Below are positions 1 to 64,000 of a DNA stretch of 64,000 nt, one piece after another (the first letter of the stretch is position 1; each line of letters starts with the position of its first letter). The notes beneath the pieces were generated by a model. The model was not told the origin of the DNA and did not search any database. It worked only from the letters and a program-made list of their open reading frames with translations. Both the position numbers and the translations under genes were made by a program. Location of the stretch: the NCBI GenBank assembly GCA_051880315.1, contig JBJENR010000033.1:3312-67311 (forward strand), read 5' to 3'. This stretch comes from Acetatifactor sp. (GTDB lineage: Bacteria > Bacillota > Clostridia > Lachnospirales > Lachnospiraceae).

Positions 1-2113
1 CCAGCTGGTTCAGGCTGGAAATCCCCTTGGTAATAAAGGGCTTATCCCCTTGTGCCATTACCTTGGGCCGAAGTGTTGCTTTAGGTCTGGGATCATATTG
101 TTCCGTCAAATCCGCTCCCCTGCTTCCAACCCCTATAATGTTTTCCAGAAACTCCTTATCTCTTTGAATGCGCCTGGAATTTGCATCCGTGTCATCCAGA
201 AGTTCCATCGGTATCTCCCGCACAAAACGGCTTACGGAATTATACTGGGTCTCCCCCCGAAGCATTCTTGACCTGGCATAAGTCAGGGTCAGGTCATCCA
301 TGGCTCTGGTAATGCCCACATAGGCAAGTCTGCGCTCTTCCTCCAGGTCTTCTGGATTATCATTCCAAAGCGCTGCCTGTCCCGGAAATAAACCATCCTC
401 CATACCTGCCAGATACACATGGGGGAACTCCAGGCCCTTGGCTGAATGCAGCGTCATGAGAAGTACCCTGTTGTCATCCCCGTCCACATTGTCTATATCT
501 GCCACCAGGGCAACCTCTGCAAGAAACTCTGTGAGGCTTGCCTCGTCATGCATCTCTTGGTATGACACGGCCTTGGTAATTAATTCATCCACATTTGCCA
601 TCCTGTCCTCGGCGGATTCACTGTCATTATCCTGCAGATAATCCTTGTAGCCCGTACGCTCCACAATCTCAGCAATCAGTTCCGCCACGGTCATTTCCGT
701 GGAATCCTTTCTGAAGGCATGAATCAGCTGAACAAAGGGGCGCAGCTTGACGGAGGCTTTTCCAAGGCTCATGATTTCATCCGCCATTTCCATCGCCTCA
801 TAGAGACCGATGTCACGCATCTGTGCATAATCCTCCAGTTTCTCCAGGGTAGCCGCACCAATCCCTCTCTTGGGAATATTGATGATACGCCGTACCGCCA
901 CTTCATCTCTTCCATTGTCAATAGTCTTTAAGTACGCCAGAATGTCCTTAATCTCAGCTCTGGAATAAAAGTTCGTTCCTCCTACCACATTGTAGGGTAC
1001 TCCCTCCATAATCATCCGCTCTTCCAGCAGACGGGCCTGAGCGTTGGTCCGGTAAAGCACTGCACAATCTCTGTATTGTGCGCCTCCCTTCCTCACTTTT
1101 CTGACCACATCCTCAGCAATATATTCCGCCTCTTCATAGGCGTTATCAAACTGTCTGAAGTGTACCCTGCTCCCTTCATCTCTGGCGGTCCAAAGAGTTT
1201 TATCCTTTCTTCCCATGTTATTCCGAATGACTGCATTAGCTGCATCCAGAATGGACTGTGTGGAACGGTAATTTTGCTCCAGCTTCACCACCTTTGCCTC
1301 CGGAAAATACTTCTCAAAATCCAGGATATTCCTGATGTTTGCCCCCCGGAACTTATAGATGGACTGGTCATCATCACCCACCACACAGAGATTTCTATAT
1401 TTGTCCGCCAAAAGACGCACCAGTTCAAATTGCGCCGTGTTGGTGTCCTGGTATTCATCCACCATAATATAGCGGAACCGCTCCTGATAATAATCCAGCA
1501 CCTCAGGCCGGCTTTGGAATAATTCCACGGTTTTCACAATCAGGTCGTCAAAATCCAGCGCATTATTCTTCTGCAGGGTCTCCTGATATTCTCTGTAGAC
1601 TCTGGCATAGACTGCTTTTCCATAGTCTCCCGCTGCCTCCAGCTCATACTCCCTGACACTGATCAGACTGTCCTTTAAGGATGAAATTGTACTGAGAAGA
1701 GCCCTCTCCTTATACATTTTGGAGTCAATATTCAGCCGCTTGCAGATTCCCTTCATCACCGTCTTCTGGTCGTCCGTGTCATATATGGTAAAATCCGTGT
1801 CAAACCCCAGCAAATCAATATGTCTCCGCAGGATTCTTACACACATGGAGTGAAAGGTAGAAACCCATACCTGGTCTGCCCCAAAGCCCACCAGTCTGTC
1901 CACTCGCTCCCGCATCTCTCCCGCTGCCTTGTTGGTGAAGGTGATTGCCAGGATATTCCACGGCTTCACCCCCATCTCATCTATCAGATATGCAATCCTG
2001 TGAGTCAGGCATCTGGTCTTACCGCTGCCCGCACCCGCAAGAATAAGAAGGGGACCGTCTGTATTCAGTACACCCTCCTTCTGCTCTTTGTTCAAAGTAT
2101 CGTATATACTCAC
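1..2113 (-). CDS. pcrA: ATP-dependent DNA helicase PcrA/UvrD (3' end runs off the window)
   Basis: Not in the ORF track because it is open at the edge. Manual translation from GTG at 2113 gives MSIYDTLNKEQKEGVLNTDGPLLILAGAGSGKT (Walker A). Later UvrD motifs LMTLHSAKGLEFP and EEERRLAYVGITRA are present. Confidence 0.97.
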   Translation of the reverse strand, partial: MSIYDTLNKEQKEGVLNTDGPLLILAGAGSGKTRCLTHRIAYLIDEMGVKPWNILAITFTNKAAGEMRERVDRLVGFGADQVWVSTFHSMCVRILRRHIDLLGFDTDFTIYDTDDQKTVMKGICKRLNIDSKMYKERALLSTISSLKDSLISVREYELEAAGDYGKAVYARVYREYQETLQKNNALDFDDLIVKTVELFQSRPEVLDYYQERFRYIMVDEYQDTNTAQFELVRLLADKYRNLCVVGDDDQSIYKFRGANIRNILDFEKYFPEAKVVKLEQNYRSTQSILDAANAVIRNNMGRKDKTLWTARDEGSRVHFRQFDNAYEEAEYIAEDVVRKVRKGGAQYRDCAVLYRTNAQARLLEERMIMEGVPYNVVGGTNFYSRAEIKDILAYLKTIDNGRDEVAVRRIINIPKRGIGAATLEKLEDYAQMRDIGLYEAMEMADEIMSLGKASVKLRPFVQLIHAFRKDSTEMTVAELIAEIVERTGYKDYLQDNDSESAEDRMANVDELITKAVSYQEMHDEASLTEFLAEVALVADIDNVDGDDNRVLLMTLHSAKGLEFPHVYLAGMEDGLFPGQAALWNDNPEDLEEERRLAYVGITRAMDDLTLTYARSRMLRGETQYNSVSRFVREIPMELLDDTDANSRRIQRDKEFLENIIGVGSRGADLTEQYDPRPKATLRPKVMAQGDKPFITKGISSLNQL

Positions 2114-2115
2114 TG

Positions 2116-2889
2116 TTATCCCTCTTCCACATCACTGAAATTCCATATTCTGGTATTAAATTCCAGAATCGGGCTTCCACAATACATACATGTTTTTGCG
2201 CCGAGCTTGGGAAGTGGTCCTCCGCAGTTCGGGCAGTTCATTGCCAGTCCCATATCCTCGGCATTTTCCAGCAGACTGGCATCCTGTATGTAAAGCATCT
2301 CCACATTGTACCTGCTCTGCTTTAACCTATCCCGGCTTCCTTCTACCACTTTACCGCCACGCTCCAGATAATAGTTGTACTGGATAGAGCTCTGGAAAAC
2401 AATACTGCATTTGCCTTTTAGTTTCCGATACGACTTGATCTCCGTCCTATGGATTCTGATATTTCTATAATGCTGTTCAGCTCCCTCGCTGTCCAGATTG
2501 GCGATTCTCATACGCAGCTTTTCCTTGAGCTCCGAAGTTGTTCCCTCAGCGAAATCGTTCATGCTCTTCCTATCCACACACTGAAGAAAAGAGGTCAACA
2601 CATTTTCCGCCTTGTTTTTCATTTCCTCAAGGTGAAATTCCGGAAAATCTCTCATAATCTGCGGCAAATAGAGGCTGGTTGCCGCAGATACCGACTTGGG
2701 TGTAACCTCGGCTTCCTTCTCGACCTTTTGAAATCCTTCCTTGATATCCTCTGTACCGAAAGCCATCCTGGAAAATTCTCTGACCTTATTGCGTACCTTT
2801 CGATATGCAACGTAGCCGCTTATCATGATTATCAGTATCAGGACCAATATGATAATACTCAGTATCTTTCCAAACATCTTCTTCCTCAC
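2116..2889 (-). CDS. Membrane-anchored Tim44-like domain protein with C-terminal zinc ribbon
   Basis: N-terminal hydrophobic helix; central PEFHLEEMKNKAENVL segment resembles Tim44-like domains; CPNCGG...CMYCGS zinc ribbon; ends 2 nt before the pcrA start. Confidence 0.7.
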   Translation of the reverse strand: MRKKMFGKILSIIILVLILIIMISGYVAYRKVRNKVREFSRMAFGTEDIKEGFQKVEKEAEVTPKSVSAATSLYLPQIMRDFPEFHLEEMKNKAENVLTSFLQCVDRKSMNDFAEGTTSELKEKLRMRIANLDSEGAEQHYRNIRIHRTEIKSYRKLKGKCSIVFQSSIQYNYYLERGGKVVEGSRDRLKQSRYNVEMLYIQDASLLENAEDMGLAMNCPNCGGPLPKLGAKTCMYCGSPILEFNTRIWNFSDVEEG

Positions 2890-2971
2890 TAACGCAGAAA
2901 TCGCAGCAGCCCCATTATCAGCAAAAGCTGAGTATCCGACTGCTGCGATTACATTACCTGTCTGTTATTCC

Positions 2972-4318
2972 TCAGATTCTGTCGTTCTCATCAAAAATGT
3001 CTCCGCACTCAGGGCAGAACTTGGGAACATTGGTAGGATCCTCAGGCTCCCAACCGCACTTGTCGCACTTGTAAAGCGGAGCACCTGCAGGTTTTTTGCT
3101 TCCGCAATTGCTGCAGAACTTACCCTGATTTACATTTCCGCAGGAGCAGGTCCAACCTGCTTCAGAGGGCTTGGGGGAACCGCACTCAGCGCAGAATTTA
3201 CCCCTGTTGTCCGTATGTCCGCACTTACAGGTCCAGCCAAGAACAGGTGCGGCCTGTGCAGGCTGCTGACCAGGCTGCTGTCCGGGCTGTCCCATCATAC
3301 CGCCCATGAAACCGCCGCCATTGCCGTTCATCATATTGTTCATCATGCCCATTGCCATCATGTTCATCACACCGCTCATGGCATCTCCGCCACCATTGCC
3401 GCTTCCAAAGCTGGAATTAGCCATCATCTTATTGAAGCTCTCCGCTTTGGTAGCTTCTCTCATGCTCGCGTTCTGAAGCACAGCAGACTCTGCCCACTTA
3501 TTGATTTTCTCAACATCCTCAGGCGGGAAGGAGGGAACGATAGTCATAACGCAGATCTCAATACCGCGTGTCTGAGTCCACTGTTCGCTGAGTTCTGCTT
3601 TTACCAGCTCTGTAATCTCCTTGGTGTGCCCAATCAGCTGGGAAGGCAGAACGCCCTCTGCACCAATCGCCGCAAGTGAGGGATGCAGTGCCTGAATCAG
3701 CTCATCCTTCATGATGCTGAGCAATTCGCTCTTGTTGTAGCTGCTGGTAACATTTGCACAGATATTCTTGTAGAATAAAAGTGGATCCACAAGCTTAAAT
3801 GTGTATTTACCGTTAATCTTAACATTTGTTTCAAAGCTGAAGGTACTGTTCTTGTCTACAATATGAAAGGGAATGGGATTGGCCGTTCCGTACATATTGT
3901 TCAAAATCTCCTTGGTATTGAAGAAGTAAACTCTCTGATCCTTTGCCGTATTGCCGCCAAAGGTGAAACGCTTCGCCATGGTAACAAAGGTATTCTTGAC
4001 ATTCTCACCGAGATTGCCGTAAAAAAGGCTGGGTTCTGTAGAATTGTCGTAAACAAACTCTCCGGCTTCCGCACAGACATCCACAATTCCGCCCTGATCC
4101 ACGATAATCATACACTGGCCTTCATTGACAGCAATGACTGAACCATTGGAGATGATATTGTCATTACCCTTTGTGTTGCTGTTACGACCACTGTTAATTC
4201 TCTTCTCGCCCTTAACCATCAACACATCGTTTGAGAGAGAATCACAGTAAAAATACTCTCTCCACTGGTCAGCCATCAGGCCGCCGGCCGCATCAAGCGC
4301 TGCTCTAATTAATCCCAT
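2972..4318 (-). CDS. SPFH (band 7) domain protein with C-terminal double zinc ribbon ('virion core protein'-like family)
   Basis: GSVIAVNEGQCMIIVDQG and RVYFFNTKEILNNMYGTANPIPF are typical of this SPFH subfamily; M/G/Q-rich linker; repeated WTCxCG...KFCxxCG and CDKCGW...KFCPECG ribbons. Confidence 0.88.
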   Translation of the reverse strand: MGLIRAALDAAGGLMADQWREYFYCDSLSNDVLMVKGEKRINSGRNSNTKGNDNIISNGSVIAVNEGQCMIIVDQGGIVDVCAEAGEFVYDNSTEPSLFYGNLGENVKNTFVTMAKRFTFGGNTAKDQRVYFFNTKEILNNMYGTANPIPFHIVDKNSTFSFETNVKINGKYTFKLVDPLLFYKNICANVTSSYNKSELLSIMKDELIQALHPSLAAIGAEGVLPSQLIGHTKEITELVKAELSEQWTQTRGIEICVMTIVPSFPPEDVEKINKWAESAVLQNASMREATKAESFNKMMANSSFGSGNGGGDAMSGVMNMMAMGMMNNMMNGNGGGFMGGMMGQPGQQPGQQPAQAAPVLGWTCKCGHTDNRGKFCAECGSPKPSEAGWTCSCGNVNQGKFCSNCGSKKPAGAPLYKCDKCGWEPEDPTNVPKFCPECGDIFDENDRI

Positions 4319-4351
4319 TTCCTTACCTCCGATTCTTTTGTTTCTTTCTCC

Positions 4352-4380
4352 ATTTTATCAGATAATCCCCGTTTTCTCAA
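4352..4380 (-). promoter_or_regulatory. Candidate sigma-A promoter of the SPFH-Tim44-pcrA unit
   Basis: Minus strand reads TTGAGA-17 nt-TAAAAT with extended -10 TGn. Confidence 0.55.
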
Positions 4381-4420
4381 GCCATTTCAAAAATATTGTT
4401 ATTGAAGTTTTATCAAAGAC

Positions 4421-4449
4421 TTTACAAAAAGGAAATTATCTAATAAACT
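4421..4449 (+). promoter_or_regulatory. Candidate sigma-A promoter of the XRE gene
   Basis: TTTACA-17 nt-TAAACT. Confidence 0.5.
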
Positions 4450-4495
4450 TTATTCATGTTCACAATCAGATTATACCACAACAGAGGAAATAAAA

Positions 4496-4981
4496 ATGGG
4501 AAAAAAAGCCACGAAAGCAGCCGATAATATGTATTATCTCGCACGTTGCGAGGCCGAAAAGAAAAATGATGACTTTTCCAGCCGTGAAAAAGCAGCTGAA
4601 CTTATAGGAATTGACCGCACCAGACTGGCGCGTATAGAGCTGGATGCCATCGCGCCTTACCCCGAGGAGGTAAAAGCGATGGCCGAAACCTATAATATGC
4701 CTGAGCTCTGCAACTCATACTGTGCCAGAGAATGCCCTATCGGCCGGGATAATGTCCATGAGGTCACCATCGATGATTTTGACCGTCTGGCACTGAAGGT
4801 ACTGGGCTCCTTAAAGGATATCGATTCTCTTCGCGCATCACTGATTGCCATCTCCGAAGACGGCATTATTGAGGAAAGCGAGCGTGCAGCCTTTCAGGAT
4901 ATTCTGGATTCCCTGGAGAAAATCAGCACCAACGCAAAAGCCCTGCAGCTCTGGGCCATCAAAAATATCAGACTGAAATAA
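4496..4981 (+). CDS. XRE-family HTH regulator with Cys cluster and phage-regulator-like C-terminus
   Basis: SREKAAELIGIDRTRLARIELD HTH; CNSYCARECPIG; C-terminal SEDGIIEESE motif; AGAGG RBS. Confidence 0.75.
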   Translation: MGKKATKAADNMYYLARCEAEKKNDDFSSREKAAELIGIDRTRLARIELDAIAPYPEEVKAMAETYNMPELCNSYCARECPIGRDNVHEVTIDDFDRLALKVLGSLKDIDSLRASLIAISEDGIIEESERAAFQDILDSLEKISTNAKALQLWAIKNIRLK

Positions 4982-4984
4982 AGC

Positions 4985-5014
4985 GGACTGCCTGCTTTCA
5001 TCAGCGGGCAGTCC
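4985..5014. terminator. Hairpin between convergent genes, probable intrinsic terminator
   Basis: GGACTGCCTGCT-6 nt loop-AGCGGGCAGTCC followed by TATTTATT. Confidence 0.7.
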
Positions 5015-5040
5015 TATTTATTAGTGTGTAGTCTTATTTA

Positions 5041-6054
5041 TCAGTGTGCTGCCTTCTCTGCAAATTCCGTGGTGACAAGATCCTCATAAGGCACTTTTTC
5101 CTTCAACACCCCGGAATCCATCAGAATATTCTGCAGCAATTCAAAGGATTCCTTCGCAAAAACCAGCTCTGCCTTCCAGGTATCCTGTTCATGATATCTC
5201 TTCACAATGGCAGTCAGCGTAGCTATATCCGTCTCGGGAAACTGCGGAGCAATGACCTCTGCTATCTCCTCGGGTGTATGCTTCTGTACATAATCCATGC
5301 CCCTTTGAAGTGCATTGGTAAATGCCTGCACTGTGTCCCCATTTTTCTCAAGATAACTCTTTTTTGCAGAAAATGAGGTGTAAGGCACATAACCGGAATC
5401 CCTTCCCAGGGAGGCCACTACATACCCTTCGCCTTTTTGTTCCAGTGCTGTGGCATGAGGCTCAAACTCTACCGTGAAATCCCCCTGTCCCCCGGAAAAC
5501 GCAGCCGCTGTGGAGCCAAAATCGATGCTCTGGTCTATCTTGACATCCGTCTTAAAATCAATTCCGTTTTTTGCAAGAATATACTCAAACACCATCTGGG
5601 GCATTCCCCCCGCTCTGCCGCCAATCACACTCTTTCCAATCAGCATATCCCATTGAAAATTGTCAATAGGCTTCCTGGATACCAGGAAATTCCCCGCCCG
5701 TTGTGTCAGCTGTGCGAAATTTACTACATAATCCGACGTACCTCCGGCATAAGTGTATACAGTACTCTCACAGCCCATAAAGCCGATATCCGCTTCCCCT
5801 GTCAGTACAGCTGTCATGGTTTTATCAGCTCCGAACCCTGTGACAAGCTCCAGTTCTATTCCCTCTTCCTCAAAATACCCCTCTTCCACTGCCACATACA
5901 TGGGAGCATAAAAGACCGAATGTGCAACCTCATTCAGCACTACCTTCGTCCTTCCCTCTCCCGCTGCAGTTCTGCTTCCGCAGCCTACAGACAAAAACAG
6001 TATGACAGCAGACAGCCAACAGACTGCCCCTCTCCTCAAAACTGACTTTTTCAT
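5041..6054 (-). CDS. NMT1/THI5-like (NitT/TauT-type) ABC substrate-binding lipoprotein
   Basis: Lipobox FLSVGC; YAPMYVAVEEGYFEEEGIELEL and GADKTMTAVLTGEADIGF signatures. Confidence 0.88.
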   Translation of the reverse strand: MKKSVLRRGAVCWLSAVILFLSVGCGSRTAAGEGRTKVVLNEVAHSVFYAPMYVAVEEGYFEEEGIELELVTGFGADKTMTAVLTGEADIGFMGCESTVYTYAGGTSDYVVNFAQLTQRAGNFLVSRKPIDNFQWDMLIGKSVIGGRAGGMPQMVFEYILAKNGIDFKTDVKIDQSIDFGSTAAAFSGGQGDFTVEFEPHATALEQKGEGYVVASLGRDSGYVPYTSFSAKKSYLEKNGDTVQAFTNALQRGMDYVQKHTPEEIAEVIAPQFPETDIATLTAIVKRYHEQDTWKAELVFAKESFELLQNILMDSGVLKEKVPYEDLVTTEFAEKAAH

Positions 6055-6111
6055 AAAACCCTCCTTTTGATAGATGCTACATCATATGAAAAGATTTACG
6101 AAAATGTTCCA

Positions 6112-6140
6112 AAAGAAAAGAGCTGCCCAATGGCAGCCCT
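6112..6140 (-). terminator. Intrinsic terminator after the DUF1836 gene
   Basis: Minus strand GCTGCC-ATTG-GGCAGC followed by TCTTTTCTTT. Confidence 0.55.
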
Positions 6141-6146
6141 GAAATC

Positions 6147-6770
6147 TTATTCGTTTTTGTTTGCGGCAGGGGGTGTCTGTTCCCCTGAAATTTCATCCAC
6201 AAGTTTTTCGATAATAAGCTTCTTTATATACACATCAAAGCTCAGATGACAGATAAAGGCAAATTTCGTCAGAAATTCCTTCTCCTCCTCCGGTGCTTTC
6301 GGAAAAGCCTGTTCTGCCAGCTTGTATTTCTCCTTCAAATCCGTTTTCATTCTCTCAATCTGCTCGGCACCCAGTGCAGAGGCCTCCCTGTAGATATCCT
6401 CCAGGCCAAATTCTCCCGGCTTCTTAAAAAACTTGTTCGTTATAGGTGTCAGCAGTGTCTGGATATCATTGATGGACAGAATCCCCTTAAAATAATATAT
6501 AAAAATCAGCAAAAGAATATGTTCCTTTGAATACTTCTTCTTCACCGGCGGCGGAAGCAAATCATTTTTTGCGTAATTATTAATCATCGTCTTGGTCAGA
6601 ATCTTGTCCTCTCCGGGATACCTGGCTGTGGATTTCAGACGGCTGTCCATAAAGGTAGTCACCTGATCCATATAGAGTTCAATATTCGGAATATCGTCCA
6701 CACTGATAAATTTCACCCTGTCAAGGCTTGCCAGAATGCTGTTTAATAAATCTTCACTGTTCAAAGTCAT
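6147..6770 (-). CDS. DUF1836 domain protein (putative regulator)
   Basis: IPNIELYMDQVTTFM...LTKTMINNYAKNDLLPPPVKKKYSKEHI is the DUF1836 signature. Confidence 0.85.
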   Translation of the reverse strand: MTLNSEDLLNSILASLDRVKFISVDDIPNIELYMDQVTTFMDSRLKSTARYPGEDKILTKTMINNYAKNDLLPPPVKKKYSKEHILLLIFIYYFKGILSINDIQTLLTPITNKFFKKPGEFGLEDIYREASALGAEQIERMKTDLKEKYKLAEQAFPKAPEEEKEFLTKFAFICHLSFDVYIKKLIIEKLVDEISGEQTPPAANKNE

Positions 6771-6882
6771 AGAAGTAACTTCACCTTTCCGCGCATAAAT
6801 GTTAGTGTTAACCTCATTATATAGTAATCAATACTACATCGCAACAGTTTCTTATAAAATTATATCTGTTTTTCATTCCTTG

Positions 6883-6911
6883 TTTACTTTACAACTTTAA
6901 TATGTTAAAAT
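6883..6911 (+). promoter_or_regulatory. Candidate sigma-A promoter of the yerC-like gene
   Basis: TTTACT-17 nt-TAAAAT with extended -10; AAGGAGG RBS downstream. Confidence 0.55.
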
Positions 6912-6935
6912 AAACTAGGTCAAGGAGGTATCGCC

Positions 6936-7238
6936 ATGAATAAAAAGATTAAAACCGAAGCTGTAGATTTCCTGTTTGATGCGATATTGTGCTTAAAGTC
7001 CCGGGAAGAATGCTATAATTTTTTTGAAGACTTATGTACAGTCAATGAGCTTCTCTCTCTTTCACAGCGTTTTGAAGTGGCAGCCATGCTCAAGAACCAC
7101 AAGACCTATCTGGATATCGCCGAGAAAACAGGTGCTTCCACCGCTACCATCAGCAGGGTAAACCGCTCGCTGAATTATGGCAACGATGGTTATGAGATGG
7201 TGTTTGGTCGAATGAACCCGGAGAAAAAGGAACAATAA
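6936..7238 (+). CDS. yerC: YerC/YecD family TrpR-related protein
   Basis: FFEDLCTVNELLSLSQRFEVAAML...TGASTATISRVNRSLNYGNDGY. Confidence 0.92.
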   Translation: MNKKIKTEAVDFLFDAILCLKSREECYNFFEDLCTVNELLSLSQRFEVAAMLKNHKTYLDIAEKTGASTATISRVNRSLNYGNDGYEMVFGRMNPEKKEQ

Positions 7239-7241
7239 GGA

Positions 7242-7727
7242 TTATTCAGGCAATCCTGTTTCTTCCTCGTCGCCCTCTTCTGCCATCCGCTGCTCTTCTA
7301 CTTCCTTCAATGCTTCCACGATAGCTGCTTTAGCCGATTTTCTCCCGGCTCTGAGAGTTTTGGGAGAGAGTTTCTGGCGCTTTGCAGGGGTATCCTGATT
7401 CATATTGCATTTTCCCTGAAAAATAGCCTTTTCATCAATCACAATTACAGCAGTCGTGATGTCTCCTATCACCTTGGCCGTACCGGTCAGTTCTGCCTTC
7501 TCAGGCGCCATAACATCCCCGTATACTTCTCCGCCAATAGTCACAGCCCTGGCTGTCACGTCGCCCTCTATACACGCCGAGGCTCCAAGGACCAGACTCC
7601 CGTCCACCTTAACGCTGCCGTTTACCTTTCCGTCAATCCTGGCAGAATCACAGGCCGAAAAGTCACCGTCACACACCGCGCCTCTTCCTATAATCGTTGT
7701 AATCTCCACAGCATTGTTTTTCATCAT
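7242..7727 (-). CDS. Bactofilin (polymer-forming cytoskeletal protein, CcmA family)
   Basis: TTIIGRGAVCDGDF...RIDGKVNGSV...GDV.A..VTIGGEVYGDV...VIGDI...IDEKAIFQGKC beta-helix repeats. Confidence 0.9.
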   Translation of the reverse strand: MMKNNAVEITTIIGRGAVCDGDFSACDSARIDGKVNGSVKVDGSLVLGASACIEGDVTARAVTIGGEVYGDVMAPEKAELTGTAKVIGDITTAVIVIDEKAIFQGKCNMNQDTPAKRQKLSPKTLRAGRKSAKAAIVEALKEVEEQRMAEEGDEEETGLPE

Positions 7728-7767
7728 AAGTATCTCCTTCCTTTATCGGAATTCAGTCGCTGACATA

Positions 7768-8508
7768 TCAGCCGCTGATTGACAGTATTTCCATGGGATC
7801 AATATAGACACCGTCCTTCATCACCTGATACCCCAGTCTGCTGCTGTTTTCGTTTATGAGGAAAAGCGTGGTTCCCTGCATTACCGTCTCGCCCTGCTTC
7901 ACCTTAACCTCACCTGCATTTCGGTATACCGTCACATAACCATTCCCATGATCCACCCAGACGTTATGTCCGTAATCAACATCATCATTGACCGCCGTAA
8001 CCGTGCCCTTTGCAGCTGAGATTACCATAGCTCCGTCTGTGGCTGCAAACACACACATAGGTTCTCCTTCCGACACTTCCTCCATTGTAGCGGAACCCGT
8101 CAGCGGAAATTCCGTGGGAATCATCTGTTTCTCTAATTGTATCGCTAGTTCATTTTCGTTCAGCGTCTTTTTATTGACGGTATCGCTCAGCACCTGAATT
8201 GTTTCATCCAGCTCTGCCACTTTTGCTTCAAGAGCTGCCTTCTCCTGTTCCAATACAGTTTTTTCCTGTTTCAGTTTCTCCAGTTCCTGGGCATGCATGG
8301 CGGCTTGACTCCTTCTGTCTCCGAGCACACTCCCCTCGTAATAGAGCAAACCAATCAGAATACCCACTGCAACGCAGGCCACCAACACCAGCACCTGCAC
8401 CAGCCAGGAACGAATCCGAATCTGCTTTACTCCGGCATCCACGGCATCCGATGTCATGATAAAAATATGGTTCTTTTGACGTTTATGACGTTGCCGTACC
8501 ATAGGCAA
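7768..8508 (-). CDS. Membrane-anchored coiled-coil M23/LytM-fold protein, catalytic motifs absent
   Basis: TM helix, coiled coil, then SAAKGTVTAV...YGHNVWVDHGNGYVTVY...VKQGETVMQG...YIDPMEIL; no HxxxD or HxH. Confidence 0.8.
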   Translation of the reverse strand: MPMVRQRHKRQKNHIFIMTSDAVDAGVKQIRIRSWLVQVLVLVACVAVGILIGLLYYEGSVLGDRRSQAAMHAQELEKLKQEKTVLEQEKAALEAKVAELDETIQVLSDTVNKKTLNENELAIQLEKQMIPTEFPLTGSATMEEVSEGEPMCVFAATDGAMVISAAKGTVTAVNDDVDYGHNVWVDHGNGYVTVYRNAGEVKVKQGETVMQGTTLFLINENSSRLGYQVMKDGVYIDPMEILSISG

Positions 8509-8651
8509 AAACTACCTCCGATAAATTAACAATATGATTAATATTATCATAGCTTTTGGGCAACATCAACGCGAGCTTAACATTTTTGTAACATTTTACC
8601 AAAAATGGGAATTAAATTATGTTGATTTACCATAAGAAATATTCTGAAAAA

Positions 8652-9431
8652 TCAACCTTCCTGACAGATTTTTTGAACTTTTTCCCACTCCAACGCACCT
8701 CCAAAAAGATTGAGAGCGCTTCCCACAGTGACATTCAGCCGATTATTTCCCAGCTTTTTTAACAGGTAAAGATCCTCATAGCTGTGTACTCCTCCGGCAT
8801 AGGTTACCGCCTTCTTCCCCCAGTTTCCCAACATCCCTGTGAGCTCCTCCTCAATCCCTTCAGCCTTTCCCTCGACGTCCACCGCATGCACGAGAAACTC
8901 ATCACAATATTCAGCCAGTTTGTCCAGCAAAGCAGCACTGACGGTTTCCTCTGTCATCCTCTGCCATCTGTCCGTCACAACCTTGTACCCCTCTGATGTT
9001 TTCCTGCAGCTTAAATCCAGCACAAGTCTCTCTCTGCCCACTGCTTTCACCAGTTCTTTCAGTCTGTCATAATATACCTTTCCGTCCCGAAACACATAAG
9101 ACGTGACAATCACATGGGAAGCGCCCGCATCCAGAAACTCCCCGGCATTTTTCGGGGTAATACCGCCGCCTATCTGCATTCCCCCCGGATATGCCCTCAA
9201 AGCGCCGAAAGCCTGTTGCTTCGTCTGTTCATAAAAAGGACTGTCCTTGGAATTCAGCAGGATAATATGTCCTCCCCTGATTCCCGCATTTTTATAAAGT
9301 TCTGCATAAAAGGAAGCATCCCGCTCCGTCACAAAATTTTCTTCGGCACTGTCCCCGCTGTCGCGAAGACTTCCACCCACAATCTGCTTTACCTTTCCGT
9401 TATGAATATCAATACAAGGCCTGAATTCCAT
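8652..9431 (-). CDS. hisA: ProFAR isomerase, eukaryote/HIS6-like type
   Basis: MEFRPCIDIHNGKVKQIVGG, MQIGGGI, LVLDLSCRK, FLVHAVDVEG, TYAGG, VTVGSAL; start refined to ATG 9431. Confidence 0.88.
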   Translation of the reverse strand: MEFRPCIDIHNGKVKQIVGGSLRDSGDSAEENFVTERDASFYAELYKNAGIRGGHIILLNSKDSPFYEQTKQQAFGALRAYPGGMQIGGGITPKNAGEFLDAGASHVIVTSYVFRDGKVYYDRLKELVKAVGRERLVLDLSCRKTSEGYKVVTDRWQRMTEETVSAALLDKLAEYCDEFLVHAVDVEGKAEGIEEELTGMLGNWGKKAVTYAGGVHSYEDLYLLKKLGNNRLNVTVGSALNLFGGALEWEKVQKICQEG

Positions 9432-9551
9432 ATTTTTTTCCTTTTCAATGTATATTTTCTTTTCAAATTCAAATACTATGCACAAATCCATGTTTGTAAA
9501 ACACAGACAGGATTTAAAAATTCATCTTAACAGACAAAAACGGAGGACTCT

Positions 9552-10043
9552 ATGAAAAAAGGTAACAATTCTTTAGCAGTAAAAAAGCTTCTTGCACTTG
9601 GCTTAATTCTTGCACTTATGTGCATGACGGTCGCATGTACCAACGATAAAAATCGAAATAATTCCGGCAGTATGGCCGGAAGCAGCTCTCAGGGCGGCAG
9701 CTCCCAGAATAACAACAACGGTTCCATGGACTACAATAATCAAAATGGAAATGGGACAAACAACAATCACAACAACAGCACATCCGGCGAGTACAACAAT
9801 TCCGTTACCGGAGGCAGCGTAAACGGCAGTGACTCCCTGCTGGAAGATGCAGGAAATGCTGCAGAAAACCTTCTGGATGATGCAGCAAGCGGTGTAGGCG
9901 ATTTGACCGACGACCTTACCGGTAATGACCACACAACAAACGGTACAACCAATGGTACTACAAACGGTACAACCAATGGTAAAACAAACGGTACTGTTAC
10001 CGGAAAAGGAACAGGAACCACGGCAGGCGGCACAAGCAGATAG
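9552..10043 (+). CDS. Low-complexity N/G/T/S-rich lipoprotein of unknown function
   Basis: GGAGG RBS; signal peptide ending MTVAC; probably disordered body. Confidence 0.75.
   Translation: MKKGNNSLAVKKLLALGLILALMCMTVACTNDKNRNNSGSMAGSSSQGGSSQNNNNGSMDYNNQNGNGTNNNHNNSTSGEYNNSVTGGSVNGSDSLLEDAGNAAENLLDDAASGVGDLTDDLTGNDHTTNGTTNGTTNGTTNGKTNGTVTGKGTGTTAGGTSR
9933..9992 (+). repeat. Five 12-bp in-frame tandem units encoding (T/K)TNG
   Basis: ACAACAAACGGT / ACAACCAATGGT / ACTACAAACGGT / ACAACCAATGGT / AAAACAAACGGT. Confidence 0.9.
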
Positions 10044-10055
10044 TCGTAAAAATAC

Positions 10056-10085
10056 AGGCAGTCCCCCCTCAGGAAAGGACTGCCT
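10056..10085. terminator. Hairpin at the convergence of the lipoprotein gene and dapB
   Basis: AGGCAGTCC...GGACTGCCT inverted repeat; the dapB stop lies in the loop. Confidence 0.55.
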
Positions 10086-10836
10086 CAATTACATTACTCA
10101 TATCATACATTCCTGCAGGTTTTCCCGCCAGAAATTTTGCCGCCTGAACTGCTCCCTTTCCAAATACTCCTTTGGAATATGCCGTATGGGAAAAGGTAAC
10201 GACTTCATCCGAACCGGCAAAAATCACATCATGGTCTCCCACAATGGTACCGCCCCTTACTGCACTGATACCGATTTCCTTACTGGGGCGTTTCTCCCTT
10301 CTGCCACTTCTGTCAAATACATACTCATAGGTGCCGCCAAGCTCTTCATTGATGGAATCTGCCAGCGCAAGTGCTGTTCCGCTGGGCGCATCCACCTTCA
10401 GATTGTGATGCTTCTCCACGATTTCAATATCAAAGCCTGCAGGAGCAAGAACATCTGCAGCCTTTTTCAGAAGCTTCAGCATCAAATTAATACCCAGCGA
10501 CATGTTTGCAGATTTCAAAATGGCAACCTTCTCTGAAGCACGCTTTACCTTTTCCAGCTGTTCCGGACTTAAACCGGTGGTACACAGCACACAGGGAACC
10601 TGCTTCCGAACACAATACTCCAGAAGGCCATCCACTGCTGCAGCCGCGGAAAAGTCAATAATACAATCCGCCTCCACGGTGCATTCGCTTATGTTTTTAA
10701 AGACCGGGTACGAGTTGTGTCCGTCATCAAAGGCGTCCACCCCGGCCACAAGCTCGACTTCATTATCAGCCGTAATCAAATCGGTTATCACCCGACCCAT
10801 CTTGCCGTTACAGCCATGCATAATCACTCTAACCAT
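10069..10836 (-). CDS. dapB: 4-hydroxy-tetrahydrodipicolinate reductase
   Basis: GCNGKMG, IIDFS, GTT-like LCTTG, EKHHNLKVDAPSGTA, RGGTIVGDHDVIFAG; start refined using a GAGG RBS. Confidence 0.97.
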   Translation of the reverse strand: MVRVIMHGCNGKMGRVITDLITADNEVELVAGVDAFDDGHNSYPVFKNISECTVEADCIIDFSAAAAVDGLLEYCVRKQVPCVLCTTGLSPEQLEKVKRASEKVAILKSANMSLGINLMLKLLKKAADVLAPAGFDIEIVEKHHNLKVDAPSGTALALADSINEELGGTYEYVFDRSGRREKRPSKEIGISAVRGGTIVGDHDVIFAGSDEVVTFSHTAYSKGVFGKGAVQAAKFLAGKPAGMYDMSNVIEAVLS

Positions 10837-10890
10837 ACCGTTTCCTCTTTTCGCATCAAAATACAAAATTTCCTGCTACAGCAGTCTGCT

Positions 10891-11775
10891 TTACAGAATT
10901 CCATATTCCTTCATTGCCTTCTCCAGCCGCTCTGTATTTGCAGGCTCCATCTCCGTCAAAGGCATTCTTAAGTGTCCGTTAATCTTTCCCATCAGAGTCA
11001 GCGCCTTCTTTACGGGAATGGGATTTACCTCACAGAACAAAGCATTGCAGAGATTCAATGCCTCAAGCTGAAGCCGGCAGCTCTCCTTCACATTACCGTC
11101 CAGATAATTCTGACAGATTGCATGTGTCTGTGCAGGCGCCACATTGGAAAGAACCGAGATAACGCCAAGACCGCCCAGGGACATAATGGGAACAATCTGG
11201 TCATCATTTCCCGAATAAATATCAACACTGTCCTCAGCTATGGCTGCCAGGTGCGCAATCTGGCTGATATTGCCGCTGGCTTCCTTTACACCCACAATAT
11301 TTTTGACCTCCTTGCAGAGACGGACCACTGTCTCCGGCAAAATATTGCAGCCCGTTCTGCTGGGCACATTGTAGAGCAGGCAGGGAATATTCACTGCCTC
11401 TGCCACTGTCTTAAAGTGCGCAAACAGACCATTCTGGGTTGCCTTATTGTAGTACGGACTTACAAGCAGTAATCCGTCCACACCGGCTTTTTCAGCCTCC
11501 TGTGACAGATATACGGCTGTCTCCGTGCAGTTGGAACCCGTTCCTGCAACCACCGGTACCCTGCCTGCAACTACCTTTGCGCAATACCGGATAACATCCA
11601 GGTGCTCCTCATGGGTGAGAGTGGATGATTCACCCGTGGTTCCGCATACAATAATTGCATCGGTGCCGTTGGCAATCTGAAACTCCACAAGCTGCTCAAA
11701 CTGCTCATAATCAACTGTTCCGTCCTCATGCATCGGTGTGACAATGGCCACGCCTGCTCCCTTAAAAATAGCCAT
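10891..11775 (-). CDS. dapA: 4-hydroxy-tetrahydrodipicolinate synthase
   Basis: CGTTGES, AGTGSN, SPYYNK, LYNVPSRTG, GVKEASG, YSGND. Confidence 0.97.
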   Translation of the reverse strand: MAIFKGAGVAIVTPMHEDGTVDYEQFEQLVEFQIANGTDAIIVCGTTGESSTLTHEEHLDVIRYCAKVVAGRVPVVAGTGSNCTETAVYLSQEAEKAGVDGLLLVSPYYNKATQNGLFAHFKTVAEAVNIPCLLYNVPSRTGCNILPETVVRLCKEVKNIVGVKEASGNISQIAHLAAIAEDSVDIYSGNDDQIVPIMSLGGLGVISVLSNVAPAQTHAICQNYLDGNVKESCRLQLEALNLCNALFCEVNPIPVKKALTLMGKINGHLRMPLTEMEPANTERLEKAMKEYGIL

Positions 11776-11805
11776 TTTAATTTTCCTCCGTTGCTATCTT
11801 AATGT

Positions 11806-11835
11806 AAAAGCGCCGACGTACACAGTGCGCCGGCG
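11806..11835 (-). terminator. Terminator-like hairpin within the dapA leader
   Basis: Minus strand CGCCGGCGCAC-TGT-GTACGTCGGCG then CTTTTAC; lies between the promoter and the dapA RBS. Confidence 0.5.
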
Positions 11836-11861
11836 ACTCATTAACACTTTACTTGCATAAA

Positions 11862-11890
11862 ATAATAGCATTCTCTGTGTCTTATGTCAA
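11862..11890 (-). promoter_or_regulatory. Sigma-A promoter of dapA-dapB
   Basis: TTGACA-17 nt-TATTAT with TGn extension. Confidence 0.8.
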
Positions 11891-12030
11891 TATTTTTATA
11901 TTCTCAACTCTCCTGAGACTTTTTCCTCTCTTATTGCAGCTATACTGCTTATTAGCTCATCATACAACCCTTTATTTCAAAACCGCATTCCCCAGGAATC
12001 CAAATCCTGTATTTGTTTCTGCTGATTATA

Positions 12031-12666
12031 TCAGCTTTCCTCTTCCGTAAGCTCCAGCTTACTTACGGACACCTCAAATGCAACTCTTTTCTCAACGTTC
12101 TCTTCATCTAATTTCTTCATATATTCACGACTCTGAATTCTGCCCCAGACCGCACATCTTTCCCCAACCTTGAAGCTGCTTGCATAGCGTGCATTTCTTC
12201 CCCAGCAGATACAGGGGATATAGTCGGACTTACCGTAGGGTCTGTTCACGGCCAGAAGCAGATCCGCAATTTCTCTTCCCAGGGGGGTTTTACGGTATAT
12301 CGGCTCCTTACAGATAAAGCCGTCCAGAAAAATCTGATTCGTCTTTGAACTCTCCTCCATTTCCTCGATGAAGCTGATCTCTCTTGCAAACACCGAAAGT
12401 ACAAGTCTGTTTCTGTGCTCTTCATGTCTGTTATACGACCTGAACTGACCATTGACACAGATCAACTCCCCTATGTAGTCTGCAGTCACATCCATCAGTC
12501 TTTCCGACACCATGACCGGGATGACATCATAGCTCTCACTGAGACGCTTACATCTGACATCCACCATATAGAACCCTTCACCAAAAATTTCATGACTGTA
12601 AGAAAAACCGCTGACAATCTCCCCCATAACTGTTACCTGATTGTTTTCAATTACCTTATCTGTCAT
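12031..12666 (-). CDS. ssb: Single-stranded DNA-binding protein, clostridial double-OB type
   Basis: NNQVTVMGEI...GEGFY...RLSESYDVIPV; second OB with IYRKTPLGREIADLLLAVNRPYGKSDYIPCICWGRNA; start refined to ATG 12666. Confidence 0.9.
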   Translation of the reverse strand: MTDKVIENNQVTVMGEIVSGFSYSHEIFGEGFYMVDVRCKRLSESYDVIPVMVSERLMDVTADYIGELICVNGQFRSYNRHEEHRNRLVLSVFAREISFIEEMEESSKTNQIFLDGFICKEPIYRKTPLGREIADLLLAVNRPYGKSDYIPCICWGRNARYASSFKVGERCAVWGRIQSREYMKKLDEENVEKRVAFEVSVSKLELTEEES

Positions 12667-12893
12667 ACTCGTTCTCCCTTCTTGTTCTAAGACTTTTTCC
12701 GGTAATACTATCAGTGTGCAGGCCAAAAATCACCGATAGATATTACTATTTATACAATACCCGGAGAACAAATAGTACTGTTTTTCATCGCCGATTTCCG
12801 CATTTTTTCGCGTTGTATCGCGCTTTTTCGCGGATGGCATATATAAACCGGCAATAAACAACATCGTTCCTGTACATTCCGTGCATAGGCCTC

Positions 12894-12922
12894 TTGCACA
12901 GAGGTTAAAAAAGTGCTATACT
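12894..12922 (+). promoter_or_regulatory. Sigma-A promoter of typA
   Basis: TTGCAC-17 nt-TATACT with TGn extension. Confidence 0.7.
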
Positions 12923-12977
12923 ATATCAGTTTGAGAGTTGATGTTATTTAGCTTATGAATAAGGAAGGATCATTCAT

Positions 12978-14810
12978 ATGAGACAAAAAAGAGAAGACAT
13001 TCGAAATGTAGCAATTATCGCACATGTAGATCACGGCAAGACCACTCTTGTGGACGAGCTTCTTAAGCAGAGCGGTGTATTTCGCGAGGGTCAGGAGGTT
13101 GCAGAACGCGTGATGGATTCCAATGACATTGAACGGGAACGCGGCATCACCATCCTGTCAAAAAATACCGCTGTTAAGTATAAGGATACCAAAATCAACA
13201 TTATTGATACCCCCGGTCATGCCGATTTCGGCGGCGAAGTGGAACGTGTCCTGAAAATGGTTAATGGTGTCATCCTGGTTGTGGATGCTTTTGAGGGTGC
13301 CATGCCTCAGACCAAATTCGTACTGAGAAAGGCCCTGGAGCTGAAGCTTCCCGTCATTGTATGCATCAATAAAATAGATCGTCCGGAGGCACGCCCCGAC
13401 GAGGTAGTGGAGGAAGTGCTTGAGCTTTTCCTGGAGCTGGATGCCGACGATTCCCAGCTGGACTGCCCTTTTGTATATGCCTCTGCAAAAACCGGGATTG
13501 CCTCTCTGGACGCTTCCACACCCGGAACCAATATGGAGCCTCTGTTTGAAACAATTATTAATTACATTCCTGCTCCAGAAGGAGACCCGGATGCCGGCAC
13601 ACAGGTTCTGATCAGCACCATCGATTACAATGAATATGTGGGGCGTATCGGTGTTGGCAAGGTAGACAACGGCACAATCAGGGTAAATCAGGAGGTGATT
13701 ATCTGCAATCACCACGAGCCTGACAAGCAGTCCAAGGTCAAGGTCAGCAAGCTCTATGAATTTGACGGTTTGAACAAGGTGGAAGTAAAGGAAGCCGGTA
13801 TCGGTTCCATTGTTGCCATTTCCGGTATTTCTGACATCCATATTGGAGATACCCTCTGCTCCACCGATAACGTAGTGCCCATTCCCTTCCAGAAAATCAG
13901 CGAGCCCACCATTGCCATGCAGTTCATGGTAAATGACTCTCCCCTGGCAGGTAAGGAAGGTAAATTTGTAACCAGCCGTCATATCCGTGACAGACTTTTC
14001 AGGGAACTCAACACTGATGTGTCTCTCCGAGTGGAGGAAACCGATACCACGGAATGCTTCAAGGTATCCGGCCGCGGTGAGCTCCATCTCTCCGTACTGA
14101 TTGAAAACATGAGACGTGAAGGCTACGAATTCGCAGTAAGTAAAGCCGAGGTACTCTATCATACCGACGAAAGCGGCAAGCGCACAGAGCCTATGGAGCT
14201 GGCCTACATTGATGTTCCCAATGAGTTTGCCGGTGCTGTCATCGAAAAGCTTGGACAGCGAAAGGGCGAGCTCAAAAACATGGGAACCATCTCCGGCGGT
14301 ACCTATACACGCCTGGAGTTCTCCATTCCCGCAAGGGGCTTAATCGGCTACCGCGGAGAGTTTATGACCGACACCAAGGGTAATGGTATTTTGAACACCG
14401 TATTTGACGGATATGCTCCTTACAAGGGAGATATCCAATACAGAAAGCAGGGCTCCCTGATTGCCTTTGAAGCCGGGGATGCGGTAACCTACGGACTCTT
14501 CAATGCACAGGAGCGCGGTGCACTCTTTATCGGGCCCGGAGAAAAGGTTTATGCCGGCATGGTAATCGGTCAGACAGGCAAGGCAGAGGACATTGAAGTT
14601 AATGTCTGCAAGAAGAAGCAGCTGACCAATACCCGTTCCTCCAGTGCTGACGAGGCACTTCGTCTGACACCTCCGAGAATCCTTTCCCTGGAGCAGGCAC
14701 TGGACTTCATCGACACGGATGAGCTATTGGAAATTACTCCCAAGAATCTGCGTATCCGCAAGAAGATTCTGAATCCCCTGCTCAGAAAACGTGCTTCCAT
14801 CAAAAAATAA
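12978..14810 (+). CDS. typA: Translational GTPase TypA/BipA
   Basis: [36 protein letters not shown]. Confidence 0.98.
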
Positions 14811-14823
14811 GGATGACAAAAAT

Positions 14824-14850
14824 AAGCCCCCCGCAAATCGCAGGGGGCTT
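14824..14850. terminator. Bidirectional intrinsic terminator
   Basis: AAGCCCCC...GGGGGCTT with A-rich and T-rich flanks, between convergent genes. Confidence 0.8.
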
Positions 14851-14874
14851 TCTTAATGCTCTCTTATTCAGCTT

Positions 14875-15720
14875 TTATTCTGTAACTACCTTTACGGAAG
14901 TGATGTGGGGATTCACACCCTCATACCAGTAGAGGAAGCCTTCCATGTCAATCTTATCGCCAACCTTCAGGTTCTGCACTGCCTTATAAACCTCAGTATC
15001 CACACCGCACAGGTAAGACTCTACGGTAAAGGTATAGGTATTGCCGTTTGCATCGGTAACATCGAAGTACAGGTCATCTCCCTCTTTGCCTGAACCGTCC
15101 CACTTATACAGGTAAGCAGCACCATCGCCCTTATCGGCAACTACCATTCCGTTGAAGGATACAAACTCGTTCTGGTGCTTAATCAGCTCATCGGTTCCCA
15201 GCAGTTCGGTTACGTCAACAGGAGCTGCCACATAATTGCCATCGATGATTTCGAAGGTAGCATCTACAATTTCAACCTCTCCTGACCACTCACTCTTATA
15301 GCCGGTTACTCTGATCTTGGTTCCGGTTGTCAGCTTTGCATAATCCTCCTCGGAGCAAGCCATATTATACAGGAAATATGCACCGTCCTCATCCTGGGTG
15401 TAAACAGTTGCCTTGTCCTCCCACCAGGACTGCTTTGCCTGCACATAAGTCTCTACAACTACTTCTGTGTCAAGCTCTGCTGCAATATACTCTGCATAAC
15501 TCATCACTGCAGGCTGAGCCTCTGCAGAAGACTTGTCTGCCTCTTCAGAAGATGCAGGAGTGGATGATGCAACAGCTTCTCCGCTCTCCTCTGTCTCACC
15601 GGACGCTGCCACAGAGCTGTTTACTGCGTCTGATGAACCCTGGTTCTCTTTGTCCGCGCCGCATCCCACTACAGACAGGGTAAGTACGGCAGCCAGCATT
15701 GCTACATAATACTTTTTCAT
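14875..15720 (-). CDS. Lipoprotein with acidic linker and two putative OB-fold-like repeats
   Basis: Lipobox SVVGC; S/A/E-rich linker; two beta-rich units ending LTTGTKIRVTGYKSEWSGEVEI and LKVGDKIDMEGFLYWYEGVNPHI. The OB assignment is inference. Confidence 0.65.
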   Translation of the reverse strand: MKKYYVAMLAAVLTLSVVGCGADKENQGSSDAVNSSVAASGETEESGEAVASSTPASSEEADKSSAEAQPAVMSYAEYIAAELDTEVVVETYVQAKQSWWEDKATVYTQDEDGAYFLYNMACSEEDYAKLTTGTKIRVTGYKSEWSGEVEIVDATFEIIDGNYVAAPVDVTELLGTDELIKHQNEFVSFNGMVVADKGDGAAYLYKWDGSGKEGDDLYFDVTDANGNTYTFTVESYLCGVDTEVYKAVQNLKVGDKIDMEGFLYWYEGVNPHITSVKVVTE

Positions 15721-15831
15721 ATTTTTCTCCTCTTTTCGTTTTTTCGGAAAATCCCAAAAAAGGTTTCCGTTCTCAACAATTAGTTATTGTACATAACAAT
15801 CCGAAATAAATCAATCCTTTTTATAAATTAT

Positions 15832-17430
15832 TTATTTCTTTCTCTTCTTAATCTGTTCCGCAACAAGATAAGCCAGAATCAGCAGCCAGACGGTTCCGAG
15901 TGCGGCAAGTAATGCTTTGGCTGTCCCCGGCAACGGCCCCAGGTCTTCTTTTTCCGAAATACCGGTTCCCTCCAACTCCAGACGATAGAGTGAAATCACG
16001 TCGCTGTACAACTTCTCCATAAAAGCCTGGTCAACAGTCTGCTTTCTCCTGACTGCCTTCACCGTATTCTCAATCAGTTGCCCGGAGGCATCCCGAAGGG
16101 AGGCAGAACCATTGAATACCGGCGTCACAAAGGTATGCTCAATGTTGTCCAGCAGAAGCTTTGCCGCCTTAATTTTCACCTCGTAATGGGTTTTGTCATC
16201 CTCTCCCTCTGCGGCAAGATACTCCTGATAAGAAGCATCCCCGTGGGCCCGTGAGGTCACAGGAATATACCCTTCCGTCTCGGAATAGGCAATCTGCACA
16301 TCATTGGTGAGAAGATACTGAGCAAATATCCAAGAGGCCAGAACCTCCTGGGGGTCCTGCTTGTTAAAAATGCAGATGGAAGGGCCCTGGGAAATCATCT
16401 GAGGATTCTCCGGGTCAAACTGCGGTACCGTCATTACGGCAGTTTCGAAATCCACCACCTTATCCCCGCAGATATCCCTCAAGGGGGCCCTGGAGCCCAT
16501 CCAAGTTGCGCCTGCAGTGGAATCCACCGCAAAAATACACTGACCTGCGTTCAAAAAGTTTGCCGGGTAACTGGAAATTTTAAAAGTGGAAAAGGCCCTG
16601 CTTTTTCCATGCTCCGCAATCGTATATAATAAGTCCTCGGTGACGTCATTAAACAGGAGAATCTCCCCTGTTGCCCTGGAATAACCGGCACCTTTCTGCT
16701 TCAGCATCTGAATCATCATGTTATCCGTGGATTTATAGATGAAGGGAATCAGCACATTCTGCCCGTTCACCAGGAAATTGCCGTCCTTATCCCTGGCCAT
16801 GGCAGCTTCGGAAACCTCCCACACAAAGTCCCAGGTAAGTACCTCCGGCAGTGTATAGCCCAATGCCTCCACATAGGTTTTATTCACATAGCAGGCTTCC
16901 GTGGAACGCATATAGGGAATGGCATAATGCTGCCCCTGAATCACACACTCCTCCATAAACTTGGGAATCATCTCCTCCCTGCTCACGGAATCATATTGTA
17001 GTTTTCTGCCCCCAAAACCGTAATCCTCATCCTCAAACAGACTGTCCAGAGGCACTACCACATTTTCCCCCGTTATATAGGTTGCAATGTGGTCCGGATA
17101 GGTAATACAGACATTGGGTGTGGTATTTGTGGCGATATTTGTAATGACATCGTTATATATGTCCCCATAATTTGTATAAAGTCTTATGTTTACCTTAATA
17201 TTCGGATAAAGCGTCTCAAAGTCCGCTATGGCCTGATTGTAAATCTCCGTCTGGGTTATGTTTGTATCATTCTTTGCCCAGAAGGTTATCTCATACTCCC
17301 TTGAAGTATCAAACTCCTCCGGCACATCAAAGGCAACCGTGTCCCTGGTACCGTGGCAGCCGGTAAGTAACATGACAACAAACGACGCCGCAAGCATGCC
17401 TGTAAATTTCTTTATTCCACTCTTTTTCAT
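15832..17430 (-). CDS. CUT1-family ABC extracellular solute-binding lipoprotein with C-terminal TM/basic tail
   Basis: Lipobox LLTGC; ITFWAK...FETLYPNIKV; YAIPYMRSTE; C-terminus LPGTAKALLAALGTVWLLILAYLVAEQIKKRKK. Confidence 0.85.
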   Translation of the reverse strand: MKKSGIKKFTGMLAASFVVMLLTGCHGTRDTVAFDVPEEFDTSREYEITFWAKNDTNITQTEIYNQAIADFETLYPNIKVNIRLYTNYGDIYNDVITNIATNTTPNVCITYPDHIATYITGENVVVPLDSLFEDEDYGFGGRKLQYDSVSREEMIPKFMEECVIQGQHYAIPYMRSTEACYVNKTYVEALGYTLPEVLTWDFVWEVSEAAMARDKDGNFLVNGQNVLIPFIYKSTDNMMIQMLKQKGAGYSRATGEILLFNDVTEDLLYTIAEHGKSRAFSTFKISSYPANFLNAGQCIFAVDSTAGATWMGSRAPLRDICGDKVVDFETAVMTVPQFDPENPQMISQGPSICIFNKQDPQEVLASWIFAQYLLTNDVQIAYSETEGYIPVTSRAHGDASYQEYLAAEGEDDKTHYEVKIKAAKLLLDNIEHTFVTPVFNGSASLRDASGQLIENTVKAVRRKQTVDQAFMEKLYSDVISLYRLELEGTGISEKEDLGPLPGTAKALLAALGTVWLLILAYLVAEQIKKRKK

Positions 17431-18293
17431 CAGCCCTTGGTTCCTCCTCTGGACACACCGGTCATGATTTTTTCCCTGAAAATTAAGAACAACACAATCA
17501 GGGGAACCGAAATAATAACCACCGCAGCCATCATGGCAGGAATATTCTCCCGTCCGAAGCCGTTCTCCCGAATCTCCTGTATTCCGTTGGAAACCAGATA
17601 ATAGTTCTCGTCATCCGTAATCAGCCTGGGCCAGACATAGGAATTCCAGCACTCAATCACCTTCAGGATACAAACCGTAATCATTGTGGGCTTACAGATT
17701 GGCACCATTACCTTCAGCAGGTACTTCATATCCGAAGTACCATCCATCTTTGCTGCATAATACAGGGAATCCGGCACCTGCGCAAAATTCTCCTTCAGCA
17801 GGTAAATATAGAACACTGAAGTGACGGAAGGCAAAATCAGCCCCAGAAACGTGTTGCGCATGTTCAGGGAGGTAATGGTGGCAAAATTGGTAATAATCAC
17901 CAGCTCATTGGGGATCATCATCAGGGAGAGAAAAAGTGTAAAAACAAGATTTTTCCCGCGAAACTCCAATCTGGCGAAGGCATAGGCAGCCAGGGTAATC
18001 ACCACCATCATAACTGCTGTGGTCACCACAGTAAAAATAAGGGTATTGATAAGATATCTTCCCAGAGGCACTGTTCTGAAAGCGTCCGCATAGTTCTGCA
18101 GAGTAGGCGACAGTGTGTAGAATTTCGGAACATATTCCGAATTGTATTCTCCGTAGCCCTTTACGGAGGTCAGCAGCATCCAGTAAAAAGGAAACAGTAC
18201 CACCAGTGCCCAGACTGTGAGCAGGACATATATGATGATATTTATCGTTCTCTGCCGCGCTGCCGCAGATTTTCTGATTTTTTCATAATCCAT
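17430..18293 (-). CDS. Carbohydrate-type ABC transporter permease (MalG-like)
   Basis: AYAFARLEFRGKN; EAA-like SLYYAAKMDGTS; WNSYVWP; start refined to ATG 18293. Confidence 0.92.
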   Translation of the reverse strand: MDYEKIRKSAAARQRTINIIIYVLLTVWALVVLFPFYWMLLTSVKGYGEYNSEYVPKFYTLSPTLQNYADAFRTVPLGRYLINTLIFTVVTTAVMMVVITLAAYAFARLEFRGKNLVFTLFLSLMMIPNELVIITNFATITSLNMRNTFLGLILPSVTSVFYIYLLKENFAQVPDSLYYAAKMDGTSDMKYLLKVMVPICKPTMITVCILKVIECWNSYVWPRLITDDENYYLVSNGIQEIRENGFGRENIPAMMAAVVIISVPLIVLFLIFREKIMTGVSRGGTKG

Positions 18294-18309
18294 AGCTTTG
18301 ACCTCCCAA

Positions 18310-19200
18310 TCAATAATAGACATGTTTTCTGCTGACAAGAAGATTAATACAGGTCACGGTAAGCACAATGGAAAAAAGTATAATTGCCGCCGCGGAGGCG
18401 TAGGACGGATAACCGCCGCTGTCCCCGTAGAGCATATCGTACACATAACCCACTATGGTATTCATCTCCGCTGCATTGAGATCGGTTCCGAAGAGCGCCA
18501 CAGCATCACTGTACGCCTTAAATGCCCCGATAAAGCCTGTGATTACTAGATAAAAAACAGTGGGGGAAATCATAGGCAGCGTAATCCTCAGGAAAATTCT
18601 GCCCCTGGAAGTGCCGTCAACTCTTGCCGCGTTATAATAATTCTGATTTACTGAAGCCAGGGCACTGGTAAGCAGAAGAATTTTGAAAGGAAGTACCACC
18701 CAGATAATATAAAAACAAAGTACAAACATTTTGGCCCAATAGGGTCCGTCGATGAAATCCACGGTCTCACCTCCAAACCAGGTAATCAGAAGATTGACCA
18801 GTCCGTCCGTATACTCCGTCTTTTTGAAAAGAATCATAAACACCAGACCCACCGCAAGAGTATTGGTAACATAGGGCAGGAAATACACGGTCTGGTAAAG
18901 ATTCCTCAGCGGCTTTATGGAACTGAGCCCCAGCGCTATCAGAAGAGCAAGCCCCGTAGACAAAGGTACTGTGATTACCACCATCAGGAAGGTATTCTTC
19001 ACCGCCTGCAAAAAATACGGGTCATGCAGCACATAAGAAAAATTATAGGTTCCCGTGCCGTAATAGGTTCCGGATGCAAAGTTATATCCCTCCTCGAAGG
19101 AGTAAATAAACACATCCACCAGGGGATATACCATAAAAAAACCAAGAAACAGAACCGCAGGCAGCAAATACAGCCACCCCTTTAAATTATTTTTTTCCAT
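18310..19200 (-). CDS. Carbohydrate-type ABC transporter permease (MalF-like)
   Basis: YLLPAVLFL; YFLPYVT; EAA-like YYNAARVDGTS; ITLPMISP; start refined to ATG 19200. Confidence 0.92.
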   Translation of the reverse strand: MEKNNLKGWLYLLPAVLFLGFFMVYPLVDVFIYSFEEGYNFASGTYYGTGTYNFSYVLHDPYFLQAVKNTFLMVVITVPLSTGLALLIALGLSSIKPLRNLYQTVYFLPYVTNTLAVGLVFMILFKKTEYTDGLVNLLITWFGGETVDFIDGPYWAKMFVLCFYIIWVVLPFKILLLTSALASVNQNYYNAARVDGTSRGRIFLRITLPMISPTVFYLVITGFIGAFKAYSDAVALFGTDLNAAEMNTIVGYVYDMLYGDSGGYPSYASAAAIILFSIVLTVTCINLLVSRKHVYY

Positions 19201-19216
19201 AACACACTCTCCCGTC

Positions 19217-19984
19217 TCATCCCTGTTTCCCGCCATACTTTATATTTTTCACCATGTTCTTGATAATTCCCACGTTCATATACAGCGTATCCTCGCAAAT
19301 ATGCTTTTCAGCCAGTCTCTCCAGAATCCGGGGCTTTGCATCAGCATCAATGACAATAGTGTCAATCAGGTAAGACATATCGATTCCTTCATTCTCCAGG
19401 ATTTTCTCCAGCGGACATTCATCCCTGCCCCAGAGAAGGAACAGCCCTTTCTGCATATACAGCCTGTCAAACTGCTGAGTGGCATCAATAAAGATAGGCA
19501 TGTCCACCTCTTCATTTCCCACCAGAGTGGATTCCTTATCAATGTATTTCTGCAGCCATTCATACAGAAACTTATTGTTGCGGATGACTTCACTGGAGCG
19601 CATCTTCCGCTCCCGCAATACCTGTTCATACCTGCTTTTATTAAAAATAAAAACCTTGCCGTCATTCTCCGTGTAACGCCCCTTTTCATCATGGCAGGCA
19701 AAAAACAAAGCCACATCAAAGGAATAGGAAAAATCCAGCATTCTCGTGGGTAAGGCAAAATGCTGGGCGATTTCGATGCAGGTCAGCTCGTCGAAGTTAA
19801 ACAATTTCTTCATCTCGTCCACAAAACGAAACATCTGGCTGTCTGCGGTCTCAATGTGGTCTCCACGAAGCCCTGACGGAATCAGCACAAAATCACTGTT
19901 GGCCTGTCCCCGGAACACAATCACATCTCCTCTTCCGTCCAACACATCCATATATTCCTGATAGGAGGAAACCTTTTCCATCAC
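19217..19984 (-). CDS. FRG domain-containing protein
   Basis: VFRGQANSDFVLIPSGLR, IAQHFALPTRMLDFSYSFDVALFFAC and RLYMQKGLFL match the FRG domain pattern; start overlaps the ATPase stop (ATGA-type 4-nt overlap). Confidence 0.88.
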   Translation of the reverse strand: MMEKVSSYQEYMDVLDGRGDVIVFRGQANSDFVLIPSGLRGDHIETADSQMFRFVDEMKKLFNFDELTCIEIAQHFALPTRMLDFSYSFDVALFFACHDEKGRYTENDGKVFIFNKSRYEQVLRERKMRSSEVIRNNKFLYEWLQKYIDKESTLVGNEEVDMPIFIDATQQFDRLYMQKGLFLLWGRDECPLEKILENEGIDMSYLIDTIVIDADAKPRILERLAEKHICEDTLYMNVGIIKNMVKNIKYGGKQG

Positions 19985-21072
19985 AGCAGCCTCTCCCCCT
20001 TCTCCTTATCAAACAGGAGCACCTTGGCAGGCTTCAGCGCGAAATGTACCAGCCCGCTCTCCGTATCAACTTTGTTTTCCGCATTAATAATTGACCGGAT
20101 ATTCGCATTCTGAGAACAGGAATGGGTGGAAACCACGCTGATGTCCCTTCCCATAACCTCCACTCCAGACAGTTTGCAGGTCATAGGACCATCCTCCTTC
20201 AGCACAAAGCCTTCCGGTCTGATACCCACTACCACTTCACCCTCTCTGACACCGGGAGCCTCCAACACCGCTTCTTCCCCGATAAACAGCTTATTCTCCT
20301 TCACAACACCATCAAAAATGTTAATGGGAGGTGTGCCAAGAAACTTTGCCACAAAAAGATTGACCGGATTATCATATACCTCCTGAGGCTTGCCAATCTG
20401 CTGCAGTACACCTTCCTTCATCACTACGATGACATCACAAATGCTCATGGCCTCCTCCTGGTCATGAGTGACAAAAACGGTAGTAATCCCCGTTTCGCGC
20501 TGTATTCTTCTGATTTCCTCCCTGGTCTGCAGACGAAGCCTTGCGTCAAGGTTGGAAAGAGGCTCGTCCAGAAGCAATACTTTGGGACGCTTCACCAGCG
20601 CCCTGGCGATTGCCACACGCTGCTGCTGTCCTCCCGAAAGCTCGTTAGGCTTTCTGTCCATCAGGTCTTCGATTTGCACCAGCTTTGCTGCTTCCAATGC
20701 CTTCTCCTCCATTTCGGCCCTGGTGAGCTTGTCAGCACCTTTCAGATTCTGCAGAGGAAAAATAATATTCTGTTTTACTGTCAAATGAGGATAAAGGGCG
20801 TAATTCTGGAATACAACTCCTACTCCTCTGTTCTCCGGAGGCAGATTCGTCACCTCATCCTCCCCGAAAAATATCTTTCCTTCAGAAGGCCTCTGCAGTC
20901 CGCAAATCATAAAAAGAAGGGTACTTTTACCACAACCGGAAGGTCCCAGCAGACCAACCAGCTTACCGTCAGGAATCTCAAAATCAAAATCATTGACTGC
21001 GATTACGTCCCCTTTTTCTTTTCTGTTGCGATTAGGAAATCTCTTTGTCAAATCCTGCAATACAATCTTCAT
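19981..21072 (-). CDS. ABC transporter ATP-binding protein (MalK/UgpC type)
   Basis: GPSGCGKST, FQNYALYPH, LSGGQQQRVA, LLLDEPLSNLDA, C-terminal TOBE region. Confidence 0.96.
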   Translation of the reverse strand: MKIVLQDLTKRFPNRNRKEKGDVIAVNDFDFEIPDGKLVGLLGPSGCGKSTLLFMICGLQRPSEGKIFFGEDEVTNLPPENRGVGVVFQNYALYPHLTVKQNIIFPLQNLKGADKLTRAEMEEKALEAAKLVQIEDLMDRKPNELSGGQQQRVAIARALVKRPKVLLLDEPLSNLDARLRLQTREEIRRIQRETGITTVFVTHDQEEAMSICDVIVVMKEGVLQQIGKPQEVYDNPVNLFVAKFLGTPPINIFDGVVKENKLFIGEEAVLEAPGVREGEVVVGIRPEGFVLKEDGPMTCKLSGVEVMGRDISVVSTHSCSQNANIRSIINAENKVDTESGLVHFALKPAKVLLFDKEKGERLL

Positions 21073-21244
21073 AGTGCTTCTTTCCTTTCCCGAATCTTCT
21101 TATTAACCTTCCGATGACTCTGTCACAGCCGGCACCATCGCAAACCGATACTGTTTCTGCCGGAATCAGTCTGTTTGTACCCATTATACATAGTTATCCC
21201 TGTTTTTTCCAGCTAATATGATATTTTGGCACCGAAAACCATGC

Positions 21245-21279
21245 AAAAAACCTCCTCTGCATGCACAGAAGAGGTTTTT
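21245..21279. terminator. Intrinsic terminator downstream of the phosphoketolase gene
   Basis: AAAAAACCTC...GAGGTTTTT inverted repeat with T-tails on both strands. Confidence 0.75.
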
Positions 21280-21309
21280 GTATCTCATATATTGATATTT
21301 CGGAAGACT

Positions 21310-23682
21310 CTATGCCTCTTCAGGTGTATGCCATTTCCAGTCGCGTACCTCAGGCAGATCCTGACCGTACTCGGAAATGTACTGGTCGTGTGCTACCAGA
21401 GTATCGCGCATCTTCTGAAGCAGATATGCACCGCGGTTGCCAAGCTGAGGGAGATGATTAATGATATCCATTACCAGATGATATCTGTCGATTTCATTCT
21501 GTACTCTCATATCGAAAGGAGTGGTAATGGTACCCTCTTCCATGTAACCATGAACGCTTAAGTTGCGGTTGGTGCGATGGTAGGTCAGCTCATGAACCAG
21601 GGTAGGATAGCCGTGGAATGCGAAGATGATGGGCTTATCCTTGGTAAACAGAGCATCGTAATCCACATCGGTAAGTCCGTGAGGATGCTTTGTGTGAGGC
21701 TCCAGCTTCATCAGGTCAACTACGTTGATGAAACGGATCTTAATCTCAGGCATATTGTCGCGCAGGATGGTAACAGCAGCAAGAGCTTCCTTGGTAGGCG
21801 TGTCACCACAGCATGCAAGAACAACATCCGGTTCTTCGCCCTGATCGTTACTTGCCCAATCCCAGATGCCGATACCCTGAGTGCAGTGCTTCACAGCCTG
21901 CTCCATGGTCAGCCACTGATGGCTGGGATGCTTGGATGCCACAATCACGTTTACATAGTTCTTACTTCTGATACAGTGATCGAAGCAGGACAGCAGGCAG
22001 TTTGCATCGGGAGGAAGATACATACGTACAACGTCTGCCTTCTTGTTTGCAATATGATCCAGGAAACCGGGATCCTGATGGGTAAATCCATTGTGGTCCT
22101 GCTGCCATACATTGGAGGTGAGGATTAGGTTCAGAGAAGCAATCTCCTCTCTCCAGGTCAGCTGGTTGCACACCTTCAGCCACTTTGCATGCTGTGCGCA
22201 CATGGAATCTACCACACGGATGAAAGCTTCATAGGAAGCGAAGAAGCCGTGACGACCGGTGAGAAGGTATCCCTCCAGCCAGCCCTCGCACATATGCTCG
22301 GAAAGGTAAGAGTCCATGATTCTTCCGTCGTATGCTAGGTCCTCATCCATCTCATGGTAATCGCCGTTCCAGTCACGCTTGGTCTCTTCAAATACCTTGT
22401 AGAGACGGTTGGACATGGTCTCGTCGGGTCCAAAGATACGGAAGTTCCTTGCTTCCTTGTTCAGCTTGAAGATATCTCTTACAAAGCCGCCAAGCTCGAT
22501 CATATCCTGCTTCTCCACAGCGCCGGGCTTCGTAACTTCAACCGCATAATCACGGAAATCGGGAAGACGAAGGTCACGAAGCAGCTTTCCGCCGTTGGCA
22601 TGAGGGTTCGCACTGATTCTTCTGTCTCCCTTGGGAGCAATGTAACGAAGTCTCTCTACCAGACGTCCGTTCTCATCAAAGAGCTCTTCGGGATGATAGC
22701 TGAGGAGCCAATCCTTCAACATATCAAGATGCTCGGGCTTCTCCATGGTGATAGGTACCTGATGGGCACGGAAGGAGCCTTCTACAGGAAGACCATCCAC
22801 TACCTTGGGACCGGTCCAGCCCTTAGGAGAACGAAGCACGATCATGGGCCAGAAGGGTCTCTCATTGCTGCCGTCTTCTCTTGCAGCCTTCTGGATTGCC
22901 TTAATCTCCTCGATACACTTGTCAACAGCCTCAGCCATCAGCTTGTGCATAGTCATGGGATCGCTGCCCTCAACAAAGTAAGGCTTCCATCCGTAACCGT
23001 GGAACAGGCTCTCCAGCTCATCGTGAGAGATGTGAGACAGCACGGTAGGGTTGCTGATTTTATACTCATTCAAATGCAAAACAGGAAGAACGGCACCATC
23101 CGTCTTCGCATTCAGGAACTTGTTGGAATGCCATGCCGTAGCCAGGGGACCTGTCTCGGATTCACCGTCTCCTACGATAACGGTAGCAATCAAATCAGGG
23201 TTGTCAAATGCCGCACCGAATGCATGTGCGATGGAATAACCGAGCTCACCGCCCTCGTTGATGGAACCGGGAGTCTCGGGTGCAACGTGGCTGGAGATAC
23301 CGCCGGGGAAAGAGAACTGCTTGTTCAGCTTCTTCAGTCCTTCGATATCCTGGCTGATATTGGGATATACCTCGCTGTAGGTTCCCTCAAGGTAAGAGTT
23401 TGCCACAAAGAAGTTGCCGCCATGTCCGGGACCGGAAATCAGAATCATATCCAGGTCATACTTGTTGATTGCACGGTTCATGTGTGCATACACAAAGTTC
23501 TGTCCCGGTACGGTTCCCCAGTGACCTACAATTTTCTTCTTAATCTGCTCCCTGGTCAGGGGCTCCCTTAACAAAGGATTGTCCAATAAATACAACTGGG
23601 TGGCTGCCAGATAGTTAGCTGCACGCCAGTATGCATTTAGGTCTGATAAATACTCTTCTGACAAGAATTTATCATCTTCCAT
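21310..23682 (-). CDS. xfp: Phosphoketolase (xylulose-5-P/fructose-6-P)
   Basis: [28 protein letters not shown] motif [38 protein letters not shown]. Confidence 0.96.
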
Positions 23683-23879
23683 TCTTTCTTCCTCCTGTTT
23701 ATGTGATATATTTTTTTACCAGTGTATATTCTATATCACAAATCCCAGAAAGACAATGTGAAAGATTTAACGAAATTATTGAAATTTTATGGATTTTTAT
23801 GGTAAATTGCACATAAAAAATTCTGAGCTTACGTCAATGCAGTTTCTTTATCTTTAATTGTACCAAACTGTAGATGTTC

Positions 23880-24320
23880 TCATTTCCAATGATTAAGTTT
23901 CGGTACTACTGCTTCCATATGGGCCCGAACCTGTTCCGCGGGCCAATTCTCATTTGCCATATGTTCTGCACAAAAATCAATCAGTTGCTCTTTACTGGTA
24001 TACTTAAATACGCCGTCTGTGTAACACCACTTACAATATTCTTCATTGAAATCCCCATTTGGCTCTTTACTGATTGTAGAATCATCAAGTGGCATTCCAC
24101 AACATTGACATATCAGCTGCCTCGGCTCACCTAAGAGCGTATTGATTGATACATCAAATACCTTGGACAACAGCTTTAATGTGTCTGTATTAGGTACAGT
24201 TTCGCCATTTTCCCAACGAGATACAGCCTGTCTTGTAACCATTATTTTTTGAGCAAGTTCTTCTTGCGATAATCCGCTTTTCGTGCGGAGTTCTAAAATA
24301 ACATTCTTTGTCTCCATCAT
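23880..24320 (-). CDS. XRE-family HTH regulator with putative zinc-ribbon domain
   Basis: LSQEELAQKIMVTRQAVSRWENGETVP; ICQCCGMPL...YCKWCY; GGAGG RBS supports the 24320 start. Confidence 0.9.
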   Translation of the reverse strand: MMETKNVILELRTKSGLSQEELAQKIMVTRQAVSRWENGETVPNTDTLKLLSKVFDVSINTLLGEPRQLICQCCGMPLDDSTISKEPNGDFNEEYCKWCYTDGVFKYTSKEQLIDFCAEHMANENWPAEQVRAHMEAVVPKLNHWK

Positions 24321-24338
24321 CTTACCCTCCATAAGAAT

Positions 24339-24383
24339 AATATAGCAATTCTTCATTCTTCAGACAAGCAACTCGCTGTTGCT
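24339..24383 (-). promoter_or_regulatory. Sigma-A promoter plus palindromic operator for the XRE-Zn gene
   Basis: TTGTCT-17 nt-TATATT; AGCAAC-N5-GTTGCT (24367-24383) abuts the -35. Confidence 0.6.
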
Positions 24384-24396
24384 GCTGATTTTTCGC

Positions 24397-24596
24397 AGAT
24401 AAATCAGCACTCTGTAAGTACGATAGTATTTGGGGAATATACTGTGGCTTTGCCAAGCCTACCTGGGCAAGCGCCTTAACACAGATGGTCAAGCAGCGAG
24501 GCAAAGTCGTCAAAATATTTGTACCATTTATCTGTTGCCTGACTCTCGGACATAATCCTATCGGCAAGAGCACACGCATATTTATCCGCTTTTGCG
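24397..24596 (-). pseudogene. Deleted/frameshifted remnant of a small helical protein
   Basis: Frame A reads LIAKADKYACALADRIMSESQATDKWYKYFDDFASLLDH; frame B reads CVKALAQVGLAKPQYIPQILSYLQSADLS; no start or RBS. From memory these resemble N- and C-parts of one clostridial family often labelled 'SufBD protein' (not verified). Confidence 0.6.
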
Positions 24597-24956
24597 ATCA
24601 AGTGACTCAACAGCAACCGTATAAACACCGCTTTCCGGGATATTTACAGTAAAATCAGTTGTTTCCTTTCCGTTTCCGCGATAAATTGTAGTTCCATCCG
24701 GTGCTTTCATTTCCATATACAAAGCTCCCTTCACTGTCTCAAAATGAATCTGAAGAACATCACCGGTCTGCAAATCAAGTGTATGTAGGTCAGTTCCGTT
24801 CATCCTCTCAATATCCAGCATGTAAGCATCCGGATTTTTAACGCGGCTGCCTGTAAAACCTTCCTGATTGTAACAAAATAGACCGACGAACATCCCGGCA
24901 ATTAATAGTACAACAAATACAAGGATAAAAATAATTTTTTTCGTAGTTTTCTTCAT
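24582..24956 (-). CDS. Small membrane-anchored hypothetical protein, probably 3'-truncated
   Basis: AGAGG RBS, N-terminal TM, beta-rich body; last residues (SLDRKSG*) come from the remnant fused downstream. Confidence 0.6.
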   Translation of the reverse strand: MKKTTKKIIFILVFVVLLIAGMFVGLFCYNQEGFTGSRVKNPDAYMLDIERMNGTDLHTLDLQTGDVLQIHFETVKGALYMEMKAPDGTTIYRGNGKETTDFTVNIPESGVYTVAVESLDRKSG

Positions 24957-24979
24957 TTAGATAATCCTCTCTTCACAGC

Positions 24980-25537
24980 TCACTTTTTTTGTATAAAGGA
25001 TTTTCTCTCTGCAAGGTAGTCTGTCCGCAAAAGGTGGATTGCCAGTTCCTCCGATGATGCCGCAAATGCTAAAATACATACCACCCAGCTATATACAACA
25101 ATGGCCGAGCCCAAAAGAACATAGGGCAACAGAAATACTGCCGCACCGGTCAACTTGTTCAGCCATGTATGCAGTGACGCGAAGCGATGAAATTTCACTG
25201 CCGCTGTTACATACGCCCCAAGACGCACAAGGACGATTCCCGATACGGCATACCAGATTTTTCCCGGAAGAATATGATATAAAACAGGAAAAAGGCGGAT
25301 TAGCAAAACGCTGTAAAACAACAAGTCAGCGATACTGTCCAGCCTTGCACCAAACTCACTTGCTCTTCCGGTTTTTCTTGCAAGCCATCCATCTAAAACA
25401 TCTGTCAAACCGGCGAAAGAATAAATAACAAGAAACCAGATGGATTTCAAAGGAAGGAAAAACAGAAAAAGAGAGGCTGTCATACGCATGACGGTAACTG
25501 TATCCGCCATGTTCCAATTATGTCGTTTACTTTCCAT
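24980..25537 (-). CDS. CDP-alcohol phosphatidyltransferase family protein
   Basis: LTDVLDGWLARKTGRASEFGARLDSIAD matches the DGxxARxxxxxSxxGxxLD motif. Confidence 0.9.
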   Translation of the reverse strand: MESKRHNWNMADTVTVMRMTASLFLFFLPLKSIWFLVIYSFAGLTDVLDGWLARKTGRASEFGARLDSIADLLFYSVLLIRLFPVLYHILPGKIWYAVSGIVLVRLGAYVTAAVKFHRFASLHTWLNKLTGAAVFLLPYVLLGSAIVVYSWVVCILAFAASSEELAIHLLRTDYLAERKSFIQKK

Positions 25538-25713
25538 TATCCCTTCTCCAGCATAGAGATGCCTGCGCAGGCAGGTCCGATTCCGGGCATGACAACCGCA
25601 GCCTGAGTTTCTAACTTACCCGGGCAGGACAGAACTACAACTGCACGCCCCATTGCTAATGTCAACGACTTCATAACTGTTGACACTATTTCCTTAATTG
25701 ATTTCTTTTCCAT
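25537..25713 (-). CDS. Small two-helix membrane protein, possibly decaying
   Basis: GAAGGAG RBS before ATG 25713; MEKKSIKEIVSTVMKSLTLAMGRAVVVLSCPGKLETQAAVVMPGIGPACAGISMLEKG. The ORF-track start at 25911 lacks support. Confidence 0.5.
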   Translation of the reverse strand: MEKKSIKEIVSTVMKSLTLAMGRAVVVLSCPGKLETQAAVVMPGIGPACAGISMLEKG

Positions 25714-26095
25714 GTATCTTTCTCCTTCAAGTAAAAAATGCAAATCTTTTTCCATATCATACAATATGTAGACATTAGCCACCATCTTCACAATAAGGTT
25801 CAAATTCCTATTTATAATCATATTTCCGTCAATAGACCAGCTTACTGAAAGTACAGATATTCTATCCGATACCATTTTTACAAGATGTAAACGTGCTTTT
25901 CCATAAGTCACTTAAAAATATCTGCGTACATTCCCTTCAGATACTCCAGATAATGCTTGGTAATTTCTATAATATAGAAAGTACTTACAGTCCGACATAT
26001 AATATTCTTTCTTTTGTTGGCATGCATCTTCTATCCCTAAAATTCTAACAACCATTTTCTGTATTATAGCTAACGACCGTTTTCTTTGTCAAGAT

Positions 26096-26158
26096 AAACA
26101 TTTGACTCTTTGACCTCTTTGACTTAAACGACATTAACATTTGACCTAAACATTTGAC
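26096..26158 (+). repeat. Cluster of five TTTGAC direct repeats, three as (A/T)AACATTTGAC
   Basis: TTTGAC at 26101, 26109, 26118, 26140 and 26153. Confidence 0.8.
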
Positions 26159-26245
26159 TGGGGATAATGTGGATAGATTTTTGTCTTGCTAATTAGCAGA
26201 TACTGTGGTTAAGTATATATACATACTATTTTTAGGAGGTATAAA

Positions 26246-27022
26246 ATGATTTATGAACAAGCAAAAAATGAATACAATGCTATTACTAACCGAATCCAAT
26301 GTATTCAAAACGAACTAAAGAATCTGCCTTCCGGCAAACTTGTCTGTTGTTCTCACAAAAAATACACAAAATGGTATCAAAGCAACTCGCATGAAAAAAC
26401 TTACATTCCAAAATCCAATCGTTCCCTGGCAGAGCAGCTTGCAAAAAAGAAATACTTATCTTTACTGTTACAGGATTTGGAAAAAGAAAAAACTGCACTC
26501 TCCTTTTATCTTCGACATCATAGCACCATGAAACAATCAGAACAACTTCTGACCTCTTCCTCGGAATATCAAAAATTGCTTGCTCCCTGCTTTACTCCGT
26601 TATCACAAGAATTAGCCACTTGGATGTCCTCACCTTATGAGCATAATCTATCTCATCCGGAAACGCTTATTCATAAGGGTGTGTCAAACTATTTCCTGCG
26701 TTCCAAATCCGAAGTACTGATTGATATGCTTCTTCGCACACATCATATTCCGTTTCGATATGAATGTGCTCTTGAATTGAATGGCTCTGTCTTATTTCCC
26801 GACTTCACAATCAGGCATCCTCAAACAGGGGGGTTCATTTATTGGGAGCATTTTGGATTAATGGACAATGTCTCATATATCGATAATGCAGTTTCAAAAA
26901 TACGTCTTTACGCCACAAACGGCATCATTCCAGGAATTCAACTCATCACCACCTTTGAAACTAAGAATAATCCTCTAGACATTGAAACAATTGAAAAGAC
27001 CATTGAATTTTACTTAAAATAG
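26246..27022 (+). CDS. Stand-alone PD-(D/E)xK-like (DUF559/Vsr-like) nuclease-domain protein with N-terminal coiled coil
   Basis: AGGAGG RBS; C-terminal RSKSE...IPFRYE...PDFTI...YWEHFGLMD...Y...KIRLY...GI...LITTFE; AT-rich. Nuclease activity is inferred from motif pattern only. Confidence 0.7.
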   Translation: MIYEQAKNEYNAITNRIQCIQNELKNLPSGKLVCCSHKKYTKWYQSNSHEKTYIPKSNRSLAEQLAKKKYLSLLLQDLEKEKTALSFYLRHHSTMKQSEQLLTSSSEYQKLLAPCFTPLSQELATWMSSPYEHNLSHPETLIHKGVSNYFLRSKSEVLIDMLLRTHHIPFRYECALELNGSVLFPDFTIRHPQTGGFIYWEHFGLMDNVSYIDNAVSKIRLYATNGIIPGIQLITTFETKNNPLDIETIEKTIEFYLK

Positions 27023-27062
27023 CACTAATAACATATTATATATTTAGGAATTTTATTCGCTT

Positions 27063-27420
27063 GGTCTATGTGATTTTTATATATCGACTGATTCCATATT
27101 ATAACAATTCCTTTTGGTTTTAGGTCTATGGTTACTTTTTACATGGTTGGATTCCATTTTTTCACTTTTTTCTTTGGTTTTTAGGTCTATGTGCTTTTTT
27201 TGCATGGTTAGAATCCATTTTTTCACTTTTTCCTTTGGTTTTTAGGTCTATGGTTACTTTTTGTATTGTTGGATTCTATTTTATCACTTCTTCCTTTGGT
27301 TTTTAGGTCTATGTGCTTTTTTACCTTTACAGGATTCCATTTTTTATTATTTTGTACCTTTTGCTTCCAGTTTATAGGTCTATACTGTTTTTTTGTATCT
27401 TTAGATTCCATTTTGTGTGA
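27063..27420 (+). repeat. Degenerate tandem array of ~61-bp units (5 full + 1 partial)
   Basis: GGTCTAT at 27063, 27123, 27184, 27245, 27306 and 27377 (periods 60, 61, 61, 61, 71); second motif GATTCCAT (variants GAATCCAT, GATTCTAT) about 28-30 nt into each unit; TTTGGTTTT(T)A closes units 1-4. Confidence 0.92.
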
Positions 27421-27508
27421 TTTTCAATCATTCATCCTCTTCTATCCATATTTTTGCACGGATGCCACAGCCGTATTTTAACCAACTGACACTTCGTGTT
27501 TGGCTGAA

Positions 27509-27686
27509 ATGCGGCATTCGCATTCCGCTTCGCTTCTTGCTCATGTATGGCTTTCGCCTCTCCCTCCGGTCCATGCGGCATTCGCATTCCGCTTCGCTTC
27601 TTGCTCATGTATGGCTTTCGCCTCTCCCTCCGGTCCATGCGGCATTCGCATTCCGCTTCGCTTCTTGCTCATGTATGGCTTTCGCC
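27509..27686. repeat. Exact 64-bp tandem repeat, 2.8 copies, REP-like palindromic unit
   Basis: ATGCGGCATTCGCATTCCGCTTCGCTTCTTGCTCATGTATGGCTTTCGCCTCTCCCTCCGGTCC at 27509 and 27573 (identical); first 50 nt again at 27637. Confidence 0.95.
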
Positions 27687-27692
27687 ATATAT

Positions 27693-27753
27693 TGGCGTAT
27701 CAGAAAAGACACCTCCGTAAGTAAACTTACTCGGTGTCTTTTCCGATACGCCA
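27693..27753. repeat. Long inverted repeat (21-bp arms, one mismatch) with nested hairpin
   Basis: TGGCGTATCAGAAAAGACACC / GGTGTCTTTTCCGATACGCCA enclosing GTAAG-TAAA-CTTAC; 10 nt after the spoIVB stop. Confidence 0.9.
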
Positions 27754-27763
27754 CCGCATGGTC

Positions 27764-29188
27764 TCAATGCTCCAGCATATTCTCAATAAAAATCCCATAC
27801 CCTCTTGTGGAATCCTGCACCAGGACGTGGGTTACAGCGCCGATAAACTTTCCGTTCTGGAGGATAGGACTGCCGGACATCCCTTGAACGATTCCACCGG
27901 TGAGTTCCAGCAGCTTCTTATCTGTAACCTTAAGTTCAATCCCTCTGTTAATATTATCGTGGCTTAAGTGGATATCCGTTATCTCCACATCATAATACGC
28001 AGGCTCTTCTTCTATGGTACAGAGAATCTGAGCAGGACCGAGCTTAATTTCCTGTTTTAGCCCGATGGGGACCGGGTCCTGCATTTCCATAGCCAGAGCT
28101 CTGGTATTACAGTTTCCGAAAATCCCCCTGCTGCTGTTTTCTGTGATATTTCCCAATATCCGGTCATCCGAATATACTATCATCCCTGTCATTTCTCCGG
28201 GATTTCCGCGGGTACCCTTTTTAATATCAATGATACTGGTTTCATAAAGAGTGCCTCCATTCATGTGCATGAGTGTGCTGGTGTCAACATCATTGATTCC
28301 GTGTCCCAACGCACCGAATTCTCCCCCGCTGTCGATATAGGTCATGGTTCCCACACCCTGGGCATTATCTCTGACCCATACCCCAATCTTATACTTACCG
28401 CTTTTGTCCCTCTGGGGCTTGATTGAGACATCCATGATTTCTCCGTCTCTTTCCAGTGTCAGAATCACGGCCTTACCTCCGCTTTTCTCCACCGCTGTAA
28501 TCAATTCTTCTTTTTTATTGATTTCCTCCCCATTGATTTTTCTGATATAATCGCCGGACTTCACTATGTTCTTTCCCGGAGAATAAGTGATTCCTCCCAC
28601 TCCCTGGAATTCACCCGCTCCTATCACAAGTATTCCGTCAGTCTCCACATAAATTCCGATAGGCATTCCCACAGGCACCAGTTCCTCATCGTCAATGGCA
28701 CGAATTCCCACCTGTTTGATGGGCAGGATTCCAAAGAGCTTCACCTGCATCCGGCAGCCTGTCTCAGCTTCCATCTTCATGGTCACTGTACGGCTTAAAT
28801 CAATCTGAACTGCTCCCTTTGGTATATTGCTGCCACCCTGGTCACTGACACTGATAATTTCTGCCTTTGCAGGCACTCCAAGGAAAAAAGACTGCTCCTG
28901 TCCTGCCCTGATATTGATTATAGAGGGTATGTTACTGTCCACATGATAATAAAACAGACCTGACATAGCAAAGACGGCAATTGTCAGCGCACTTATAAAA
29001 CATGCCCTGAATATCTTTCGACGCCTGACCCTGCTTTTCCAGTTCTGTAATATAACAACTGCATTCTCACCCGCTCTTTTTTTTATTTTTTCATTATTCT
29101 TCCCATTATTAAGCATCACAAACACACTCCCAACCTGCCGGTATACAGACCTGCCTTTTCCTCCGTGCGGTCTGAATTTAAAAAACAA
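27764..29188 (-). CDS. spoIVB: SpoIVB peptidase (S55); true start probably well downstream of 29188
   Basis: PDZ region; GVWVRDNAQGVGTMTY, FGALGHGI, TGGIVQGMSGSPILQNGKFIGAVTHV. The first ~50 codons look like a non-coding extension. Confidence 0.95.
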   Translation of the reverse strand: MFFKFRPHGGKGRSVYRQVGSVFVMLNNGKNNEKIKKRAGENAVVILQNWKSRVRRRKIFRACFISALTIAVFAMSGLFYYHVDSNIPSIINIRAGQEQSFFLGVPAKAEIISVSDQGGSNIPKGAVQIDLSRTVTMKMEAETGCRMQVKLFGILPIKQVGIRAIDDEELVPVGMPIGIYVETDGILVIGAGEFQGVGGITYSPGKNIVKSGDYIRKINGEEINKKEELITAVEKSGGKAVILTLERDGEIMDVSIKPQRDKSGKYKIGVWVRDNAQGVGTMTYIDSGGEFGALGHGINDVDTSTLMHMNGGTLYETSIIDIKKGTRGNPGEMTGMIVYSDDRILGNITENSSRGIFGNCNTRALAMEMQDPVPIGLKQEIKLGPAQILCTIEEEPAYYDVEITDIHLSHDNINRGIELKVTDKKLLELTGGIVQGMSGSPILQNGKFIGAVTHVLVQDSTRGYGIFIENMLEH

Positions 29189-29211
29189 AAAAGACCCTTA
29201 CACAGGTCTTT
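29189..29211 (-). terminator. Intrinsic terminator after the J/TPR gene
   Basis: Minus strand AAAGACC...GGTCTTT followed by TTTGTTTTT. Confidence 0.65.
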
Positions 29212-29277
29212 CTTGCGCCATTTATAGTATGTGTGTTTTTTTTGCTTTCATTCAGTCTTCCTTTTGAAATCAGCCAT

Positions 29278-32200
29278 TCATTTTTTTCTTTTCAGCCTGA
29301 GAATCTGAAACACAGCATTGTCATTTCCCCTGGGTGCACACCGGTCAGACTGTACAAAAAATTTTTCCGCATTCTCCTCATCCCCCTCATGCAGGGCCAT
29401 GAGTCCCCTGCACTCCCAATATTCCGTACAATCTGTAAGAGTACAATGACTGCACCAGGAGCTCTTTTCAATTTCTTCCAGATACTGTCCTGCCTTATCA
29501 TAGTCATCCGTATAGTAGGAGCACAAGAACAACTGATACAGATTATGTCTGGTGCCAATCATTGAATTTGCGTGAAGCTCTTCAGCCGTCAGACCAAGTC
29601 CGTGACATTCGCTATACTGCTCCTCCAGACACTGGATGAACATTTTATGGTAATTATCTGCTGCTTCCCAATCACCCATCCGCTGACAGCATGCCATCAG
29701 TTTTAGCAATATTTCCTTGTAATCACTTTTGTCAGCATCCTCACCGAGAGACTGCAGCATTTCCAGTGCCTTCTTTAAGTATTTCAGCCCCTTTTCTTCC
29801 TCCAGCAGACAGTAAAGCCATGTGTAAGCCATCTCCCGATATGCGCCAAATTTACCTTCCGCATTCCTCTCCAGCTTACTACCCTCCGGGGCTTCCAACA
29901 GTGCCTCTGCTTCCAGAAGCCGCTTTTTCACTTCCTCCGAAGGTGACATAAGCCGATAAAGGTGCATAAGATCCTCAATGCGTTCCCCCTCGTTTCTCCA
30001 GGATTCACAACAATACTTTTTTAAGTCCGTACTGCCGTAGCGCTCCTCAATGACTGCCAAAGCCTTGTCATACTGTTTCATTTGAATATATATTTTTTTG
30101 ATAAAGTCGAGATTCTTCCCTCTCTGCCTGTCGGAGACACATTTCGGAAGCCATTTTCTAAACCAGGCAATTCCCGTTTCATATTGTTTTGTCTCGATAA
30201 AATAATCGGCCATCTGACTGTAGGAAAAGGCATAATCAGTAGTGTCCTCCTTCAACAGAGCTTCAATTCCGTTTTCATAACATTCTACCGCCTCATCCCT
30301 CCTGTGCATCAGCTCCAGCACCTGACCTTTATGCCCCCAGTTGCGGGCTCGTCTGTCTGTCTCCAGTGCCCGATTGATTTCCTCCAATGCCAGTTCAAAT
30401 TCCCTGCCGCGTCTGTGTAAATCGGAAAGTTGCCAATAATCGGTGGCATCAGCCTCGCATCTCTCCAGCTGCAGCTTCATATACTCCAATGCTTTCTCAT
30501 AATAAATCTTCTGGCCTGTTCTGTTGAATTTCTGACGATACAGCCATGCCGCGCGCCATGCAAAATCCTTCTCCTCCGGGCCCGTTTCAACCGCCTTTTC
30601 GTAATATGTAATGGCATCGTCCCATTTTTTAAAGTTCTCAAAGCACCTTGCCATATAATAATACATAAAGCAGAAGGTCAGTCCCATTTCTTCACATACC
30701 TTCAGATGCTCCAGCGCTCCTTTGGAATCCTTATGATATAAAAACAGGGCTCTTCCAAGGGAGTATCTGGCATCTACGGTGTCCTTCAATTCCACGGAGC
30801 GCTGGGAATATCTTGCAATTTTCTTTTGATTTCCAAGCTCCTTCGCTCCTTCCTCCCCCTGGATATATGCCAGCTCCAGATAGGCCTTCGCCAGCAGTTC
30901 CTCCGATGCCTTTTCCTTTGTCAGCTCAGAAATGGTTTTTCTGGCATACATGTCTGCCTCTCTGGCTGTCTTCCGATCCACAATCAGCTTCCTCAGAAGC
31001 TGAATTCGCTGTACCTTCAGGGTGTGGCTGCTCAAGCCCGCTTCCTCTGCCTGATGTAATATATCGGAGGCATCATGACACTGTCCATAGTCCAGAAATA
31101 CTCTTGCTGCGCGCTCGTAGATTTCCGGATGCCCGTTGTAAATCTCCTTTGCGCTATAGAAGAAATCAATAACCTCCTGGGGCTTATGTAATTCCTCATA
31201 CGCCTCCTGGGCATAAAAGTGTGCCCAATAAAATCCCTGGTCAATTTCCCTCATCCGCAGACATAGTTCTGTTATATATTCGTATTCCTTCAGCTCTCTT
31301 GCAAGCATGAGACGGTTCATCAGCAGATTAATATCCTTCGGTTTCAACGTAATTCCCAGTTCAAAGGCTTCCACTGATTTGGCCATAAGGGAGGCTTTCT
31401 CCTCCTCTGCCGCCTGCTCTGCGAGCATTCGATACGCCCTGCCCTCCATCTCCCGGGCCTGGGCCATACTTTCCACCCGTTCCTCCGGGGTTAAGGAATC
31501 CTCCTCGTTTGTCTCGGAGAGAGTAGGTTCTTCTTCCAGATTTCTGCGCCAGCCCTCGCAATGCCCAAGGGCCTCTTCCGGACGGTTTGCCTGCAACAAC
31601 AGTACCGCCAGGGCACGATGATTTCTAAAGCCGTCTCCCTGCAGCATACGATGTGCTTCCATGAATTCCAGACCTTCCGCACAACGATCCGTCTGAATAT
31701 AGCACCAGGCCAGTTTCTGAGTCTGCTTTTCCGTCAATTCCTCCGGTATCCCGCTCCACTGCTCAATCAGTCTTGTATTGATTCCAGTCAACAGCTGGAC
31801 TACCTCCTCTGTCTCAAAGAGGTCATGGGCATCCAGACATTGTTTTCTGGCATCCTCCAGTTTACCTTCCTCTTCGTACAATTCTGCCAGATTCAGGGAG
31901 ACATAATAACGAGAACCGTTAGGAAGCTTGTCTTCCTTCAGCAGTCTTTCAAACATGGGAAGGGTTTCCCGGTGGCGTCCCAGCTCTTTTAGCATTCTGG
32001 CACATCCCAGATAAACCTGCACATCATTTTCATAGTTCACAAGAAGCCTTTGAATCAAAGGCTCTGCGTCCTGCCTTCTGTCTGTTCTCATCAGGTATCT
32101 TGCCTTTTCCAGCTGCATCCACGGATGCTCCATACCCAATGACTCCAGATACTGAATTTTCTGTTCTGCTGCCCCCAGAGCAGCCTCTCTCCCATCCTCC

Positions 32201-32799
32201 CGGGAAGCCTCCTCCATCAGACGGCGCAGTTCATCATAACCGTTCAAAAAACCATCATAATCCAAATCGGAATTATCCATTGGCAGGAACTCGTCATAAG
32301 GGAAATCAAAGGTTTCCTCCTCTACAAGCTTTCCCTCAATATATTCCACAAAACCTCCCGGCAGGTTTTCCATAAACTCCGCCTTGTGTTCCCCGATAAA
32401 AAAATAAGAATCCAGCAAACGCCATATTTTTACCGGCAAACGCCAATGGCCTGCAAGCCAGGAAAAGAGACTCCACTTGGCAGTTTCCTCAAGCTCCAGT
32501 GCATCAAACAGAGGATCCTCCAACAGCTTCTTCCAGGCATCCGGATTAATTCTGTCAGCCATCCGGGAATAAACCCTCTGAAACCGGTCCATTAACAAAT
32601 CTACCGGTCCTTTCTCCGTCTCCTGCTCTTCCTCCGTTATTCTGGCAAAATCCAATGCCTGCTCATAGGCATTTCTTAAGCGTATAAATCCTTCCTGGTC
32701 ATCCTCCGGGTTGACCTGCGCAAGTCTGTCCCGATAAGCCCTGCGAATCTTTTGCTCATCCTTTGTCTGCTCAATACCCAGAACTACAAAGCATTCCAT
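29278..32799 (-). CDS. Large J-domain-like/TPR-repeat protein
   Basis: GGAGG RBS and ATG 32799; VLGIEQTKDEQKIRRAYRDRLAQVNPEDDQEGFIRLRNAYE is J-like; many TPR-like helical repeats; C-terminal CSHCTLTDC. Confidence 0.85.
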   Translation of the reverse strand: MECFVVLGIEQTKDEQKIRRAYRDRLAQVNPEDDQEGFIRLRNAYEQALDFARITEEEQETEKGPVDLLMDRFQRVYSRMADRINPDAWKKLLEDPLFDALELEETAKWSLFSWLAGHWRLPVKIWRLLDSYFFIGEHKAEFMENLPGGFVEYIEGKLVEEETFDFPYDEFLPMDNSDLDYDGFLNGYDELRRLMEEASREDGREAALGAAEQKIQYLESLGMEHPWMQLEKARYLMRTDRRQDAEPLIQRLLVNYENDVQVYLGCARMLKELGRHRETLPMFERLLKEDKLPNGSRYYVSLNLAELYEEEGKLEDARKQCLDAHDLFETEEVVQLLTGINTRLIEQWSGIPEELTEKQTQKLAWCYIQTDRCAEGLEFMEAHRMLQGDGFRNHRALAVLLLQANRPEEALGHCEGWRRNLEEEPTLSETNEEDSLTPEERVESMAQAREMEGRAYRMLAEQAAEEEKASLMAKSVEAFELGITLKPKDINLLMNRLMLARELKEYEYITELCLRMREIDQGFYWAHFYAQEAYEELHKPQEVIDFFYSAKEIYNGHPEIYERAARVFLDYGQCHDASDILHQAEEAGLSSHTLKVQRIQLLRKLIVDRKTAREADMYARKTISELTKEKASEELLAKAYLELAYIQGEEGAKELGNQKKIARYSQRSVELKDTVDARYSLGRALFLYHKDSKGALEHLKVCEEMGLTFCFMYYYMARCFENFKKWDDAITYYEKAVETGPEEKDFAWRAAWLYRQKFNRTGQKIYYEKALEYMKLQLERCEADATDYWQLSDLHRRGREFELALEEINRALETDRRARNWGHKGQVLELMHRRDEAVECYENGIEALLKEDTTDYAFSYSQMADYFIETKQYETGIAWFRKWLPKCVSDRQRGKNLDFIKKIYIQMKQYDKALAVIEERYGSTDLKKYCCESWRNEGERIEDLMHLYRLMSPSEEVKKRLLEAEALLEAPEGSKLERNAEGKFGAYREMAYTWLYCLLEEEKGLKYLKKALEMLQSLGEDADKSDYKEILLKLMACCQRMGDWEAADNYHKMFIQCLEEQYSECHGLGLTAEELHANSMIGTRHNLYQLFLCSYYTDDYDKAGQYLEEIEKSSWCSHCTLTDCTEYWECRGLMALHEGDEENAEKFFVQSDRCAPRGNDNAVFQILRLKRKK

Positions 32800-34501
32800 A
32801 TCCTTCCTCCGTGTGCCACTCCATCGCCTTATGCTGTAACGCCTGTCCCCGCATCTCTCGGGCATTGGAAAGCGCTGCCTCCGTCAAGGCATCACTGCCA
32901 AGCAGCCGTGCCAATTCACCCAGGCTTTCTTCTTCATTCATCATTCTGATATCCGTGATGGTATTATCCCCTGTGCTGCTTTTCTCAATGCAAAAATGCC
33001 TGTCAGCCATAGCGGCAATCTGCGGTAAATGAGTGATACAGATGACCTGATGTGCGTGCGCCAGCGTATCCAGCTGTTCAGATACCTTCCATGCCGTCCT
33101 GCCGCTGATGCCGGCGTCAATCTCGTCAAATATCAGGGTGTCAATATCGTCCCTGCCTGCCAGAACCGTCTTGATGGCCAGCATCACTCTGGAAAGTTCA
33201 CCTCCGCTGGCAACCTGTCCCAGTGATTTTAACGGTTCTCCGGGATTTGTGGAAATCATAAACTCCACATCATCATATCCCCCGGCGGTTATGGTCTGCT
33301 CCGGACGAACAGCAATCTCAAAATCCACCGTCAGAAAATTCAGGTTCACCAGCGCTTCCTTCAATTGTCTTTCCAGCCGGGAAGCATTTTTCTGCCGGAT
33401 TGCCGAGAGTTTCTCACAGGCTGCTCTCAGTCTGCCCTCCGCCGCAGCAAGCTCCTCCTTCAGCTGCTGCATATAAGCATCATAGTCTGCCAGCTTTTCC
33501 AAAAGCTGCTTCCTGCCTTCCTTATAAGCAATCACCTTCTCCAAAGTATTGCCATATTTTTCCTTCAGTCTGTTCAGGGTATTCAGGCGCTCTTCCGCCT
33601 CCACAAACTCCCTTTCATCAAACTCACAGTCCCCCATATATCCGGCAACGTCACGATTATAATCGGCCAGCAGATTATCAATCTCCGCCAGCTGCTCCTC
33701 CAGCTCCTCCAACCGGGGATCATAGGCTGCAACACTGCGGATTGCCCGCAGGGCACGGCTCAGGGCGCTGCCTGCACCCTCTCCCTCATTGCCTGTGAGC
33801 TGATAGCTTTCGGACAGGCTTTCCGTGATTTTTCGGCTGTTGGTCATAAGACGATACCGCTGTTCCAGTTTCTCATCTTCCCCCGGAGTAAGCCCGGCAT
33901 CCTCTATTTCACGGAATTCAAACTCTGCAAGAGACTGTTCCCGCAGTCTGGACTCCTCGTCAAAAGTCTCCTCATCCAGTTTTTTTCTGATTTCCCTACA
34001 CGCCAGAAATTCCTGTTCCACCTTCCCTGCGATTGCGTCAAATTCCTCTCCGCAGTAAGAGTCCAGAATCTCCATATGCTTTTTCTTATTCAGCAATGAC
34101 TGATGTTCATGCTGACCATGAATATCGATCAGCACCTCTGCCAGTTCCTTTACCTGCCTGGCAGTAACCGTCTCTCCGTTAATCTTACAGACGTTCTTTC
34201 CCACCTGCATCTTACGGCTTAAGATTACCGTGTCGTCCTCCTGGGGCTCTAAATCCATCTCCAGAAGCTTCTCCCGCACCTTGGGATTATCTCCGGTAAA
34301 CACCAGCTCCACCAGCGCATTTTCAGCGCCCTTGCGCAGCATATCCTTCTCGAATTTACCGCCCAGCGCCAGGCTGATACTGCCGATCAGCAGAGATTTA
34401 CCGGCTCCGGTTTCACCGGTAAGGATATTCAGTCCCTTACCAAACTCAACCTCCGTCTCCTCCATCAACGCCAGATTTTTCACATGTAGACTTTGCAGCA
34501 T
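32771..34501 (-). CDS. recN: DNA repair protein RecN
   Basis: MLQSLHVKNLAL, LTGETGAGKS, IHGQHEHQ, ASGGELSR, FDEIDAGISG, CITHLPQIA; start refined to 34501. Confidence 0.97.
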   Translation of the reverse strand: MLQSLHVKNLALMEETEVEFGKGLNILTGETGAGKSLLIGSISLALGGKFEKDMLRKGAENALVELVFTGDNPKVREKLLEMDLEPQEDDTVILSRKMQVGKNVCKINGETVTARQVKELAEVLIDIHGQHEHQSLLNKKKHMEILDSYCGEEFDAIAGKVEQEFLACREIRKKLDEETFDEESRLREQSLAEFEFREIEDAGLTPGEDEKLEQRYRLMTNSRKITESLSESYQLTGNEGEGAGSALSRALRAIRSVAAYDPRLEELEEQLAEIDNLLADYNRDVAGYMGDCEFDEREFVEAEERLNTLNRLKEKYGNTLEKVIAYKEGRKQLLEKLADYDAYMQQLKEELAAAEGRLRAACEKLSAIRQKNASRLERQLKEALVNLNFLTVDFEIAVRPEQTITAGGYDDVEFMISTNPGEPLKSLGQVASGGELSRVMLAIKTVLAGRDDIDTLIFDEIDAGISGRTAWKVSEQLDTLAHAHQVICITHLPQIAAMADRHFCIEKSSTGDNTITDIRMMNEEESLGELARLLGSDALTEAALSNAREMRGQALQHKAMEWHTEEGYGMLCSSGY

Positions 34502-34558
34502 TTCAAACCCTCCTTGGATTTCCATCCATTTGCCCTTCCCCGACAATACAGGTCTGTA

Positions 34559-35011
34559 TTATGCCTTGATAAAACTATGTATTTTATTCATCAGCTTCTC
34601 CGTATCTTCCGCGGAGCGCGCTGCAACAAAAATCGTATCATCTCCCGCTATACACCCTACGACCTCAGACAGCTTCATGGCATCCAGCGCCATGGCCGCT
34701 GCCATGGCCATACCGGAACCGGTCTTGATAACCAGGATATTCTGTGCCATTTCCATAGATGAAAATCCATCTCTAAGTACTCTGGTATACTTATCTCCCA
34801 TATCCCCTCCGGTCTGTTTCAGGGAAGCATATTTCTGCTTTCCGTCCGCAGTCTGCACCTTGGTCAGCTGCAGTTCTCTGATATCCCTTGAGACGGTAGC
34901 CTGGGTCACACGAAACCCGGCGTCCCGCAGCCTTTCTGCCAGTTCCTCCTGGGTCTCAATGTCAAATCTGTGAATGAGTTCTTCTATTTTTTCATGCCTG
35001 TTCTTTTTCAT
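34559..35011 (-). CDS. argR: Arginine repressor
   Basis: ETQEEL, VTQATVSRDIREL, GCIAGDDTIF. Confidence 0.96.
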   Translation of the reverse strand: MKKNRHEKIEELIHRFDIETQEELAERLRDAGFRVTQATVSRDIRELQLTKVQTADGKQKYASLKQTGGDMGDKYTRVLRDGFSSMEMAQNILVIKTGSGMAMAAAMALDAMKLSEVVGCIAGDDTIFVAARSAEDTEKLMNKIHSFIKA

Positions 35012-35028
35012 AAGATTACAACACCTTT

Positions 35029-35895
35029 CTAATCTGACATCTTCCTGTGCAATACCTCCAAAAAGTTTATCCTGTTCAGCCGGATAAACGTTGCCACCAT
35101 ATCTGAGCGTACAATTCTTATCCTGTCACCTGCATTCAGAGGGATACCGTAATTTCCGTCAAAACTGACTTCCGTGGTCTGATGCCTGTCCTCCCTCCCC
35201 TGAGGGATTTCTATTTCAATGCAGTCATCCGAAGAAAGGACAATGCTTCTCTGATTCAGCGAATGAGGACAAATCGGCGTAAGAACTATGAGACAGGCTT
35301 TGGGCTCCACAATAGGACCTCCCGCAGACAGATTATACCCCGTAGAACCTGTGGGTGTTGTGACAATCATGCCGTCCGCATCATAGGAATTTAAAAACTG
35401 CCCGTTGACATAAATATTAAATTTCAAAATCTGCAGCGAGCCGCTTCTGGCAAACACAATATCATTCAGAGCCCAGCTTTCCCGGACCTCTCCATTCTTT
35501 AACAAAACCTTGCCGGTCAGCATCATTCGGCTCTCCGTCTCATAATCTCCGGCTATCAGCCTGTCCAGTGCCGATTCCAGTTCGGAGGGCTCAGTCTCCG
35601 TCATATAGCCGAGAGTTCCCAGATTCACTCCCAGTATGGGCACTGCATGTCCAATGGTTTCACGCACTGCCTGCAGCACAGTACCATCACCACCCAGGAC
35701 CAACATACAATCCCCTTCGGGAGGCATCTCTCCGGTGCCTTCAGATTCCGTACAGGCTCCCTGCTCCTGCCACAGGCCGTCCTCCGAGAGAACAGATACC
35801 TTTTTTCCTCTCTGTCCCAAATAAGAACAAATCCGCCCGGTGACAGCCATGTTTTTATCCTTATGTCTGTTCGTATATACCAGAAAATGTTTCAT
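35029..35895 (-). CDS. nadK: NAD kinase
   Basis: LGGDGT, GVNLGTLGY, ALND, DGMIVTTPTGSTGYNLSAGGP. Confidence 0.96.
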   Translation of the reverse strand: MKHFLVYTNRHKDKNMAVTGRICSYLGQRGKKVSVLSEDGLWQEQGACTESEGTGEMPPEGDCMLVLGGDGTVLQAVRETIGHAVPILGVNLGTLGYMTETEPSELESALDRLIAGDYETESRMMLTGKVLLKNGEVRESWALNDIVFARSGSLQILKFNIYVNGQFLNSYDADGMIVTTPTGSTGYNLSAGGPIVEPKACLIVLTPICPHSLNQRSIVLSSDDCIEIEIPQGREDRHQTTEVSFDGNYGIPLNAGDRIRIVRSDMVATFIRLNRINFLEVLHRKMSD

Positions 35896-35904
35896 ATCCT
35901 CTCC

Positions 35905-36786
35905 TCACAATAAATGGGAGTTCTCTACCGTCTCAGCAATCAGCCTTTGCCATTCCGCGCTCCGGGACAGGCCTGCCCCGCTTTCCGTCAGCTGCTTCAG
36001 TGCTGCTTCCGCTTCCTGCTCCGTCAGTTCCCGGATTTCGGTTTCCGGCTCACATTCCTTTTTCAGATGTATCAGATACTCAATATTCCCCTCCGGTCCC
36101 TTAATGGGGGAATACTCCAGATGTAGCACGGCAAAGCCGATACTGTGGGCATAGTCGATAATCTTCTCTATTACTTCACGATGAACCTCAGGCTCCCTGA
36201 CCACACCGTTTTTTCCCACCTTGTCACGTCCAGCCTCAAATTGCGGCTTGATGAGACAAACCATCTCTCCCCCGGTTTTCAGAAGATTTCTGGCGGGAAT
36301 GAGAATTTTGGTAAGGGAGATGAACGAGACGTCCACACTTGCAAAATCCAGCTTATCCGGGATATCTTTTTCTGTCACATACCGGAAATTCGTCTGCTCC
36401 ATGCAGACCACCCTCTCGTCGTTTCGAAGCCTCCAGTCCAGCTGCCCCCGCCCCACATCCACGGCGTACACTCTGGACGCACCATTTTGAAGCATACAGT
36501 CCGTAAATCCTCCCGTGGAGGCACCGATATCCATACAAACCTTGCCCTCCAGAAGAAAGCCCCAGCTGTTCATGGCCTTTTCCAGTTTTAAGCCGCCGCG
36601 GCTCACATACTTCAGCGTATGGCCTCTGACTTCAAGCTTGATTTTACTCTCGTCAAAAGCAGTTCCGGCTTTGTCCTCCTTCTGTCCGTTGACGTACACA
36701 TTTCCCGACATAATTATGGCTTTTGCCTTCTCCCTTGAAGTGGCATAGCCCTGATTCATCAAGATGATATCCAGTCTTTCCTTCAT
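35905..36786 (-). CDS. tlyA: TlyA family RNA methyltransferase
   Basis: N-terminal S4 domain; YVSRGGLKLEKA, DIGASTGGFTD, DVSFISL, LIKPQFEAG. Confidence 0.95.
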   Translation of the reverse strand: MKERLDIILMNQGYATSREKAKAIIMSGNVYVNGQKEDKAGTAFDESKIKLEVRGHTLKYVSRGGLKLEKAMNSWGFLLEGKVCMDIGASTGGFTDCMLQNGASRVYAVDVGRGQLDWRLRNDERVVCMEQTNFRYVTEKDIPDKLDFASVDVSFISLTKILIPARNLLKTGGEMVCLIKPQFEAGRDKVGKNGVVREPEVHREVIEKIIDYAHSIGFAVLHLEYSPIKGPEGNIEYLIHLKKECEPETEIRELTEQEAEAALKQLTESGAGLSRSAEWQRLIAETVENSHLL

Positions 36787-36787
36787 C

Positions 36788-38650
36788 CTACATACTCTCC
36801 AGCAGGGCGCAGATACGCTTCACGATACTATCTGCGTCTATACCTGTTTCACGCTTTAATACTTCCACATCTCCGTGTTCCACATATGCGTCAGGGATAC
36901 AGATGTTCAGTAACGGATTCTGCAGACCATTCCTGTTCATGCAGTCCAAAACCTTTTCCCCGTAACCACCGGTCGCAACATTCTCTTCCATGGTAACAAG
37001 GAGCTTGTGACCGGCACAGGCTTCCTTCACAGCCTCTTCGTCAATGGGCTTGACAAATCTGGCATTGACAAGGCTGACGGCATAACCCTTTTCCTTTAAC
37101 AGATTCCGTACTGTTTCTGCCGTCTTTACCATACTGCCCACTGCCAAAAGCACCAGCCCGCTCTCCCTGTAAATCCACTCAGCCTTTCCCATTTCTATGG
37201 GAAGCCTGTATTCCTTTAGCCCGTCATATGCTGTTCCTCTGGGATAGCGAATGGCTATGGGCGCATCCAGATTTACGGCAAATTTCATCATATCCGAAAG
37301 CTCCCATTTGTTCTTGGGCGCACAGACATGCATGTTTGGAATCCCCGTAAGATATGTAAAATCAAAAATTCCCTGATGAGTCTCGCCGTCGCTGCCCACA
37401 AGTCCTGCCCTGTCAACGGCAAACACCACCGGCAGGTTCTGAAGGCAGACATCGTGCAGAATCTGATCATAAGCTCTCTGTAAAAAAGAAGAATAGACTG
37501 CAACAATGGGCTTCATGCCTCCTGCTGCCAGTCCCGCTGCAAAGGTAACCGCATGCTCCTCCGCTATTCCCACATCAAAAAATCTCTCGGGATACATATT
37601 TCGAAACCGCTTCAGTCCCGTACCGTCAGGCATGGCAGCTGTCACTGCCACGATTCTGTCATCCCGCTGTCCCAGCTTACACATAACAGTAGAAAAAATA
37701 TCCGTGTAGCTGGCTGCACTTCTGGGCGTCTTGGGAAGCCCCGTCTCTATTTCAAAAGGACCTGTTCCGTGAAAGCGGGCAGGATGACGCTCCGCCGGGG
37801 CATATCCCTTTCCCTTCTGTGTCAGAACATGAATCAGAACGGCTCCCTCCACACGTCTGGCATCGTTTATCACATTGATGAGTTCGTTGATATTATGACC
37901 GTCTACAGGACCCAGATAGGTAATCCCCATATCCTCAAAAAACATGCCGGGAATCACCAGATGCTTAAAGCTGCTTTTGGCTCTTCGAATGGTATTGATG
38001 GTACTGTTGCCACGCTTGGTTCCCTGAAGAGCATTATAAATCCCCTTCTTCAAATCCAGATACCCCGTGGCTGTCCGGATATTATTCAGATATTTTGATA
38101 CTCCGCCCACATTTTCGGAAATGGACATATTGTTGTCATTCAATACTATAATAAAATTGGTTTGGAGTTTTGAAGCATTGTTCATTGCCTCATATGACAT
38201 ACCTCCGGTGAGAGAACCATCCCCGATGACAGAAACAATGGTATTCTTTTCCCCTTTGATATCTCTTGCCTTTACCAGACCCAGGCCCGCAGAAATAGAA
38301 GTGGAGCTGTGGCCTGTATCAAAGACGTCACATTCACTTTCTTTTCGCTTCGGGAATCCACTCATACCATGGAATTGACGCAGGGTTTCAAAGCCATCCC
38401 TTCTGCCGGTAAGCAACTTATGTGTATAGGACTGATGCCCCACATCCCAGATGATTTTATCCTCCGGCAGATTCAGTGCAAGATGCAGCGCCATAGTCAG
38501 TTCCACTGCCCCCAGATTAGATCCCAGATGCCCCCCTGTCACACTGATTTTCTCAATCAGAAAATTCCTGATTTCCTGGGCAAGTGCTTTCAGGTTCTCA
38601 GGCTCTATTTTCTTTATGTCATTGGTTTTTTCAATGGTTTCCAGGTACAT
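36788..38650 (-). CDS. dxs: 1-deoxy-D-xylulose-5-phosphate synthase
   Basis: GGHLGSNLG, WDVGHQSY, GHSSTSISA, IGDGSLTGG, GIAEEHA; start refined to ATG 38650. Confidence 0.97.
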   Translation of the reverse strand: MYLETIEKTNDIKKIEPENLKALAQEIRNFLIEKISVTGGHLGSNLGAVELTMALHLALNLPEDKIIWDVGHQSYTHKLLTGRRDGFETLRQFHGMSGFPKRKESECDVFDTGHSSTSISAGLGLVKARDIKGEKNTIVSVIGDGSLTGGMSYEAMNNASKLQTNFIIVLNDNNMSISENVGGVSKYLNNIRTATGYLDLKKGIYNALQGTKRGNSTINTIRRAKSSFKHLVIPGMFFEDMGITYLGPVDGHNINELINVINDARRVEGAVLIHVLTQKGKGYAPAERHPARFHGTGPFEIETGLPKTPRSAASYTDIFSTVMCKLGQRDDRIVAVTAAMPDGTGLKRFRNMYPERFFDVGIAEEHAVTFAAGLAAGGMKPIVAVYSSFLQRAYDQILHDVCLQNLPVVFAVDRAGLVGSDGETHQGIFDFTYLTGIPNMHVCAPKNKWELSDMMKFAVNLDAPIAIRYPRGTAYDGLKEYRLPIEMGKAEWIYRESGLVLLAVGSMVKTAETVRNLLKEKGYAVSLVNARFVKPIDEEAVKEACAGHKLLVTMEENVATGGYGEKVLDCMNRNGLQNPLLNICIPDAYVEHGDVEVLKRETGIDADSIVKRICALLESM

Positions 38651-38679
38651 TTGCCCTCTCCATTTCTCTTCCTGCAATT

Positions 38680-39630
38680 TTACTTGCGCCGATGAATCAG
38701 TTCCAGAATCAGCCGCTTCAAAAACGCATTGCCGCTCCCAAAGCTATCCAGTATCCGAACTGCTTCCTCAGACAATTTCTCTACCTCAGCCCCGGCGTTG
38801 TCCAGCCCCTTCAGGGTCACATAGGTCTGTTTGCCATTCAATACATCGCTTCCCACCGGTTTCCCCAGTGTGGCACTGTCACCGATGACATCGAGAATAT
38901 CATCCTGAATCTGAAAGGCAATTCCAATGTTGTAACCGCATTTTTCAAGCCTCTCCAGTTCCTCATCTCCGGCTCCGGCAAGGATTCCCCCCACTGTCAT
39001 GGAGGCCTGAATCAACGCTGCCGTCTTGTGTTCATGAATAAAGAGCAATTGTTCCTCTGTCAGGGGAATTTCCCGGTTTTCTGCTTCTATATCCGCAGTC
39101 TGCCCACCTATCATACCATAGATTCCGGCCTTCCGGGCCAATACCGAAAGCGCCCTTGCCGCTCTGGGAAGATAGTCGACAGGCACGGTACAGTCACTCT
39201 CCTGTGTCCCGCAACCACATAAATCAAAGCTCTTTGCCGCGGTTTCAAATGCATAGTTCAGTAGTCCGTCTCCCGCCAGAATTCCCATGGCCTCCCCATA
39301 GACCGCCCAGGTGGTTTTTTTCCCCCTGCGGTACTCGTCATTGTCCATAGCCGGCAAATCATCATGTACAAGGGAATAGGTATGAATCATTTCTATGGCT
39401 GCCATAAACAGCTCCACAAATTGCCTGTCCTCCGCTTTGCCGCCACAGAGCACAAAGGTTTCCCACATCAACATGGGCCGGAGCCTTTTCCCGCCTGCCC
39501 TGACGCTGTAATTCATTGCTTCCGGCACCGTCCTTTGAATTCCTGTCTCCTCCGGAAGAAACTTTTCCAACATACAGTCTATCTCTTTTGTCTTGTCAGT
39601 CAAAAGGCTCTTGAATTCACTGTTCTCCAT
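38680..39630 (-). CDS. ispA: Polyprenyl (farnesyl-PP) synthase
   Basis: GGKRLRP, HTYSLVHDDLPAMD, FQIQDDILD. Confidence 0.93.
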   Translation of the reverse strand: MENSEFKSLLTDKTKEIDCMLEKFLPEETGIQRTVPEAMNYSVRAGGKRLRPMLMWETFVLCGGKAEDRQFVELFMAAIEMIHTYSLVHDDLPAMDNDEYRRGKKTTWAVYGEAMGILAGDGLLNYAFETAAKSFDLCGCGTQESDCTVPVDYLPRAARALSVLARKAGIYGMIGGQTADIEAENREIPLTEEQLLFIHEHKTAALIQASMTVGGILAGAGDEELERLEKCGYNIGIAFQIQDDILDVIGDSATLGKPVGSDVLNGKQTYVTLKGLDNAGAEVEKLSEEAVRILDSFGSGNAFLKRLILELIHRRK

Positions 39631-39850
39631 TTTCAAATACCTCCAGCCCGCCCTCTTCCGTCAGCTTCAGCACCTGTTTCTCCACTCTGTCAATCTGAGC
39701 ATCACACTGCTTCAGGATAGCCATCCCCTGACTGTAGGCCTGAAAGGCTTCCTCCAGTGGCAGATCCTCCTCGCCAAGCTTTTCTATTGTTTCTTCCAGT
39801 CTTGCAAAGTTCTCTTCCAGACTGAATTCCTGCTCTTTTTTTTCACTCAT
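39617..39850 (-). CDS. xseB: Exodeoxyribonuclease VII small subunit
   Basis: SLEENFARLEETIEKL...LEEAF.AY..G; position after xseA. Confidence 0.93.
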   Translation of the reverse strand: MSEKKEQEFSLEENFARLEETIEKLGEEDLPLEEAFQAYSQGMAILKQCDAQIDRVEKQVLKLTEEGGLEVFENGEQ

Positions 39851-39870
39851 CCCGCTTCTCCCGTCTGCCG

Positions 39871-41082
39871 TTAAACTTCCCCGGACCTTTCACTCACTCT
39901 TGCACCAAACCTTCCGTCACTGACTGTGACGACAATGCTCTGCCCCGGCTTTATCTGGCTTACAGACCGTATATTTCTTCCCTCTTCATCCGACACGAAG
40001 GAATAACCGCTGTTTAGCTTTTCCAGAGGAGAAAGTCCCTTCATCCTCTCGATATAAACAGCCAGTTGATGCCTCCTGTTCCGTAACAGGTAATTCATTC
40101 TGTCCCGCAGCTTGTCCTCGGCACGAATTGCCGTCATTCTCTTCTCCCGAATCCGGCTGGCAGGACTGAAGGCTTTCATTCGCAGTTTCAACTGCTCTGC
40201 CTCCCCGCGACATTCCTGCAGTCTTCGATACATACACTGATTCAACTCTGCTGCCAGTCTTTCCTCCGAACCGATAATCTCCCTGATATCCGCAACTGCC
40301 AGTTCTGCCGCAGCTGAGGGAGTGGGAGCTCTCAAATCCGATACAAAATCAATGATGGTTGTGTCCGTCTCATGTCCCACGGCTGAGATGATCGGCACAG
40401 AACAGTCAAATACCGCCTGGGCCACATCCCTGTCATTAAAAGCCCACAAATCCTCAATGGAGCCGCCGCCACGCCCTACAATCATCACATCCACGCCGAG
40501 CCCTTCCAGGGCACGGATACCGGATATGATACTGGGAACCGCCGCTTCGCCCTGTACCACAGCAGGATAAAGAATCATCTGGACACAGGGATTTCTCCTA
40601 TGGGCAATCTGGATAATATCACGCACTGCTGCTCCCGTATCCGCTGTAACGATTCCCAGGGTTCTGATATATCTTGGAATCGGCTGCTTGTACTCTTTGG
40701 CAAACATCCCCGCTTCTTCCAATTCCCTCTTCAACTGCTCATATTTCTCGTAGAGAAGTCCGTTTCCGTCCAGGGTAATCTGCTTTGCATATAGCTGATA
40801 CTTACCATCCCGCTCATATACATCAACACAACCGCCCACAATCACCTGTTGTCCTTCGGCCAAACGAAAAGAAAGACCCGAACGGCTGCCTGCAAACATG
40901 ACGCAGTTCACTACGCCCTTGGAATCCTTCAACGTAAAATAAATATGTCCCGAGGCATGATATTTACAGTTGCTCACCTCCCCTTTTACAAAAAGGCTCT
41001 GCAACAGATAATCCTGCGTGAACATATTTTTAACATATGCATTCAATTGTCCTACAGTATATACACTTCGAATCTCAATCAC
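39871..41082 (-). CDS. xseA: Exodeoxyribonuclease VII large subunit
   Basis: GEVSN...SGHIYFTLKD, GRGGGSIEDLWAFN, SAVGHETD, APTPSAAAE; GTG start. Confidence 0.96.
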   Translation of the reverse strand: MIEIRSVYTVGQLNAYVKNMFTQDYLLQSLFVKGEVSNCKYHASGHIYFTLKDSKGVVNCVMFAGSRSGLSFRLAEGQQVIVGGCVDVYERDGKYQLYAKQITLDGNGLLYEKYEQLKRELEEAGMFAKEYKQPIPRYIRTLGIVTADTGAAVRDIIQIAHRRNPCVQMILYPAVVQGEAAVPSIISGIRALEGLGVDVMIVGRGGGSIEDLWAFNDRDVAQAVFDCSVPIISAVGHETDTTIIDFVSDLRAPTPSAAAELAVADIREIIGSEERLAAELNQCMYRRLQECRGEAEQLKLRMKAFSPASRIREKRMTAIRAEDKLRDRMNYLLRNRRHQLAVYIERMKGLSPLEKLNSGYSFVSDEEGRNIRSVSQIKPGQSIVVTVSDGRFGARVSERSGEV

Positions 41083-41485
41083 CCAGCTTCATAATCTTAG
41101 CCAGGATGGCATTTACAAAGCTGCCGGAATTTTCCTGGCCGTACTTTTTGGCAATCTCTACCGCCTCATCAATGGCAACGCGCTCCGGTATGTCGTCGTC
41201 ATAGCACATCTCATACACAGCAAGGCGAAGCACGGTAAGCTCCACCTTTCCCATGCGGGTGGTATCCCAGCCCTCCGTGTTGTCATTAATCAGTTTATCT
41301 ATCTCCGGAATCTTCTCGCTGATCATCCTGTATCTTTCACTGATACATTCGGAATCTTTCTCCGCAGTAATACTATCGCTGTTTTCCAGAAACAGCTTTA
41401 TCTGTCCGGGCATATTGTCGGCAGAGTGAAACTCCACCTGAAATAAAAGCATAAATACCTGTTCTCTCAGCTCATGTCGTCCCAT
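41075..41485 (-). CDS. nusB: Transcription antitermination factor NusB
   Basis: RHELRE, LRLAVYE, VAIDEAVEIAKKY, FVNAIL. Confidence 0.95.
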   Translation of the reverse strand: MGRHELREQVFMLLFQVEFHSADNMPGQIKLFLENSDSITAEKDSECISERYRMISEKIPEIDKLINDNTEGWDTTRMGKVELTVLRLAVYEMCYDDDIPERVAIDEAVEIAKKYGQENSGSFVNAILAKIMKLGD

Positions 41486-41505
41486 AGTAGAAATCCTTTT
41501 TCGCC

Positions 41506-41865
41506 TTACGCTTTTTTTACTTTGACACCTGCAATGCGGATATTCACATCCGAACAGGTAAGTCCCGTCATATTCTCGATTGCAGCCTTAACCTTCGCCT
41601 GGACCTTCTGACAGGTGGCAGGAATGTTATAGCCATATTCGATGATAACGGCAAGACAAACGGTAACATTGCCCTCCAGCACATCCACGCGGACACCCTT
41701 TGTCAGTTTCTTCACTCCCATCTTGCTGCCCATGGCACTGACACCCTCTACCTCAGTGGCAGCCAGAGTAGCTATCATTGCGACCACATCATCGGCAATC
41801 TGCACTACTCCCACATTTTCCTCTTCCTTCAAAACAACATTTCCTTTATCTGTTTCTTTCTCCAT
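41506..41865 (-). CDS. Asp23/Gls24 family protein (YqhY-like)
   Basis: VQIADDVVAMIA...EVEGV...AIENMTGLTCSDVNIRIAGV; upstream of nusB. Confidence 0.9.
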   Translation of the reverse strand: MEKETDKGNVVLKEEENVGVVQIADDVVAMIATLAATEVEGVSAMGSKMGVKKLTKGVRVDVLEGNVTVCLAVIIEYGYNIPATCQKVQAKVKAAIENMTGLTCSDVNIRIAGVKVKKA

Positions 41866-41925
41866 ATGAACTTCCTCCTGAATCGCTGTTACATCAATTA
41901 ACTAATAACAAGTATATCACAAACC

Positions 41926-43242
41926 TTATCCGTTTGTCATCCAAAAAGTCAGAGACAGCTGTTTGTTGTTCTGGGCATAAGCAATGCTGTTTCCGCTGTC
42001 CAGAAAATCAAATATTTCCTGCTGTTCAATCAACCTGTTTATCACCTCGCCATAGCATTCCTCATCGGAACATTTTATGGTGACATCCGTCCGGCCCTGA
42101 CTTCTGGCTTTTTCAATCAGAGCCTGTACCTGATTTCTGTCATAGGCTGTAAAATAAGCCCCTTCTCTGTAATAGTAATTGGCATCCCTGGACACACAGG
42201 CAGGCATGGGCACACAGTTATCAATGGTATGTGTCTTCAAAAGCTCCTCTGTGGTCACATTCAGATAATCATAGTTAATCTCCGGCATGGATTGCTGCCC
42301 CTGGGCACTATTGCTGTCAATCTTATAGGAGGCATCTCCCCAGGTGGCATCGAGATAATAATAGCTTCCGTCAATCTTCACCAGATTCCAGGCATGTCCC
42401 TCTCCCGTGTCCACCGTTCCAAGCACAAGTGTACTCTCCATTCCAAGCCGGTTCAGCAGGAACTGAACGGCCTTGGCATATCCCTGGCAGACTGACCTTC
42501 TGTTGATAAACACAGAATAAATATTCTGATTGTCCGATGCACTTAAATCATATTCTGTATTTCTGATAATGGTATCATAAATATATTTCACTTTCGTATA
42601 CTGGTCCGCATCCCCGCTGATACCGGCCAGAATCTCGTTGGCTGCACTGTCTATCCGGGCCAGCCTCTCCCCCACAGTCTCCTCATCGGCAATGTAGGAG
42701 CCTGAAAACTTAATGGAAACCAGCTTATCCCCCCGGGTATATTTTGTATAAGAATAACCATCCACATAAAAAAGCTCAGGGTGGTCATTTAATACACATT
42801 GAAAAATCCTGTCAATATCCGCCTCGGCAAGTCCGGCTTCTATGCCCTTCCTGTCCAGTTCAATATCCTTTCCCAGGGTACCGAGACCAAGACTGATGTC
42901 TTGATACCACAGCAATTCGTTTTCATTCAGATATTGTCTGGCATATTCATATGCATCCGCGCTGAGAAAGCACTCCTCCGGCTCCCTCTGTGTATCATCG
43001 TTTTCCGCCGTCCCGCTTTCATCTTCCCCATTTCCATCCCCTGAAGTCGTCGTGTGGGAATCCACCTCTGTGGCCTGGAACTGCTTTGATGACGTACTCT
43101 CACTGTATTCTTCCCCGACAGAAACCTCCGAAACCTTATAATCCCTGACCACATCGTCCAGAATGGATTCAGCTGCGCACCCGCACAACAGACAGCAGAG
43201 GACTACCGGTAGGATTCTGATGTACTTAATAATCTTTTTCAT
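41926..43242 (-). CDS. Transglutaminase-like domain lipoprotein
   Basis: Lipobox LLCGC; triad motifs SVCQGYAKA, HAWN, YYLDATW. Confidence 0.85.
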   Translation of the reverse strand: MKKIIKYIRILPVVLCCLLCGCAAESILDDVVRDYKVSEVSVGEEYSESTSSKQFQATEVDSHTTTSGDGNGEDESGTAENDDTQREPEECFLSADAYEYARQYLNENELLWYQDISLGLGTLGKDIELDRKGIEAGLAEADIDRIFQCVLNDHPELFYVDGYSYTKYTRGDKLVSIKFSGSYIADEETVGERLARIDSAANEILAGISGDADQYTKVKYIYDTIIRNTEYDLSASDNQNIYSVFINRRSVCQGYAKAVQFLLNRLGMESTLVLGTVDTGEGHAWNLVKIDGSYYYLDATWGDASYKIDSNSAQGQQSMPEINYDYLNVTTEELLKTHTIDNCVPMPACVSRDANYYYREGAYFTAYDRNQVQALIEKARSQGRTDVTIKCSDEECYGEVINRLIEQQEIFDFLDSGNSIAYAQNNKQLSLTFWMTNG

Positions 43243-43256
43243 GCCTTATCTCCTGC

Positions 43257-44852
43257 TTAATTTCTTGAAAACTCCGTCAGAACAAGTCCTTTATTTCGGT
43301 CAATAGTCATCCCGATGCTCCATGGATTGACAAACAAAAGCAACGGGTTCCCCTTCATGTCCTTCACCTTCTTCATGTCCGATGTGCCCGTCAGCTTATT
43401 GATGTCAATTTCATCCTTATTCTCAATCCAACGGATATGCTCATAGGGCAGATTCTCCAGGCGGATTTCAACATTGTATTCATTTTCAAGCCGGTATTTG
43501 AGCACATCAAACTGCAGAACGCCCACAACACCCACGATAATCTCTTCAAGTCCCATATTGAGCTCCTGAAAAATCTGGATGGCACCTTCCTGGGCAATCT
43601 GCTCAATCCCCTTTACAAACTGCTTTCTCTTCATGGTATCCAGCTGTCTGACTCTGGCGAAATGCTCGGGAGCAAAGGTAGGTATTCCCTCGTATTGGAA
43701 TTTTTCCCGGGGCATACAAAGAGTATCACCGATGGAAAAAATCCCCGGGTCAAACACACCGATAATATCTCCCGCATAAGCCTCTGTCAGGATTTTACGC
43801 TCGTCTGCCATAATCTGTTGAGGCTGGGAAAGCCGCATCACCTTGCCGCCCTGGACATGGCGTACCTCCATATTTGCGTCATATCTGCCGGAGCAGATTC
43901 GCATAAAGGCGATCCTGTCTCTGTGCGCCTTGTTCATATTTGCCTGGATTTTGAACACAAATGCACTGAATTCATTCTCCGTCGGTTCTATCATGCCGAT
44001 ATCCGCTTTTCTCGGCAGCGGAGTGGTTGCCATCTTAAGAAAGTGCTTCAGGAATATTTCTACGCCGAAATTGGTCAGTGCAGAGCCGAAACAGACAGGT
44101 GTCAGCTTTCCGGCCCGCACCTGTTCCAGATTGAATTCTGCACTTGCTCCGTCAAGCAGCTCTATCTCCTCGAGAAGCTTGTCCGCAGCTTCTTCTCCCA
44201 CAAGCCTTCGAAGTTCCTCTTCCTCCTCCACCGAAACCTCTATTGCAGTTCCTTCCTTGGTTCCCTTTTCCGTACCGGAATAAGAGATGACACAATTCTT
44301 CTCCCTGTCATAAACTCCCTTAAAGTCTTTTCCGGAACCGATAGGCCAATTGACGGGACAGGTGGCAATCCCCAGTTCCTTCTCAATATCGTCAAGCAAC
44401 TCAAAGGTATCTCTGGCATCACGGTCCATCTTATTGATGAAGGTAAAAATCGGAATACCGCGCATGCCACAGACCTTAAACAGCTTTCTGGTCTGGGCTT
44501 CCACACCCTTGGATGCATCGATTACCATGACTGCCGAATCCGCCGCCATCAGCGTACGATAAGTATCCTCCGAGAAGTCCTGGTGCCCCGGCGTGTCCAA
44601 AATGTTGATACAATAGCCGTCATACTCAAACTGAAGAACGGAAGAGGTGACGGAAATCCCCCTCTCCTTCTCAATCTCCATCCAGTCCGACACCGCGTGT
44701 CTTGCGGTAGCCTTTCCCTTAACACTGCCGGCCAGATTGATAGCTCCGCCGTAAAGCAGAAACTTCTCCGTAAGGGTCGTCTTACCTGCGTCAGGATGGG
44801 AGATAATCGCAAAGGTGCGGCGACGGTTGATTTCTTCTGTATAATTACTCAC
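43257..44852 (-). CDS. prfC: Peptide chain release factor 3
   Basis: RRRTFAIISHPDAGKTT, ERGISVTSS, DTPGHQDFSED, VGVLQFDV; GTG start. Confidence 0.97.
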   Translation of the reverse strand: MSNYTEEINRRRTFAIISHPDAGKTTLTEKFLLYGGAINLAGSVKGKATARHAVSDWMEIEKERGISVTSSVLQFEYDGYCINILDTPGHQDFSEDTYRTLMAADSAVMVIDASKGVEAQTRKLFKVCGMRGIPIFTFINKMDRDARDTFELLDDIEKELGIATCPVNWPIGSGKDFKGVYDREKNCVISYSGTEKGTKEGTAIEVSVEEEEELRRLVGEEAADKLLEEIELLDGASAEFNLEQVRAGKLTPVCFGSALTNFGVEIFLKHFLKMATTPLPRKADIGMIEPTENEFSAFVFKIQANMNKAHRDRIAFMRICSGRYDANMEVRHVQGGKVMRLSQPQQIMADERKILTEAYAGDIIGVFDPGIFSIGDTLCMPREKFQYEGIPTFAPEHFARVRQLDTMKRKQFVKGIEQIAQEGAIQIFQELNMGLEEIIVGVVGVLQFDVLKYRLENEYNVEIRLENLPYEHIRWIENKDEIDINKLTGTSDMKKVKDMKGNPLLLFVNPWSIGMTIDRNKGLVLTEFSRN

Positions 44853-44921
44853 TGTAAGCTCCTCCGTGTTCTTTTTGTCTGCGCCGGGTGCAAAGAAACC
44901 GCCATTATTTTACAGGGACCA

Positions 44922-46076
44922 CTAAAGCATACTCTCCCCCTCAAACTCCGGCACAATACCAAAATATTGTAACACAGTAGCCCCTATATCGGCAAATGTT
45001 TTTCTTGTGCCGAGATTTCGAGGCTTCACTCCCTGTCCGTACATGAGAAAAGGGGTGTACTCCCTGGTGTGATCCGTGGTTGCAGTATATGCGGGATCGC
45101 AGCCATGGTCAGCTGTCATCATCAGAATATCCTCAGGGCCCATCTTCGCCATGATTTCCGGCAGTTTTCCATCAAAATAAGCCAATGCTTCGGCATAGCC
45201 GTCCACGTCCCTTCGATGTCCGTAAAGCATATCATAATCCACCAGATTAACGAAGCAAAGTCCCTCAAAATCCTTGTCCAGATATTCCAGAGTCCTCTCG
45301 ATTCCCTCTGCATTTCCGGAGGTATATACCGCCTCGGTAATTCCCTTTCCCGCAAAAATATCCTTTATTTTCCCTACCGCTATCACATCCCTGCCCTCAG
45401 CCTTCAGCTGGTCCAGCATCGTGACGGCAGGTGGCAGGATAGAGAAATCGTGACGTCTCGAGGTTCTCGTAAAGGGTCCGCCTGCAGGTCCGATAAAGGG
45501 TCTGGCAATTACCCTGCCCACACCATGCTCCCCCTGCAGAATCTCCCTGGCGATACGGCAATACTCATACAACTTCTCCACGGGAACAACCTCCTCATGT
45601 GCCGCTATCTGGAATACACTGTCTGCTGATGTATAAACAATCAGCTTCCCCGTACGCATATGGATATCCCCGTATTCCTGTATCACCGCCGTCCCTGAAT
45701 AGGGGCGATTGCAGAGTACTCCTCTGCCGGTTTTTAAAGTGAATTCCTTCAGCACCTCCTCCGGAAAGCCCTGGGGGTAAACAGGAAGAGATCTGGGGGA
45801 ATAAATTCCCGCAATCTCCCAATGACCGATGGTGGTGTCCTTCCCTTTGGAGCGCTCCTTCATACGGGCAATTACCGCCGAATGCTCTCCCTTCTTCCTT
45901 CCCACTGTAACGCCCTCTATGTCAAACAACCCAAGTTCTCTCATATTGGGCATATGAAAATACCTGCTGGCGGATACGCTTCTCAGGGTATTAACATTGA
46001 TATCGCCGTAAGAAGCCGCATCCTCCAGCTCACCGATTCCGAAACTGTCCAGTACTATCAGAAACACTCTTTTCAT
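44922..46076 (-). CDS. deoB: Phosphopentomutase
   Basis: LIVLDSFGIG, GKDTTIGHWE, YTSADSVFQIAAHE, DMLYGHRRD, TADHGCDP; start refined to 46076. Confidence 0.96.
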   Translation of the reverse strand: MKRVFLIVLDSFGIGELEDAASYGDINVNTLRSVSASRYFHMPNMRELGLFDIEGVTVGRKKGEHSAVIARMKERSKGKDTTIGHWEIAGIYSPRSLPVYPQGFPEEVLKEFTLKTGRGVLCNRPYSGTAVIQEYGDIHMRTGKLIVYTSADSVFQIAAHEEVVPVEKLYEYCRIAREILQGEHGVGRVIARPFIGPAGGPFTRTSRRHDFSILPPAVTMLDQLKAEGRDVIAVGKIKDIFAGKGITEAVYTSGNAEGIERTLEYLDKDFEGLCFVNLVDYDMLYGHRRDVDGYAEALAYFDGKLPEIMAKMGPEDILMMTADHGCDPAYTATTDHTREYTPFLMYGQGVKPRNLGTRKTFADIGATVLQYFGIVPEFEGESML

Positions 46077-46157
46077 AATCCAGCGTCCTTTCAAAAATAT
46101 CTTTAGTTTACTATACCATACTTGATATGTATTTTATACACTTTTTTCCAAAAGCAT

Positions 46158-46913
46158 TCAATCTGACAGTGTACTGATGATGATATTCTCAGGAGAAACA
46201 TTCGTCTTGCGTTTCACGATGTCCTCAATCTGTGCTCTCTGCGCATCATCCAGTGCCGCTGCATTGACAACCACATCTACGGTATCACCGTTCACACTCA
46301 CCACTACATCAGAAAACCCTTTTGCCTCCAGAAGAATTTCGGCAGCCGATTCTTTTTCCGCAATCTCCGTCATTTTCACCATGCTGTCCACAGCCTGCTG
46401 TTTCTGGGCATCCGTCAGCCCTGCACTGTTGATGATTTCCAATAGGGTTTCCTTATTTTTGGCCCTGGTCTGTTCCTTCAACAGTTTGGCCTCCGACAGG
46501 ATAGCCACTCCATTAGCAGAGGTGAATACTGCCTCCCCGGGAATTTCGCCCTCTCCGGGAGTGTTCTTCGCCTGACCGCCCGCAGCCGTGTCTTTGGAAA
46601 GCTGAAAATCAGCATCAAGATAGTTTTCTACAGGCTCATCCTCCAGGTCGGAATCCAAAGCGGAAATCTCCGTCACACCTTCCTGCAGCAGATCCTCCGC
46701 AGACAGGTCCAGCAGATCCCCTGCAGTATAATTTTCCGTAACGATACCGCCCGACCCCGCCATGCTGACATCTCCTGCATACACGTTACCATCATCCACC
46801 ATGAGATATTCATCCTCCAGGTCACTCCCTGCAAATTGCAGGTATCCTGCAATGGCAATCATGATTGCCAAGGCAGTTATCATAAGCTGATTTTTCTTGA
46901 TTAGGTTTTTCAC
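46158..46913 (-). CDS. spoIIIAH: Stage III sporulation protein AH
   Basis: KKNQLMITALAIMIAIAGYL; EILLEAKGFSDVVV...AQIEDIVKRKT; last gene of the spoIIIA run. Confidence 0.92.
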   Translation of the reverse strand: MKNLIKKNQLMITALAIMIAIAGYLQFAGSDLEDEYLMVDDGNVYAGDVSMAGSGGIVTENYTAGDLLDLSAEDLLQEGVTEISALDSDLEDEPVENYLDADFQLSKDTAAGGQAKNTPGEGEIPGEAVFTSANGVAILSEAKLLKEQTRAKNKETLLEIINSAGLTDAQKQQAVDSMVKMTEIAEKESAAEILLEAKGFSDVVVSVNGDTVDVVVNAAALDDAQRAQIEDIVKRKTNVSPENIIISTLSD

Positions 46914-46932
46914 ATTCTACCCCTTCTTTACG

Positions 46933-46968
46933 TTTTACTGTTTTATTGTATGAGCTCCGCAGAGGATA
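46933..46968 (-). promoter_or_regulatory. Candidate sigma-E-type promoter upstream of spoIIIAH
   Basis: Minus strand TCATA-14 nt-CATACAAT; the -10 matches the sigma-E consensus, but the spacing is shorter than canonical. Coordinates are approximate. Confidence 0.4.
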
Positions 46969-46979
46969 TATGAGTATAA

Positions 46980-47642
46980 TTAATTGGATTGTACCTCCAT
47001 TTTCACCACCTTGATCTTGTGGGCATCCACGCCAAACAAGGCACTGACCGCATCCGTAATGGTTCTGTTGACGGTGCCGTTTCCCGCGCCCTCAGCCACC
47101 ACCAGCACCCCCTCTATCCGGGGCACATATGTCATTACCACATAGGGCACGCTTTCATTTCCGGAGGTGCTGTATATCACCGTTTCTCCATATTCCTCGG
47201 TGCTGACACTTCTGTTTCCCCCCTGCGCATCGGTCTCAGTGGTAGAGGATTTGTTTATGGGGTTTTCCTTTTCCACCACCAGCTCTGCGGAGGATTTCAA
47301 TGTAATCATCACATTCACCCTGCCAACGCCTGCCATACCCGAGAGCACCTCTGTCAGCTTTTTCTCCAGGTCCGAGGCATAGTCCAGGTCAATATTCCCC
47401 ATACTCTCGGCACCTGCCTGTCCCTGCACCGAAGAACCTTCCTGCATGGAAGGACTGTAAGACTGCAGTTCTCCTCCAAATTCTTTCATGGTTCCTGTCT
47501 GCTCCCCGTTCTTCTCCTTGTTCACGGGCAGGACAACCACAAAAAGAAGAATCCCTGCCAGAATCAGAATCAGCATATTATCTTTGCGCATAATTTTTTT
47601 CAGCTTCTCTTTATCAAGCCACTTATTTAGATATTTTTCCAT
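46980..47642 (-). CDS. spoIIIAG: Stage III sporulation protein AG
   Basis: GVGRVNVMITL...PRIEGVLVVAEGAG...ALFGVDAHKIKVVKM. Confidence 0.93.
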   Translation of the reverse strand: MEKYLNKWLDKEKLKKIMRKDNMLILILAGILLFVVVLPVNKEKNGEQTGTMKEFGGELQSYSPSMQEGSSVQGQAGAESMGNIDLDYASDLEKKLTEVLSGMAGVGRVNVMITLKSSAELVVEKENPINKSSTTETDAQGGNRSVSTEEYGETVIYSTSGNESVPYVVMTYVPRIEGVLVVAEGAGNGTVNRTITDAVSALFGVDAHKIKVVKMEVQSN

Positions 47643-47661
47643 CCTGCTCCTCTATGCTGCA

Positions 47662-48111
47662 TCACTCAATTATGACGGTTTCTATGGGCCCGACTTCCAC
47701 GGAAATTTCTATATTCTGTGATGTTTCCGACGCATTTCCGGCGGGAGACTCCCCTCCTTCTTCCGCCATTTCCTGCTGTGCCTCCCTTTTCTGCTCTTCC
47801 ATCCGCCTTCGCACCTCCTCCAACGTCATTCTTTCCAGGATTTCGTCTGCCCTGGCGGCTTCTTCCGCCTCCAGTCCCATCTCCTGCTCCAGACCTTCCC
47901 GAAACCTTTCCAGCCGCTGTGCCACCTGCTCCATGCCGCTTCCCAGGAAAAAATTACCTATGGGCAGAAAAAGCTGAAGCAATATCATAATACTGACCAG
48001 CAGCTTTAAATATTTCTCATATGCCTCCCGGGGACGAAAATGTACAATGGCCTGGGCACATATCATAAAGATTCCCACCTTGCAGATTGCCTGAAACAAT
48101 GCATTTCTCAT
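47662..48111 (-). CDS. spoIIIAF: Stage III sporulation protein AF
   Basis: YEKYLKLLVSIMILLQLFLPI; operon position. Confidence 0.8.
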   Translation of the reverse strand: MRNALFQAICKVGIFMICAQAIVHFRPREAYEKYLKLLVSIMILLQLFLPIGNFFLGSGMEQVAQRLERFREGLEQEMGLEAEEAARADEILERMTLEEVRRRMEEQKREAQQEMAEEGGESPAGNASETSQNIEISVEVGPIETVIIE

Positions 48112-48127
48112 ACACTCCCTCCCTTTC

Positions 48128-49177
48128 TCAGCATCCGGCCACCGTGATGACAGCTATGGATATCAGAAATAAAAGCATGGCGGTTCCGGAGGTCTTGAAC
48201 ACCAGAAGCACACCGTCTCCAGCCCTGTTGGCGCAGGTGACCATTCTCTTATCACTGACCACCCCCACAAAAGCTGCTGCGCACTTCAGGACCAGTGCAA
48301 TCACGCCGATTTTTACCAGAGGGGCCGCACAAAGCAAAAGCATCAGCAAAAGTAATACAACCCCTACACTGTTCTTAATGACCAGGGCTGACCCCAACAC
48401 CAGCTCCACAGCACCCTCCGCTGCATTTCCAACTCCGGGAATGGCTGAGACGATTTTCTGCAGAGCTGATTTTCTTACCGAGTCCACCACCGGTGTTATC
48501 AGAGCCTGAAAGACGCTGATACCCGTCACCACCCCCACTGCTCCCTTCAAAATCCAACCGATTCCCTTTTCCAAGAGTTCCACCAGAAGTGTCAGTTTCT
48601 CTTCTGTCCAGATTCCGTTCACCACCGACAGCATCACAAAGCAGTAGATAAAAGGCAATACTCCCTGAACCAGTATACATTCCACGCCATATATGACCAA
48701 GAGCATCAACTGGCAGCTGACACTGACCGTTGCCGCCCCCACTGCGATTCCCACGGAAATCAGATAGGCAGGCACAAGCAGCCTGATAAAGAGCGTGATG
48801 TTCTCCAGAGCCGCAGCAGAGGTTTCCGCAGCCTCTGTAAAGCATCGAAACAATATGACGGTAAACAACAGATACATAAAATAAAAACTTAAATCTGCCA
48901 CCTGATGTCTATCAAATATTTCCACAAAATGCGTCACAAGTGAAGATACAATGCCAAGAACTAACAGCCACACAAAGATACTTCTCATGCCGGCCAACTG
49001 ATTTGTTATACTGTGCAGCCACTCCTCGGCAAGAACGGACAGCGCCCCGGGAATATTCCCGCTCATCACCAGTCCAAGGAGCTGCTCCAGAGACAATGAC
49101 CACCCCGGAAAAAGCTGTTCCACCCCCATCTCCAGCCTGTCCAGTCCGTAATCCTGCCAGATTGCTTCCAAATCCAT
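48128..49177 (-). CDS. spoIIIAE: Stage III sporulation protein AE
   Basis: Polytopic; IPGVGNA...GSALVIKNSVG...PLVKI; operon position. Confidence 0.9.
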   Translation of the reverse strand: MDLEAIWQDYGLDRLEMGVEQLFPGWSLSLEQLLGLVMSGNIPGALSVLAEEWLHSITNQLAGMRSIFVWLLVLGIVSSLVTHFVEIFDRHQVADLSFYFMYLLFTVILFRCFTEAAETSAAALENITLFIRLLVPAYLISVGIAVGAATVSVSCQLMLLVIYGVECILVQGVLPFIYCFVMLSVVNGIWTEEKLTLLVELLEKGIGWILKGAVGVVTGISVFQALITPVVDSVRKSALQKIVSAIPGVGNAAEGAVELVLGSALVIKNSVGVVLLLLMLLLCAAPLVKIGVIALVLKCAAAFVGVVSDKRMVTCANRAGDGVLLVFKTSGTAMLLFLISIAVITVAGC

Positions 49178-49191
49178 CTTTTTGCTCCTGT

Positions 49192-49578
49192 CTATAGAAA
49201 ATTGTTAATCTGTTCCATCACGGCAAACAGAATCGGCAGTCCGGCAAACATTACCGACAGCTTTCCCAACACCTCAATCTGCCCCGCCACGGACTGATAT
49301 CCGGCATCCCTGCATATGCCTGCGCTGAATTCACAGATGTAGGTGATGCCTATGACCTTCAGCAGAAACACCAGATAACTCTCAGAGCCGCCCAGATAGC
49401 TGCGCAGTCTGCCGAGCTGTATCGTGACTGCCTCTGCCTGCCGCAGTGCATAGCCCAAAATGAGAATTCCGATTCCCATGCCGATATACATGCCGTATTC
49501 CGGCTTCTGTCCCTTAAACTGCAATGCCAGCAGTACACCGACAATCCCAAGAAAAGCAACCTTCACAAACTCCTGCAT
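49192..49578 (-). CDS. spoIIIAD: Stage III sporulation protein AD
   Basis: LLKVIGITYICEFSAGICRDAG...IEVLGKL. Confidence 0.93.
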   Translation of the reverse strand: MQEFVKVAFLGIVGVLLALQFKGQKPEYGMYIGMGIGILILGYALRQAEAVTIQLGRLRSYLGGSESYLVFLLKVIGITYICEFSAGICRDAGYQSVAGQIEVLGKLSVMFAGLPILFAVMEQINNFL

Positions 49579-49596
49579 ATCCCGCTCCTTTTCGTT

Positions 49597-49791
49597 TCAC
49601 AGAGAAAACAGGGCCTGTACCGTCTGAAACAGCTCATATATGTACGGAATCACCCATGTCAATACAAGAATCAGTCCCACAAGACTGAGCAGAAAAGCCT
49701 GCTCTTCTCTCCCACTGTGTTTCAGCACCTGGCTGAGTATCGTAACCAGAATTCCCACTGCCGCAATCTTAAATATCAGATTTACTCCCAT
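49597..49791 (-). CDS. spoIIIAC: Stage III sporulation protein AC
   Basis: MGVNLIFKIAAVGILVTILSQVLKHSGREEQA; GGAG RBS supports 49791. Confidence 0.95.
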   Translation of the reverse strand: MGVNLIFKIAAVGILVTILSQVLKHSGREEQAFLLSLVGLILVLTWVIPYIYELFQTVQALFSL

Positions 49792-49848
49792 AGTTTTCTC
49801 CATCCTTTATCGTCCATGACAATGCATTAATCCCTGAAATCACCTGCG

Positions 49849-50367
49849 TTACCAGAGTACCAGAATAATCAGGAAGCCGCCCATAGCACCAAGGCTTACT
49901 GCCATCCGGCACCTCTCACCGTTTCCCGCGGAAAGCTCCTCCGCCCTTGCCTCCAGCTGCTCCCTGCTCTGCTCCAGCAGCCGCAGCTGCAGACTGCTGT
50001 CCGCAAATCCGTATGTCCCCACAAACCGAAAAAAATCTTCAATATCCTCCTGTTTTAGCGGAAGCCCTTTCAGTGCCGGCTCCACAGAGCTTCGAAAAAT
50101 CCGTTCAAAGCTTTCGCCTCCGTTTTGACGCATCCTCTCCGCCACCTGTTCAAAGGCGGTTTGACATTCTCCCTTGAGTCTGATTGCAATATGCCCGCAG
50201 CACTCCGATAAGGTGTCCCTGCCATATCGTATTTCCCCTTCCAGCAGAATCAGAATCGTCCGAAGCATACGGATAGCCCGGATTCTTCCCGTAAATTCGT
50301 TCTTATACCAGACACCCATTCCCAGACTTCCTGCGATAATCATGCAGCAGGCTATTCCCTTGAGCAC
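49849..50367 (-). CDS. spoIIIAB: Stage III sporulation protein AB
   Basis: GEIRYG...L..ED...G..D...Q...L...SLG..GG; GTG start 50367 with GGAGG RBS. Confidence 0.88.
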   Translation of the reverse strand: MLKGIACCMIIAGSLGMGVWYKNEFTGRIRAIRMLRTILILLEGEIRYGRDTLSECCGHIAIRLKGECQTAFEQVAERMRQNGGESFERIFRSSVEPALKGLPLKQEDIEDFFRFVGTYGFADSSLQLRLLEQSREQLEARAEELSAGNGERCRMAVSLGAMGGFLIILVLW

Positions 50368-51293
50368 GATATTTCTCCTCCTCTCCTCACCTCCCTGATA
50401 CGGCAACTTCCGTTCTTTCTCTCCAGCAAAACAACCCTTTGGAAGAGCTGTTCAAACTCTCCCCTGCCAAATCTGGTCCCGAGGTCCTCCGTCCCGTCTC
50501 CGTGGGCTGTTGCTAATATTTTGCAGCCACAGGCTGCCGCACGGCGCAGAGCCTCCAGTTCCCCGGAATTTCCCAGTTCATCAATGGCAATCACTTCAGG
50601 GGTCATACTCCGTAGAAGCATCATCATGGCAACTTCCTTTGGGCAGGCATCCAGCACATCCGTCCGCATTCCCACATCATTCTGAGGTTTTCCTCCATAG
50701 GCTCCCGCAATCTCCGAACGCTCATCAGCTACCGCCACAGTCATTCCCCGGCCGTATCTGTTGCCATCAGAGACCTGACGGACCAAATCCCTCAACAGGG
50801 TTGTCTTTCCGCAGCCAGGGGGCGATACAATCAGCGAATTCATCAACCTGCCGTTCTCATATACCTCGGGCAACAGCCCATCCGCCGCTCCTTTGACCTC
50901 ATGAGCCACCCGGATATTCATAAAACTAATATTCTTGACAGTGCGTACTTTCCCATCACCGTTCAGTACCGCTTGTCCCGCCACACCTACCCTGTGTCCT
51001 CCCGCAACGGTGAGAAAGCCCTGCCTCAATTCCTCCTCATATGCATAAACGGAATAGTGGCATATGTGCTCCAGCAATTCATCCAATTCTCCTCTTGAGA
51101 CAAACATCGCATCCCCGGCCTTGTCCGTCAAATTGCCCTCACGGTCCAAAAACAGCTCCTCTCCCAGCCGATAAATGATAATCGGTCTGTCAGCCCTGAG
51201 TCGGATTTCCCGGATTTCCTTCTGACAGGCGGCAATCCTTTTCCAAAAATCCCTTCTTTGGGCAGGAAATAATTGCAGAATCGTATTCTCCAT
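50352..51293 (-). CDS. spoIIIAA: Stage III sporulation protein AA (ATPase)
   Basis: EIRLRADRP, GFLTVAGGHRVG, PPGCGKTTLLRD, DERSEIA, RSMTPEVIAIDE. Confidence 0.96.
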   Translation of the reverse strand: MENTILQLFPAQRRDFWKRIAACQKEIREIRLRADRPIIIYRLGEELFLDREGNLTDKAGDAMFVSRGELDELLEHICHYSVYAYEEELRQGFLTVAGGHRVGVAGQAVLNGDGKVRTVKNISFMNIRVAHEVKGAADGLLPEVYENGRLMNSLIVSPPGCGKTTLLRDLVRQVSDGNRYGRGMTVAVADERSEIAGAYGGKPQNDVGMRTDVLDACPKEVAMMMLLRSMTPEVIAIDELGNSGELEALRRAAACGCKILATAHGDGTEDLGTRFGRGEFEQLFQRVVLLERKNGSCRIREVRRGGEISCSRE

Positions 51294-51313
51294 TTCTGCT
51301 TCCTCCTCACTCC

Positions 51314-51341
51314 AATATATGAGAAACCTGTCCTAATATTC
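51314..51341 (-). promoter_or_regulatory. Candidate sigma-E promoter of the spoIIIA operon
   Basis: Minus strand GAATA-15 nt-CATATATT just upstream of the GAGGAGG RBS; spoIIIA is sigma-E dependent in Bacillus and Clostridia. Confidence 0.55.
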
Positions 51342-51383
51342 CTGTGAATCTCAACTTCCGTTGTCTTAATTTTGCACAACAAA

Positions 51384-51415
51384 AAAACAGCAGTATGCGA
51401 AGACACTGCTGTTTT
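51384..51415 (-). terminator. Intrinsic terminator upstream of spoIIIAA
   Basis: AAAACAGCAGT...ACTGCTGTTTT inverted repeat with a T-tail on the minus strand. Confidence 0.75.
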
Positions 51416-51423
51416 CTCTGATT

Positions 51424-52923
51424 TTAATATGTGTAGATGTTATGATAGATTCTGCAATATCCGCCGCCCAGCCTCTGCACCTGTATCTGTATAACAAAAT
51501 TTTCTACCTTCAATTCCTTCAGTGCATCGTCTACATAACCTGCACGGTGACCGCCCTCTCCATATGCCCTTTCGATGGAGGGCCAAAGACTCTCCGGAAC
51601 TACATTGGAGAATTTCTTGTCTCCCACACCAACCTTTATCAGGCTGGCTTTACAATCCTCATAATACTCCTTCAGGGTTTCCATCACCTCGTCCTCGGTG
51701 ATTCCGGCCTTTTCCAGATTCTCCTTTTTCTTTTCCTCTTCACTCTTCTCAGGTTCCTCCGGCTGCTCTTCTCTTTCCTGCCACCTCAGAGGCTTCTGCG
51801 GATTGGGGTTAATATAGGCATCTGCAATTCCTTCCGTAGCAACACTGCTCCCCTGATGCAATGCTCCCTCACAGGCAGGAAGATAAATCGAAAGTCCCGT
51901 TCTGACATGGGTTTCCATGAATTCGCTATCCGTTTTATTATAATAGTCATAGGTGCCGGGGTCTGTATCATCCCATGTGACATCCACATTGCGGTATCCG
52001 TCATCCAGCTTTACAATGTTCCATGCATGCTCCTGTCCCGTATATCCGGCACAGTAATAACAGGGAATCTCCAACTGCTGCATCAGGTACTGAAATGCCC
52101 TTGCATATCCCGCACACACGGTTCTGCCCAGTACCAAGGCACTGTATGCGCTCTGATTCATCAGAGAGGACTCGGCATATTCTGCTACCTGCACAAGTGC
52201 ATCATGGACATACTGCTCCTTTTCATAGATGCTGTTCAGCTTTCTTGCACCTTCCAGAATCTCCTCAGCATAAGCCTGAAACTGCTTCTTTGCCTCAGTC
52301 AGATCATTTGCCGTGGCATTATACCTTAAGGTAATTTCCACACATATGCCGGTTTTCAGATATTTGCAGGAATACTCTGACTCCAGCCAGAAAAGCTCCG
52401 GATGATCGTTATATACTGCCTCCATGACATTCTTAACCTGCCCTGTTGTCACCGGGACAACCGGTGCAAAAGAAGTAATAAGCTTTTCCGCATTGGCATA
52501 AACCTGCCGGTACAACTGCTGAAGCGTGGGATTCAGCATAGAATAATATGGATAATAAAGCTGGGAAAACTCAGCGTTCTCTCCTGTCTCTCCGGGAGAC
52601 AGAATACTGCTCAGATTATCCGCTTCCTCCTGCAGAATCTGCTCTGTCTGACCTATCAACGGCTGATACCCCGTCAGCCCCGTCACCTGCTCCGGCACCC
52701 TTTGGGGCAATGACTCAGGAATCAGGTATCCTTTGGTCGCAAGCTCCTGGACCAACCCCTCAGTCTCCAAATCAGACGGCGTCTCCACCGGCTGTTTCAT
52801 AAGCTGTATCTTATCCGCCAGTTTTTGTGTCAGGGAAGGATTCAGGGCGCATACCAGAATGCCTGCACTGGCCAGTATGAGAAGCATTACGATTAACATC
52901 AACAGTCTCTTGATGTACTTCAT
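51424..52923 (-). CDS. Membrane-anchored transglutaminase-like domain protein
   Basis: N-terminal TM; TVCAGYARA, HAWN, VDVTWDD triad motifs. Confidence 0.85.
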   Translation of the reverse strand: MKYIKRLLMLIVMLLILASAGILVCALNPSLTQKLADKIQLMKQPVETPSDLETEGLVQELATKGYLIPESLPQRVPEQVTGLTGYQPLIGQTEQILQEEADNLSSILSPGETGENAEFSQLYYPYYSMLNPTLQQLYRQVYANAEKLITSFAPVVPVTTGQVKNVMEAVYNDHPELFWLESEYSCKYLKTGICVEITLRYNATANDLTEAKKQFQAYAEEILEGARKLNSIYEKEQYVHDALVQVAEYAESSLMNQSAYSALVLGRTVCAGYARAFQYLMQQLEIPCYYCAGYTGQEHAWNIVKLDDGYRNVDVTWDDTDPGTYDYYNKTDSEFMETHVRTGLSIYLPACEGALHQGSSVATEGIADAYINPNPQKPLRWQEREEQPEEPEKSEEEKKKENLEKAGITEDEVMETLKEYYEDCKASLIKVGVGDKKFSNVVPESLWPSIERAYGEGGHRAGYVDDALKELKVENFVIQIQVQRLGGGYCRIYHNIYTY

Positions 52924-52924
52924 A

Positions 52925-53593
52925 TTATACCCCACTTAAAAAAGCTAAAAGAAACGGAATGTTACCGATGAAAGCAACAATCAAAGCCAACAGGATAGCC
53001 ATAATCGCCACCATTTTTATTTTTCGGTAGTTTTCCGTGCCTTTTCCCTTATTCAGGGCAATTACAGACAGAATAATACCTATCAGCGGCGAAAACAAAC
53101 CAATTCCCATAGCCAGGAATGCAATCACATAACTGTTGTTTTCTTCGGCATCTGAATTCTTTTCACCGAAAAAAGGATTCTGCCAGCTTGTGTCCTTCTT
53201 CCATGTCTTGTGATTGTCTCCGGGGTTGTCTTCATGATGAATCGGGTCGGAATTCATATGACCGTTTGCATAATCGGTATCCCCCTGCTGCAATGTCACC
53301 AGAAGCCTCTCAATACTCTCAAGATACTCTTTTCTGCTGGCACCGCCGCCTACACCATTCAGGTCCATCTCACCGCCGAAGCTGTTCTTAAGCCATGCTT
53401 CCAAGTGAAAAAGTCCACAGGTATAGGACCACTTCATATAACGTTCCTTGCCATAACTGTCCTTGTAACAGTAAACCATCTCGTCATTCCAATAGCTCCG
53501 TGTAAAGCTGTTGTGATAAAAATAATCCTCCATCACAATACTTACAATGTCAAGAGACTTATCCAGCTGAACCTCCTTAACAAATCTTCCCAT
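52925..53593 (-). CDS. Hypothetical protein with C-terminal TM helices (DUF4190-like tail)
   Basis: AAGGAG RBS; soluble N-domain; C-terminal hairpin FSPLIGIILSVIAL...K..AIMAI. Confidence 0.6.
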   Translation of the reverse strand: MGRFVKEVQLDKSLDIVSIVMEDYFYHNSFTRSYWNDEMVYCYKDSYGKERYMKWSYTCGLFHLEAWLKNSFGGEMDLNGVGGGASRKEYLESIERLLVTLQQGDTDYANGHMNSDPIHHEDNPGDNHKTWKKDTSWQNPFFGEKNSDAEENNSYVIAFLAMGIGLFSPLIGIILSVIALNKGKGTENYRKIKMVAIMAILLALIVAFIGNIPFLLAFLSGV

Positions 53594-53752
53594 CCTTATC
53601 TCCTTGTATTCTACTTATATTGTTGCAGAGCCGAAATGAGTTATCGCCCCTATATTAACTGAATTAGTTACGGTTTCTGCAAAATATAGCAAATTCAAAT
53701 AATATCGGGACTCGTGACCACTTCCCCTGCAGCTTGTATATCTTGCTTTAAC

Positions 53753-54307
53753 TCAATGCACAAATACGTTATCACAGAGAACCACGATTTTCCGGGGTGT
53801 AGTCTGAGCAGGGATGCTGCGGGTAGAATTTTCATAAAAAACTACCAGATTATGATTCATGGGACTCCCCTGGAAATACTGATTGTTGGTAGTGCGAACC
53901 TCCACCGAACCGTCCATGTGCAGCTGCAGTGTCTGCTCAGCATTTACCATGTTCTCATCATAATAGCTCACGTCAATCATCCTGCCGTTTTTGTTCTGTG
54001 CTGCCACCACAGCATTATACTGGGGCGGAAAAATCAGCGGTACGGGAGCCTGGACATCATACCAGAAGGTACAGTTCATCCCCACGGAAAGAGTCTCAAA
54101 ATCCACCGCATAAGTAAAGGGTGTCACCAGAAAATTCACGATATTTCCGTCCATATCCTCTATAGACATATAATTCATACATCCATTGGCCCTCTGGCCT
54201 CCCAGTCTCGTAGCCACGATATCCACAATTGTCCCAGTCACCGGAGCAAATCTGCTTCCCAAGGGCATTCCGCCGTTCTCCCTGTTAAAATCCATACCAT
54301 ACCTCAT
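53753..54307 (-). CDS. Conserved clostridial hypothetical protein
   Basis: GAGG RBS; C-terminal TRSIPAQTTPRKIVVLC motif; PLIFPPQY motif. Confidence 0.65.
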   Translation of the reverse strand: MRYGMDFNRENGGMPLGSRFAPVTGTIVDIVATRLGGQRANGCMNYMSIEDMDGNIVNFLVTPFTYAVDFETLSVGMNCTFWYDVQAPVPLIFPPQYNAVVAAQNKNGRMIDVSYYDENMVNAEQTLQLHMDGSVEVRTTNNQYFQGSPMNHNLVVFYENSTRSIPAQTTPRKIVVLCDNVFVH

Positions 54308-54392
54308 TTCTGCATTTTAAGCTACATTCCCTATGCAAAATACATGTCTTGCCATACCTGTTTTTGCTTTTACACATTTTATGTTACTATGG

Positions 54393-55493
54393 CTATCCTT
54401 GTGCCTGTCCTGCATCCTGACCAAGAATAATTCCGCCACCCATCACATATTCCCCCTCATATAAAACCAACGCCTGACCGGGGGTCGCTGCCCGCACAGG
54501 TTTTTCAAAAATGCATTTCAGACGACCGTCCTGCATTTTTTCCACAGTACAATACTCACCTTTATGGTTGTAGCGTATCTTCGCCAGTGCTCTCACCGGT
54601 GTCTGAATGTCCTCCACCGACATAAAGTTTACCTCGTCACAGAGAACCTCGGACGTAAATATATCGTCATTTGAGCCAATAACTACCTGATTTGTCTCCG
54701 GCCGGATTTCCTTGACAAACACCCTTTCGCCCATAGGAAGCTCCAGACCTCTGCGTTGCCCCACCGTATAGTGACTGATACCCTTATGCCGCCCAAGCAC
54801 TCTTCCCTCCGGTGTCACAAAATCTCCCGGACCGGGTACACGTTCACCCGCCAGCCTGTCAATCAATCCTGCATAATCCCTGTCAGGCACGAAACAGATT
54901 TCCTGACTGTCAGGCTTGTTTGCCACGGGTAGTCCGACTTTTTCGGCCAATTCCCGAATCTGTTTCTTTGTATACGCCCCCACCGGCATCAGTGTATGGG
55001 ATAACTGTTCCTGGGTCAGATTGTATAGAGCATAGGTCTGGTCCTTGTCCGATGTGACGGAATTTCTCACGGCATATCTTCCGTTTTGCAGCCTGTCCAC
55101 TCTGGCATAATGCCCCGTTGCAATATAGTCTGCTCCAATCTCCAGACCACGCTTAAGCAAGGCCTCCCATTTCACATATCTGTTACAGGCAATACAGGGA
55201 TTGGGCGTCCTTCCCCGCAGATATTCCTCCACGAAGTAATCCACCACCTTGCACTTGAATTCCTGCTTAAAATTCATGACATAGTACGGAATCTCCAGCA
55301 TCTCTGCCACGCGGCGGGCATCCTCCACAGCCGTCAGCCCGCAACAACTGCCCTCATCCTGGGTTGCACCGGTATCGTCCTGCCAGAGCCGCATGGTAAC
55401 CCCTATGACATCATAACCCTGTTCCTTCAGCAGATAAGCTGCCACGGAGGAATCCACACCCCCGGACATTCCAACAATTACTTTTTCCTTCAT
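54393..55493 (-). CDS. mnmA: tRNA-specific 2-thiouridylase MnmA
   Basis: GMSGGVDSS, TPNPCIACN, IATGHYA, KDQTYAL, DSQEICF, TPGQ; start refined to 55493. Confidence 0.97.
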   Translation of the reverse strand: MKEKVIVGMSGGVDSSVAAYLLKEQGYDVIGVTMRLWQDDTGATQDEGSCCGLTAVEDARRVAEMLEIPYYVMNFKQEFKCKVVDYFVEEYLRGRTPNPCIACNRYVKWEALLKRGLEIGADYIATGHYARVDRLQNGRYAVRNSVTSDKDQTYALYNLTQEQLSHTLMPVGAYTKKQIRELAEKVGLPVANKPDSQEICFVPDRDYAGLIDRLAGERVPGPGDFVTPEGRVLGRHKGISHYTVGQRRGLELPMGERVFVKEIRPETNQVVIGSNDDIFTSEVLCDEVNFMSVEDIQTPVRALAKIRYNHKGEYCTVEKMQDGRLKCIFEKPVRAATPGQALVLYEGEYVMGGGIILGQDAGQAQG

Positions 55494-55507
55494 ATCTTCC
55501 TTCTCTA

Positions 55508-56704
55508 TCATTCCTTCGAAACCATATTTCTTCTGCAAAAATCCTCATACCCGACAGACATACTCCGCAATTTTGCTACAGCCTCTTTCAGGCTGTCCAG
55601 TACCTGCTCTATCTCCTCTTTTGTATTCGCCTCAGACAAAGTAATTCGCAGGGAACCCTCGGCCTCCTCTTTCGTCATTCCCAATGCCAACAGCACATGG
55701 GACGGATCCAACGCACCGGAAGTACAGGCCGAACCGCTGGAGGTACAGATTCCCTTCCTGTCCAGCATAATCACCAGGGCTTCGCCCTGTACAAAGCGAA
55801 AGGAAAAGTTGACATTACCCGGCAGCCGCTTCGTTCTGTGTCCGTTCAGCCGACAATACGGAATCTCCTGCTCGATTCTCTCAATCAGGTAATCCCTGAG
55901 TCTGGTTTCCTTCTCTGTTTTCTCCTGCATGAGCCTCACTGCTCTCTGTGCAGCCACAGCCATACCCACGATTCCGGGAACATTCTCAGTCCCAGCACGC
56001 CGTCCGCTCTCCTGGGCACCTCCGTGAATCAACGGATTTAACCTGAGACCTGAACGGATATAGAGAAATCCGATACCCTTTGGACCGTTTATCTTATGGC
56101 CGCTGGCGCTCAGCAAATCAATATTGAGTTCTTCCACATGAATCGGCAGTTGTCCGAAGGCCTGCACGGCATCTGTGTGAAAAAGAATTCCCCTCTCTCT
56201 TGCAATTGCACCGATTTCCTTAATGGGCTCCACCGTACCGATTTCATTATTTGCAAACATGATACTGATCAGTACCGTGTCCGGCCTGATTGCACGCTTC
56301 AGTTCTTCCGGATCGACCAGGCCATCCCTGTCGACTCCCAGATAAGTCACCTCAACCCCCTGCTCCTCCAGATATCGACAGGTATGAAGAACGGCATGAT
56401 GTTCAATCTTAGTTGTGATCAGATGCCTGCCCTTATCCCGATAGGTCTCCATGACAGCCTTCAGGGCCCAGTTGTCCGATTCCGTTCCCCCTGCAGTGAA
56501 AAAAATTTCTTCCTGCTTTGCCCCAAGGATACCGGCTATGGTCCTCTTGGCATGATTGACCGCTTTTTTTGCCGAAGAGCCCATAGAATATATGGCACTG
56601 GGGTTACCGTATTCTTCTCTCAAATAAGGCAGCATGGTCTCCAACACTTCAGGGGCGATTCCGGTAGTCGCTGCATTGTCAAGGTATATCATCCTTTTAT
56701 CCAT
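55508..56704 (-). CDS. iscS: Cysteine desulfurase (IscS/NifS family)
   Basis: YLDNAATT, GGTESDN, NNEIGT, HTDAVQ, SGHKINGPKG, SSGSACTSG. Confidence 0.93.
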   Translation of the reverse strand: MDKRMIYLDNAATTGIAPEVLETMLPYLREEYGNPSAIYSMGSSAKKAVNHAKRTIAGILGAKQEEIFFTAGGTESDNWALKAVMETYRDKGRHLITTKIEHHAVLHTCRYLEEQGVEVTYLGVDRDGLVDPEELKRAIRPDTVLISIMFANNEIGTVEPIKEIGAIARERGILFHTDAVQAFGQLPIHVEELNIDLLSASGHKINGPKGIGFLYIRSGLRLNPLIHGGAQESGRRAGTENVPGIVGMAVAAQRAVRLMQEKTEKETRLRDYLIERIEQEIPYCRLNGHRTKRLPGNVNFSFRFVQGEALVIMLDRKGICTSSGSACTSGALDPSHVLLALGMTKEEAEGSLRITLSEANTKEEIEQVLDSLKEAVAKLRSMSVGYEDFCRRNMVSKE

Positions 56705-56872
56705 ATAAAAAATCCTTTTACCACTCACTTGACATATAAATTGCTCCGTTGCCTGACAACTCCCACAATTTCATTATATATTTTATCGCTTAAATTACAT
56801 CGGCGCAATAGCCATTAGCATCATTTATGAAACGTCTGAATATAGATAGACAAAACCCGGCAGTGTAACATC

Positions 56873-58210
56873 ATGAAATCCAAAAACACCCATCCCTTGA
56901 TTACCGGCACAATCATACTGACCCTGACAGGTATCCTAAGTCGTATCATTGGCTTTTTTTACAGAATCTATCTCTCCCGTATGTTCGGCGAGGAGGGCAT
57001 GGGACTCTATCAGCTTCTGAGTCCTGTACTCTCAATCTCCTTCTCTCTCACCGCTGCAGGTTACCAGACTGCAATCTCAAAATTGGTGGCAGAACAGACC
57101 GCTACTTCCTCCAGGCCCTCTCTTCGCCCGATGTTTGCCGGTCTCAGTATTTCCATGCCTCTGTCCCTGCTCTGTAACGCAATTATATATTTTTATGCCG
57201 ATTCCATTGCAGCCGTACTTCTGGGCGACCCAAGAACCGCAGATATGCTACGCATTCTTTCCTTTTCCATTCCCTTAGGTGCCGTCCATTCCTGCGTCAA
57301 TGGTTATTTCTACGGCACCAAAAAAGCGGGCATTCCCTCAGCCTCACAGCTCATTGAACAGTGTACCCGAGTCGGCTGCGTATGGCTGGTCTCTTCATAC
57401 TGTCTGAGGCTTGGTAAGACCCCCTCCGTCACCGTGGCGGCTCTTGGACTCACTATCGGCGAATTGTTCTCAATGTTTTTTTCCTTTGCTGCCGTTAGAC
57501 ATTGTATGCGCTGCAATCACCTAAAACGTGATGGAGCAGGTAACGAAAGAACCTATCACGGTCTCCTGTCCATGGCACTTCCTCTGACCGCAAACAGAAT
57601 AGTCTTGAATCTTCTGCAAAGCATAGAAACCGTGTCCATTCCGTCAAAGCTCCAGCAATACGGATACGACAATGCTACAGCACTGAGTGTATACGGCGTT
57701 CTCACCGGGATGGCGATGCCCTTTATCTTCTTTCCCAATGCACTCACCAGTTCCGTGGCTGTACTGTTGCTCCCCGTCATCTCCGAGAATTATGCTCTGC
57801 ACAATATGGACGCTGTGAAAAAAGCCACCGCAAAGACCATACGTTATTGCGGCATCATGGGTTTACTGTGCATGGCCGGTTTCGTTATTCTGGGCAACCG
57901 GATCGGCACCATCCTGTTTCACAGTCCTCTGGCAGGATATTTCATCACTACCTTGGGCTTCATCTGTCCTTTCCTCTATCTTGACACTACACTCTCCGGC
58001 ATCCTGCAGGGACTTGGAAAGGTAGGGCATATTTTTGCCATGAATGTCTTCAGCCTTCTGATACGCCTTGGTTTCGTCCTGTTCCTTGTTCCTCTGAAGG
58101 GCATACAGGGCTACCTCTGGGGGCTGCTTGCAAGCCAGCTGATGCAGTGCCTACTCTATCTGCTCTGTCTGCGCAGCATTCTCTCCGAAAAAGAACAAAA
58201 TCCGTCATAA
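56873..58210 (+). CDS. SpoVB-like MOP-superfamily flippase (polysaccharide biosynthesis protein)
   Basis: LSRIIGFFYRIYLSRMFGEEGMGLYQL, SQLIEQ, YGVLTGMAMP; polytopic. Confidence 0.85.
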   Translation: MKSKNTHPLITGTIILTLTGILSRIIGFFYRIYLSRMFGEEGMGLYQLLSPVLSISFSLTAAGYQTAISKLVAEQTATSSRPSLRPMFAGLSISMPLSLLCNAIIYFYADSIAAVLLGDPRTADMLRILSFSIPLGAVHSCVNGYFYGTKKAGIPSASQLIEQCTRVGCVWLVSSYCLRLGKTPSVTVAALGLTIGELFSMFFSFAAVRHCMRCNHLKRDGAGNERTYHGLLSMALPLTANRIVLNLLQSIETVSIPSKLQQYGYDNATALSVYGVLTGMAMPFIFFPNALTSSVAVLLLPVISENYALHNMDAVKKATAKTIRYCGIMGLLCMAGFVILGNRIGTILFHSPLAGYFITTLGFICPFLYLDTTLSGILQGLGKVGHIFAMNVFSLLIRLGFVLFLVPLKGIQGYLWGLLASQLMQCLLYLLCLRSILSEKEQNPS

Positions 58211-58241
58211 GACAAAATTCCGGAAAGGACTGAAATAAACA

Positions 58242-58271
58242 GAGCAGGAGTTCCCGATGAATCTCCTGCTC
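58242..58271. terminator. Hairpin between convergent genes
   Basis: GAGCAGGAG...CTCCTGCTC. Confidence 0.55.
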
Positions 58272-58287
58272 AGCCCTAATCTTTTTA

Positions 58288-58674
58288 TCAGAATTTGCGA
58301 ATTACGACACCGTCCTCGCTTTCAGCCTGTATATTCCGGGAATTTCCCACAAAATACTGGTATTGCTGCAAAACCTTATCCTTCTTCATATCGTCAATCG
58401 CCTTCTCCACATCCAGAGATCTGATGTCCTTGTTCTGCCCGATATATCCGAAATCGTCTTGCTTATTGAATACAACAGAAATATCTTCCAGCGGCGCATC
58501 CTTTCGTCGGGGTCTGATATCTTCGGGAGTCTCATGGGTAACTGCTGCCGGCATATCCTGCGTGGCTGCAATACGATTCTGCTCCCGCACTTCTTCAATA
58601 CTGACCTTAGGAATGACAGGAACCTGATAATTCTGCAAAAAAGAAGCATAATCACTATTTTTACCTATACCCAT
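58288..58674 (-). CDS. Hypothetical protein
   Basis: GGAGG RBS; AIDDMKKDKVLQQYQYFVG segment; no family recognised. Confidence 0.65.
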   Translation of the reverse strand: MGIGKNSDYASFLQNYQVPVIPKVSIEEVREQNRIAATQDMPAAVTHETPEDIRPRRKDAPLEDISVVFNKQDDFGYIGQNKDIRSLDVEKAIDDMKKDKVLQQYQYFVGNSRNIQAESEDGVVIRKF

Positions 58675-58751
58675 GTACTCACCTCCTTCGCAGCTTTGTC
58701 CTTACGAACCTCTCTGTTAAGTATATCGATGAATTCTCCAAAAAATTAAGC

Positions 58752-59201
58752 CTAACTAAGCACTTTTTTTAATTCATCCATAAATGTATTCACATCCTTA
58801 AACTCTCTGTACACAGATGCAAAACGTACATATGCTACGGGGTCCAGATCCTTCAGCTTATTCATCAGCAGTTCCCCGATGACCTGACTGGAAATTTCTT
58901 TGTCCTCCATATTGCTAATCTCGTTTTCCACCTCATCAACAAGGCCGGTAATCTGCTGGGCACTTACCGGGCGCTTATGACAGGCACGGAGAACCCCGGC
59001 CTCAATCTTTGAACGGTCATAGGCTTCTCTGTTATTGTCCTTCTTGATGATAATCAGCGGAATGGTCTCCACCTTTTCATAAGTTGTGAACCGCTTACCA
59101 CACTCGTCACAGACACGACGTCGTCTGATGGAATTGTTCTCCTCCGCCGGCCTGGAATCAATAACCCTGGTATTTTCATGATTACAAAAAGGACACTTCA
59201 T
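58752..59201 (-). CDS. nrdR: Transcriptional repressor NrdR
   Basis: MKCPFC...TRVIDSR...IRRRRVCDECGKRFTTYE; ATP cone; VAYVRFASVYREF. Confidence 0.97.
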   Translation of the reverse strand: MKCPFCNHENTRVIDSRPAEENNSIRRRRVCDECGKRFTTYEKVETIPLIIIKKDNNREAYDRSKIEAGVLRACHKRPVSAQQITGLVDEVENEISNMEDKEISSQVIGELLMNKLKDLDPVAYVRFASVYREFKDVNTFMDELKKVLS

Positions 59202-59267
59202 AAGTTGCCTCCTCATTTGCGATAATTCAATAAATATACAGAATATTACATCATAAATTTAGCATAT

Positions 59268-59501
59268 TTAGCAGGGAATGTCAACCAAAATGATATCCGG
59301 ACCTATCTGACAAATATTCTTAAAGGGTATGACAATATTGGGCTCACAATTTAAAAAGCTCAGAAACTTATTGTTCCCCGGAACCATAATCTTACAGATA
59401 CACCCGCTGCACTGATCAAACTCCAAATCACACACTCTGCCAAGCTTTTTACAGTTCTTTACATTGATGACATCCTTGCATTTCAATTCAGAAAACAGCA
59501 T
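59268..59501 (-). CDS. ylmC: YlmC/YmxH family PRC-barrel sporulation protein
   Basis: SELKCKDVINVKNCKKLG.V.DLEFD...IPFKNI.QIGPDIILVD. Confidence 0.88.
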   Translation of the reverse strand: MLFSELKCKDVINVKNCKKLGRVCDLEFDQCSGCICKIMVPGNNKFLSFLNCEPNIVIPFKNICQIGPDIILVDIPC

Positions 59502-59545
59502 TTTTTTACTCTTTCATTTTTGCTAAATAATATGCTTTCCCCATC

Positions 59546-59575
59546 GCATACAGAACTCAAAATCTGAGCATACTA
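59546..59575 (+). promoter_or_regulatory. Forespore-type (sigma-G consensus) promoter of sigG
   Basis: GCATA-18 nt-CATACTA matches GNATR-N18-CATNNTA. Confidence 0.75.
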
Positions 59576-59603
59576 CCACTATCTCAAAAAGGAGGAGCTA
59601 ATC

Positions 59604-60383
59604 ATGGCACAGGGAAAAGTAGAAATCTGCGGAGTAAATACATCAAAACTTCCACTTCTGAAATCAGAGGAAAAAGAGGCACTGTTTCAGCAAATTGAAT
59701 CCGGCGACGCAAAGGCAAGAGAAACCTATATCGAAGGTAATCTGCGCCTCGTCTTAAGTGTCATCAAACGCTTCTCTTCCAGCAGTGAAAATGTGGATGA
59801 CCTTTTCCAGATTGGATGTATCGGTCTGATCAAAGCCATCGATAATTTTGATTCTTCTCTCAATGTAAAATTTTCCACCTACGCCGTACCCATGATTATC
59901 GGTGAAATCCGCAGATTCTTAAGGGATAACAGCAGTCTCAGAGTATCCCGTTCCCTGAAAGATACCGCCTACAAGGCAATCTATGCCAAGGAAGCTCTGA
60001 TCAAAAAGAATCTCAAGGAGCCCACTGTGGAAGAAATAGCCTCAGAGATAGGTGTCGCCAAGGAGGACATCGCTTATGCCCTGGATGCCATTCAGAATCC
60101 CATGAGCCTTTATGAGCCGATTTTTACGGACGGCGGGGACACCCTTTATGTCATGGACCAGATCAGCGACAAAAAAAATAAGGAAGAGACCTGGGTGGAG
60201 CATCTCTCCCTTAGTGAAGCCATGAAAAAATTAAATACCAGAGAACACGAAATTATCTCCCTGCGTTTCTTTGAGGGAAAAACCCAGATGGAGGTAGCCG
60301 ACCTGATTGGCATCTCCCAGGCCCAGGTCTCAAGGCTGGAAAAAAACGCCCTGCGAACCATGCGGACCTATCTGACGGCTTAA
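59604..60383 (+). CDS. sigG: RNA polymerase sporulation sigma factor SigG
   Basis: MAQGKVEICGVNTSKLPLL; GNLRLVLSVIKRF; DDLFQIGCIGLIKAIDNFD; GKTQMEVA..IGISQAQVSRLEK. Confidence 0.97.
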   Translation: MAQGKVEICGVNTSKLPLLKSEEKEALFQQIESGDAKARETYIEGNLRLVLSVIKRFSSSSENVDDLFQIGCIGLIKAIDNFDSSLNVKFSTYAVPMIIGEIRRFLRDNSSLRVSRSLKDTAYKAIYAKEALIKKNLKEPTVEEIASEIGVAKEDIAYALDAIQNPMSLYEPIFTDGGDTLYVMDQISDKKNKEETWVEHLSLSEAMKKLNTREHEIISLRFFEGKTQMEVADLIGISQAQVSRLEKNALRTMRTYLTA

Positions 60384-60440
60384 TCAGTCTTTCCCTTCAT
60401 CGCCGGAAGCAATGTCCCACTGTTTCCTTGTGCCCACAAT

Positions 60441-61169
60441 TTACTGCATACAATAAATTTCAATTGCTTGTGAAGAGAACTCTGCTGTTCCGGTTCCACC
60501 AACCCTGTCAATGTTTTCTGTAAATTCTCCGCCACCGGAATACATTTTTCCAAGACAGCTGAGTATCTCTTTGGTGCAATTGTAAAAATGCTCCGAGATA
60601 TAATCCTGCAGTTTCCTTACCTGAAGCTGCACCTTCTCGTCTCCGGGATTCATGGACATCATCTGTCCGAACTCTGCAAAAATCTGCATAAAATCCTGCA
60701 TCATTCCCTGCTGGTCTTCGTCAGTCCAATTCCTTGCTTTTGCTTCAAATTCCCTGTACTCCGGCGTCTGCCCCCACTGCTCTTTGGCTCTTTGGGAATA
60801 CTCATCAATTTTCCTAGTGTCAAATACCGTAAAATCCATTTTTTTCACTCCTAACCATTTTATTCCAAGAGCGAAATTAATCAGATTCTCAAGATGCTCC
60901 TTTTTCATGGTCAAAAGCTCTATCTGTTGTTCTAAAGCCTTATTCCTGTCAAAATTTGGTGCATCGATAATCGCTTTAATTTCCTTTAACGGAAATTCCA
61001 ACTCCTTGAACAGTAAAATCTGCTGCAGCCTTTCCAGAGCTGTATCGTCATACAGTCTGTAGCCCGACTCCGAATATTTACTTGGGGGTAAGAGTCCTAT
61101 GGTATCGTAATATTGAAGAGCGCGTATACTCACTCCTGTTAGTTTACTTACCTCATTTACTGTCATCAT
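60441..61169 (-). CDS. MerR family regulator with TipAS-type effector domain (Mta-like)
   Basis: MMTVNEVSKLTGVSIRALQYYD..GLL.P...GYRLY; YxEEAxxRWG-like and LG.MY...F...ID...G.A.F segments; start refined to 61169. Confidence 0.9.
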   Translation of the reverse strand: MMTVNEVSKLTGVSIRALQYYDTIGLLPPSKYSESGYRLYDDTALERLQQILLFKELEFPLKEIKAIIDAPNFDRNKALEQQIELLTMKKEHLENLINFALGIKWLGVKKMDFTVFDTRKIDEYSQRAKEQWGQTPEYREFEAKARNWTDEDQQGMMQDFMQIFAEFGQMMSMNPGDEKVQLQVRKLQDYISEHFYNCTKEILSCLGKMYSGGGEFTENIDRVGGTGTAEFSSQAIEIYCMQ

Positions 61170-61195
61170 TGGCTTTTCCTCCTCTCGATAAACAT

Positions 61196-61226
61196 ATTTT
61201 AAACTATTACGCAACGTAGGAGTCAA
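61196..61226 (-). promoter_or_regulatory. MerR-type autoregulated promoter/operator
   Basis: TTGACT-19 nt-TAAAAT; the long spacer contains the dyad TACG-TTG-CGTA, resembling Mta/TipA boxes. Confidence 0.8.
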
Positions 61227-61256
61227 TACCTTCATTATTTCTTTTTCAATATTCTC

Positions 61257-61308
61257 TTGACGAAATCATTCCTTTATTGTAAACTCATTTGTGTTTACGG
61301 TTAACATT
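61257..61308 (+). promoter_or_regulatory. bioB promoter overlapped by a BirA operator
   Basis: TTGACG-17 nt-TAAACT; ATTGTAAAC-15 nt-GTTAACATT (61276-61308) fits the Firmicute BirA box TGTtAAC-N14/15-GTTaACA. Confidence 0.85.
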
Positions 61309-61324
61309 CGGATTGGAGAGAACA

Positions 61325-62299
61325 ATGAAACAGCTTGCAGACGAAATCATTCATGGTCGACGCTTAAGTGCAAAGGACGACTTATCCGTGCTCTTAAGCG
61401 CAGACCTTTCCGCACTTTGCGAAGGTGCGGATTCCATACGAAAAAGCCTTTGCGGCAATCGTATTGACCTGTGCAGTATCATCAACGGACGTGCCGGAAA
61501 ATGCAGTGAAAACTGCCGTTTCTGCGCCCAGTCATCCCATCATCATACCTCCTGCGAGGAACATGGGTTTCTTGAAACCAAAAGATTTGTAGAAGACTGT
61601 CGCCGCATGTACCGGCAGGGTGTGGACCGGTACTCTATTGTCACAGCAGGCCGCTCCCTGGAGGGAGCGGATTTCGACAAGGCTCTGGATGCTTATGCTG
61701 CGATGCACAGGGAATTTCCCGATATGATTCTTTGTGCCTCCCACGGACTTATGAAAGCAGGGGATTTGAAAAGGCTGACAGAGGCCGGTGTCACAATGTA
61801 CCATGCCAACATCGAAACCTCCGAAAACTTTTTCCCCAATATCTGTACTACCCACAGTTTTGCGGATAAAATAACTGAGATTCGTCTTGCCACGGAAGCC
61901 GGCCTGACGGTCTGCTGCGGAGGTATCTTAGGTATGGGGGAAAGCTGGCAGGATCGTCTTGATATGGCACTGACACTGGCTGAATTGAAAATTACTTCCA
62001 TCCCATTAAATTTTCTGATTCCCATTCAGGGCACACCGCTGGGTGACCGTCCAAAGCTTACCCCGGAAGAAATCCTCCGGAGCGTTGCTGTTTTCCGTTA
62101 CATAAACCCCACTGCCTTTATTCGGATTGCAGCCGGTCGCTGCTATTTTGAAGATGGAGGCAGAGACTTGTTTCAGTCCGGTGCCAACGCAACCCTGACC
62201 GGCGATATGCTTACAACTGTCGGCAATCATACCCGGCAGGACCGCGAGATGCTCACAGATATGGGATTTGAATTAAAAAAAGTACCGCAGAAAGGATAA
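61325..62299 (+). CDS. bioB: Biotin synthase
   Basis: CSENCRFCAQS radical-SAM motif; YHANIET; VCCGGILGMGE; IPLNFLIP; GANATLTGDMLTT; start refined to ATG 61325. Confidence 0.95.
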   Translation: MKQLADEIIHGRRLSAKDDLSVLLSADLSALCEGADSIRKSLCGNRIDLCSIINGRAGKCSENCRFCAQSSHHHTSCEEHGFLETKRFVEDCRRMYRQGVDRYSIVTAGRSLEGADFDKALDAYAAMHREFPDMILCASHGLMKAGDLKRLTEAGVTMYHANIETSENFFPNICTTHSFADKITEIRLATEAGLTVCCGGILGMGESWQDRLDMALTLAELKITSIPLNFLIPIQGTPLGDRPKLTPEEILRSVAVFRYINPTAFIRIAAGRCYFEDGGRDLFQSGANATLTGDMLTTVGNHTRQDREMLTDMGFELKKVPQKG

Positions 62300-62304
62300 A
62301 CATC

Positions 62305-62853
62305 ATGAATACAAAAAACACGACAAAAAACTTAGTATTGATTGCCCTGATGGCTGCCATTATCTGTATTTTAGGACCGCTGTCCATCCCTCTTCCGGGG
62401 GGGCTTGTCCCCATTTCCCTGACCAATCTTGCCATTTACTTCACCCTTTACATCATTGGAATGAAGCGCGGAACTGTCAGCTATCTGGTTTATCTTTTCA
62501 TCGGTCTTGTGGGCTTACCCGTATTTTCAGGCTTCAGCGGAGGCGCCGGCAAATTCTTCGGTCCAACCGGAGGCTACCTGATCGGATTCATTTTTCTTGC
62601 AGTTATTGCCGGGCTCTTTATCGACAAATGGCCGGACAATTTATTTCTTTGTATTCTGGGAATGATCCTGGGTACCGCCGTATGCTATGTATTCGGTACT
62701 GCATGGCTTGCCTACCAGGCGGGATATAGTTTTCGTGTTGCACTGGCAGCCGGAGTTATCCCCTTCCTTCCCGGCGACACCATCAAAATACTTCTTGCGG
62801 CATTCCTTGGTCCACAGATCAGGAAACGCATCAAAAAGGCCGGGCTTGTGTAG
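62305..62853 (+). CDS. bioY: Biotin ECF S-component BioY
   Basis: VPISLTNL, GLVGLPVFSG, GPTGGYLIGF, FLPGD.IK. Confidence 0.95.
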   Translation: MNTKNTTKNLVLIALMAAIICILGPLSIPLPGGLVPISLTNLAIYFTLYIIGMKRGTVSYLVYLFIGLVGLPVFSGFSGGAGKFFGPTGGYLIGFIFLAVIAGLFIDKWPDNLFLCILGMILGTAVCYVFGTAWLAYQAGYSFRVALAAGVIPFLPGDTIKILLAAFLGPQIRKRIKKAGLV

Positions 62854-62864
62854 CTTTGGCCTAT

Positions 62865-63914
62865 CTATGCCTTGACAGCATACCTCAATTTTGTGGATTT
62901 TGCCCTTGGATTCCTACGGCATTCCTCCTCTGAGGGCCGCATCACCTCTTCGGCAATCCGGGAATAGACCCCCTGCCGCTTTAACTCCTTGAAAGATTTT
63001 TTCACCAGTCGGTCCTCACCGGAGTGAAAGGTCAGAATTGCCACCCTGGCACCGGTATTCAGGATTCCCGGCAGCTTTTCCAAAAAGCTGTAAAGCACCT
63101 CAAACTCGCTGTTTACTTCAATGCGCAGCGCCTGAAATACCCGTGCACAGGTTTTTTTGACTGTTTCCTTCCTCTCCTTCTCCGGAATGGCTTTCAAGGC
63201 CTCCTCAATGGCATTTTTTAGATCCGTCGTGGTCTTTATAGGCTGCCCCTTGTACCTGCGTTTTGTTACAACCCTGGCTATCTCCTCCGCATAGGGTTCA
63301 TCCGAATTCTCAATCATGATACCGATAAAATCACTTTCTGACAGTTCCGCCAGCCTCTCAGCCGCACTGACACCATGTTCCGGGTCAAGGCGCAAATCCA
63401 ACGGCGCATCCACCTTATAGGAAAAGCCTCTGTCCGGATTATCAATCTGCATAGAAGAAACACCAAGGTCAGCCAGCACAAAATCAAATCTTCCGACTTC
63501 CCCGGCAAGCAAATCAATATCAGCGAAATTCATCTGCTTTACGGTCAGGATTTTCTCATCAAAGCCCTGTTCCGCCAGCCTCTCTTTCGTCTTTTTGATT
63601 TCAATGGGGTCCACATCCAACGCATAGATATGCCCTCTTCCCTCCAGCTTCCCGAGCATGGCCCTGGTATGACCTCCATAGCCCAAAGTGGCATCCAGCC
63701 CCTGTTCTCCGGGTTTTATCCTGAGCACGTCCAGTATTTCATCCACCATGATTGGGATGTGCATACCGGCAGGAGTACTTCCCTTTTTGATAACCTTTTC
63801 AATGGTATCTGCATACTTCTCCGGCTGTGCCTCTTTGTATTTTTCGTGAAAGCTTCTGGGGTGTGTCCCTTTGTAACGGACTCTTCGCTTATGACCGGTA
63901 TCTTGATTTTCCAT
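62865..63914 (-). CDS. rsmH: RsmH/MraW-family 16S rRNA C1402 methyltransferase, outside dcw context
   Basis: HIPIM, DATLGYGGH, DLGVSSMQID..RGFS, FQALRIEVN, TFHSGEDRLVK, NPRAKS.KLR; extra N-terminal HKRRVRYKGTHP segment. Confidence 0.85.
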   Translation of the reverse strand: MENQDTGHKRRVRYKGTHPRSFHEKYKEAQPEKYADTIEKVIKKGSTPAGMHIPIMVDEILDVLRIKPGEQGLDATLGYGGHTRAMLGKLEGRGHIYALDVDPIEIKKTKERLAEQGFDEKILTVKQMNFADIDLLAGEVGRFDFVLADLGVSSMQIDNPDRGFSYKVDAPLDLRLDPEHGVSAAERLAELSESDFIGIMIENSDEPYAEEIARVVTKRRYKGQPIKTTTDLKNAIEEALKAIPEKERKETVKKTCARVFQALRIEVNSEFEVLYSFLEKLPGILNTGARVAILTFHSGEDRLVKKSFKELKRQGVYSRIAEEVMRPSEEECRRNPRAKSTKLRYAVKA

Positions 63915-64000
63915 TTTCTGGTCTCCTGGCTAATTTTTTTTGATTCAACGATTGCGTATCGAAAGCCTGCGCAAAAGGAAAGTCTGCTTATGATGTACCG

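What the first reader, a model, noticed from the sequence alone, without database searches (positions are those of the whole stretch)
27063..27420. 61-bp two-motif array with alternating unit types and helically phased T-tracts
Seen: each unit has two conserved motifs about half a period apart (GGTCTAT; GATTCCAT), separated by variable T-rich segments. Units alternate GGTCTATG-TG(A/C)TTTTT (units 1, 3, 5) and GGTCTATG-GTTACTTTTT (units 2, 4), giving a higher-order ~122-bp period. In unit 2 the T5-6 tracts centre near positions 16, 37, 46 and 58 and then 77, all about the same phase of a ~10.2-bp helix, and 61 bp is about six turns. The period is not a multiple of 3, so this is not a protein repeat. 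Established: phased A/T-tracts curve DNA. Inference: a curved, iterated protein-binding scaffold (iteron/centromere-like), or a dual-repeat RNA array with degenerate variable segments.
Basis: partly seen in the sequence, partly recalled or inferred. Interest (0 to 1): 0.68.

Follow-up and report, generated by a model that had tools for sequence, protein, structure and literature searches.

The report
Nuclease gene's own repeat array
The 61-bp array is real and is most likely a row of recognition sites for the small nuclease gene just upstream of it. This gene-plus-repeat pairing recurs across gut Lachnospiraceae and seems undescribed, and it resembles known bacterial "selfish repeat plus enzyme" systems.

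Summary
Six units at 27063-27411 each carry GGTCTAT and GAWTCYAT exactly 27 nt apart, with a 60-61 bp period (one unit is 71 bp). Shuffled sequence gives no such match. The T-tracts are helically phased at 10.2 bp. The 122-bp alternation is real but weak.

The array is not an iteron, a centromere or a guide-RNA array. It lies 40 bp downstream of a 258-aa gene (26246-27022). That protein has an N-terminal coiled-coil/beta domain and a C-terminal restriction-endonuclease-like domain, with no Pfam family and more than 1,700 homologues.

Most family members examined, including the three other paralogues in this genome, have their own short cluster of two-box units beside the gene, and related proteins tend to share box sequences. 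In the window's clade the boxes and the 61-62 bp period are conserved across species while the filler is not.

In relatives the units form about 275-bp palindromic clusters. These also occur without the gene, for example as an insertion between mutS and mutL, and they fold as DNA hairpins. The window's one-direction tandem form is a derived, non-hairpin variant.

Best reading: a cognate DNA-site array of a REPIN-RAYT-like or Ssn-like nuclease-repeat partnership. Binding and cleavage are inferred, not shown.

The parts
26246..27022 (+). 258-aa stand-alone nuclease-family gene. It has an N-terminal helix / 3-strand beta / long-helix domain and a C-terminal restriction-endonuclease-like (PD-(D/E)xK) domain. 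Invariant motifs are RSKSE (152-156), PDF (185-187) and EH.G..D (201-207).
   Evidence: ORF. No Pfam, NCBIfam or PHROG hit. At least 1784 homologues. Alignment A1. AF2 pLDDT 88.8. Foldseek hits, all weak (best E 0.011), to Bax1, DrdV, XisH, BamHI, R2 EN and Hjc. PADLOC PDC-S68 C-terminus, E 2.8e-27. 34% identity to the C-terminus of a 1251-aa SF1 helicase.
27063..27411 (+). Tandem array of six two-box units (A-box GGTCTAT, 20-nt A/T-tract filler, B-box GAWTCYAT, then a T-rich linker). All units point the same way as the gene.
27063..27097 (+). Unit 1 core (A-box to B-box). It is the most diverged unit at the gene-proximal edge.
27123..27157 (+). Unit 2 core.
27184..27218 (+). Unit 3 core (B-box variant GAATCCAT).
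27245..27279 (+). Unit 4 core (B-box variant GATTCTAT).
27306..27340 (+). Unit 5 core, followed by a 71-bp period.
27377..27411 (+). Unit 6 core, the last unit.
27693..27753 (.). 21-bp-arm inverted repeat with an A-run and a T-run on its two sides. It is probably a bidirectional terminator shared by spoIVB (-) and the nuclease-gene/array transcript (+). No terminator was found between the gene and the array.
   Evidence: I1; no terminator at 27022-27690.

Best explanation
The array is a tandemly amplified, one-direction version of the cognate DNA repeat unit of the adjacent 258-aa nuclease-family gene.

Shown:
- Members of this protein family are stand-alone genes. Most of those examined carry a short cluster of two-box units of about 35 bp next to them.
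- Related proteins tend to share box sequences.
- In the window's clade the unit is GGTCTAT(R) / A/T tract / (R)GAWTCC.
- In relatives the units form palindromic clusters of about 275 bp with two forward and two reverse units (F-F-R-R). These clusters end exactly at inverted A-boxes, also occur without the gene, and in one case are an insertion.

Inferred:
- The protein binds the two boxes 27 bp apart, probably as an oligomer held together by its N-terminal coiled coil.
- The 61-62 bp period (six helical turns) and the phased T-tracts put all sites on one face of a bent duplex, so that several protein units bind cooperatively.
- In the palindromic form this recognition lets the nuclease mobilise or maintain the clusters, as in REPIN-RAYT or Ssn-SRM pairs.
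- In the derived tandem form here, which cannot form a hairpin and has no inverted ends, the array most likely only binds the protein (titrating or autoregulating it). It grows and shrinks by unequal recombination.
For: (1) Family-wide linkage:
- No other gene recurs near the family gene in 80 loci.
- 63% of intergenic gaps next to the gene hold an 8-mer repeated 3 or more times, against 26% of other gaps.
- Explicit two-box clusters were seen in the loci read by eye.
- The three other paralogues in this genome (C92, C93, C26) each have a different array.

(2) Coupling of box to protein:
- Sharing of repeated 7-mers rises from 0.15 to 0.52 with protein identity.
- Clade-mates mostly share a box.

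(3) Constraint on the boxes:
- Across WINDOW, L024 and G010 the boxes are 0.80 identical and the inner filler 0.39.
- The period is 61-62 bp in five arrays.
- The same unit occurs in at least 10 species of the clade.

(4) Same site in several species:
- The gene plus units lie next to spoIVB in the window, G010, L021, L024 and the species carrying homologue P0002.

(5) Genomic distribution:
- Strict two-box matches exceed background only in G000 (7 against 0 for the control), G010 (8 against 0) and G016 (23 against 1), out of 101 genomes of the genus. All three encode a protein of this clade.

(6) Mobility of the palindromic form:
- The G016 clusters align only between CGGTCTAT and ATAGACCG.
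- One fills a 350-bp mutS-mutL gap that is 13-69 bp in 13 other genomes.
- Its single-strand DNA fold has z = -6.36.

(7) Protein:
- It has a nuclease fold with invariant acidic motifs.
- The domain is shared with helicase-nuclease defence candidates.

(8) Against an RNA role:
- RNA fold z is -0.07 and -0.59, and relatives have units in both orientations.
Against: - No binding, cleavage or expression data exist.
- The repeat-enrichment test is crude (63% against 26%), and some family loci show no clear cluster.
- Box-protein coupling could partly reflect inheritance of whole loci together.
- The active site is not the classical (D/E)xK; it reads E-H, so the catalytic chemistry is unproven.
- PD-(D/E)xK nucleases are not known to carry out transposition alone, so the mobilisation step has no mechanistic precedent.
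- No target-site duplication was seen.
- Copy numbers are low: two loci in this genome and about 13 clusters in G016, a genome bin with 10% contamination.
- T-tract phasing is strong here, moderate in L024, and weak or absent in L023, G010 and the C56 array, so curvature may not be essential.
- The window's boxes are not inverted copies of each other, unlike the half-sites of most other family members.
Confidence: 0.55

Rival explanations
1. RNA-level element. The array is transcribed as the 3' part of the nuclease mRNA, or on its own, and its units act as RNA: for example a type III antitoxin-like repeat that neutralises the nuclease, or a guide array.
For: No terminator lies between the gene and the array. 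The next one is the shared hairpin at 27693-27753, so read-through is likely. The three other paralogues in this genome have arrays upstream in the same orientation as the gene, as in ToxIN loci. Several orthogonal gene-repeat pairs per genome is typical of toxin-antitoxin systems.
Against: No RNA structure beyond shuffles on either strand. No Rfam hit. In relatives the same units occur in both orientations within one cluster and on either side of the gene. The filler is not spacer-like. The protein has a DNA restriction-endonuclease-like fold and not a ToxN or Nop fold. TIGR criteria are not met.
Confidence: 0.1
2. A functionless satellite. The repeat arose by slippage or unequal crossing-over in an AT-rich intergenic region, and its position next to the gene is incidental.
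For: Units within an array are more alike than units between species (0.89-0.92 in L024 and L023, against 0.57-0.68 between species). Unit number differs: 6, 5-6, 4 or more, and 3. This is the pattern expected from recombinational turnover. The neighbouring 64-bp repeat shows that the region amplifies sequence.
Against: The two boxes, their 27-28 bp spacing and the 61-62 bp period survive across species while the filler falls to 39% identity. The same boxes occur in non-tandem palindromic clusters in other species and at a second locus in this genome. The association with the gene family is general.
Confidence: 0.12
3. A host regulatory or architectural element of the spoIVB region. It would be curved DNA bound by a host factor, acting as an insulator or terminator zone between the convergent genes.
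For: The gene plus units sit next to spoIVB in five species. The T-tracts are phased.
Against: The same boxes occur away from spoIVB: C56 in this genome and about 13 sites in G016, including mutS-mutL. Most genomes of the genus have spoIVB without the array. Other paralogues carry different boxes, which does not fit one host factor.
Confidence: 0.08
4. An iteron or centromere of an integrated plasmid-like replicon.
For: Tandem sites in helical register with bent DNA resemble sopC, parC and iteron arrays (my own knowledge of those systems).
Against: No Rep, ParA, ParB or relaxase gene lies at 18-36 kb of the window. The neighbours are an ABC transporter, phosphoketolase, CDP-alcohol phosphatidyltransferase, spoIVB, recN and argR. 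The protein family is essentially absent from plasmid records; only the nuclease domain is found there, fused to helicases. The locus is inherited vertically.
Confidence: 0.03

Closest known systems
REPIN-RAYT systems (REP doublets and their REP-associated tyrosine transposases; Pseudomonas, Enterobacteria; PMC3337134)
   Same: A stand-alone enzyme gene is flanked by its own short repeats. Each gene variant has its own repeat type. Paralogues in one genome are very different from each other (about 30% identity here). The locus is inherited vertically at a fixed site. Non-coding palindromic clusters also lie elsewhere in intergenic DNA and fold as hairpins (G016 cluster, z -6.36). The filler between repeats is not conserved.
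   Different: The enzyme has a restriction-endonuclease-like fold with a coiled-coil N-terminus, not an HUH/Y1 transposase. The units are two boxes 27 bp apart, not a compact REP hairpin. There are a few to about a dozen clusters per genome, not hundreds. The window's array is all-direct and cannot form a hairpin.
Ssn nucleases and their NTS/SRM repeats (GIY-YIG; Neisseria and many phyla; PMC11893778)
   Same: A small site-specific nuclease gene that is usually flanked by copies of its own recognition repeat (71% of homologues in that study). The repeats are also dispersed elsewhere in the genome.
   Different: A different nuclease superfamily (GIY-YIG against PD-(D/E)xK). SRM is a single hairpin cut as single-stranded DNA. 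The substrate form here is unknown, and the window's units have no hairpin.
Tandem centromere or operator arrays such as F sopC (43-bp repeats, each with an inverted repeat) and parC (my own knowledge)
   Same: Direct tandem repeats of a protein-binding unit, phased with the DNA helix, next to the gene of the binding protein.
   Different: There is no partition ATPase or ParB-like protein and no replicon context. The partner protein is a nuclease-fold protein.
TIGR-Tas dual-repeat guide arrays (PMC12045711)
   Same: Two alternating short conserved motifs in a tandem array next to a nuclease-related gene, upstream or downstream of it.
   Different: TIGR units are about 36 nt, with 8-12-nt repeats and 9-12-nt variable spacers, and sit next to a Nop-domain protein. 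Here the unit is 61 bp, the gaps are 20 and 26 nt of related T-rich filler, and there is no Nop domain.
PADLOC defence candidate PDC-S68 (about 1200-aa SF1 helicase with a C-terminal nuclease domain)
   Same: The C-terminal nuclease domain is homologous, with the same LRSKSE, PDFTI and YWEH.G motifs (E 2.8e-27; 34% identity).
   Different: The protein here lacks the helicase and instead has a 140-aa coiled-coil/beta N-terminus. No repeat array was examined or is known for PDC-S68.

Membership tests
REPIN-RAYT | The enzyme is an IS200-like HUH/Y1 transposase. | tested here: not met
   No Pfam, NCBIfam or PHROG hit. The AF2 model and Foldseek give a restriction-endonuclease-like fold.
REPIN-RAYT | The repeats are inverted doublets that form a hairpin. 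| tested here: not met
   The window array is all-direct, with single-strand DNA fold z -0.08. This feature is met only by the relatives' F-F-R-R clusters (z -6.36).
REPIN-RAYT | The enzyme gene is flanked by its own repeat type, and each variant has its own type. | tested here: met
REPIN-RAYT | The repeats are dispersed in many copies through the genome. | tested here: inconclusive
   This genome has two loci, C33 and C56. G016 has about 13 clusters. That is far below REPIN numbers.
Ssn / SRM | GIY-YIG nuclease. | tested here: not met
   No GIY-YIG hit in Pfam. The fold is PD-(D/E)xK-like.
Ssn / SRM | Site-specific cleavage of single-stranded DNA at the repeat. | not testable with these tools
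   This needs a nuclease assay.
TIGR-Tas | Two alternating 8-12-nt repeats with 9-12-nt spacers (a unit of about 36 nt). | tested here: not met
   Here the boxes are 7-8 nt, the gaps 20 and about 26 nt, and the unit 61 bp. Definition from PMC12045711.
TIGR-Tas | The spacers differ between units. | tested here: not met
   The filler segments are related to each other: units 2-4 are 82-89% identical overall and all are T-rich.
TIGR-Tas | An adjacent Nop-domain Tas protein. | tested here: not met
   No Nop hit among eight neighbouring proteins.
Plasmid iterons / partition centromere | An adjacent Rep initiator or ParA/ParB (ParM/ParR) genes on a replicon. | tested here: not met
   ORFs at 18-36 kb of the window are housekeeping or sporulation genes. 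The family is not found in plasmid records except as a helicase fusion domain.
Type III toxin-antitoxin (ToxIN-like) | An RNA repeat array upstream of a ToxN-fold endoribonuclease, processed into structured units. | tested here: not met
   The array is downstream of the gene. No RNA structure was found. The protein fold is not ToxN-like. Processing could not be tested.
MITE | Terminal inverted repeats and a target-site duplication. | tested here: not met
   The window array has no inverted ends. In G016 the clusters do end in inverted A-boxes, but no duplication was seen.
PD-(D/E)xK nuclease superfamily (for the partner protein) | An alpha-beta-beta-beta-alpha-beta core with conserved acidic residues. 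| tested here: inconclusive
   The fold hits are consistent but weak (best E 0.011). E156, D186 and E201 are invariant, but the usual lysine position reads H/F. Homology to the PDC-S68 nuclease domain is strong.

The most novel reading that the evidence does not exclude
A Lachnospiraceae-wide family of 258-aa proteins, each a coiled coil plus a PD-(D/E)xK nuclease domain, together with co-evolving two-box repeat clusters, forms a previously undescribed nuclease-repeat replicator. It would be a third enzyme class doing what RAYTs (HUH) and Ssn (GIY-YIG) do. In it, palindromic clusters of about 275 bp move into intergenic DNA, and one-direction tandem arrays such as this one are domesticated binding platforms for the nuclease.
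Probability: 0.4. Interest if true: 0.75.

Novelty: new variant of a known kind. Interest (0 to 1): 0.62.

Why it matters
If the pairing is real, it assigns a function to a large unannotated protein family of gut Lachnospiraceae: more than 1,700 clusters at 90% identity, several copies per genome, often mislabelled 'ATPase'. It would also be a further case, after RAYT-REPIN and Ssn-SRM, of a nuclease maintaining its own repeat population, here with a restriction-endonuclease-like enzyme. Each paralogue appears to have its own 35-bp two-box site. The family could therefore be a natural set of orthogonal sequence-specific DNA binders or cutters. The repeat clusters also break short-read assemblies (many family contigs end in them), which matters for genomes assembled from metagenomes.

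Tried and rejected
- Rfam scan of the whole window: no hit.
- RNA and single-strand DNA folding of the array on both strands: no better than shuffles.
- Minus-strand mini-ORF (MESNHVKSNHRPKNQRKK in units 2 and 3): rejected. Unit 4 has no ATG, unit 1 stops early, and the L023 and L024 arrays do not keep it.
- Promoter or terminator role: no excess of consensus sites in the array.
- TIGR-Tas: rejected on unit geometry, spacers and protein.
- Iteron or centromere: rejected on gene content.
- Conserved neighbour genes: none in 80 loci.
- An empty site downstream of spoIVB: could not be defined, because that side is not syntenic in six other genomes of the genus.
- Strain-level variation in this species: two metagenome scans found no other copy of this array. 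In the species carrying homologue P0002, six samples differ only by a T7/T8 run and a few substitutions, with the boxes unchanged.
- Dispersed copies of the C92 and C93 paralogue boxes: the extra regex hits are chance matches inside genes.
- Sequence search of solved structures: nothing significant.
- Literature searches for this family or for PDC-S68: nothing.
- Quantitative curvature prediction: not run, because I did not trust wedge-model parameters recalled from memory. Only the parameter-free Fourier test was done.

Full report
**Observation.** The array exists as described. Six units start at 27063, 27123, 27184, 27245, 27306 and 27377. Each holds GGTCTAT and, exactly 27 nt further on, GAWTCYAT. 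This two-box pattern matches six times in the window and never in 100 dinucleotide-preserving shuffles. TRF reports periods of 61 and 122 bp.

Whole-unit identities show only a weak 122-bp order: 2v4 0.89, 2v3 0.87, 3v5 0.68. T-runs centre at about 16, 37, 46 and 58 of each unit. The Fourier power of AAA/TTT peaks at 10.2 bp, the sixth harmonic of 61, and no shuffle out of 2000 reaches it. Since the units are copies of one another, this is really one unit with four in-phase tracts, so the evidence is modest.

The array has 28-29% GC and is strongly T-rich on the + strand. It matches no Rfam family. Neither strand folds better than shuffles as RNA (z -0.07 and -0.59), nor does the + strand as single-stranded DNA (z -0.08).

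**Context.** The window is chromosomal Lachnospiraceae DNA; the closest relatives are labelled Acetatifactor. The array lies between a 258-aa ORF (26246-27022, +) and the convergent spoIVB gene (27764-29188, -). recN, argR and an NAD kinase lie beyond spoIVB. A phosphoketolase and an ABC transporter lie on the other side. No replication or partition gene is present.

A 21-bp-arm hairpin at 27693-27753 looks like a terminator shared by both transcription directions. No terminator separates the ORF from the array.

**The neighbouring protein.** It has no Pfam, NCBIfam or PHROG family, yet at least 1784 homologues were found, a few of them mislabelled 'ATPase'.

The AlphaFold model is confident (pLDDT 88.8). 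It shows an N-terminal helix, a three-strand sheet, a long helix, and a C-terminal alpha/beta domain. Foldseek matches the C-terminal domain weakly but consistently to restriction-endonuclease-like nucleases (Bax1, DrdV, XisH, BamHI, the R2 endonuclease, Hjc). It matches the N-terminal part to prefoldin-type coiled coils. RSKSE, PDF and EH.G..D are invariant in alignment A1.

The nuclease domain (residues 135-254) matches the C-terminus of the PADLOC defence candidate PDC-S68 at E 2.8e-27. It is 34% identical to the end of a 1251-aa SF1 helicase (AAA_30/UvrD_C_2) encoded beside DISARM drmA on a Bacillus cereus plasmid. It is therefore a genuine nuclease module, here attached to a possible oligomerisation domain.

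**The gene-repeat link.** The family is multi-copy and patchy. This genome has four copies at about 30% mutual identity, and relatives have up to six. In 80 loci from public genomes no other gene recurs beside it.

What does recur is a short repeat cluster, upstream, downstream or both. Units consist of two boxes about 20 nt apart and repeat every 41-83 bp, either in direct order or as forward-forward-reverse-reverse. The three other paralogues in this genome each have their own array: CTACGGTT...AACCGTAG x6, TCTACCCT...AGGGTAGA x3, and a third type.

A crude test finds a thrice-repeated 8-mer in 63% of gaps next to the gene, against 26% of other gaps in the same loci. Box sequences follow the protein tree: clade-mates mostly share a box. 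The chance that two loci share a repeated 7-mer rises from 0.15 to 0.52 with protein identity.

**The window's clade.** In at least ten species the unit is GGTCTAT(R), an A/T run, (R)GAWTCC, then TTTT. The gene with its units sits beside spoIVB in the window, G010, L021, L024 and the species of the 74%-identical homologue P0002. This copy is therefore an old, vertically inherited resident.

The common architecture is one forward unit plus a palindromic pair, or a full F-F-R-R cluster on one or both sides of the gene (L019, L020, L031, the P0002 species). One-direction tandem arrays occur in the window (6 units), L024 (5-6), L023 (4 or more, at a contig end) and G010 (3).

Their period is 61-62 bp throughout. 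Units are more alike within an array (0.70, 0.89, 0.92, 0.61) than between species (0.57-0.68). Between species the boxes stay 0.80 identical while the inner filler drops to 0.39. That is the signature of recombinational turnover under constraint on the boxes and their spacing.

T-tract phasing is strong here, moderate in L024 and weak in the others. I therefore treat curvature as a local feature and not a requirement.

**Clusters without a gene, and mobility.** A strict two-box pattern exceeds its control only in G000 (7 against 0), G010 (8 against 0) and G016 (23 against 1) among 101 genomes of the genus. These three genomes all encode a protein of this clade.

This genome has a second, gene-less array of three 62-bp units at C56:9025-9120, beside a tRNA gene and an integrase fragment. 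It is conserved in G010.

In G016, clusters lie in unrelated intergenic regions. Four of them align only between the inverted A-boxes CGGTCTAT...ATAGACCG, about 275 bp, with unrelated flanks. One occupies a 350-bp mutS-mutL gap that is 13-69 bp in 13 other genomes of the genus. It folds as a long DNA hairpin (z -6.36). The palindromic form thus behaves like a small non-autonomous mobile element. I saw no target-site duplication. G016 is a bin with 10% contamination, so this step needs confirmation.

**Interpretation.** The best-supported reading is that the array is the cognate DNA-site cluster of the adjacent nuclease-family protein, in a derived tandem form.

The linkage, the box-protein coupling, the conservation of boxes and period, and the insertion are shown. 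The rest is inferred: that the protein itself binds the boxes, that the coiled coil spaces or oligomerises DNA-binding domains over the 27-bp (about 92 Å) box distance, that six-turn spacing and bent T-tracts favour cooperative one-face binding, and that the nuclease mobilises the palindromic clusters.

Because the window's array has no inverted ends and no hairpin, I think it no longer moves. It most likely acts as a binding platform that titrates or autoregulates the nuclease, or it is simply tolerated.

**Comparison with known systems.** The behaviour matches REPIN-RAYT pairs point by point, except for the enzyme class, the unit design and the copy number (PMC3337134). It also parallels the Ssn-SRM pairs described in 2025 (PMC11893778). 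It is a member of neither, since the enzyme is neither HUH nor GIY-YIG.

None of these holds here. Iteron and centromere labels fail on gene content.

Literature searches found no description of this family or of PDC-S68. Notes from this scan report other nuclease-plus-hairpin pairs with different enzymes. I used them only as the lead to the Ssn paper.

**Limits.** No other strain of this species was found. No biochemistry exists. The family-wide statistics are rough. Confidence in the core claim is 0.55.

Noticed in passing
window 27509-27700: A GC-rich 64-bp unit is repeated 2.8 times, with the first two copies 100% identical (a recent amplification or an assembly effect). It lies between the array and the spoIVB terminator. 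Related single or double copies lie at the same place in G010, L021 and L024. A 38-nt part (ATGCGGCATTCGCATTCCGCTTCGC...) is dispersed in another genome of the genus (9 hits in G008).
   Followed up: partly
window 26090-26165: Five TTTGAC(C/T) motifs lie upstream of the nuclease gene. They overlap a perfect TTGACA-18-TATAAT promoter on the minus strand (26092 to 26063) and a 10/12 promoter on the plus strand (26141-26168). This is a divergent promoter region that might also be an operator.
   Followed up: no
own genome C56:9025-9120 (outside the window): A gene-less three-unit array (period 62) carries the same GGTCTAT / GATTCC boxes. It lies between a GNAT-like gene and a tyrosine-integrase fragment plus a tRNA gene. 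It is conserved in G010 (C11:20608-20764).
   Followed up: partly
own genome C92:2440-2860, C93:6860-7100, C26:7380-7620 and 8370-8660: The three other paralogues of the 258-aa protein each have a different tandem array next to them (periods of about 53 and 64 bp for C92 and C93). In the C26 locus a run of N interrupts the array.
   Followed up: partly
window 25537-25911 (-): A 124-aa ORF with a GTG start and no family hit lies between the CDP-alcohol phosphatidyltransferase gene and the nuclease gene. The region between phosphoketolase and the nuclease gene differs entirely between this genome and G010.
   Followed up: no
window 29278-32865 (-): A 1195-aa TPR-rich protein with a weak N-terminal DnaJ-like match lies between recN and spoIVB. 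In the P0002 species recN directly follows spoIVB.
   Followed up: no
L142 (B. cereus plasmid NZ_AP022916.1, 23833-27588): A 1251-aa SF1 helicase ends in the same nuclease domain. It lies between a site-specific integrase gene and DISARM drmA, which is a defence-island context for the domain.
   Followed up: partly
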